A stretch of DNA of 7,011 nucleotides from a virus (taxonomy: Duplodnaviria > Heunggongvirae > Uroviricota > Caudoviricetes), in the IMG/VR virus record IMGVR_UViG_2648501165_000013, positions 1 through 7,011 of that record. One strand, 5' to 3'. The translations under genes and the position numbers were made by a program. Below, one piece after another: positions 1 to 7,011 of this stretch. The notes under the pieces are model-generated. The model was not told the DNA's origin. It ran no database searches and worked only from the letters and a program-made list of their open reading frames with translations. How positions within the stretch are numbered: the first letter of the stretch is position 1; the number at the start of each line of letters is the position of its first letter.

Positions 1-1236
1 CTACGATAGCCGCGCATTCAACATGGCTACCTGTTCGTCGTTCATATCATCAATCCACATACCGTAAATTTCATACACCATCTGCGCAGTTTCATGCCCC
101 ATCTGGCTGGCTATAAATGCCGGGTTCGCTCCTGCCGTCAACAGCCAGCAGGCAAAAGTATGCCGCGTATGGTACGGATTACGGCGGCGAATACCAGCAC
201 GTTTTACTGCTGCATTCCACCTTGCCCCCAAACTGCTTACCGAGTAATAAGGTTTCTGTTTTCCGTTACACACCCTGGGCATGAAAACAAAATGCAGTTT
301 TTGCTTTTCGGTTCTGCCGTACTCCCGATGATAAAAGGTGATTTCGCTTTTGCGATGATGCCCGGTCAGTTTGTATTGCTCCTTCAGTGCTTCAAGAGCA
401 GGATGCAGTAATGTTACTGTCCGGATCCCGGCATTTGTTTTTGGGGGACCGAACATATCCAGTATCGTCAGGTTTCTTCTGACATTCACAGTTCCCTTCT
501 CGAAATCCACATCCTCCCACGCCAGAGCTGCCAGTTCCCCGTGACGAAGCCCGGAGTAAACGGCAAATTTCCACAAGTTTTGGCTCTGTCCTTTTTCACT
601 TTCCATTAATGCATTGAATTCTGTTTTAGATAACGGGTCAGGCTTTATTCTGTTTCGCTGTAATTTTTTTACTCCTTCAAATGGTTTGGTTGATATAAAT
701 CCCGACTGATACGCAAAACGTAACAGCGAACAGAGCAGGGCGATATAGTTATCAACTGTGCGCACGGTTCTTCCTTTTTTGTTGGATCTTGGATTATCCA
801 GGTAAAGCGTTTCTCCATGCAGCAGTTCATTCCGGTAGTTTAAGATATCGCTATAACGAATATATGATATCGGGGTACTTTCACAAATTATTATTCTGAG
901 TGTTTTTAATTGTGATTTCGTTTTCTTCATTGTGTTTGTTGTTAACTCTGTCTCTTTAATTTTTGTCCAGATATCACAAAGCTCCCCGAACGTTTTTATG
1001 ACTCTCGTTGTCACCATTTTTGCCCCAGTGCTGGACTGGGGAAAACGTCTTAAATACTCAAATTCACCGGAGTTTATTTCATGAACTATCAGCGCTCTTA
1101 AATTTCCGGCCTTTTTAATATTACTGTTTGTAATCTCCCAGCCTTTTAATGTTTCCCGACATCGTTTTCCTCGAAACATGAACCAGATGCGAATGTTTCT
1201 ACCTCTAATCTCGACACCTGTTGGTAATTTAGACAT
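1..1236 (-). CDS. intR: Tyrosine-type site-specific integrase, Rac prophage IntR-like (411 aa)
   Basis: Complete minus-strand ORF (ATG at 1236-1234, TAG at 3-1). Translation starts MSKLPTGVEIRGRNIRIWF and has C-terminal tyrosine-recombinase signatures (GLRHGEL, HTRHTFA, GHETAQMVYEIY with a candidate catalytic Tyr). Matches my recollection of E. coli K-12 Rac IntR. Its start lies 1 nt past the xisR stop, suggesting translational coupling. Confidence 0.92.
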   Translation of the reverse strand: MSKLPTGVEIRGRNIRIWFMFRGKRCRETLKGWEITNSNIKKAGNLRALIVHEINSGEFEYLRRFPQSSTGAKMVTTRVIKTFGELCDIWTKIKETELTTNTMKKTKSQLKTLRIIICESTPISYIRYSDILNYRNELLHGETLYLDNPRSNKKGRTVRTVDNYIALLCSLLRFAYQSGFISTKPFEGVKKLQRNRIKPDPLSKTEFNALMESEKGQSQNLWKFAVYSGLRHGELAALAWEDVDFEKGTVNVRRNLTILDMFGPPKTNAGIRTVTLLHPALEALKEQYKLTGHHRKSEITFYHREYGRTEKQKLHFVFMPRVCNGKQKPYYSVSSLGARWNAAVKRAGIRRRNPYHTRHTFACWLLTAGANPAFIASQMGHETAQMVYEIYGMWIDDMNDEQVAMLNARLS

Positions 1237-1237
1237 A

Positions 1238-1453
1238 TCATGAGTCTTTGATAAACTGATTTATCTTTGGATAGTTGTACCAGATAATCCCTCGTTTGCT
1301 GTCTGGCTTACCTAAAGGAGATACTCGTTTGAAGTGGAAGCCCTCCACCCAACAGTTCTGGCGGTATGCTTCAATTTGTCTGGCCCCCAGACCAGTGCGA
1401 AGCATCAGGCCGTATTCAACCATCCACTCTTCATTAAAGATTACTTGTGCCAT
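1238..1453 (-). CDS. xisR: Excisionase-like protein, XisR/YdaQ (71 aa)
   Basis: Minus-strand ORF translating [71 protein letters not shown], ending TGA at 1240-1238. ATG at 1453-1451 is preceded by GAGGTGA about 5 nt upstream. The ORF-track version (to 1477) starts at a TTG with no better ribosome-binding site, so the ATG is preferred. Position directly upstream of intR fits an excisionase. Confidence 0.8.
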
Positions 1454-1467
1454 CGCATCACCTCTGG

Positions 1468-1500
1468 CAGGCGCCAATGTTAGACTGAAATTGACGCCTG
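1468..1500. promoter_or_regulatory. Imperfect inverted repeat (11-bp arms, 11-bp spacer) in the xisR-intR upstream region
   Basis: caggcgccaat (1468-1478) and attgacgcctg (1490-1500) are reverse complements with one mismatch. The repeat sits 15-47 nt upstream of the xisR start, in the only sizeable intergenic gap (1454-1552). No T-run follows on either strand, so an operator is more likely than a terminator. Confidence 0.25.
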
Positions 1501-1552
1501 ATGTTGATTATTAATAATCAGCTATGAAGTTTTAATTTGAATACAATGCAAT

Positions 1553-1712
1553 TCACGAGGACTGAAGTTTCTCGCAATTAAAATTTATCAGTTTTACTTT
1601 CTGCTCTCTGGAAACGCCTGCTTCTTTTTTACCTGAGAGCATTTTTTCGCATTCTGATTTCGTTAGTTTAGATTTTGAATATCTTGTCCAGTTAGTAGGA
1701 GTGCCACCTTCC
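1553..1712 (-). CDS. Small hypothetical protein at the position of Rac ydaC; 5' end lost in the N run
   Basis: Minus-strand frame open from the N run down to TGA at 1555-1553, translating ...EGGTPTNWTRYSKSKLTKSECEKMLSGKKEAGVSREQKVKLINFNCEKLQSS. It lies between ralR and xisR as ydaC does in K-12 Rac. The start codon cannot be located because 1713-1722 is N. I do not recognise the protein sequence itself. Confidence 0.5.
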
Positions 1713-1722
1713 NNNNNNNNNN
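1713..1722. other. Run of 10 N (gap or masked bases)
   Basis: Ten consecutive n characters; separates the ydaC-position ORF from the ralR stop. Confidence 1.
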
Positions 1723-1735
1723 TGTAGCGGTAATT

Positions 1736-1942
1736 TTATACATGAACGCCTCCATTAATATTTTCAGTGGTTCGTTTATCCCATCTTTCGAGCGCTTCTT
1801 TTTCACTTCCACCATAGCCAGTTCGGGATTCGCATCCGTTGCATTTTGCCCGGTAATATCATGAAATGTCTTTCACCGTTACTGATGGACAACCACAAAA
1901 CGGACATGGTTTAACATCGTCATATCTCAAAGTTTTTGTCAT
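1736..1942 (-). pseudogene. ralR: ralR (Lar-family restriction-alleviation protein / RalR DNase toxin) interrupted by an in-frame TGA at codon 28
   Basis: Minus-strand frame from ATG 1942-1940 reads MTKTLRYDDVKPCPFCGCPSVTVKDIS, then TGA (1861-1859), then continues in the same frame as YYRAKCNGCESRTGYGGSEKEALERWDKRTTENINGGVHV to TAA at 1738-1736. Cys pairs on both sides of the stop (CPFCGC and CNGC) indicate one ancestral 68-codon gene. An alternative in-frame ATG at 1969-1967 has a better ribosome-binding site. Confidence 0.7.
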
Positions 1943-1986
1943 AAAAACTATCTCACGTTGGCGGTGCATTACACCGCCTGGCTGAA

Positions 1987-2796
1987 TTATTCTTCTGAAT
2001 TATCGATTACACTGTATTCCCCGGTTAATACAGAGGAGTCTGCCGGATCGATTGTCAGTGGTTCCTTTTCATCCATTGATACTGCACGCTGGATTTCAAT
2101 TGAGACAGGCAGGTATTTAAACAGGCGACGAATAGCCGTTTTTTTTGCCATTTCTTCCCAGTGAGTTACCCACGGCCCGTTATTACCTGCCTTACTCTGG
2201 CTGCGCACCAGTTCAATCTGTTTGCGCGTCATAACTTCAAACTGAGTCCCTCCGTCTTTCAGTCTTGCGACAGCATAGACGTGGGTCACTGGTGCATCTT
2301 CGTTTTCTCCCGGGCGGTGTATTAACTTTTCATCAAGGCCAAATTCGAAGCTAAACTCGTCACCTTCACGGACAACACGGGCTGACAGGCTGGCGATTTG
2401 ACCAGAACGGCGAGCCAGATCAATCATGCCGCGATAGCCAATGATTAGCTGAACGTTCTTTTTACCGCTCTTTTCGTTTTTATTACCAAAAGGCAGTAAA
2501 TATGCGTGGCCAAGGGCGCTACCTGGCTCAAGGCCGAGCTGTGAACACTGTACGATTGCACTGACAAAACTCATAGTGTCACAGTTTCCTAACGCTGGAA
2601 CGTTACGAATTTCTGTGGTGGCGATACGGATCATACGTTCAGCCGTCATATGGCGTGGAAGAGCTGCTGCCAGTTGCTCTTTCATTGATGGCTGGTTAAT
2701 AAAACTAATCACGTCGTTATTTTTAACTGCTGCTGGTGCACGGTTTCCCTGAGTTTTTTGCAGATCGGCTTTTGCGATTGGTGGTTGCTTAGTCAT
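1987..2796 (-). CDS. recT: RecT single-strand annealing protein (269 aa)
   Basis: Minus-strand ORF translating [50 protein letters not shown]...VIDNSEE, matching my recollection of K-12 RecT. ATG at 2796-2794 is preceded by AGGA. The start overlaps the recE stop (ATGACTAA); the ORF-track N-terminal extension to 2853 is recE 3' sequence in another frame. Confidence 0.95.
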
Positions 2797-3798
2797 TTGC
2801 ATATTCCTTAGCCCAGCGGGGCAGTGATAACGTCTTAATAGCTGGCCATTCATCGGTATTGAGGCAGTCAGCCAGGGTCCTCAGATTGCGGTGATATTCC
2901 TGCTGGCCTGCCAGTTTTGCTTCTTCGCCCATCATGAAAATCTCAATCGGGTAACGTCCGCATTCAACAGTTGTGCTGGCAACCAGAAAAACGAAAGTTG
3001 GCAGCACACCAAACTGTGCTTCATAACCGTCACTGTAGAATGCATCCTGAACGTGATAGCGGTAGTCGTAATAAGCCGTTTTGAATCGTTGAATATCCGC
3101 TGTGGTTTTCACGTCCATGATCCAGTGAAATTCAGGAATAATTTTGTCCGGACGGCACCGACACAAAATTCCTGTTTCCGGATCTTCCCAGTAAATTGAT
3201 GATTCAGCGTGTCCGGCGCTTTCCACAAGCCATTGACCCAGCGGCAAAGCCATAACGCTCTGATACATGAGTTCAATTTTCCGGCCTTCTTCGGCAGTGA
3301 TAACCGTTTTTCCTGTGCTTGCGCATTCCATCAGAAACGCTTTCTCTTCTTCTTTTCCGGCGTTTGTACGGCGGTTAAATTCAGGTGCTACGATAAAGCG
3401 GTTACTGAATTCTTCCGGTTCAAGTACACGGCAGTGGAAAGCGGTTCCTAAATCGAGCGTTTTTGTCTTTGTGGTGTCCACAGGGGCATTTTTACGCCAC
3501 AAATACAGCGCCGGAGTATCAGCAATGTCGTCGAGCTGAGACTTACTGACACCGGGACCCGCGTGGTAATTCTCATTCGAAATTCCGTAATAAATACCAG
3601 GCTCTATGTCTCCTGCGATTACGGGATCTGCGACTTCGCCAGTTTCATCACTGCAATCGCGATGCAGATCGCTGCCAGCATTCTCATTGTGCGGATGTTC
3701 AGGGCCTTCCATTTCCTCCGGCTCTTTTTCCTGAGATTCATCCAGATTTTCTTCATTAAAGGTTTCCTGATACGTTGCGTCGCCCATCACCGCACCAC
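2789..3798 (-). CDS. recE: recE 3' portion: exonuclease VIII C-terminal nuclease domain (about 336 codons); 5' side ends at an N run
   Basis: Minus-strand frame reads [60 protein letters not shown]...[24 protein letters not shown]...[11 protein letters not shown], ending TAA at 2791-2789. The PDK...IMDVK pattern fits a PD-(D/E)XK nuclease and the C-terminal sequence matches my recollection of K-12 RecE. Upstream of 3799 the ORF-track frame is not RecE. Confidence 0.9.
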
Positions 3799-3808
3799 NN
3801 NNNNNNNN
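3799..3808. other. Run of 10 N (gap or masked bases)
   Basis: Ten n characters exactly at the switch from recE sequence to bet sequence. Confidence 1.
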
Positions 3809-3950
3809 GCAGTGCGATAAACTGCGCATCGCTGGCATTGCCTTTAAATGCCGTCTGGCGAAGAGTGGCGATCAGTTCCTGCGGGTCGACAGTATCCATG
3901 CCGACACGTTCAGCCAGCTTCCCGGCCAGTGTTGCAAGTGCTGTACTCAT
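3809..3950 (-). pseudogene. bet: 5' fragment of bet (lambda Red-beta family annealing protein), first 47 codons only
   Basis: ATG at 3950-3948 with GAGGT about 9 nt upstream. Translation MSTALATLAGKLAERVGMDTVDPQELIATLRQTAFKGNASDAQFIAL matches the lambda Bet N-terminus as I recall it. The frame runs into the N run and then continues out of frame over recE sequence ([13 protein letters not shown], stop at 3758-3756). Confidence 0.8.
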
Positions 3951-3955
3951 TTGTT

Positions 3956-4255
3956 TTATACCTCTGAATCAATATCAACCTGGTGGTGAGCAATGGTTTC
4001 AACCATGTACCGGATGTGTTCTGCCATGCGTTCCTGAAATTCAACATCGTCATCAAATGCGCGACTGATTGCCTGTTTGCTGGCACCGTGGCGTTGCAAA
4101 TGGTCGATGCAGAGCGATTCAAACAGGTGCTGAGGCAGACCTTTTTCCAGGTCGTCCGCCAGTTCCGTTTCTTTTTCTTCGCGAACGATCTTCTGGTAGT
4201 GGCGTGACCATGCCAGCTCTTCAATGCGATCAAAAATCGGGCATGTGCTCATCAT
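3956..4255 (-). CDS. gam: Gam-like RecBCD inhibitor, short GamS-type form (99 aa)
   Basis: Minus-strand ORF translating [99 protein letters not shown]. The C-terminal 75 residues are near-identical to lambda Gam as I recall it; the N-terminus is divergent. A stop lies two codons upstream in frame, and the gene ends 5 nt before the bet ATG, the same gam-then-bet order as lambda. Confidence 0.85.
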
Positions 4256-4373
4256 CTGTTACCCCAAAATTTTCAAGTTTGTTTGCGATCATCATTGCAA
4301 TACCCGGAATTAATGGCGCTGAGGCTATACCTGCAGGATTCGCACATAAACCGTAAACCGCCGCAATCACCAC
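4230..4373 (-). CDS. Hypothetical small hydrophobic protein (47 aa if GTG start) overlapping the gam start; may instead be the C-terminal tail of a longer recE-like ORF
   Basis: Frame reads [47 protein letters not shown] to TGA at 4232-4230. It has a transmembrane-like hydrophobic core and overlaps gam by 26 nt, the position kil occupies in lambda. There is no in-frame ATG with a ribosome-binding site; the frame is continuous upstream with the recE-like RDCSDETGE codons. Confidence 0.3.
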
Positions 4374-4444
4374 TTGTCTTTTCCAGTCGAGTTTTTCTAA
4401 TGATGAAGCTGTTGCTTCGCCAGTTTCATCACTGCAATCGCGAT

Positions 4445-4454
4445 NNNNNNNNNN
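4445..4454. other. Run of 10 N (gap or masked bases)
   Basis: Ten n characters inside the recE-like acidic linker, between VRENE and RDCSDETGE. Confidence 1.
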
Positions 4455-4556
4455 CTCATTTTCCCGAACTTCAACCTGATTCTCGTCATCGAATGTTTCC
4501 TGATATGTTGCGTCGCCCATCACCGCACCACAGTCAGGGCAGTTATCCCCGCCAGA

Positions 4557-4719
4557 CTGACCGCAGGCGGTGCAAACTTTCTCCGTTTCCTGTTGTTGCA
4601 CTACTGGCTCAGGCTGTTTCGTTTCTGGCTCGTTTTGTTGCGTATTTTGGTCGTTCTGTTCCGTTTCTGGCTGATTCTGGTATATAGAGTCGCGGGTCTG
4701 GATCCCCTTAACCCATTTC
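4557..4719. repeat. Diverged direct repeat, copy 2 of a ~160-bp recE module ([10 protein letters not shown]...CTACGQ)
   Basis: Aligns to 4731-4890 with a 3-bp length difference and roughly 75% amino-acid identity ([54 protein letters not shown] versus [53 protein letters not shown]). Confidence 0.8.
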
Positions 4720-4729
4720 NNNNNNNNNN
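4720..4729. other. Run of 10 N (gap or masked bases)
   Basis: Ten n characters exactly between the two copies of the ~160-bp module. Confidence 1.
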
Positions 4730-4730
4730 T

Positions 4731-4890
4731 CTGACCGCAGGCATTGCAGACTATTTCCGGTTTCTGTTGCACTACTGGTTCAGGTTGTTTCACATCCGGG
4801 CTGGTTTTTACAGTTTCTGGCGTGTTTTGTTCCGTTTCTGGCTGGTTCTGGTACACAGAGTCGCGAGTCTGGATCCCCTTTACCCATTTC
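4731..4890. repeat. Diverged direct repeat, copy 1 of the ~160-bp recE module ([10 protein letters not shown]...CNACGQ)
   Basis: See its partner at 4557-4719. Confidence 0.8.
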
Positions 4891-4914
4891 GGATCGTTCG
4901 GGTCGCTAATCCCT

Positions 4915-5706
4915 TCAACGAACTCACCACGCGAAGCAGCCAGTAATTTGTCTGCATCGACAGGATTTTTGGGCGGAATGTTTTTCCGGGCTTCATGGAG
5001 TTCTGCCCGCAGTTTCTGATATTTTTCATCAACAGAATTTACCTGTGACTGAGCATCCAGCGGCTGCGTGTCCTGATGATGTTCAGTTGCATCCGGTTCC
5101 ACTGTTTCAGCCGTTGCCTGTTCATCTGCCATTGCGCAAGATGGTTGCAGTTTTTCTTCATCATCCTGTTTTTCTTCTTCTGTTACACGCTGCGGCATCG
5201 GGGCAGAGGAACGACCGCAGGCAATATCCACGATTTCTGGATCAGGGTTGGCATGATCAGTTTCAGTCAGTACTTTGTTCAGATATTCAGTGACGTGCGC
5301 GGGGATGACCTCGATCCCAATTGGTGCTTCTTTCACGGACGCAACCACGATGGCGCGGGAATAATCCAGCCCGCCAGGCATGGTGATGAATTTGTCGCGG
5401 AAAACAGAAAAGGGTGGTTTATTTTCAGCGATAATTTCCTCGACACGTTTAGCGTGTGCCGGATGAAGGTTATAAATGTCCACGTCCATTGAACGAGCCA
5501 GTACGCCAGTGGCTACGTCGCGCGCCAGTGACGTCAGATCGTGAACGAAACCTTCGCCGCGATCGGTGAGGTTCCCGCCGCCAGCATTAGCGCCGGAAGC
5601 CGTGCGCGTGATGCGTGAAACACGATTTCCTTTTCGCCATTCTTTTGTCAGAAGACCGCGATCAATGTGTTCGGTATCCAGCCAGGCTGAAATGAAATTC
5701 TTAAAT
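4915..5706. repeat. Direct repeat copy A (~792 bp) of recE coding sequence
   Basis: Aligns base for base at an offset of 802 with 5717-6508. About 475 bp (4936-5410) is essentially identical (one difference seen), the next ~300 bp is about 93% identical, and 4915-4935 differs at every third position (wobble sites). The plus-strand ORF-track entries 5045..5293 and 5847..6095 have identical translations. Confidence 0.95.
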
Positions 5707-7011
5707 NNNNNNNNNNTCAACAAATTCTCCGCGAGAGGCAGCCAGTAATTTGTCTGTATCGACAGGATTTTTGGGCGGAATGTTTTTCCGGGCTTCATGG
5801 AGTTCTGCCCGCAGTTTCTGATATTTTTCATCAACAGAATTTACCTGTGACTGAGCATCCAGCGGCTGCGTGTCCTGATGATGTTCAGTTGCATCCGGTT
5901 CCACTGTTTCAGCCGTTGCCTGTTCATCTGCCATTGCGCAAGATGGTTGCAGTTTTTCTTCATCATCCTGTTTTTCTTCTTCTGTTACACGCTGCGGCAT
6001 CGGGGCAGAGGAACGACCGCAGGCAATATCCACGATTTCTGGATCAGGGTTGGCATGATCAGTTTCAGTCAGTACTTTGTTCAGATATTCAGTGACGTGC
6101 GCGGGGATGACCTCGATCCCAATTGGTGCTTCTTTCACGGACGCAACCACGATGGCGCGGGAATAATCCAGCCCGCCAGGCATGGTGATGAATTTGTCGC
6201 GGAAAACAGAAAAGGGCGGTTTATTTTCAGCGATAATTTCCTCAATGCGTTTAGCGTGTGCCGGATGAAGGTTATAGATGTCCACGTCCATTGAACGGGC
6301 CAGAATGCCAGTGGCTACGTCGCGGGCCAGCGACGCCTGATCATGAACGAAACCTTCGCCGCGATCGGTAAGGTTCCCGCCGCCTGCATTAGCACCGGAA
6401 TCTGTGCGAGTGATGCGTGAAACACGATTCCCTTTTCGCCATTCTTTTGTTAGAAGACCGCGATCAATGTGTTCGGTGTCCAGCCAGGCTGAAATGAAAT
6501 TCTTAAATTCATAGGGCTGATGTTTTTTCGTGATAGAGAAAACTGCCTTAATTGCATCAGTCAGGCGGAGCAGGGCGGCATTATCCAGAGTTGTCGGTTC
6601 TGCCATGCCGCGTATGGCCAACAGCAGATTCTGGACATAGCTGTTTTCCTGATCCATCTCAAGAGCAGTAATGTGTTTGCGTTGTTCACGGGTGGCATGA
6701 TGCAGGTATTTCCGATCCCCGGCCGCATACGTAAAAATGTGCAGAAGACGCTGTGTGAACCGCAAAGTGGCTACAGAGACTTCGCAATCCTGGCAATCCC
6801 CGTGGGCGTCTGCCTGCGCGTTTTCTTCCAGGCCTCCCGCCAGTTCTTTGGTTTCCTGAGCATTATCCTGGTGGTGAACGTCGTCTGGCGCTGCTCCCGG
6901 TTTTAGTTCCCAGGTCATGGAGTCTTTGCTGAGTTGATAGCGGTCACTCCAGGTAAAATCGATCTCACCTTCAGGGGGCAGGTCATTAACGACAGGAAAA
7001 TTCGTGGCAAC
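5701..7011 (-). CDS. recE: recE 5' portion (RecE N-terminal, non-nuclease region); start lies beyond the window end; frame stops at 5703-5701 just past the N run
   Basis: Minus-strand frame open from the window edge reads [43 protein letters not shown]...[42 protein letters not shown]...[11 protein letters not shown]. The conserved blocks match my recollection of K-12 RecE residues from about 60 onward; the stretch between them is a divergent allele. The frame is +1 relative to copy A, so it terminates right after the junction. Confidence 0.8.
5707..5716. other. Run of 10 N (gap or masked bases)
   Basis: Ten n characters exactly at the junction of the two ~792-bp copies. Confidence 1.
5717..6508. 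repeat. Direct repeat copy B (~792 bp) of recE coding sequence
   Basis: See copy A at 4915-5706. Confidence 0.95.

Follow-up and report, generated by a model that had tools for sequence, protein, structure and literature searches.

The DNA analysed here, a window of 7,011 nt, carries genes of E. coli lambdoid prophages and is interrupted by five N runs, each of exactly 10 N, a number that a preliminary description of the sequence had given and that direct counting bears out; no further N occurs in the 7,011 nt. The window sequence between these runs constitutes six pieces, S1 to S6, and the junctions in the window are all N runs. Comparison with closed genomes, whose reference loci (L001 for Rac, L002 and L003 for the Red-bearing prophage) come from other strains than the source, assigned the pieces to two haplotypes: haplotype A, the Rac prophage at ttcA, and haplotype B, a Rac-like prophage at yebY. 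The features are as follows.

1..1712, minus strand: S1, haplotype A; 100% identical over 1,712 nt to the Rac prophage of NZ_CP144930 (L001 3001-4712)
1-1236, minus strand: intR, in S1; Pfam Arm-DNA-bind_2 and Phage_integrase
1238-1477, minus strand: xisR, in S1; Pfam DUF1233 excisionase
In S1, minus strand: 3' part of a DUF1187 gene
1713..1722, no strand: N run 1; stands for 8 real bases (ttttcaat) within colinear Rac, L001 4713-4720 between S1 and S2
1723..3798, minus strand: S2, haplotype A; 100% identical over 2,076 nt to L001 4721-6796
1736-1930, minus strand: ralR, in S2; internal stop
1987-2796 (annotated CDS; longest ORF to 2853), minus strand: recT, in S2; Pfam RecT, E=1e-56
From 2789, minus strand: 3' third of recE with the PDDEXK nuclease domain, in S2; Pfam DUF3799/PDDEXK
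3799..3808, no strand: N run 2; probable false join of recE (haplotype A) to bet (haplotype B); in Rac, position 3798 is followed by 24 nt and then S5
3809..4444, minus strand: S3, haplotype B; 99.7% identical to L002 7001-7636 and L003 5018-5653 (bet, Gam and truncated RecE annotated)
3809-3950, minus strand: first 142 nt (47 codons) of bet, in S3
3956-4255, minus strand: gam, in S3; Pfam Gam PF06064, E=8e-57
4414/4415, minus strand: Red/recE junction, in S3, which also carries the tail of the truncated recE ORF
4415-4444, minus strand: recE sequence, last 30 nt of S3; equals 3634-3663
4445..4454, no strand: N run 3; stands for 58 real bases of haplotype B, the S3-S4 spacing being 58 nt in five closed genomes
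4455..4719, minus strand: S4, haplotype B, middle of the truncated recE; 100% identical to L002 7695-7959 and L003 5712-5976, 82% to Rac
4720..4729, no strand: N run 4; probable false join from B to A; flanks overlap by ~160 nt in reference coordinates
4730..5706, minus strand: S5, hybrid; 4730-4955 A-specific, 4956-5414 putatively collapsed core, 5415-5706 B branch
5707..5716, no strand: N run 5; probable false join; flanks overlap by 792 nt in reference coordinates
5717..7011, minus strand: S6, hybrid; 5717-5757 B-specific, 5758-6216 putatively collapsed core, 6217-6508 A branch, 6509-7011 A/B mosaic

Haplotype A, with the gene order intR-xisR-ralR-recT-recE, comprises S1 and S2 together with S5-left and S6-right. 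Identity to Rac at ttcA is 100% for S1, S2 and S5-left, S1 and S2 together matching the annotated Rac locus that adjoins ttcA, and the recET genes of Rac were recognized by the presence of RecT and RecE (the latter with an Exonuc_VIII N-terminal region and a PDDEXK C-terminal domain) beside intR at this site. Taken together, the four pieces are 99.3-100% identical to Rac of E. coli, with which they share gene order and domains; the internal stop of ralR is common to the window and the closed Rac reference. Unlike Rac, the window contains 1.7 kb of extra sequence foreign to this prophage, and the 7,011 nt of the window correspond to a haplotype A interval of only ~5,300 nt in the best 25 closed genomes.

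In haplotype B, gam-bet-exo stands in place of recT and the 3' end of recE. This haplotype comprises S3, S4, the right part of S5 and the initial 41 nt of S6; against a Rac-like prophage with Red at yebY, identity is 99.7% for S3 and 100% for S4, S6-left and S5-right. The lambda Red module consists of gam, bet and exo in a row, of which the window holds gam and the start of bet, exo lying beyond the window, after bet, in the matching closed loci. The same four pieces are found at 99.7-100% identity in the yebY prophage of E. coli 13E0780 and F2_407_2_2, where the Red/recE junction is the same as in the window; compared to that prophage, the window has only a fragment (bet 5' end, gam and part of the truncated recE), interleaved with Rac. 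In prophages of the yebY type, Red replaces recT and the RecE nuclease domain, and ~610 recE codons remain. Between haplotypes A and B, the 5' two-thirds of recE are ~80-100% identical and the DUF1187/ralR region ~92%. Both types of prophage occur in the closed genome F2_407_2_2, one at ttcA and one at yebY, ~590 kb apart; in 13E0780 haplotype B is present and the ttcA site is empty.

Junctions and distances in closed genomes

The true distances at the N runs are 8, 58 and 24 nt, or overlaps of ~160 and 792 nt, and never 10. N run 1 sits in a stretch 92% identical between both prophages, and the A/B-shared stretch of 38 nt found there equals a 30-nt overhang plus the 8 missing bases. At N run 3, the match to S3 and S4 extends over 959 nt in the closed record compared to 911 nt in the window. 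At N runs 4 and 5, the pieces written in succession occupy overlapping positions on Rac, S4 corresponding to L001 6720-6981, S5 to 6821-7797 and S6 to 7006-8300, and in haplotype B S4 is followed by 24 nt and then by S6. The breakpoints thus lie at spacers of fixed length, unlike the real distance, as is the case in assembly artefacts. As a correction to the earlier description, N run 1 is not a structural breakpoint, only 8 nt being replaced there within colinear Rac.

All repeats described from the sequence were recovered. Positions 4915-5706 and 5717-6508 are homologous over 792 nt, ungapped and with 29 differences, 23 of which fall at recE codon position 3 (6 amino-acid changes in 263 codons), in agreement with the reported wobble bias. 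Positions 4557-4719 and 4731-4890 are diverged copies with 79-82% identity and a 3-nt indel, the 30-nt identity between the end of S3 and 3634-3663 is exact, and 3722-3798 is homologous to 4455-4531 with 84% identity, a homology previously placed from position 3720. The copies had been interpreted as functional alleles. The wobble bias indeed shows past purifying selection, but the recE gene of haplotype B is devoid of the nuclease domain and annotated as a pseudogene, with a frameshift in strain 13E0780; moreover, the copies belong to paralogous prophages at two attachment sites instead of being alleles at a single locus.

Read literally, the window would contain a recE gene duplicated internally in tandem, a gam/bet cassette of the Red system adjoining recET, and both recombination systems in a single prophage. 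This arrangement would correspond to a single Rac prophage with gam/bet inserted in recE, parts of recE tandemly duplicated and five small unsequenced gaps of 10 nt. The fact that the pieces share one strand and one scaffold is compatible with it, as is the mosaic nature of lambdoid prophages, in which recE alleles recombine naturally and many mosaic alleles are seen. It is nevertheless hardly credible. The S2/S3 adjacency, which brings the 3' end of recE next to bet, was found in none of 5,426 closed E. coli genomes when 3300-4100 was used as query and one place covering at least 80% of it was required, and full-window matches span ~5,300 nt. Likewise, no closed genome with a contiguous junction was found that would correspond to a genuine tandem duplication or insertion in recE. 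The real gap distances (8, 58, 24 nt or negative, and not 10) also argue against this arrangement, as do the identity of each piece, at 99.7-100%, to one of two separate prophages, the position of every junction at the edge of A/B-shared sequence, with 30-nt overhangs at three of five right ends, and a patchwork consensus linked at distances of 30 nt or less (see below).

By contrast, the pieces have counterparts at 99.7-100% identity in either Rac at ttcA or the yebY prophage, and their written adjacency is absent from closed genomes, which indicates separate loci. The comparison with closed genomes reveals a separate Rac at ttcA and a Red-bearing prophage at yebY, both types being present in F2_407_2_2. 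This mapping supports the earlier suggestion of a single scaffold into which two related prophages bearing recE or Red had been collapsed. The overlap of the pieces in reference coordinates and the missing S2/S3 adjacency further agree with the view that no single contiguous locus contains the duplications and the gam/bet insertion. Rather than simply following each other end to end, as had been supposed, the contigs are interleaved in the order A, A, B, B, A/B, B/A. The recE duplications, the gam/bet cassette beside recET and the dual-system prophage: very probably, none of these is real.

Hybrid contigs and patchwork consensus

As A/B hybrids, S5 and S6 are exact reciprocals of each other across a putatively collapsed stretch of 459 nt, the S6 core (5758-6216) being identical to the S5 core (4956-5414). 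S5-left is 100% identical to L001 and 82% to L003, and S5-right is 100% identical to L003 and 92.8% to L001; conversely, S6-left is 100% identical to L003 and 85% to L001, and S6-right 99.4% to L001 and 96.5% to L003. The end of S6 (6509-7011) corresponds to the 5' region of recE and appears to be a collapsed mosaic; the Pfam domain Exonuc_VIII is found in S6. As written, S5 and S6 reach only 97.2% and 98.7%, respectively, in their best match among the 5,426 closed genomes. When the branches are swapped, S6-left followed by the core and S5-right is 99.4% identical to F2_407_2_2, in which this sequence begins 24 nt after S4.

The window was then compared with the A and B references at each site that distinguishes them in 5717-7011. 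At all 51 sites (51/51), the window is in the A or the B state and never in a private one. The single-consensus stretches contain 22 discriminating sites, none of them private, and the core flips between A and B four times. Site pairs separated by 30 nt or less are in the same state in 9 cases out of 9, whereas 7 of the 11 pairs more than 30 nt apart are switched (Fisher p=0.005); no switch occurs over less than 33 nt, and no link extends beyond 30 nt. Both haplotypes are therefore represented, with variants linked only within k, a patchwork of the kind that assembly artefacts produce. The mosaic consensus has no match above 98.9% in the 5,426 closed genomes, a 58-mer spanning one A/B switch is absent from genome_contigs and viral_contigs, and an N-spanning pattern has no match in genome_contigs. 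A further IMG/VR probe, spanning only B-state sites, retrieved 36 ordinary alleles, none of which exceeds 98.9% over the core.

The right ends of S1, S3 and S5 each extend exactly 30 nt into A/B-shared sequence (past the last distinguishing base for S1 and S5), and the left ends of S2 and S5 coincide with the first A-specific base, so that three of five right ends and two of five left ends fit; the left end of S3 was outside this test, as bet has no counterpart in haplotype A. A simple two-copy model with k=31 for all ten contig ends fits these five exactly and fails at the right ends of S2 and S4 (overhangs of 25 and 9 nt) and at the left ends of S4 and S6, which begin 3 and 5 nt before the first variant. 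To account for these misfits one has to invoke low coverage, trimming or one more related copy; the sum at S2 and S5, where 5 + 19 = 24 nt are missing, would follow from a third related prophage. The 30-nt overhangs and the switching only beyond 30 nt are, as far as can be read from the sequence, signatures of a k≈31 de Bruijn graph.

The reciprocity of S5 and S6 could also reflect a real event in addition to the scaffolding artefact, the two contigs being the junctions of a reciprocal recE crossover between the ttcA and yebY prophages that would have inverted ~0.55-0.6 Mb around the replication terminus. In closed genomes these prophages are in inverted orientation, ~550-590 kb apart, and the most similar stretch is where crossovers are expected. 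However, the joining stretch is itself a bubble-popped mosaic with its four A/B flips, which left the assembler without phasing information at that place, neither hybrid occurs in the 5,426 closed genomes, and the S5-type marker pair gave 0 matches in IMG/VR, which together make such a crossover quite unlikely. The hybrids are probably due to mis-threading across the collapsed stretch. The S6-type marker pair was found in 16 IMG/VR loci, which carry more distant recE alleles, mostly 89-97% identical to S6; these markers are not haplotype-specific and the result therefore says nothing either way.

Probable interleaving of two prophages in the assembly

These observations very probably reflect an artefact of short-read scaffolding, in which two related E. 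coli prophages have been interleaved and glued by 10-N spacers. The source genome would carry two paralogous lambdoid prophages, A at ttcA and B at yebY. In a de Bruijn graph with k ~31, densely diverged stretches would yield separate allele-specific nodes, and sparsely diverged ones a single consensus in which each bubble is randomly resolved to A or B. The scaffolder would then have ordered all nodes by estimated position and written a fixed 10-N spacer wherever the estimated gap was small or negative. The interleaved order resulting from this process would create the fake gam/bet insertion, the fake 160-nt repeat and the fake 792-nt tandem duplication. The true path of haplotype A would be S1, 8 nt, S2, 24 nt, S5 (4730-5414) and then S6 (6217-7011), and that of haplotype B would run from exo and bet (S3) through 58 nt, S4, 24 nt and S6 (5717-6216) to S5 (5415-5706) and beyond. 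In Velvet, the default maximum k is 31 and gaps below 10 nt are written as 10 N, and we infer an assembler of this type; a literature search found no documentation of the 10-N convention of particular assemblers.

Alternatively, a Rac-bearing reference might have dictated the order of the contigs, which would have been arranged by mapped start and strung together with 10 N, and not joined by a de novo paired-end scaffolder. The starts of the pieces on Rac are indeed strictly increasing (3001, 4721, ~6632, 6720, 6821 and 7006). On the other hand, S3 shares only 30 nt with Rac and is nonetheless correctly placed beside its true neighbour S4, and S2 and S5 begin directly with the first allele-specific base and lack the k-1 prefix usual for stand-alone contigs, which indicates joining inside the graph. 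Reference-guided ordering is accordingly considered very improbable, and the locus is an artefact under either mode of joining.

Instead of belonging to one genome, the two haplotypes might represent different strains, present together in a mixed culture or in a metagenome bin. In favour of a mixture, no closed genome in the collection was seen with both the exact A and the exact B allele, and 13E0780 has B with an empty ttcA site. Yet the attachment sites of A and B differ, F2_407_2_2, a closed genome, contains both, many genomes contain 2-4 recE copies, and S1 and S2 (3.8 kb) show no mosaicism and are 100% identical to one haplotype. A mixture of strains therefore seems unlikely, and two paralogous prophages of a single genome would better account for the scaffold.

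The biological interest of the locus is low, and its main value is as a warning. Where E. coli draft scaffolds show 10-N runs in prophage regions, paralogous prophages may have been interleaved, and such scaffolds can hold a chimeric consensus even between gaps. Here, 4956-5414 and 6509-7011 mix two haplotypes, and allele calls, recombination inferences and gene models drawn from such regions should therefore be distrusted. The window resembles the tangled short-read de Bruijn scaffolds of multi-prophage E. coli drafts in its fixed N spacers, overlapping flanks, k-1 overhangs at three of five right ends, bubble-popped mosaic consensus and small contigs (265-977 nt) in paralogous prophage. It shows no biological difference from other such scaffolds and is distinguished by an unusually clean graph logic (k ~31), readable from sequence alone.

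Pieces of the window and their gene content

The N content of the window consists of exactly five runs of 10 N each (1713-1722, 3799-3808, 4445-4454, 4720-4729 and 5707-5716), which separate six pieces, S1 to S6. The preliminary description had listed five such runs, with every structural breakpoint at one of them, and a set of repeats at their flanks; all of these runs and repeats were recovered. The segments 4915-5706 and 5717-6508 form a 792-nt pair without gaps that carries 29 differences, 4557-4719 and 4731-4890 are 79-82% identical, 3722-3798 and 4455-4531 are 84% identical, and 3634-3663 and 4415-4444 are identical. The copies had been said to differ mainly at wobble positions; the 792-nt pair agrees with this, 23 of its 29 differences falling at recE codon position 3 and only 6 of 263 codons being changed. 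Genes were identified from Pfam and closed-genome annotation, and all of them lie on the minus strand.

Table. Pieces of the window and their matches on the Rac prophage at ttcA (haplotype A, reference L001, NZ_CP144930)
S1: 1-1712; L001 3001-4712, 100%
S2: 1723-3798; L001 4721-6796, 100%
S3: 3809-4444; L001 6632-6661, last 30 nt only
S4: 4455-4719; L001 6720-6981, 82%
S5: 4730-5706; L001 6821-7797, 97.2%
S6: 5717-7011; L001 7006-8300, 98.7%
Genes of S1-S2 (-): intR, xisR, DUF1187 gene, ralR (internal stop), recT, RecE PDDEXK C-terminal domain
Genes of S3 (-): bet 5' end and complete gam
Genes of S4-S6 (-): RecE middle and N-terminal (Exonuc_VIII) regions

Codon 24 of ralR (1736-1930, minus strand) is an in-frame stop. 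It is also present in the closed reference of 100% identity, whose ralR PGAP labels a pseudogene.

Two Rac-like prophages in closed genomes

A comparison of the whole window with 5,426 complete E. coli genomes gave best matches that consisted of several overlapping pieces and took up only some 5,300 nt of the record, the usual distance from intR to recE in the Rac prophage adjoining ttcA. The coordinates on L001 therefore show that the pieces overlap on the reference. The first N run stands in for 8 real bases (ttttcaat). In five closed genomes, S3 and S4 together matched another locus at 99.2-99.8%, where 58 nt separate them. This locus is a Rac-like prophage integrated beside yebY (haplotype B; references L002, strain 13E0780, and L003, strain F2_407_2_2), with the gene order int-xis-DUF1187-ralR-exo-bet-gam followed by a recE lacking its 3' end, which PGAP calls incomplete and which is also frameshifted in 13E0780. 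What looked like a gam/bet "insertion" is therefore a second prophage's recombination module.

That the window is a real contiguous locus, as written, is very unlikely: its pieces overlap in reference coordinates, S3 and S4 belong to the second prophage, and the S2/S3 join (query 3300-4100) was covered over at least 80% at no place in any of the 5,426 closed genomes, the best matches reaching 62% and comprising nothing but the Rac part. These results bear out the proposals that two related prophages were collapsed into one scaffold, the pieces mapping to Rac and to the yebY prophage, and that the duplications and the gam/bet insertion do not form one contiguous locus.

In the closed genome of F2_407_2_2, the yebY site is occupied by the B prophage (about 2.569-2.58 Mb) and the ttcA site by a Rac-like prophage (recE-recT-ralR-xisR-intR; 3.159-3.166 Mb), the two lying in opposite orientation and ~590 kb apart. 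A-type and B-type prophages can thus share one genome. A mixed sample is an unlikely origin of the two haplotypes and is not needed. In 13E0780, B is present and the ttcA site is empty, uspF lying directly beside ttcA (L054 35422-36967). The ttcA prophage of F2_407_2_2 is full-length, with tail and terminase genes, and its intR is split by IS903B (L056 9008-11309; NZ_CP074756 3164007-3166308).

The yebY prophage is itself a natural module swap, in which recT and the RecE nuclease domain are replaced by a lambda-type gam-bet-exo; its ralR copy is intact. Only 17 of the 5,426 closed genomes showed this arrangement across 80% or more of the S3+S4 query.

Red/recE junction region: window 4230-4444 (junction 4414/4415); L002 7148-9438; L003 5165-7454

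The recE remnant of L003 is open over 671 codons, made of ~610 RecE codons and a 61-codon new tail that overlaps the start of gam; its 13E0780 counterpart is frameshifted.

S5 and S6 as reciprocal hybrids

Neither S5 nor S6 as a whole reaches 99% identity in any of the 5,426 closed genomes. The two pieces share an identical stretch of 459 nt, the core (4956-5414 and 5758-6216), at which they were divided, the parts being compared with L001 (A) and L003 (B).

Table. Identity of the parts flanking the core
S5-left: 4730-4955; A 100%, B 82%
S5-right: 5415-5706; A 92.8%, B 100%
S6-left: 5717-5757; A 85%, B 100%
S6-right: 6217-7011; A 99.4%, B 96.5%

With the halves exchanged, S6-left + core + S5-right is 99.4% identical to F2_407_2_2, in a match that begins exactly 24 nt past the end of the S4 match. 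From these identities and this match, the real paths are S1 -8- S2 -24- S5-left - core - S6-right for A and S3 -58- S4 -24- S6-left - core - S5-right for B, the numbers being nucleotides between pieces, and the order of the window interleaves the two. Beyond the preliminary description, sequence comparison supplies the prophage identities and attachment sites, the true paths and the missing bases, together with the hybrid nature of S5 and S6, a chimeric consensus between the gaps and a signature of k ~31. The structure itself holds no new biology.

The two closed B-type prophages differ from each other at the equivalent of 5717-5757: 13E0780 has a Rac-like variant (L002 7984-8024) and F2_407_2_2 the variant of S6-left (L003 6001-6041), so recE alleles are naturally mosaic at such a scale, as IMG/VR alleles also show.

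Assembly signature

The right ends of S1, S3 and S5 lie exactly 30 nt beyond the final base at which A and B differ, and the left ends of S2 and S5 coincide with the first base specific to A. The stretch common to A and B at the first gap is 38 nt, the sum of a 30-nt overhang and the 8 missing bases. Such overhangs look like node boundaries of a k=31 de Bruijn graph whose nodes were chained without their k-1 prefix. There are 51 sites in 5717-7011 at which the two references disagree; at all of them the window has the A or the B state, and at none a private state. Where a single consensus exists (core and 6509-7011), patches of A states alternate with patches of B states: neighbouring sites at most 30 nt apart share the same state in 9 of 9 cases, and among those separated by more than 30 nt the state changes in 7 of 11 (shortest switch 33 nt, longest link 30 nt; Fisher p=0.005). 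This patchwork is the result expected from independent bubble popping at k of about 31, and the 459-nt core, identical in S5 and S6, is thus one chimeric, collapsed consensus that stands in the window two times. The mosaic core has no match above 98.9% in the closed genomes, though each variant occurs in A or B, and a 58-mer across one switch was absent from GTDB representative genomes and IMG/VR. Both the 30-nt overhangs and the patchwork consensus argue further against a real locus.

A true inversion between the two inverted prophages, with S5 and S6 as its junctions, would also yield reciprocal hybrids; it is nevertheless improbable, since the stretch joining the halves is an unphased mosaic and mis-threading accounts for the hybrids more simply. 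The sorted order of the pieces would also follow from reference-guided concatenation, but S3 has just 30 nt in common with Rac and the absent k-1 prefixes indicate that the pieces were joined within the graph. Under either mode of joining, the window is still an artefact.

In Velvet, k is limited to 31 by default and a scaffold gap estimated at less than 10 nt is written as 10 N, a behaviour that would fit the N runs, the overhangs and the patchwork; a literature search for this k/10-N convention found no documentation. Four boundaries (3798, 4455, 4719 and 5717) depart from the two-copy k=31 model, the overhangs of S2 and S4 being 25 and 9 nt and the starts of S4 and S6 a few nt early; these would need a third related copy, low coverage or trimming. 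Between S2 and S5, the 25-nt overhang and the 24 missing nt (5 + 19) would fit a third recE-like copy differing 5 nt upstream of the C/T site at 3773, a hint that the source genome may carry a third prophage of this kind.

S3 differs from both closed B references solely at two adjacent gam bases (3986-3987), which give His for Arg at Gam residue 90. The change may be genuine in the strain, or a bubble may have been resolved toward another Gam-bearing prophage.

Follow-up and report, generated by a model that had tools for sequence, protein, structure and literature searches.

A nonsense allele of the toxin gene ralR in a Rac-type prophage of Escherichia coli: distribution and probable loss of function

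The ralR gene of a Rac-type prophage was found to be interrupted by a premature TGA codon, and it is highly probable, judging from the sequence comparisons described below, that this represents a genuine, inherited loss-of-function allele which originated by a G to T change at the Gly24 codon, the loss of function being predicted from the truncation of the encoded protein. The stretch of DNA analysed (hereafter referred to as the window) is 7,011 nucleotides long and corresponds to the left arm of the prophage on the minus strand, comprising intR (1-1236), xisR, a DUF1187 gene (1553-1743), ralR, recT and recE. The allele is already annotated as a pseudogene in public genomes and is a pseudogene of a known kind. 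Its significance lies in that a one-base change would be sufficient to disarm a type I toxin, with the antitoxin RNA surviving through the DNA that it shares with another gene. A literature search covering the original lar work and reports of ralR pseudogenes returned nothing specific beyond a single study of the K-12 system (Guo et al. 2014, PMC4041452).

The ralR (lar) pseudogene occupies 1736-1942 on the minus strand as a frame of 68 codons extending from an ATG at 1942-1940 to a TAA at 1738-1736, and translation of 1942-1736 yields MTKTLRYDDVKPCPFCGCPSVTVKDIS, a stop, YYRAKCNGCESRTGYGGSEKEALERWDKRTTENINGGVHV and the terminal stop. The premature TGA (1859-1861, minus strand), followed by a T, is codon 28 when counted from the upstream ATG and corresponds to Gly24 in the K-12 numbering. 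It divides the gene into a still translatable part of 27 codons (1862-1942), which encodes MTKTLRYDDVKPCPFCGCPSVTVKDIS with the first CxxC knuckle only, and a stranded 3' part (1736-1858), which carries the second CxxC (C34, C37) and a helix with the A..W-N-x-R motif. A mechanically compiled list of open reading frames agrees with this translation, the frame at 1859-1969 terminating at the premature TGA. Such a split frame, with cysteines on either side of the stop, had been proposed in the preliminary description of this DNA, and retranslation reproduced its coordinates exactly; C13, C16 and C18 precede the TGA, C34 and C37 follow it, and the homology to RalR resumes in the same frame past the stop.

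Identity of the interrupted gene was assessed with two protein family profiles. When the stop is read as Gly, the 68-aa product scores 153.3 bits against the NCBIfam RalR equivalog NF007260 (cutoff 113), covering positions 1-64 of the 64-position profile, and 50.8 bits against Pfam PF14354, Lar_restr_allev (cutoff 28.6). Either half alone falls below the cutoffs of both profiles; the translatable 27-aa part reaches 23.9 bits against PF14354 and 50 bits against NF007260. Since the repaired product passes both profiles and the halves fail, the frame represents a real gene with a stop inside it and not a chance open reading frame. The NF007260 match, along with the Rfam match to RalA nearby (see below), bears out the preliminary assignment of the locus to the toxin gene of the RalR/RalA type I pair. 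An uninterrupted 64-aa RalR frame is not present, the frame being broken at TGA 1861-1859, and the locus is thus a pseudogene of the RalR family rather than a functional member.

The consequences of the truncation were examined in the context of the Lar family, for which a profile search retrieved 2,567 representative proteins, 75 short ones being used for the alignment. Residues C9, C12, C30, C33, N51 and R53 are invariant in all 75 representatives and W50 is present in 74; all six invariant residues are encoded in the window frame. The truncated 27-aa product is devoid of two of the four invariant cysteines and of the W-N-x-R helix. An AlphaFold2 model based on the 75-sequence alignment (mean pLDDT 77.7) places a helix at 43-52 and, between the knuckles, two strands (17-22, 25-30), with residue 24 at the turn of the beta-hairpin connecting the two CxxC knuckles. 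As the stop is located between the knuckles, the presumed metal site loses one of its halves and the conserved helix is lost altogether. Position 24 itself is variable, with Gly in 35 of the 75 representatives and G, D, E, S, N, R, F, T, Y and K among the residues that occur there, Arg being found in one Salmonella homologue. Ribosomes would be expected to stop after 27 residues, or after 23 if the TTG equivalent to the K-12 start were used, and the short peptide, with the first CxxC only, would be unable to fold into the four-cysteine domain and would probably not be toxic. K-12 RalR lost its toxicity when the GSEKEA residues, which lie downstream of the position of this stop, were altered (Guo et al. 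2014, PMC4041452). DNase activity and toxicity, neutralised by RalA and Hfq, are known only for the K-12 allele of RalR (PMC4041452).

The description of RalR as a zinc ribbon is weakly supported by these data. A search of the model against PDB folds returned no match at an E-value of 0.001 or better; the best hits were a translation initiation complex subunit, RNA polymerase III C11 and ELOF1, all zinc-ribbon proteins, at E-values of 0.15-0.5. The Pfam Zn_ribbon_Elf1 profile scores 15.3 bits against RalR, which is below its cutoff, and a sequence search for solved structures gave chance-level matches to a chitin-binding protein only.

The 268 unmasked bases of window 1723-1990 were aligned with the corresponding DNA of fetched genomes to establish the ancestral state. 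The nearest intact allele is that of strain SJ7, where ralR is annotated as intact and a single difference is observed in 268 nt, namely G for the T of the window at the stop codon. The stop is therefore a single transversion at the first codon base (window 1861), which converts GGA (Gly) to TGA, and since GGA is present in SJ7, 13P484A, K-12 MG1655, 2015C-4944, PK8241 and O26 RM8426, TGA is the derived state. The proposal that the full-length gene is ancestral and was broken by a nonsense mutation is thus upheld by the one-base difference from SJ7, by GGA elsewhere and by the pseudogene calls of PGAP. Two further statements in the preliminary description also proved accurate on alignment: K-12 has GGA here, encoding Gly24 of its 64-aa protein, and the two alleles differ elsewhere as well, at five further residues (N5D, A21D, N51D, G56E and N58I) and at 24 of the 268 aligned bases.

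A census was performed among 5,426 complete E. coli genomes using the exact 30-mer centred on the TGA, or the version with GGA and the same flanks. A ralR-like match is present in 1,883 genomes, the TGA 30-mer in 18 and the GGA version in 107. In each of the five TGA carriers inspected, ralR is annotated by PGAP as pseudo with an internal stop, and only two extra single-base changes were observed over 268 nt in five carrier loci, one synonymous and the other in the spacer upstream of ralR. Cattle, beef and human stool are the main sources of the carriers. No difference other than one N run separates window 1-3798 from strain SCPM-O-B-9504. Over 3.8 kb, the 18 carriers fall into three haplotype groups with identities to the window of 99.7% (9 genomes), 99.2% (2) and 98.2% (7). 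In two carriers from different groups (our loci L001 and L008), a 2.5-kb block extending from the recT 3' end through intR is shared with 2 mismatches, while divergence reaches about 3.7% over the recE 3' end and the recT 5' end, and about 1% over the chromosomal flank from ttcA to zntB. The shared block amid differing flanks, together with the haplotype groups, indicates that the allele is established and transmitted among backgrounds and is not a recent accident of one strain. The TGA would have arisen on a single ralR background (Asp21, with TTG at the position of the K-12 start) and is now found in Rac-type prophages adjoining ttcA. The comparison of L001 with L008 also revealed a sharp recombination boundary inside recT, as is typical of mosaic lambdoid prophages.

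The neighbourhood of ralR is otherwise well preserved. According to the open reading frames of the window and the annotation of the closest genomes, ralR is located between recT and xisR/intR, with ttcA beyond intR. The recT gene (1987-2796, minus strand; taken from the open reading frame list and from coordinates transferred from L008) is intact and lies upstream in the same leftward Rac-type operon. A resident prophage in decay had been offered earlier as the setting for the disabled toxin; this does not agree with the closest complete genomes, where the annotation gives intact kilR, ydaE, recE, recT, DUF1187, xisR and intR genes and the toxin gene alone has been hit. The 44-nt spacer between recT and ralR contains a GC-rich hairpin, GGCGGTG-TAATG-CACCGCC (1960-1978, minus strand), which is kept in all seven aligned alleles and has no T run directly after it.

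The gene of the antitoxin sRNA RalA (1557-1737, plus strand) is antisense to the DUF1187 gene and matches Rfam RF02694 over the complete model (1-179 of 179) with 201.5 bits (gathering score 170; E 1.7e-48), its sequence being nearly identical to that of K-12 RalA. A pairing site of 16 nt between RalA and the ralR coding region has been defined experimentally in K-12 (Guo et al. 2014, PMC4041452). In the window, the RalA pairing segment CTGCTTCTTTTTTACC was located by sequence at 1618-1633 (plus strand) and its site in ralR, GGAAGTGAAAAAGAAGCG, at 1793-1810 (minus strand), now 3' of the premature stop. The pairing core is the same as in K-12, and at the 3' edge of the ralR site a single A to G change replaces an A-U pair by G-U. 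RNAduplex applied to the whole of RalA and the whole of ralR gave a long, meaningless duplex, and placement by sequence was used instead. The DUF1187 gene (1553-1743, minus strand) is at the position of K-12 ydaC/rcbA, and its ATG (1743-1741) overlaps the end of ralR. It possesses its own GGAGG six bases 5' of the ATG, and its translation is therefore probably independent of that of ralR. Its copy in the carrier L008 scores 132.2 bits against PF06688, and its product is WP_001302840.1 in TGA and GGA carriers alike. RalA, its pairing site and the DUF1187 gene keep the sequence needed to function; as RalA shares its DNA with the DUF1187 gene, it would be constrained whether or not the toxin works. 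A consensus scan of 1400-2100 for promoters and terminators gave three promoter-like sites where 1.9 were expected, no terminator, and no promoter at the mapped 5' end of RalA; a TACAAT near RalA (1542-1547) was spotted by eye.

The start of ralR seems, from the sequence context, to have shifted between allele groups (window 1928-1969, minus strand). The start used in K-12 and in the PGAP annotation corresponds to window 1930-1928, four codons after the ATG at 1942; the codon there is TTG in the window allele, against ATG in K-12. In the window allele, the ATG at 1942 is preceded by GTGAGA and the TTG at 1930 has no ribosome-binding site, and the reverse holds in K-12, where TTGAAA precedes the first ATG and GAGA the second, all of these sites being judged by eye. 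The TTG start set by PGAP for this allele group may be wrong.

The quality of the draft scaffold deserves separate consideration. The window contains five runs of exactly 10 N (1713-1722, 3799-3808, 4445-4454, 4720-4729 and 5707-5716). The run at 1713-1722, inside the RalA and DUF1187 genes, stands for the 8 real bases ATTGAAAA, and since 10 N replace 8 bases, the runs look like joins between draft contigs and not like length-preserving masks. Past 3798, recE copies that overlap one another and a segment from another lambdoid phage are joined end to end in the scaffold. Window 3809-4444 is foreign to the recE region of Rac and includes a lambda-type Gam at 3956-4255 (minus strand; PF06064, 190 bits), and 3756-3950 (minus strand) encodes what we take to be the N-terminus of a lambda Bet-like protein. 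Segments 4730-5706 and 5717-7011 cover the same stretch of recE, corresponding to 5000-5976 (97.2%) and 4497-5791 (98.7%) of L008, respectively. The scaffold thus appears to be stitched from different prophages, and the two recE contigs are probably copies from two Rac-like prophages of one genome that were set in tandem during scaffolding; the long 'recE' open reading frames given for this part are accordingly artefacts.

With a scaffold of such low quality, in which one of the five 10-N joins replaces 8 bases only 14 nt beyond the ralR stop and the recE part includes overlapping and foreign contigs, an error of sequencing or assembly in a gene that is really intact has to be considered, and was raised as an alternative in the preliminary description. 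This is very unlikely, as the identical TGA and flanks occur in 18 complete genomes, finished independently by many laboratories on many sequencing platforms, and the window is base-for-base the same as nine carriers over 3.8 kb, the N run aside; an error would need to recreate a known natural allele by chance. Assuming that the stop is real, the frame might be rescued during translation. Restart of translation for the C-terminal half was considered and rejected, because a codon scan beyond codon 28 revealed neither ATG nor GTG nor TTG in frame, the only candidate being ATT (codon 62). Among the stop codons of E. coli, UGA is the leakiest, and low-level readthrough inserting Trp could supply an attenuated full-length RalR still held in check by RalA. 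The variability of position 24 in the Lar family and its location in the hairpin turn of the model suggest that a rare Trp product could stay active, and RalA and the pairing site are fully kept. However, a following U gives UGA its strongest termination context, and Poole, Brown and Tate reportedly found in 1995 that no other UGA context in E. coli is terminated as efficiently; the 81 nt that surround and follow the stop are not more stably folded than shuffled sequences (z = -0.04), offering no stimulatory structure 3' of the stop; Trp is unseen at position 24 in the 75 representatives, being absent from the 12 commonest residues listed; and the retention of RalA is explained in any case by the conserved DUF1187 gene, with which it overlaps throughout. 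Readthrough of this kind is accordingly given a slim chance.

Recoding of the TGA as selenocysteine, for which only the combination of a cysteine-rich protein with a TGA stop can be cited, is improbable in the extreme. The ancestral residue is Gly and not Cys, homologues carry Gly or other residues but not Cys, and the sequence downstream is the same in the GGA alleles, so that nothing has co-evolved with the TGA, which is in addition the rare form (18 genomes against 107 with GGA). With no SECIS-type stem-loop detected in the folded region (z = -0.04) and an ancestral Gly, both selenocysteine and other structure-driven recoding were rejected. A function for the remnant, whether of the 27-aa peptide acting alone or of the untranslated 3' region of ralR as a partner or sponge of RalA, might be argued from the persistence of the allele with little further damage (the two single-base changes over 268 nt noted above for five carrier loci) and from the intact pairing site. 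Little further decay is expected of a young allele, though, and proves nothing; the single CxxC knuckle is below both family thresholds, and no separate family of such short peptides was found among the homologues. We regard this explanation as highly improbable. An inherited nonsense allele that encodes a truncated and probably inactive RalR remains the preferred reading.

Loss of ralR is recurrent, as a second, independent nonsense allele is present in 310 genomes. In O26 strain RM8426 (positions 460-609 of our locus L010), a ralR allele on a K-12-like background carries a TGG to TGA change at Trp50, a codon that reads TGG in the window (1783-1781, minus strand). The exact 30-mer of this Trp50-stop allele occurs in 310 of the 5,426 complete E. 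coli genomes, O157:H7 and O111:H8 strains among them. Counting the two specific nonsense alleles by exact 30-mers shows that, among the 1,883 complete E. coli genomes in which a ralR-like match was obtained, at least 328 (about 17%) have a premature stop in the gene. Since premature stops are this frequent and the commoner allele is annotated like an intact short protein, surveys that score RalR/RalA as functional in O157:H7, O26, O111:H8-labelled and similar genomes will overcount. The protein database also holds frameshifted forms of RalR and ralR-DUF1187 fusion forms. In the fusion proteins P0008, P0010 and P0016, an N-terminal part of RalR is joined to a C-terminal part of the DUF1187 protein, and the junction in P0008, between GSEKEA and GVSREQ, is located at the short direct repeat constituting the RalA pairing site (window approximately 1793-1810 and 1618-1633). 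This suggests that deletion between the pairing-site repeats is another route to toxin loss.

The Gly24-stop allele may have spread either through selection against the toxin or through drift and hitch-hiking, and the repeated hits in ralR may reflect either selection against a DNase toxin or the fragility of a dispensable gene. A bolder and improbable proposal is that the Gly24 stop (18 genomes), the Trp50 stop (310 genomes) and the deletions or frameshifts at the pairing-site repeats are not neutral but disarm RalR independently of one another and under selection, with RalA and the DUF1187 gene being kept, such that an orphan RalA would guard the host from the RalR of incoming Rac-like phages, or, as a variant, that low-level readthrough at UGA-U would leave an attenuated toxin.

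Comparison with the known members of this system places the window allele as follows. The K-12 Rac RalR/RalA pair (ralR = lar, b1348; PMC4041452) has the same order of recT, ralR, a gene at the position of ydaC with RalA on the opposite strand, xisR and intR, with a ralR DNA identity of 91.4%, a nearly identical RalA and the pairing site kept. It differs in that the window ralR is stopped at Gly24 and carries five more residue changes, in that the K-12 start is a TTG here, with an upstream ATG with a better ribosome-binding site available, and in the downstream gene, which encodes a 62-aa DUF1187 protein here and the 69-aa rcbA product in K-12. Within the Lar family (PF14354, TIGR03655), the repaired protein displays the shared succession of CPFC, CxxC and A..W-N-x-R, whereas the protein as encoded in the window ends between both knuckles. 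The Trp50-stop allele of O26, O111:H8 and O157:H7 is similar in having a premature TGA in the ralR of a Rac-type prophage with the same DUF1187 protein 3' of it. However, it is an independent mutation and far commoner (310 genomes), keeps both CxxC knuckles while W50, N51 and R53 are removed, and is called by PGAP as a 49-aa protein and not as a pseudogene. The closest relatives are the TGA alleles of the RefSeq complete genomes (such as 2013C-3264, SCPM-O-B-9504, UTME-3 and OkiPb01680), with the 268 nt identical in 14 of them and one base off in 4; no relevant difference separates these from the window, which is thus a draft copy of a known allele.

Follow-up and report, generated by a model that had tools for sequence, protein, structure and literature searches.

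A gam and bet segment flanked by recE sequence in an Escherichia coli scaffold, very probably the product of interleaved contigs from two paralogous prophage loci

The window, by which we mean the whole 7,011-base stretch of DNA analysed here, places a λ-type gam gene and the beginning of bet between recE sequences. We conclude with high confidence, from the letters of the window and their matches in other genomes, that it represents a draft scaffold in which short contigs of two paralogous E. coli prophage loci were merged with 10-N spacers. Locus A (pieces 1, 2 and 5, and the common end of piece 6) would be an ordinary Rac prophage carrying intR, xisR, DUF1187, ralR with an internal stop, recT and a full-length recE. 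Locus B (pieces 3, 4 and 6) would be a second Rac-like prophage, in which a nuclease-less RecE-like gene is followed by gam, bet and exo. Judged by the families to which their products belong, locus A would encode a standard RecET module and locus B a λ-type Red system, in which Gam is predicted to block RecBCD, Exo to resect 5' ends and Bet to anneal single strands, while the nuclease-less RecE-like protein of locus B may be a conserved accessory protein. The gene arrangement of locus B is already known: many finished genomes, and inducible phages too, carry it in annotated form.

Pieces of the window and their assignment to two loci

Five runs of exactly 10 N (1713-1722, 3799-3808, 4445-4454, 4720-4729 and 5707-5716) divide the window into six pieces of 1712, 2076, 636, 265, 977 and 1295 bases. 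The block singled out by the initial annotation (3799-4454) is exactly piece 3 with both its spacers. Several pieces share their ends with others: the last 25 bases of piece 2 (3774-3798) recur at 4507-4531 in piece 4, the tail of piece 3 (4415-4444) is an exact 30-nt copy of 3634-3663 in piece 2, and the tail of piece 5 (5677-5706) is an exact 30-nt copy of 6479-6508 in piece 6. Exact end overlaps of 30 nt would be the signature of k-1 overlaps in a de Bruijn graph with k=31, a value of k that we infer from the length of the overlaps.

The pieces were sorted into loci using reference genomes and overlap logic, and the bases missing between them (58, 24 and 8 nt) were borrowed from the references. 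On this sorting, the spacer at 1713-1722 stands for 8 reference bases inside the DUF1187/ralR overlap, with piece 1 ending at 3212 and piece 2 starting at 3221 on the Rac reference locus of NZ_CP144930 (L002). The spacer at 4445-4454 stands for 58 bases of locus B, with piece 3 ending at 7636 and piece 4 starting at 7695 on the reference locus of E. coli 13E0780 (L001). No real bet/recE junction underlies the spacer at 3799-3808. The remaining two mark false adjacencies, at 4720-4729 where a contig of locus B meets one of locus A, and at 5707-5716 between pieces 5 and 6, which cover the same 792 nt.

Pieces 1 and 2 showed 100% identity to a Rac prophage integrated at ttcA in NZ_CP144930, in which intR, xisR, DUF1187, ralR, recT and an intact 890-aa recE follow in that order. 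All the locus A features described here lie on the minus strand of the window. The Rac integrase gene intR, of the ttcA type, occupies 1-1236 (a 411-aa ORF with a 100% match annotated intR beside ttcA in NZ_CP144930), and the Rac excisionase gene xisR lies at 1238-1453, coordinates carried over from positions 2738-2953 of the reference locus through the 100% match. The toxin gene ralR (1736-1930) contains an internal TGA stop (translation ...TVKDIS*YYRAKCNG...), and the same stop is annotated in NZ_CP144930. The recT gene (1987-2796), annotated as such in the reference and matched by Pfam RecT (PF03837, E=1e-56) over 1990-2796, overlaps recE and is located downstream of it. Rac recE is represented at 2789-3798 by its 3' third, which contains the PDDEXK nuclease domain, is 100% identical to recE of the reference and ends piece 2; the RecE nuclease domain is present here as a DUF3799 match over 2792-3796 (Pfam, E=2e-28).

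The middle of Rac recE, in its locus A allele, is provided by piece 5 (4730-5706), which begins 24 nt past the end of piece 2 on the reference locus. This piece bears a Rac-type variant stretch, and its best matches, at 97.2%, all fall within intact recE genes. The 5' region of the gene, with the Exonuc_VIII domain, lies at 6479-7011, a segment whose first 30 bases are those shared with the tail of piece 5 and which is probably a collapsed repeat common to both loci. When piece 1, 8 nt, piece 2, 24 nt, piece 5 and 6509-7011 were joined, the rebuilt locus A measured 5300 bases and its recE was open for 837 aa to the window edge, ending in ...KEYAND. With the contigs sorted in this way and the gap bases borrowed, the Rac recE frame appears uninterrupted. 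The initial annotation had recE broken by the gam and bet block; the sorted pieces instead have that block on a separate contig and Rac recE reading through.

The locus B pieces led to a different relative. A prophage beside yebY in E. coli 13E0780 matched piece 3 at 99.7% and piece 4 at 100% identity; its gene order is integrase, excisionase, DUF1187, ralR, exo, bet, gam, a RecE family gene, a hypothetical gene, ydaE and kilR. The "RecE family exodeoxyribonuclease" of this prophage is without its C-terminus. These matches support the fallback offered by the initial annotation, namely that a second prophage with a Red module resides in the same genome.

The gene calls made at first within piece 3 were confirmed. 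A gene of the λ Gam family of RecBCD inhibitors lies on the minus strand at 3956-4255 (Pfam PF06064, E=8e-57, with 95 of the 98 profile positions covered; PHROG 259). Its product is 81.6% identical to residues 41-138 of λ Gam, and the same gene is annotated as a 98-aa Gam in 13E0780, IGC_RcoliRes_1.1 and IGC_EcoliInv_1.1 (L001, L005 and L008, respectively). The first 47 codons of bet, plus one base, occupy 3809-3950 on the minus strand and match positions 1-50 of PHROG 252 (Bet-like). Their translation is 93.6% identical to residues 1-47 of λ Bet and 100% identical to the same residues of the 261-aa, full-length Bet of 13E0780, which in turn is 95% identical to λ Bet and is matched by Pfam RecT (E=7e-33). 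The claim that recE sequence flanks the block on both sides was equally sound, the minus strand encoding RDCSDETGE at 4415-4444 and further recE sequence immediately below 3798. What did not hold was the description of bet as a remnant. In the window bet covers codons 1-47 alone and stops at a contig edge, the head of piece 3, and the "truncated bet" is, as read from the sequence, a contig end and not a shortened gene. Every inspected reference locus of this type has exo (the 13E0780 Exo matched Pfam YqaJ, E=1e-30), and the rest of bet and exo would be expected on another contig.

The junction between recE-like sequence (RDCSDETGE) and gam is unbroken within piece 3 (3809-4444). The 30 nt encoding RDCSDETGE, at the tail of the piece, are the last ones shared with Rac recE, and homology between the 13E0780 and NZ_CP144930 loci begins exactly at these codons (position 7607 of the former). 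The 3' end of the RecE-like gene then follows on the minus strand as a conserved 61-aa tail (4230-4414), whose TGA stop (4232-4230) overlaps the start of gam. The middle of the gene, in its locus B allele, is piece 4 (4455-4719, minus strand), which has 82% identity to the Rac recE of NZ_CP144930. A further stretch, a second allele of the RecE-like gene within piece 6 (5717-6478, minus strand), is 98.7% identical to the NZ_CP144930 locus and 98.6% to that of 13E0780, and was put in locus B by its adjacency to piece 4: piece 6 begins 24 nt past the end of piece 4 on the 13E0780 locus, and the reading frame is open. The rebuilt locus B (piece 3, 58 nt, piece 4, 24 nt and piece 6) gave an open frame of 618 aa that ends in ...HMPDF, with its stop over the gam start.

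The initial annotation proposed a search for 3809-4444 elsewhere. The gam and bet segment with its RecE-like flank was found: with contiguous occurrence defined as at least 80% coverage, 96 of the 5426 finished E. coli genomes carry the 636-base piece, and in each of them its genes are annotated RecE family / Gam / Bet. The hybrid order was found in none of the 5426. We inspected five chromosomal loci, two beside yebY (L001 and L005), two at ynfG (L006 and L007) and one at ttcA (L008). The one at ttcA, from IGC_EcoliInv_1.1, carries Rac's own intR and xisR. It comes from a K-12 derivative used as the "invader" in the Gulbenkian mouse-gut experiments, a strain in which KingRac, an active and particle-forming Rac-like phage, is reported to have taken the place of Rac at ttcA (PMC6731689); given the name of the strain, its G2 mouse host and the integration at ttcA, we take the prophage of this locus to be KingRac. 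Contrary to the initial premise, Rac-type prophages can therefore carry Red genes: finished genomes show ralR-exo-bet-gam and a RecE-like gene both at yebY and at ttcA. Among the finished genomes there was no 100% match to piece 3 or to piece 5 (best 99.7% and 97.2%, respectively), so the strain from which the window comes is not in this set.

The site of locus B lies outside the window, and the same module is known at ynfG, at ttcA and in Stx phages. The second prophage might consequently be a ynfG-integrated Stx-like phage, or a Rac-like element at some site other than yebY, with the artefact otherwise unchanged. We regard this variant as unlikely, although it is the best placed of the alternatives. 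In addition to their matches with the 13E0780 yebY prophage, pieces 3 and 4 are 99.4% and 98.9% identical to the yebY prophage of IGC_RcoliRes_1.1; against the ynfG type the figures drop to 96% and 87%, and against the Stx phages to 83% and 76%. Moreover, ttcA in this genome is taken by locus A, and the contig break in DUF1187/ralR fits a second DUF1187-ralR copy, as present in the yebY type.

Order of the pieces in the window

One indication of two loci came from recE itself, the same register of which is covered more than once by alleles that have diverged: pieces 2 and 4 overlap at 84% identity, pieces 4 and 5 at 79%, and pieces 5 and 6 at 96.3% over 792 nt. Since one recE register is held in diverged duplicate alleles, the window contains two paralogous genes and not one. 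Direct evidence exists for the point where piece 2 meets piece 3. Past the end of piece 2, the Rac reference continues with 24 bases (5297-5320 of the NZ_CP144930 locus), AGTCAGGGCAGTTATCCCCGCCAG, that are found verbatim at 4532-4555 in piece 4, directly after the 25-nt overlap, which makes a 49-nt exact repeat common to both alleles. Piece 2 breaks off inside this repeat, and the first difference between the alleles is where piece 5 begins. Because the 24 following reference bases are present in piece 4, piece 2 continues into recE, not into bet. The bet-to-recE transition in the window consists of the N spacer alone.

These observations suggest how the scaffold could have arisen. With near-identical recE 5' sequence in both loci, a short-k-mer assembler would have broken at each common stretch. 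The remaining gaps, of 58, 24 and 8 bases, sit where the alleles differ by closely spaced SNPs, and such SNP-dense stretches would be expected to give bubble contigs too short to keep. Once these tiny contigs had been dropped, the scaffolder would have interleaved the two colinear paths; the window order 2-3-4-5-6 keeps the true order and orientation of both. The gam contig would likewise end at bet codon 47 through an assembler break. Either paired-end scaffolding or reference-guided ordering could have produced the scaffold, and the result is an artefact either way.

The competing view, favoured by the initial annotation, is that the window is truly contiguous, with a gam and bet fragment lodged in a rearranged and partly duplicated recE as a Red/RecET recombination scar. 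It has on its side the order of the pieces as given in the window, and the fact that real recE-like sequence is joined to gam on one unbroken piece. However, every other junction is a 10-N spacer, the same recE segments recur two or three times as diverged alleles, the 24 nt missing after piece 2 are recE sequence and, as mentioned above, such an order was seen in no finished genome. The best whole-window matches in those genomes cover 90% of the window, which is everything but piece 3 and the Ns, and collapse it onto a Rac segment of 5300 nt, the length also obtained for the rebuilt locus A. With 3809-4444 on a separate contig, 99.7% identical to loci that have intact bet and exo downstream, we consider a contiguous hybrid very improbable. 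It is more improbable still, to the point of being negligible, that the gam and bet piece is an engineered λ Red recombineering cassette or a contaminating plasmid: such cassettes are common in laboratory E. coli but consist of λ sequence, to which this Gam and Bet 1-47 show the 81.6% and 93.6% identity given above, while the piece runs on into a RecE-like gene of natural origin, its matches include wild isolates from cattle, mice and humans, and 4030 of its 4044 matching places are on chromosomes.

Interleaved contigs of two prophages, the explanation we prefer, carry a caution for draft E. coli assemblies, in which 10-N runs can interleave the contigs of paralogous prophages and give rise to apparently chimeric and "truncated" genes. 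Annotation or mining of such scaffolds would miscall a Red/RecET hybrid at this window. The underlying biology is that of a Rac-like prophage whose Gam-Bet-Exo module is preceded by a nuclease-less RecE-like gene.

The nuclease-less RecE-like gene beside gam

Rac RecE consists of an N-terminal Exonuc_VIII region (PF06630) and a C-terminal PDDEXK domain (DUF3799, residues 639-874), and the only solved RecE structure, PDB 3H4R, covers residues 629-890. The gam-adjacent proteins have Exonuc_VIII alone. PF06630 matched the window at 5719-7011 (E=1e-30) and the proteins of L005, L008 and L006 and gp06 of phage 75/02 with E-values from 2e-67 to 9e-13, and a profile search for DUF3799 in the gam-adjacent RecE-like proteins gave no match in any of them. 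No PDB match was found for the gam-adjacent proteins or for the N-terminal region of RecE.

The gene is intact, encoding 657-684 aa, in four of the five inspected chromosomal loci; the exception is a single frameshift in 13E0780. In the inducible Stx phages 75/02 Stx (a Shigella phage), POCJ13, PhiR5_2 and phiSTEC1589-Stx1c, an intact gene of 682-690 aa runs up to the start of gam, after which come bet and exo. Alignment of the gam-adjacent proteins with RecE extends to residue 609-620, beyond which they have instead a conserved tail of ~50-60 aa. In this tail the pattern DWKRQ...MIAN.LENFG was seen both in the window and in each of the six intact homologues. Overall identity to Rac RecE falls from 92% in the yebY type to 67-69% in KingRac and one ynfG type and to 57% in the Stx phages, and the tail is kept throughout; that of the window is 63% identical to the tail of 75/02 gp06. 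Nei-Gojobori estimates of dN/dS were 0.22-0.48 for the whole gene and 0.05-0.14 for the tail.

These values indicate that the gene is under purifying selection, and its sequence has the marks of a maintained gene, split from RecE at a domain boundary, and not of a recent illegitimate scar. The suggestion that the block was a recombination scar, or else a deliberate or accidental fusion, does not agree with a gam-adjacent gene that is intact, selected, ~660-690 aa long and found in inducible Stx phages as well. What is left of interest is that the N-terminal region of RecE has been kept by purifying selection as a separate gene beside Red.

The tail is moderately hydrophobic, with a Kyte-Doolittle maximum over 19 residues of 1.62, borderline for a transmembrane helix. 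When searched alone against Pfam and PHROGs, the 70-aa tail had no match. Comparison with λ Kil and with λ Gam revealed zero similarity, which ruled out that the tail is Kil or part of Gam.

The surroundings of the two modules point to a way in which one could be exchanged for the other. The prophage types represented by 13E0780 and NZ_CP144930 are homologous through DUF1187-ralR (91.7%) on one flank, and on the other from the RDCSDETGE codons upstream through the recE 5' region, ydaE and kilR (98.2%). These flanks could serve as substrates for a homologous swap between "recT + recE nuclease part" and "tail-gam-bet-exo".

A more far-reaching idea, which we put forward only tentatively and think less likely than its negation, is that the N-terminal ~600 aa of RecE constitute an autonomous phage protein with a tail of ~50 aa, translationally coupled to gam and able to pair with either recombination system. 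If so, Rac recE would be a gene fusion of this N-terminal protein with a nuclease domain, and the protein would stand alone upstream of Gam-Bet-Exo in KingRac-like prophages and in some Stx phages. It would then be a general accessory factor, with DNA-end handling in linear-linear recombination or counter-defence as candidate roles.

Comparison with known recombination modules

The Rac RecET module, of the E. coli K-12 type, corresponds exactly to locus A. The closest relatives of locus B are the Red-bearing Rac-like prophages of 13E0780 and IGC_RcoliRes_1.1 at yebY and of IGC_EcoliInv_1.1 at ttcA, with the order ralR, exo, bet, gam, nuclease-less RecE-like gene, hypothetical gene, ydaE and kilR. 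They share with the window the junction from RDCSDETGE to the tail and the overlap with gam. The differences are that the window holds a 636-nt slice of this arrangement together with recE-like pieces, and that the RecE-like gene of 13E0780 is frameshifted whereas the rebuilt frame of the window is open. In the four Stx phages the gene is annotated exonuclease VIII and has the same conserved tail, but DNA identity to the window piece is ~83%, the integrase and neighbouring genes are others, and DUF4222 takes the place of ralR/DUF1187.

Compared with λ Red, locus B has the same three families in the same order, Bet and Exo of 13E0780 each being 95% identical to their λ counterparts. Its Gam, however, is a short form of 98-99 aa relative to that of λ, and upstream of gam, where λ has kil and cIII, locus B has the RecE-like gene of ~670 aa. 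As for Rac RecET, the RecE-like gene of locus B corresponds to RecE residues 1-609, with identity reaching 92%, but locus B is without the PDDEXK nuclease domain (RecE 629-890) and without recT.

Distantly related RecE relatives that have no nuclease domain are described under the name "RecE-2" in lambdoid early-left Rec modules in a recent survey (Genome Res 2025, PMC12315714). The RecE-like gene of locus B fits that description and probably belongs with these "RecE-2" proteins.

Module exchange between a lambdoid phage and Rac also has a laboratory example, to which a Rac-like phage carrying Red is the conceptual reciprocal. That example is λ reverse (λ rev), a laboratory-selected recombinant in which λ acquired recE-recT from Rac. 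Unlike λ rev, the locus B module is old and diversified, with identity classes that range from 57 to 92%, and does not stem from a recent one-off event.

Overlap of the RecE-like gene with gam

In the second, Rac-like prophage represented in the scaffold, gam is preceded by a nuclease-less RecE-like gene, which corresponds to the N-terminal part of RecE without the PDDEXK domain. As observed in the window (4230-4255, minus strand), the gam start region contains the end of this ORF. The overlap spans 23-26 nt in the window, in the yebY type (6422-6444 in L005, the second locus of this type), in KingRac and in one of the ynfG types (L006); for the Stx-phage type (L003, 3537-3540) it measures 4 nt (ATGA). 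An overlap of this kind suggests that the two genes are translationally coupled.

Conservation among the nuclease-less RecE relatives is highest in the C-terminal tail of about 50 amino acids (window 4233-4414, minus strand; homologues in the reference loci L003-L008), whose motif consists of 17 residues followed by ...MIAN.LENFG. The dN/dS values were 0.05-0.14 for the tail, compared to 0.22-0.48 for the whole RecE-like gene. No match to the tail was found in Pfam, PHROG or PDB.

Variation and disruption of recE-type genes

The best match of the recE allele at window 4730-5706, in the middle of the Rac gene, did not exceed 97.2% identity among 5426 finished E. coli genomes, unlike its neighbours in the same prophage, pieces 1 and 2, which have 100% matches. 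A mosaic origin or gene conversion, involving both of the recE-like genes that reside in this genome, probably accounts for the allele.

In the yebY-adjacent prophage of E. coli 13E0780 (L001, NZ_CP020106), the RecE-like gene beside gam (within 7608-9438) carries one frameshift, after ...TDHANP at about 8500, and the annotation labels it a pseudogene. The other copies inspected, at four chromosomal loci and in two phages, are intact. In E. coli O157:H7 F3113 (NZ_CP038374), an IS3-family element, IS1203, appears to interrupt the Rac recE; the 'RecE family' gene and a PD-(D/E)XK nuclease-like protein have separate entries in the annotation. This split of recE is real and IS-mediated, and bears no relation to the window.

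ralR and the adjacent contig break

The Rac ralR toxin gene (window 1736-1930, minus strand) contains an in-frame TGA (…TVKDIS*YYRAKCNG…), an internal stop that is also annotated in the 100%-identical reference. By contrast, ralR is intact in the yebY-type and KingRac-type prophages. At window 1713-1722, a contig break falls within the DUF1187/ralR overlap, with 10 N in place of 8 reference bases. This break is compatible with the genome holding another DUF1187-ralR copy, roughly 92% identical, at a different place; the yebY-type prophage has such a copy adjoining exo.

Follow-up and report, generated by a model that had tools for sequence, protein, structure and literature searches.

In Rac/lambda hybrids of the lambda reverse type, a recombination cassette has been exchanged between Rac-type and lambda-type elements. 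The N-terminal two-thirds of RecE, the exodeoxyribonuclease VIII of the Rac prophage, have no known function in the literature; the one effect on record is a gain in linear-linear recombineering when RecE is used at full length (PMC11611040). Nuclease-less proteins termed "RecE-2" have been noted in lambdoid early-left operons, in one sentence that gives their roles as unknown (Genome Res 2025, PMC12315714).

Here, we describe a nuclease-less relative of RecE whose gene lies partly in the window, by which we mean the whole 7,011-bp stretch of viral DNA that was analyzed. An initial annotation, made from the letters of the window, had marked positions 4230-4444 as a candidate recombination junction between recE and a hydrophobic tail. 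We consider it probable, at roughly 85%, that this segment is the 3' end of a nuclease-less recE paralogue, which encodes the RecE N-terminal body (RecE-N) followed by a conserved tail and lies directly upstream of gam-bet-exo. Already known are the sequence, which is present in many complete genomes and four phages, and the existence of nuclease-less RecE relatives, which has been published. The conserved tail domain, its exclusivity with the nuclease, the three-way swap at a single linker and the stand-alone homologues of the tail appear to be undescribed so far.

Results

Composition of the window

Five runs of exactly 10 N divide the 7,011 bp of the window into six pieces. Pieces 1 (1-1712) and 2 (1723-3798) carry a Rac-type locus. 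Piece 3 (3809-4444), which holds the junction, is a 636-bp contig that ends at 4444 and is followed by N10. The remaining three pieces are read on the minus strand. Piece 4 (4455-4719) contains a repeat-rich spacer, a zinc ribbon (CTACGQ...CPDCG) and the first part of the acidic linker, all belonging to the hybrid gene; piece 6 (5717-7011) contains the RecE-N body of that gene (the PF06630 region and beyond), which extends past the window edge. Between them, piece 5 (4730-5706) carries the RecE-N body of the true recE (copy A), which the scaffolder set among the pieces of the hybrid copy.

Comparison with a complete genome separates these pieces. Pieces 3, 4 and 6 are collinear with a single locus of NZ_CP020106 (L001), with identities of 99.7%, 100% and 98.6%, respectively; piece 4 corresponds to L001 7695-7959 and piece 6 to L001 7984-9279, and the gaps among the three pieces measure 58 and 24 nt in L001. 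Piece 5 is only 93.6% identical to L001, and its content overlaps that of piece 6. Pieces 1 and 2 and, judging by its lower identity to L001, piece 5 belong to a second, true Rac-type locus, the gene set of which is int, xis, ralR, recT and recE. The true, paralogous recE copy lies at 2789-3798 on the minus strand; its linker RDCSDETGE, at 3634-3663, is followed by a PD-(D/E)XK nuclease domain that matches PF12684 (DUF3799), and recT (1987-2853) is downstream of it. The scaffold thus interleaves contigs of two prophage regions that are paralogous, and its piece order cannot be read as a physical map.

The junction with recE

Central to the initial annotation was a 30-bp identity between 4415-4444 and recE positions 3634-3663, below which the likeness to recE was said to stop. 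The identity is exact, with a leftward extension of 0 nt and, on the right, the contig end and N10; about 2e-11 such 30-bp repeats are expected by chance in 7 kb. It comprises base 4415 and the acidic linker end RDCSDETGE (4416-4444, minus strand), which is at once the swap boundary and the end of the contig. Below 4415, in-register identity to recE is 30%, the level of random sequence. Searches of the tail against the rest of recE left no blastn or blastp match, and the idea that the tail retains some likeness to the RecE nuclease domain was rejected on this basis. The junction was also described as lying within a single N-free stretch, which is accurate for the contig 3809-4444 that contains it but does not extend to the window, which is not continuous and in which 4444 is a contig end.

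The position of the 30-bp identity raises the question of whether the junction is an assembly or chimeric-read artefact. The identity is exactly 30 bp long and closes a 636-bp contig: from the start of identity to the other recE copy, piece 3 continues for exactly 30 nt. Similarly, the right end of piece 5 lies exactly 30 nt beyond its last mismatch to piece 6, and both lengths fit k=31. We infer that these are contig ends of the kind that a k=31 de Bruijn graph assembly would produce. The 30-bp identity is the point where homology to the genome's true recE copy resumes, and the assembler broke the contig there. The join itself, however, recurs, leading into ~1.8 kb of recE-like sequence, in complete genomes (99.7% identity) and in finished phage genomes. 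Across 80% or more of its length, piece 3 is matched in 96 complete E. coli genomes, five of them at 99% identity or more and the best at 99.7%. It also matches six phage records, which represent four phages: 75/02 Stx and POCJ13 (both from Shigella, with two records each), PhiR5_2 and phiSTEC1589-Stx1c. Upstream of the junction in L001, recE-like sequence runs on for ~1.8 kb. The junction is therefore genuine, widespread and common to diverged lineages, and the contig break alone is an assembly effect. The complete genomes that carry the junction exclude the chimeric read end that the initial annotation had named among the outcomes that would together undo its proposal, and the probability that we assign to an artefact is close to nil.

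The nuclease-less gene and its operon

The hybrid gene encodes a protein of ~680 aa. A RecE N-terminal body of ~595 aa (Exonuc_VIII region, spacer, zinc ribbon and acidic linker) is followed by a conserved C-terminal domain of ~45 aa that replaces the PD-(D/E)XK nuclease and, in the window lineage, by a short acidic extension. In Pfam comparisons, PF12684 was found in the window's true recE copy and was absent from the tail-bearing ORFs, while PF06630 matched the N-terminal ORF of L001 (3e-68) and gp06 of phage 75/02 (6e-13). Against the NCBIfam equivalog model NF007259, the tail-bearing protein P0017 scores 1197 bits, compared to a cut-off of 1269, and covers positions 1-600 of 877; the true RecE P0035 scores 1869 bits over the full length of the model.

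That the RecE N-terminal region can exist without the nuclease domain, as the initial annotation proposed, is borne out by intact proteins of 656-686 aa in complete genomes and in the four phages. Intact tail-bearing coding sequences of 657-686 aa have been called by PGAP or by the phage annotators in L002, L004, L005, L007 and L008, and the frame is also open in L006 (639 aa). The protein database additionally contains many intact proteins of 656-671 aa with PF06630 alone, from E. coli, Shigella (S. flexneri) and E. albertii. Once its two assembly gaps are filled from L001, the window copy reads through without interruption for 618 aa, starting at the window edge and reaching the tail stop, so that its integrity is judged from collinearity with L001. 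L001 itself is frameshifted by an extra G, which piece 6 of the window does not have, and L003 is also disrupted. Because some copies are frameshifted, at least some hosts can do without the gene.

The gene order in L001 is kilR, ydaE, a small gene, the recE-like gene, gam, bet, exo, ralR, a DUF1187 gene, xis and int; the recE-like gene belongs to the early-left operon of a prophage that is Rac-like. This arrangement is repeated at ttcA, together with intR, in L003, L005 and L006 and, with a different integrase, at ynfG in L004, L007 and L008; the integration sites of tail-form prophages are ttcA, ynfG and yebY. Downstream of the gene, gam-bet-exo rather than recT was found in eight of the eight loci examined. 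The proposed connection of RecE-N to a Red-type unit is thus seen well outside the window, with gam-bet-exo next to the gene in complete genomes and in 75/02 Stx, POCJ13, PhiR5_2 and phiSTEC1589-Stx1c. Related prophages, when checked for nuclease-less RecE-N genes upstream of gam, do carry them.

Within the window, gam is present in its short form (3956-4255, minus strand), which encodes the RecBCD inhibitor; it is 82% identical to lambda Gam residues 41-138 and is annotated by PGAP in L001. It is followed by the 5' end of bet (3809-3950, minus strand), of which the ORF list holds the first 47 codons before the contig end cuts the gene. At the same place, L001 encodes a complete 261-aa Bet, with full bet and exo. 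By ORF coordinates, the tail ORF and gam overlap at 4230-4255 (minus strand). The overlap of 26 nt reported earlier is correct for a gam start at 4255, and it is 23 nt with the PGAP start at 4252, taken from the 99.7%-identical L001; in phage 75/02, the overlap is 4 nt (ATGA). A G-rich, Shine-Dalgarno-like stretch for gam lies upstream of the gam ATG, inside the ...ENFG(G) codons of the tail (GGGG in the window, where the overlap region reads TTTTGGGGTAACAGATGATG, and GGAGGTGA in phage 75/02, where it reads TTTGGAGGTGATAAATCATGA). Because the two ORFs overlap and the Shine-Dalgarno-like stretch sits in the last tail codons, gam may be translationally coupled to the tail ORF.

Coding status of the tail

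As the initial annotation stated, the frame stays open for 61 codons below the junction, on the minus strand from 4415 down to 4233 (ATASSLEK...HMPDF), with the stop at 4230-4232. These codons form the C-terminus of the nuclease-less RecE-N protein. They contain a conserved core (4263-4391, minus strand) with a predicted helix, a Pro/Gly-rich loop and a second helix, which belongs to no Pfam family and is kept in the 75/02, L008, P0003, P0011, Cedecea and Buttiauxella lineages.

Two lines of evidence bear on whether the tail is translated. First, dN/dS in the core is 0.05-0.07 between the window lineage and lineages of ~83% DNA identity and 0.08 between L007 and L008, values that span just 43 codons and for which dS is near saturation in the two most diverged comparisons. 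Over these 43 codons, the window differs from the ~83% lineages by 20 synonymous and 8-11 non-synonymous changes, and third codon positions account for 21 of the 28-31 differences; dN/dS exceeds 2 in both of the other frames. The last tail codons are also constrained by the ribosome-binding-like stretch and the start region of gam. Second, at least four different acidic linkers, which vary in length, lead into the tail with the frame kept each time; they read ...(T/A)ASSLEK-LDWKRQ, ...EEMEGTEPSLEK-LDWKRQ, ...DNNDDSEQAD-FDWKRQ and ...KADSEPEI-LDWKRQ. Database fragments show a fifth linker, ...SNNETGEDE-LNWKKQ. Given the low dN/dS and the preservation of frame behind different linkers, we predict that the tail is translated in the RecE-N frame as the C-terminus of a large protein; it is under purifying selection. 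The initial annotation had made the junction proposal depend on homologues of the tail and on codon-usage or conservation support; in-frame dN/dS is 0.05-0.08, and the tail has homologues.

A different explanation of the open frame is that the nuclease domain was lost by deletion or recombination and that the tail is non-functional read-through, open by chance. This would account for the copies that PGAP marks as pseudogenes "missing C-terminus" and for the frameshifts in L001 and L003. However, the pseudogene label stems from comparison with the full-length RecE model, which these genes match only over positions 1-600 of 877. Strong purifying selection acts in the RecE-N frame and not in the other two, the tail protein is conserved between lineages with only ~83% DNA identity and in other genera, and stand-alone homologues exist, all of which makes chance read-through very unlikely.

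The initial annotation also offered the alternative that the tail is an independent gene of 47 aa, beginning at GTG 4373 and occupying the position of lambda kil. GTG codons are indeed found at 4373 and 4370. The comparison with kil holds for position, in that the ORF is directly upstream of gam and overlaps its start as lambda kil does, but not for sequence, and the same prophages have kilR further upstream. BLASTP of the tail against the 47-aa lambda Kil gave no alignment at E<=100, and homology to lambda Kil was accordingly rejected. The codon at 4373 is CTC in the diverged lineages L002, L007 and L008, the purine-rich stretch before the GTG is weak, and conservation already sets in ahead of the two GTG codons, with L/F-D-W-K-R-Q (W/Y/F-K/R-Q-Q/R in distant homologues). 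In addition, despite indels in the linker, the large ORF always runs on into the tail without a change of frame. We therefore regard a separate 47-aa peptide as extremely improbable and treat the tail as the C-terminus of the RecE-N protein.

Homologues of the tail

No Pfam family covers the tail, and no solved structure is related to it (best E=0.97). Word-indexed protein searches with the tail returned short fragments and no distant relatives, and a translated search of a phage collection with the tail carrier P0013 gave no match. An exhaustive profile search of 1.84 billion representative proteins yielded nine tail carriers. Among the carriers, P0011 (683 aa) has a RecE-N body and ends ...LTWKQRLTIAAIQGLCANPACCAVIDEIPGMADMIANNVMRIQEG, and P0013 matches the C-terminal part of phrog_26058 (1e-36). 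The C-terminal segment of phrog_26058 (positions about 581-629) also matches P0011 (3e-11), the tails from Cedecea and Buttiauxella (~7e-9) and cyanobacterial proteins (6e-5 to 2e-4). With the window tail, this segment gives E=0.068, and the link of the window tail to phrog_26058 is transitive, through P0011 and the Cedecea, Buttiauxella and cyanobacterial proteins.

In a scan of one genome per species, the tail motif was found at the C-terminus of a 473-aa Cedecea and a 545-aa Buttiauxella prophage protein. Both genes immediately precede xis-int, and gam, bet, exo and recT are absent from their vicinity. The N-terminal parts of the two proteins match the RecE-type "exonuclease" PHROGs phrog_2489 and phrog_2082, as does P0017. 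Their N-terminal kinship to RecE-N is drawn from these common PHROG profiles, since BLASTP of the Buttiauxella protein against P0017 aligned the tail alone. Stand-alone homologues of the tail, 65-68 aa in length, are present in three cyanobacterial assemblies (for example, MEGHHLDRIGFRQHLIIAAVQGLCANPTQDGIAPEELAERAVAIAEAVIEKK). On sequence grounds, the tail is a member of a small uncharacterized domain family with the core motif [WYF]-[KR]-Q-x-[LV]-x-[IL]-A-A-[VI]-[YQ]-G-L-C-A-N-P.

Membrane segment or helical domain

The tail was first described as transmembrane-like, and as such it could anchor either the RecE-N protein or a small peptide in the inner membrane. In the window tail, 32 consecutive residues are indeed uncharged, the highest Kyte-Doolittle average over 19 residues is 1.62, which is right at the usual threshold, and the Wimley-White octanol sum is about -0.5. 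This hydropathy is borderline, though, and confined to the E. coli lineage: the homologous stretches of distant relatives, among them P0011, Buttiauxella and Cedecea, include Asp and Glu (as in AVIDEIPGMADMIANN, FDEIAEMAITLA and FDELSSMALHLAE), the Kyte-Doolittle average of the Cedecea tail is only 0.95, and the stand-alone cyanobacterial homologues are highly charged past the core motif. The invariant GLCANPA, with its Asn and Pro, falls in the middle of the stretch, and the remaining protein is large, acidic and of a soluble type. An AF2 model of the tail only (mean pLDDT 61), used for secondary structure only, has helices at residues 11-25 and 35-49, a Pro/Gly-rich joint and a disordered acidic end; two helices of ~15 residues each are too short to span a membrane. 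A full-length AF2 model (P0017, 14-sequence alignment) had a mean pLDDT of 39 and was discarded. Since the AF2 models are poor (39) or moderate (61), the helical reading is drawn mainly from the homologue sequences. The transmembrane description thus appears weak and a membrane anchor unlikely; the tail is probably a small helical domain, since a hairpin of two such helices around a conserved Asn-Pro is the better fit.

A domain-swap boundary in the acidic linker

Three architectures with a common N-terminal body (88-95% identity) diverge right after ...(E/K)TGE. True RecE (P0035, 884 aa) reads ...RDCSDETGE and continues into PF12684. The tail form (P0017, 657 aa) also reads ...RDCSDETGE and continues with AAASSLEKLDWKRQ. 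A third form (P0046, 800 aa) reads ...ASDNKTGE, continues with ATDPLIKVNGHH and enters a DnaQ-like 3'-5' exonuclease domain (PF16473, 7e-66). P0046 occupies the same operon slot (kilR, small gene, P0046, xis, int), with no annealase gene adjacent. The end of the recE similarity, at which the initial annotation had suspected a module boundary, is a true one, the linker being common to P0035, P0017 and P0046. Nor is the junction particular to the window sequence: the boundary is common to diverged lineages and to a third C-terminal variant, which points to an old, recurrent event. We conclude that the junction is an old domain-swap boundary, used recurrently, within an acidic linker of low complexity.

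At its far side, the exchanged cassette ends close to the 5' end of ralR, as the homology of the two cassette types stops at about window position 1915. The exchanged units are the recE nuclease domain with recT on one side and the tail with gam, bet and exo on the other. None of the nine tail carriers among the 1.84 billion representative proteins is long enough to hold a nuclease domain too (the longest has 683 aa), and the tail and the nuclease domain are mutually exclusive. The link to Red recombination is not general, because no annealase gene stands beside the Cedecea, Buttiauxella and DnaQ-like forms.

Discussion

Natural genes that encode a RecE body and no nuclease, either beside a full set of Red genes or alone, are under selection, which suggests that the body is an independent module. 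One interpretation is that the RecE N-terminal body is autonomous and may either be joined in cis to a nuclease, of 5'-3' or of 3'-5' polarity, or be free of any nuclease. In the prophage of the window, the RecE-N protein would act in trans, as an accessory factor to Exo, Bet and Gam, rather than being linked in cis to a nuclease. A protein-protein contact or oligomerization role could then fall to the tail, in place of the tetramer-forming nuclease domain. A more far-reaching reading, which we consider unlikely, is that the tail of ~45 aa is an undescribed portable domain, found by itself in cyanobacteria and C-terminally in nuclease-less RecE-like proteins of enterobacterial prophages, which replaces the nuclease as a docking or oligomerization module and leaves RecE-N as a free-standing Red accessory, with a C-terminal tip that could dock it on Bet. 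The C-terminus of the window lineage (...DDEHMPDF) resembles the acidic, Phe-terminated tip of SSB. [quoted passage not shown] By analogy, and speculatively, the tail could dock RecE-N onto Bet by an SSB-like tip, which cannot be a general feature because the 75/02 lineage does not have this extension.

The main value of this locus is twofold, as a natural handle on the function of the RecE N-terminus and as a warning about annotation and interleaved scaffolds. The clean swap point in the linker amounts to a set of ready-made constructs with which the RecE body could be probed in trans. For tail-form genes, the labels "RecE family exodeoxyribonuclease" and "exonuclease VII/VIII" are misleading, as the products have no nuclease domain. 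Scaffolds in which contigs of paralogous prophages are interleaved, as in the window, can mimic novel junctions.

Compared to the RecE of Rac, the hybrid protein is 91-95% identical over the N-terminal ~595 aa, including the PF06630 region, the zinc ribbon and the acidic linker, and its gene has the same early-left operon position, downstream of kilR/ydaE. It differs in having no PF12684 nuclease, in its NF007259 score below the curated cut-off, in ending with a conserved domain of ~45 aa that is absent from RecE and in being followed by gam-bet-exo instead of recT. Gene 06 of 75/02 Stx and its POCJ13 counterpart, annotated as exonuclease VII or exodeoxyribonuclease VIII, have the same RecE-N body, a variable acidic linker and the tail, with a core ~70% identical to that of the window, and are likewise directly upstream of gam-bet-exo. 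The linker of 75/02 gene 06 is different and longer, and its ORF overlaps gam by 4 nt and ends ...ENFGGDKS, without the 10-aa acidic extension of the window lineage.

The "RecE-2" proteins resemble the present one as RecE relatives of the early-left operon that have no nuclease domain, but in the sentence that mentions them they are called distantly related to RecE (PMC12315714), whereas the present protein, as far as the linker, barely differs from Rac RecE. With lambda kil, the tail ORF has in common its place directly upstream of gam and its overlap with the gam start; unlike kil, the tail is not a separate gene, and tail-form prophages carry a Rac-type kilR elsewhere. Finally, the exchange described here is natural and runs in the direction opposite to that of the lambda reverse hybrids, giving a Rac-type prophage with Red, and its left breakpoint falls inside recE, at the interdomain linker.

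Scaffold structure and reading frames

The window consists of six contigs linked by five N10 spacers (1713-1722, 3799-3808, 4445-4454, 4720-4729 and 5707-5716), in which two paralogous prophage regions are interleaved. Two of the contig ends stop exactly 30 nt past the last difference between the paralogues, as expected for contig ends in a k=31 de Bruijn graph. Long ORFs that span N runs in the ORF listing of the window, such as 4230-5834, are scaffold artefacts.

The closest complete-genome copy, the E. coli locus in NZ_CP020106 (L001), is 99.7% identical, and its RecE-N gene is frameshifted by one additional G within a run of Gs (L001 ~8311-8336); the window copy does not have this G. PGAP applies the pseudogene label to in-frame copies as well, for example that of L006, another locus with the tail and gam-bet-exo, only because the C-terminus of the RecE model is uncovered.

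A T5 run lies at the tail stop (window ~4229-4236). The RecE-N/tail frame would be fused to gam if this run were one T shorter, or by a +1 slip at UUU-UGA; no stimulatory Shine-Dalgarno-like element for such a slip was seen near these sites. In the database protein P0012, ...VTSDERLPDF runs directly into Gam sequence (DRIEEMAWARHYQQ...). A sequencing error in the homopolymer may lie behind this fusion, or it may reflect a pseudogene in Shigella.

The ralR end of the cassette

The second end of the exchanged recombination cassette falls inside the 5' end of the toxin gene ralR (window ~1915; ~2132 in L005, a further tail and gam-bet-exo locus), and RalR starts with a few codons that are not the same in the recT-linked version as in the exo-linked one. 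The Rac-type ralR copy in the window carries a GGA to TGA nonsense codon after ...VTVKDIS (1859-1861, minus strand), whereas the intact ralR of L005 has Gly at the matching position.

Relatives of the tail and of the RecE N-terminal body

Stand-alone proteins of 65-68 aa with the tail core motif (FRQQLIIAAVQGLCANP) occur in cyanobacterial assemblies (L011 1525-1731, plus strand; L013 4583-4780, plus strand; L010 217-282); the gene in L013 lies immediately 3' of a ParA-like ATPase gene. RecE-like proteins that end in the same tail and are without the nuclease domain are encoded in prophages of Cedecea (473 aa; L009 6714-8135, plus strand) and Buttiauxella (545 aa; L012 6498-8135, plus strand). 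Adjacent recombinase genes are absent from both loci, and the tail-protein genes lie directly 5' of xis/int. The gene for P0046 (L015 5001-7403) is likewise directly 5' of xis/int, and its neighbourhood lacks an annealase gene. P0046 represents a third architecture, in which the RecE N-terminal body is followed, from the same acidic linker onwards, by a DnaQ-like 3'-5' exonuclease domain (PF16473).

Follow-up and report, generated by a model that had tools for sequence, protein, structure and literature searches.

RecE of Escherichia coli K-12 (exonuclease VIII, b1350) carries, at approximately residues 477-544, a module like that of the locus described here, located upstream of the nuclease domain; it shares with RecE proteins of the window type the N-terminal PF06630 domain and the C-terminal DUF3799/3H4R domain. 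The nuclease domain (PDB 3H4R) is the only part of RecE with a solved structure, and the N-terminal part is still called “of unknown function” in a 2023 review (PMC11611040). DnaQ-like nucleases and nuclease-less “RecE-2” proteins have also been described in lambdoid Rec modules (PMC12315714), and the ORF that is encoded by pieces D and C of the window (see below) is reminiscent of the latter. The Cys4 zinc ribbons and knuckles (e.g. DZR, PF12773, and the TFIIB-type ribbon) resemble the cysteine motif of the window in their two CxxC knuckles with a glycine after them, but the 7-residue spacer of the window motif is very short in comparison with a classical ribbon, and the motif looks nearer to a rubredoxin-like knuckle pair. 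Lastly, the pieces of the window resemble what paralogues cause in short-read E. coli assemblies, in which lambdoid prophage regions are fragmented and mis-scaffolded: the pieces are short, they stop where the sequence common to several prophages begins or ends, and N spacers of a constant length link them.

The window, i.e. the whole stretch of 7,011 nucleotides that has been analysed, had been described, from its letters alone, as holding two adjacent, diverged copies of a Q/E/P/T-rich module of about 55 residues in the linker of RecE. We consider it very probable that this apparent duplication in tandem arose during assembly and scaffolding, by which two paralogous prophage loci have been joined, with the linker being single-copy in each of the two genes. 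Five N runs, each of exactly 10 N, occur in the window (1713-1722, 3799-3808, 4445-4454, 4720-4729 and 5707-5716), splitting it into six contig-like pieces, A to F. The pieces and the features around the junction of pieces E and D are listed below; L001 and L002 are the loci of the genomes 13E0780 and 13E0725, respectively, and L004-L011 are eight loci that encode the exact IntR protein.

Piece A: 1-1712, minus strand, the end of Rac with DUF1187, xisR and intR; 100% identical to L004-L011.
Piece B: 1723-3798, minus strand, the RecE PD-(D/E)XK nuclease domain, recT and ralR; 100% identical to L002 4396-6471.
Piece C: 3809-4444, minus strand, the last part of a RecE-family ORF that has a hydrophobic tail and no nuclease domain; then gam of the lambda type and bet up to codon 47.
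Piece D: 4455-4719, minus strand, 100% identical to L001 4001-4265 in the complete genome 13E0780; the allele of a recE'-gam-bet-exo prophage.
Conserved segment and start of the acidic spacer: 4455-4529, minus strand, closing piece D; its homologue in piece B is 3722-3798 (84%).
Module copy 2: 4530-4718, minus strand, in piece D; conserved head, heptad spacer and complete C-x2-C-x7-C-x2-C motif.
Tandem repeat: 4614-4679, minus strand, 3.1 copies of a 21-nt unit that encodes heptads, as detected by Tandem Repeats Finder.
Spacer between pieces E and D: 4720-4729, no strand, a 10-N scaffold spacer, unsized.
Module copy 1: 4731-4889, minus strand (4889->4731), the last 53 codons of piece E; conserved head, five heptads and CNACGQ.
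Piece E: 4730-5706, minus strand, the middle of a Rac-type recE, ending at CNACGQ.
Piece F: 5717-7011, minus strand, the 5' two-thirds of a recE copy, ending at ...GEFV.

Both modules are thus present where the original prediction had placed them, but they belong to two loci and are not in tandem in one gene. The aligned part of copy 2 corresponds to the first 54 codons of piece D (4718->4557), and its C-x2-C-x7-C-x2-C motif is complete, as predicted, with the cysteine codons located within 4574->4530 on the minus strand. The two copies are identical at 39 of 54 amino acids (72%, E=2e-25) and at 79% of the nucleotides over 164 nt (E=5e-35), a likeness that, as judged from these alignments, is far above chance. 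The reading of the two copies as a tandem had been made dependent on the N run 4720-4729, and this run is indeed the scaffold join of pieces E and D: the two copies occur on no single uninterrupted sequence.

A true, in-frame tandem duplication of the module in the recE gene of this strain, with the N run hiding a few bases, would agree with the reading frame, which is kept across 4720-4729 (as happens in one of three cases by chance), with the divergence of the copies (72% at the protein level, as is expected of old duplicates) and with the tolerance of the linker to changes in length. The borders of the copies argue against it, since copy 1 is cut where piece E ends, after the first CxxC-GQ and before the second CxxC, while copy 2 opens exactly at KW, where piece D begins. 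The overlap between pieces E and D (79% over 164 nt) also reaches exactly to the piece ends, and a like pattern is seen at other N junctions, which is a further argument against a duplication that is particular to this one: piece F 5717-6508 and piece E 4915-5706 are 96% identical over 792 nt, piece B 3722-3798 and piece D 4455-4531 are 84% identical over 77 nt, with the homology extending up to the piece ends, and the last 30 nt of piece C are the same as piece B 3634-3663. Taking this evidence together with that of the complete genomes and of the homologues, presented below, we regard a true duplication as most improbable.

As the last 792 nt of piece F are 96% identical to piece E, piece F is a second, paralogous copy and not the upstream continuation of piece E; the reading frame shifts across the F|E join, and the C|B join makes bet, at codon 47, run directly into the interior of recE. 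Both joins are biologically senseless if they are taken as contiguous DNA. The minus-strand ORF of 534 amino acids at 4230-5834, which crosses the N runs 4445-4454 and 4720-4729 and enters 5707-5716, is chimeric, and so is any domain count that is taken across the 10-N runs of the window. On the plus strand, the ORFs 4283-4687 and 4593-4946 (117-134 amino acids) read through the low-complexity linker in antisense and are very likely not genes. Behind the N run 1713-1722, no more than 8 nt of the DUF1187 gene are missing; the collinearity of pieces A and B is otherwise perfect there, and, in contrast to the other four joins, their adjacency is true.

The positions of the pieces in complete genomes fall into two arrangements. 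In 13E0780, piece D is followed by 58 nt and then by piece C (99.7% identical to L001 4324-4959), collinear and upstream of gam-bet-exo; the ORF that pieces D and C encode is annotated in RefSeq as “RecE family ... missing C-terminus” and is followed by gam, bet and the lambda exonuclease. This hybrid prophage, of the D/C type, adjoins yebY and not ttcA, and piece D is 100% identical in three closed isolates from cattle. Sequence like that of piece F is found ahead of piece D in the complete genomes. In 13E0725 and five further assemblies, piece E is followed by 24 nt, piece B (100%), 8 nt and piece A (99.9-100%), and piece B is also 100% identical to L005 and four other loci. The order of the Rac locus, according to the annotation of L002 and L004-L011, is recE (890 amino acids)-recT-ralR-xisR-intR-ttcA; the eight loci with the exact IntR protein are free of N runs, and they show pieces A and B as 100% collinear and recE as a single ORF of 890 amino acids. 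From column 1256 of the alignment onward, the tail of piece E and the Rac-type recE of L005 have the same letter wherever the alleles vary. Piece D is identical to a locus that leads on to gam-bet, and the tail of piece E to the Rac allele that continues into piece B, contrary to what a tandem duplication within one gene would show.

The flanks of the remaining junctions (3799-3808, 4720-4729 and 5707-5716) are neighbours in none of the genomes that were examined. Where complete genomes allow a junction to be traced, the real sequence behind the N run is 8, 24, 24 or 58 nt long, and from these lengths we conclude that the runs are fixed placeholders, and neither sized gaps nor masks. The uniform length of exactly 10 N had been the point in favour of equal-length masks placed over contiguous sequence; with none of the missing lengths being 10 nt, and with the flanks of the other three runs adjacent in no genome examined, this reading retains virtually no likelihood, the coordinate arithmetic at the traceable junctions ruling it out. 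The 24 nt that are absent between pieces E and B (CTGGCGGGGATAACTGCCCTGACT) belong to sequence that the two loci share without a difference, which is where a short-read assembly graph would branch.

The explanation that we favour for the window is the following. The source E. coli genome, or sample, would contain at least two paralogous early-left operons of the recE type: the first would be Rac at ttcA, with the full-length recE-recT-ralR-xisR-intR, and the second a Rac/lambda hybrid prophage, with the 5' part of recE and the linker followed by a short hydrophobic tail and then by gam-bet-exo. With the two loci being 80-100% identical in patches, the short-read contigs would have broken where the loci converge or diverge, and the fragments would then have been strung together according to their homology, with a spacer of always 10 N at each join; read along the genes, the order is F, E, D, C, B, A, and this order is also compatible with a reference-guided ordering, as far as can be inferred from it. 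The true paths would be E->B->A for Rac and F-like->D->C for the hybrid prophage, and the E|D junction would bring together two alleles, from Rac and from the hybrid prophage, of a single stretch of linker. The real order of the linker would be a conserved KWVKG segment, three to seven heptads, one C-x2-C-x7-C-x2-C motif with its conserved flank, and a C-terminal effector.

In comparison with any single complete genome, pieces E and F are 97-99% identical and have no perfect match, being mosaic alleles, so the exact source loci of these two pieces are inferred from relatives. The differences between them occur in blocks that match, alternately, the alleles of L005 and L001 or that of L011, and this pattern, as read from the alignment, suggests gene conversion or recombination among the prophage copies of recE. 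It is conceivable that the two alleles come from two strains (a mixed or contaminated sample, or a metagenome bin), in which case the join would still be an artefact: the mosaic pieces, which match no single complete genome exactly, would fit such an origin, as would the perfect identity of piece D in only the three cattle isolates and of pieces A and B in other assemblies. However, many copies per genome are usual in prophage-rich E. coli, with up to eight copies of the linker stretch in one genome, in different prophages, and three to six in many STEC entries; moreover, the two types of locus use different attachment sites, so one genome suffices. With Rac at ttcA and the hybrid prophage next to yebY, both loci can coexist in one genome, and an origin from two strains is distinctly unlikely. 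Two paralogous loci joined by scaffolding remain our preferred explanation.

The number of modules per gene in homologous proteins agrees with a single-copy linker. The original prediction had given one module for K-12 RecE, and this is correct: the RecE proteins of L001, L002 and K-12 MG1655 have one KWVKG segment and one C4 motif each, located in K-12 at residue 477 and at Cys517/520/528/531, respectively. The homologues come from a search of 5.8 billion proteins, from which the 120 best cluster representatives were taken; exactly one C4 motif is found in 113 of them and two in none, while the remaining seven are either truncated before the end of the motif (four) or have one cysteine replaced (three). 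At the nucleotide level, a 442-nt query that spans both modules is 97-98% covered in each of the 60 best closed genomes, but the match spans only 265-268 bp, i.e. both halves of the query fall on one single copy. The absence of two C4 motifs from the 120 clusters and the single copy in the 60 genomes both speak against a tandem duplication; the copy-number variation that had been proposed for the module is not borne out, with no second copy in K-12, in the 120 clusters or in the 60 best genomes.

Hundreds to thousands of proteins annotated as “partial exonuclease” originate from contigs of 300-1000 nt, which indicates that the linker is a habitual breakpoint of assemblies. The sole protein with two KWVKG segments among the 120 representatives is P0002 (223 amino acids, from a third-party contig of 671 nt); its repeat unit is a different stretch of about 143 amino acids (QSQVNSVD...KWVKGI.TRD) and it has only one C4 motif. 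Rather than a genuine duplication, P0002 is probably one more case of paralogues fused on a short contig.

What truly varies in length in the linker is only the number of heptads, i.e. of steps of 7 residues or 21 nt. The heptads have the form (E/K)QN(S/D)(P/Q)(N/E)(A/T) and occur in three to seven copies among the alleles. Accordingly spaced lengths are seen across the family for the spacer between RD and the first cysteine, namely 23/24, 30, 37/38, 44/45 and 51 amino acids; in the modules of the window, this spacer is located at 4575-4688 and 4749-4859. K-12 has four heptads (a spacer of 30 amino acids), both alleles of the window have five (37 and 38 amino acids), and most of the “exonuclease” alleles of prophages have six. 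The 21-nt repeat is detected by Tandem Repeats Finder only in piece D and not in the more diverged copy of piece E. Replication slippage in the 21-nt array may be the cause of the variation in heptad number.

The second element of the linker, the C4 motif, is conserved to a greater degree than the heptad spacer. In the alignment of 77 sequences, C49, C52, C60, P61, D62 and C63 are invariant and the segments that flank the motif are nearly so, the mean column identity being 0.93 in the head and 0.91 in the motif segment (residues 45-76), against 0.77 in the spacer. The two CxxC pairs are 7 residues apart, and this spacing is the same in all 113 complete motifs. Conservation of the cysteines, on which the original prediction had let the idea of a zinc knuckle depend, is thereby confirmed, in a sampled diversity that is shallow, mostly Escherichia and Shigella: beside the four invariant cysteines of the alignment, one cysteine is replaced in only 3 of the 116 sequences that span the motif (P0077, P0106 and P0111). 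P0106 also has an aberrant C-terminal tail, so the sequences with a replaced cysteine may be damaged copies.

The idea of a zinc knuckle itself fares less well in comparisons with known families. The best family scores for the C4 region lie below the respective cut-offs (PF12773, DZR: E=0.006, 17.1 bits vs. a cut-off of 27.3; NF049953: E=1e-4, 21.9 bits vs. a cut-off of 130), with no zinc-ribbon family of Pfam or NCBIfam scoring above its curated threshold. Sequence searches of the PDB with the motif segment return matches only at E values of about 1 (the best at approximately 0.8); about half of these weak matches (6 of 10) are zinc-binding domains, e.g. a TFIIB-type ribbon. The AlphaFold2 models have a mean pLDDT of 51.3 for piece D (88 amino acids) and of 50.7 for the motif segment (50 amino acids); the motif region is the part of the model with the highest confidence, which is still low (pLDDT 53-59). 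No mention of a zinc site in RecE has been found in the literature on RecE and zinc. The conserved Gly, Pro and Asp residues around the knuckles, together with the four invariant cysteines and their fixed spacing and, more weakly, the sub-threshold matches to zinc-ribbon families and the zinc-binding domains among the PDB matches, are suggestive of putative zinc binding, and we consider it somewhat probable that each linker contains one predicted Zn(Cys)4 knuckle, a compact folded element within an acidic tether that is otherwise disordered. In K-12 RecE, the motif (residues 517-531) is located just outside the minimal nuclease domain, and thus it is not needed for catalysis.

The assignment of the two loci to RecE, and the proteins in which the linker recurs, have been examined by profile comparisons. 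The L002 allele, to which piece B is 100% and pieces E and F are 97-99% identical, scores 1639.7 bits against NF007259, the RecE equivalog (cut-off 1269), and the nuclease domain that is encoded by piece B matches PDB 3H4R (E=2.4e-178, residues 629-890) and PF12684 (E=1.3e-27); recT is located directly downstream of recE in Rac at ttcA (L002, L004-L011). The ORF of pieces D and C has a hydrophobic tail and is without the nuclease domain, with a score of 447 bits against NF007259 (cut-off 1269); it is therefore a RecE-derived protein and not a RecE nuclease. In this ORF (L001 2522-4535; window 3809-4444), the N-terminal domain, the heptads and the C4 motif are kept, and the hydrophobic tail stands in place of the nuclease domain. 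The RecE'-gam-bet-exo module of the 13E0780 prophage is a hybrid recombination module of Rac and lambda Red.

Four other homologues (P0121-P0123 and P0128) share with RecE the PF06630 domain, the KWVKG segment, the heptad spacer and the C4 motif, but differ from it at the C-terminus: P0121-P0123 have a 3'-5' exonuclease of the PF16473 family (Rv2179c-like, DnaQ-type), and P0128 has a hydrophobic tail of the type that is encoded by pieces D and C. The linker is fused to the PF16473 3'-5' exonuclease in many prophage genes of E. coli, and is thus common to nucleases of opposite polarity. In P0231, the cassette is located in front of the DUF3799 domain, without PF06630, while the more distant RecE proteins P0161, P0134 and P0143 have kept the conserved head segment and lack the C4 motif. 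In a profile search of 1.84 billion representatives, which is dominated by the DnaQ-like domain of some members of the alignment, the C4 motif occurs in only 9 of the 150 best representatives listed (50% clustering). The distribution of the cassette of heptads and C4 motif is narrow and modular, in agreement with the DnaQ-like nucleases and “RecE-2” proteins described for lambdoid Rec modules (PMC12315714). A protein of 703 amino acids, P0126, is an in-frame RecE(1-~523)::RecT fusion (PF06630 and RecT in Pfam) with its breakpoint inside the C4 motif (CNACGQTGGD|); it is a deletion that has removed the nuclease domain.

The duplicated module, as it was first described, is without biological meaning, being an artefact of the joining of contigs, and the single-copy module is ordinary RecE sequence, already present in K-12. 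What is left over, and is mildly interesting, is the conserved Cys4 motif upstream of the minimal nuclease domain and the polymorphism in the number of heptads. It is tempting, though on balance rather unlikely, to regard the heptads and the Cys4 motif as a portable tether cassette, in which a zinc-bound knuckle would help to account for the requirement of full-length RecE in linear-linear recombination. Such a cassette would couple, in lambdoid and Rac prophages, the N-terminal domain of RecE to at least three C-terminal effectors, namely a PD-(D/E)XK 5'-3' nuclease, a DnaQ-like 3'-5' exonuclease or a hydrophobic tail, and the length of the tether would be tuned in steps of 7 residues. The Cys4 motif and the number of heptads offer a testable handle on what full-length RecE adds.

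Follow-up and report, generated by a model that had tools for sequence, protein, structure and literature searches.

The direct repeat of recE coding sequence in the 7,011-nt window (the whole stretch of DNA analysed here) is very probably an artefact of scaffolding in a short-read draft assembly, created from two paralogous prophage recE regions. The repeat boundary falls at a gap placeholder of the wrong length, the joined segments stem from two distinct loci, and collapse of the overlap restores an intact recE. An exact protein match to Gam led to the source: the window is the reverse complement of positions 3-7013 of L004, which is contig LARS01000203.1 (48,118 bp) of assembly GCA_000969495.1; this contig ends 2 nt past window position 7011, within recE. 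Five runs of exactly 10 N, all already in the deposited NCBI record, cut the window into six contigs (S1 to S6, Table 1), and ttcA and dbpA come after S1 in the source contig. Each of the five is located where the two prophages are paralogous to each other, and the 4-kb flank with ttcA and dbpA has none.

The most probable course of events starts from a strain that would carry two prophages. The first would be of the Rac type, located at ttcA with an intact intR-xisR-ralR-recT-recE region, and the second would be lambdoid, of the kind seen at yebY in complete genomes, with int-xis-ralR-exo-bet-gam and a recE without its nuclease end. The assembler, unable to separate the paralogues, would have produced six small contigs, S1-S2-S5 from the first locus and S3-S4-S6 from the second, and these would have been strung in order of their recE position with a fixed 10-N spacer at each join. 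As S5 would end, and S6 begin, with the same 792 nt of recE, a direct repeat at an offset of 792 + 10 would follow, and the ten N would produce the frame shift and the stop codon. Near-identical parts of the paralogues may have been collapsed to one consensus that took the state of either allele at each cluster of variants, with only the densely variant stretches kept as separate contigs. Finally, a 2 × 2 repeat across a 459-nt core may have been resolved wrongly, such that S5 and S6 each switch paralogue.

The initial annotation described a repeat of ~792 bp with a constant offset of 802, mosaic identity and six wobble differences that leave the peptide ASRGEFV intact, and all of these values were recomputed as stated. 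Copies A and B form a gap-free alignment (offset 802) that contains 29 mismatches (96.3% identity), a similarity far above chance, and ...ASRGEFV is encoded at the low end of both. The last base of copy A stands directly before the fifth N run and the first base of copy B directly after it, a run that was absent from the earlier description. The "repeat" is a suffix-to-prefix overlap of S5 and S6 across a gap placeholder. That two diverged alleles are present, instead of a recent tandem duplication, was borne out by genome comparison; their placement in tandem was not, as the junction is a 10-N spacer and the alleles come from two prophage loci.

Table 1 Segments, N runs and repeat parts in the 7,011-nt window. 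L001 is the Rac-type reference locus, L002 and L003 are reference loci of the exo-bet-gam prophage (locus 2), and L005 is a contig of a sister assembly.
Feature	Position	Strand	Reference match or identity	Content or placement
S1	1-1712	-	L001 1501-3212, 100%	intR 1-1236, xisR 1238-1453, start of the DUF1187 gene
N run 1	1713-1722		8 nt (TTTTCAAT) in L001, flanks 100% identical	S1-S2
S2	1723-3798	-	L001 3221-5296, 100%	ralR 1736-1930, recT 1987-2796, 3' part of recE 2789-3798
N run 2	3799-3808			S2-S3; joins different loci (S2 Rac, S3 lambdoid prophage)
S3	3809-4444	-	L002/L003, 99.7%	5' end of bet 3810-3950, gam 3956-4252, tail of truncated recE
N run 3	4445-4454		58 nt in L002, L003 and L005	S3-S4
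S4	4455-4719	-	L002/L003, 100%; L001 5220-5481, 82%	locus-2 allele of the recE linker region
N run 4	4720-4729			S4-S5; S4 from locus 2, low end of S5 from locus 1
S5	4730-5706	-	L001 5321-6297, 97.2%	24 nt after S2 in Rac-type coordinates
N run 5	5707-5716			S5-S6; arbitrary-length scaffold spacer that forms the supposed repeat junction
S6	5717-7011	-	L001 5506-6800, 98.7%	recE 5' region (Pfam Exonuc_VIII); 24 nt after S4 in locus-2 coordinates
Copy A	4915-5706	-		final 792 nt of S5; middle region of recE
Copy B	5717-6508	-		opening 792 nt of S6
Block 1 of repeat	4915-4935 (21 nt)		71% identity	six differences at 3-nt spacing; peptide ASRGEFV unchanged
Block 2 of repeat	4936-5410 (475 nt)		99.8% identity	one difference
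Block 3 of repeat	5411-5706 (296 nt)		92.6% identity	22 differences
Identical core	4956-5414 and 5758-6216 (459 nt)	-		present in both copies

Judged from the sequence, the N runs are fixed placeholders whose lengths are not true distances, because the Rac-type reference has 8 nt, not 10, between S1 and S2. Where the references permit a measurement, the true gaps are 8, 24, 58 and 24 nt, the value of 24 being found at both S2/S5 and S4/S6. Suffix-to-prefix overlaps occur between S2 and S4 (77 nt, 84%), S4 and S5 (~160 nt, 82%) and S5 and S6 (792 nt), and the segments start in ascending order of their L001 positions. In addition, S3 finishes with 30 nt (4415-4444) that also occur, unchanged, in S2 (3634-3663). 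An end exactly 30 nt past the last locus-specific base is found in S3, in S5 and in the sister contig L005, and these ends fit the expectation for nodes of a k=31 graph; the ends of S2, S4 and S6 and the missing 8, 24, 58 and 24 nt do not fit a k=31 de Bruijn graph model. Velvet writes a minimum gap of 10 N, which is a lead and not evidence. Literature searches for a documented "10 N" scaffolder convention and for a publication on the WGS and assembly accessions returned nothing usable.

In complete Escherichia coli genomes, the counterpart of the entire window is a 5300-bp stretch with one intact recE, and 1538 complete genomes cover at least 80% of it. The best locus, L001 of strain SCPM-O-B-9504, is a Rac-type prophage adjoining ttcA that contains intR, xisR, a DUF1187 gene, ralR, recT and a single intact recE of 2673 bp. 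S1, S2 and the low part of S5 match this locus, and S1-S2-S5 are collinear with it, with true gaps of 8 and 24 nt. Pfam identifies RecT in S2, and the 3' part of recE in the same segment carries the PD-(D/E)XK nuclease domain (Pfam DUF3799). Of S3, no more than the final 30 nt map to L001. As a separate observation, ralR (1736-1930, minus strand) has an in-frame TGA at codon 24 (…VKDIS*YYRAK…); the stop is real and not an assembly error, since it is identical in L001, where the gene is annotated as a pseudogene.

The second locus is represented by L002 (strain 13E0780) and L003 (strain F2_407_2_2), in which a prophage inserted beside yebY encodes int, xis, a DUF1187 gene, ralR, lambda exo, bet, gam and a truncated recE, the latter annotated in RefSeq as "RecE family exodeoxyribonuclease, missing C-terminus". 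Identity to this exo-bet-gam prophage is 99.7-100% for S3, S4 and the low part of S6. Both references have the order S3, 58 nt, S4, 24 nt and then the starting sequence of S6, and S3-S4-S6 are collinear with the locus, with 58 and 24 nt as the true gaps. S3 codes for the first 47 codons of Bet and the complete Gam (Pfam PF06064, 8e-57), and all 49 informative sites in S4 are of the L003 type.

Several further features of the locus-2 recE (3809-4719 plus 5717-7011; L002 5608-7438; L003 4625-6454) were observed. The gene retains the 5' two-thirds up to a break at ...RDCSDETGE, past which follow ~60 unrelated codons and a stop at 4230-4232 that overlaps the start of gam, with gam-bet-exo located downstream. 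The rebuilt frame is open for at least 618 codons, with Exonuc_VIII retained and the nuclease domain absent. RefSeq labels the gene a pseudogene, and it might be expressed as a RecE N-terminal protein alongside the Red system. Near position 6313, L002 has a 1-nt G insertion (between L001 5835 and 5836) relative to L001, L003 and the window, which accounts for the extra "frameshifted" flag on the truncated recE of 13E0780. Upstream of recE, L001 7061-7802 and L002 7540-8281 encode identical proteins in different strains (WP_001358843.1, YdaE WP_000258918.1 and KilR WP_000560228.1), and the recE 5' regions are also identical. Given these identical proteins and recE 5' regions, a whole early-left block is common to the two prophage types (Rac-type at ttcA, exo-bet-gam at yebY), and this would account for the end of the source contig within recE.

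The arrangement as written also affects the reading frame. While 792 is a multiple of three, 802 leaves a remainder of one, and the minus-strand open reading frame from 6918 stops at a TAA (5701-5703) in the deposited layout. The initial annotation had located this stop correctly, but the frame offset that it placed at the junction comes from the ten N only; the +1 frame and the TAA are artefactual because they arise only by reading through the spacer. When the overlap was collapsed (S2, 24 reference nt, S5 and then S6 past the overlap), the result was an open frame of 837 codons that starts at the window edge, reaches the natural stop (...KEYAND*) and is collinear with the 890-aa reference protein over its residues 54-890. 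Pfam searches of the reconstructed locus identified Exonuc_VIII (PF06630, 4e-30), DUF3799 (PF12684, 1e-27) and RecT (PF03837, 1e-56). The restored product has an N-terminal Exonuc_VIII and a C-terminal PD-(D/E)XK domain and is followed by recT, in agreement with the RefSeq annotation. The earlier view that no full-length RecE could be made and that the nuclease domain is uncoupled does not hold, as the collapsed frame contains both Pfam domains.

L001 and L003 constitute two natural haplotypes of the recE region, and every informative site in S5 (77 sites) and S6 (51 sites) has the L001 or the L003 state, with no private bases. S5 begins with 45 L001-type sites (4730-4955), continues with alternating runs of 2, 2, 3 and 3 sites and ends with 22 L003-type sites (5415-5676). 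S6 begins with 9 L003-type sites (5722-5793), followed by alternating runs of 2 and 3, then 27 L001-type sites (6100-6609) and alternating runs of 3, 4, 2 and 1. Copy A is accordingly L001-like (Rac type) at 4915-4955 and L003-like (lambdoid-locus type) at 5415-5676, and the 459-nt core displays the state pattern 33 11 333 111 in copies A and B alike. Comparison with recE alleles of other genomes, as suggested by the initial annotation, placed switches near 5410 and near 6100-6216. As written, S5 and S6 reach 97.2% and 98.7%, respectively, in their best matches among 5,426 complete genomes; S1, S2 and S4 are by contrast 100% identical to complete genomes. Exchanging the parts across the core gives P' (S5 4730-5414 plus S6 6217-7011) and Q' (S6 5717-6216 plus S5 5415-5706). 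P' differs from L001, and Q' from L003, by 5 mismatches each within 792 nt, compared with 12-27 for the sequences as written, and Q' sits exactly 24 nt past S4 in F2_407_2_2. The patchwork is most likely a collapsed or mis-phased consensus, and the strain most likely has, in reality, an intact Rac-type recE (P', L001-like) together with a truncated locus-2 recE (Q', L003-like).

It could be speculated that only the layout is artefactual and that the patchwork is real, the recE paralogues having swapped short tracts by gene conversion or reciprocal recombination. Natural alleles are themselves visibly mosaic, L002 having an S4-type block and then Rac-type sequence and L003 an S4-type block and then diverged blocks, so S5 and S6 could in part be genuine mosaics. 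Moreover, every state in S5 and S6 is found in natural alleles, and recombinases are encoded at both loci (RecET and Red). On the other hand, neither mosaic occurs in any of the 5,426 complete genomes, and an 84-nt N-free stretch spanning one allele switch is absent from the viral, genome and metagenome contig collections, all three of which are large. Real exchange would also need 5 and 7 switches within ~1 kb, and the reciprocity of the two contigs on either side of the core is as a wrongly resolved 2 × 2 repeat would give. The unique contigs of this assembly agree at 100% with complete genomes. A real patchwork is for these reasons an unlikely, though not a negligible, explanation. With the same low likelihood, the window would record a recent exchange of several short tracts, with two alleles built solely from each other's states and a core homogenised to identity, a snapshot of ongoing recombination between prophages.

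Less probable by far is a mixed or contaminated culture in which each allele belongs to a different strain, as opposed to two prophages of a single genome. Co-residence of both loci in one chromosome, which we infer, leaves room for this reading, but the sister assembly GCA_000969545.1 holds an identical locus-2 contig, and complete genomes such as those of 13E0780 and F2_407_2_2 have two places that match the recE region. S3 also carries other genes (bet and gam), which points to a separate locus and not just an allelic variant.

A true tandem duplication of 802 bp or similar within recE, with a junction that failed to assemble, would agree with the adjacent copies and their same orientation as laid out, and it is very improbable. 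At the junction the sequence is interrupted by the 10 N, and the low side of copy A continues from S2. The sister assembly contains a 1084-bp contig without N (L005), whose reverse complement reads 30 nt, S3 (636/636 identical), 58 nt, S4 (265/265), 24 nt and then copy B 5717-5787 (71/71). Because this ungapped contig reads so, the low end of copy B is joined to S4, gam and bet, not to copy A; complete genomes have the same contiguity, with 24 nt between S4 and the low end of copy B. No match in the 5,426 complete genomes spans an 88-nt synthetic junction from A to B. Three further spacers show such an overlap across N, and a piece of the other prophage is inserted as well. With its junction absent from these complete genomes and copy B joined to S4 in L005, the tandem duplication was rejected. 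The initial annotation had named a collapsed two-copy artefact as the alternative refuting its interpretation; this was the right alternative, and the tandem reading that it preferred did not stand. Finally, that the N runs mask real bases one for one in a genuine layout, as the equal length of the five runs might imply, has almost no probability and was rejected since the measured distances differ from 10: the 100%-identical flanks are 8 nt apart in the reference, and the other runs represent 24 or 58 nt or overlaps of 77-792 nt.

The exact N-containing junction pattern had no match in the viral, genome and metagenome contig collections, with N matching N in a control. In the phage collection, all matches were at most 95% identical and none had the layout of the window. 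A side observation concerns PP818812.1, "Actinobacillus phage vB_Apl-pPE4" (host Actinobacillus pleuropneumoniae), which is 94.9% identical over ~2.5 kb of the Rac-type recE region. This is unexpectedly close for a Pasteurellaceae phage, and the host may be wrong or the record contaminated.

The scaffolding artefact resembles the false duplications in eukaryotic drafts reportedly described by Kelley and Salzberg (Genome Biol 2010), in which diverged copies were both kept beside gaps. Here too, copies of 96% identity flank an N gap as a suffix-to-prefix overlap, collapse restores a normal gene, and finished genomes are without the duplication. Unlike those cases, the copies stem from paralogous prophage loci in a haploid bacterium, not from diploid haplotypes, and a contig with different genes (bet, gam) is interleaved. 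The first locus is like the recE-recT region of the E. coli K-12 Rac prophage (exodeoxyribonuclease VIII and RecT), with the order intR-xisR-ralR-recT-recE beside ttcA and the Pfam domains Exonuc_VIII, DUF3799 (PD-(D/E)XK) and RecT, and genomes 100% identical over S1 and S2 are annotated so; compared with K-12 Rac, the real recE gene shows nothing unusual. Lambdoid prophages with a Red module (exo-bet-gam) in place of recT and the nuclease end of recE are the known counterpart of S3, S4 and the low end of S6, and it is from this lambdoid Red locus, with which the finding itself is not concerned, that the second allele derives. That Rac and lambda exchange recombination modules has long been known, as in the lambda "reverse" phages.

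The genes in the window are ordinary and already annotated in complete genomes, and the duplication is not a real feature of the genome. Annotators of the record would call recE disrupted and would place gam and bet fragments inside a Rac prophage, neither of which is supported, and a duplication or a "recombining allele" structure might likewise be reported from it without support. As a rule, where a repeat boundary meets a fixed-length N run, a contig overlap should be assumed until reads show otherwise. The biology behind the window is that known from complete genomes: two prophages with exchangeable recombination modules and a common recE 5' region.
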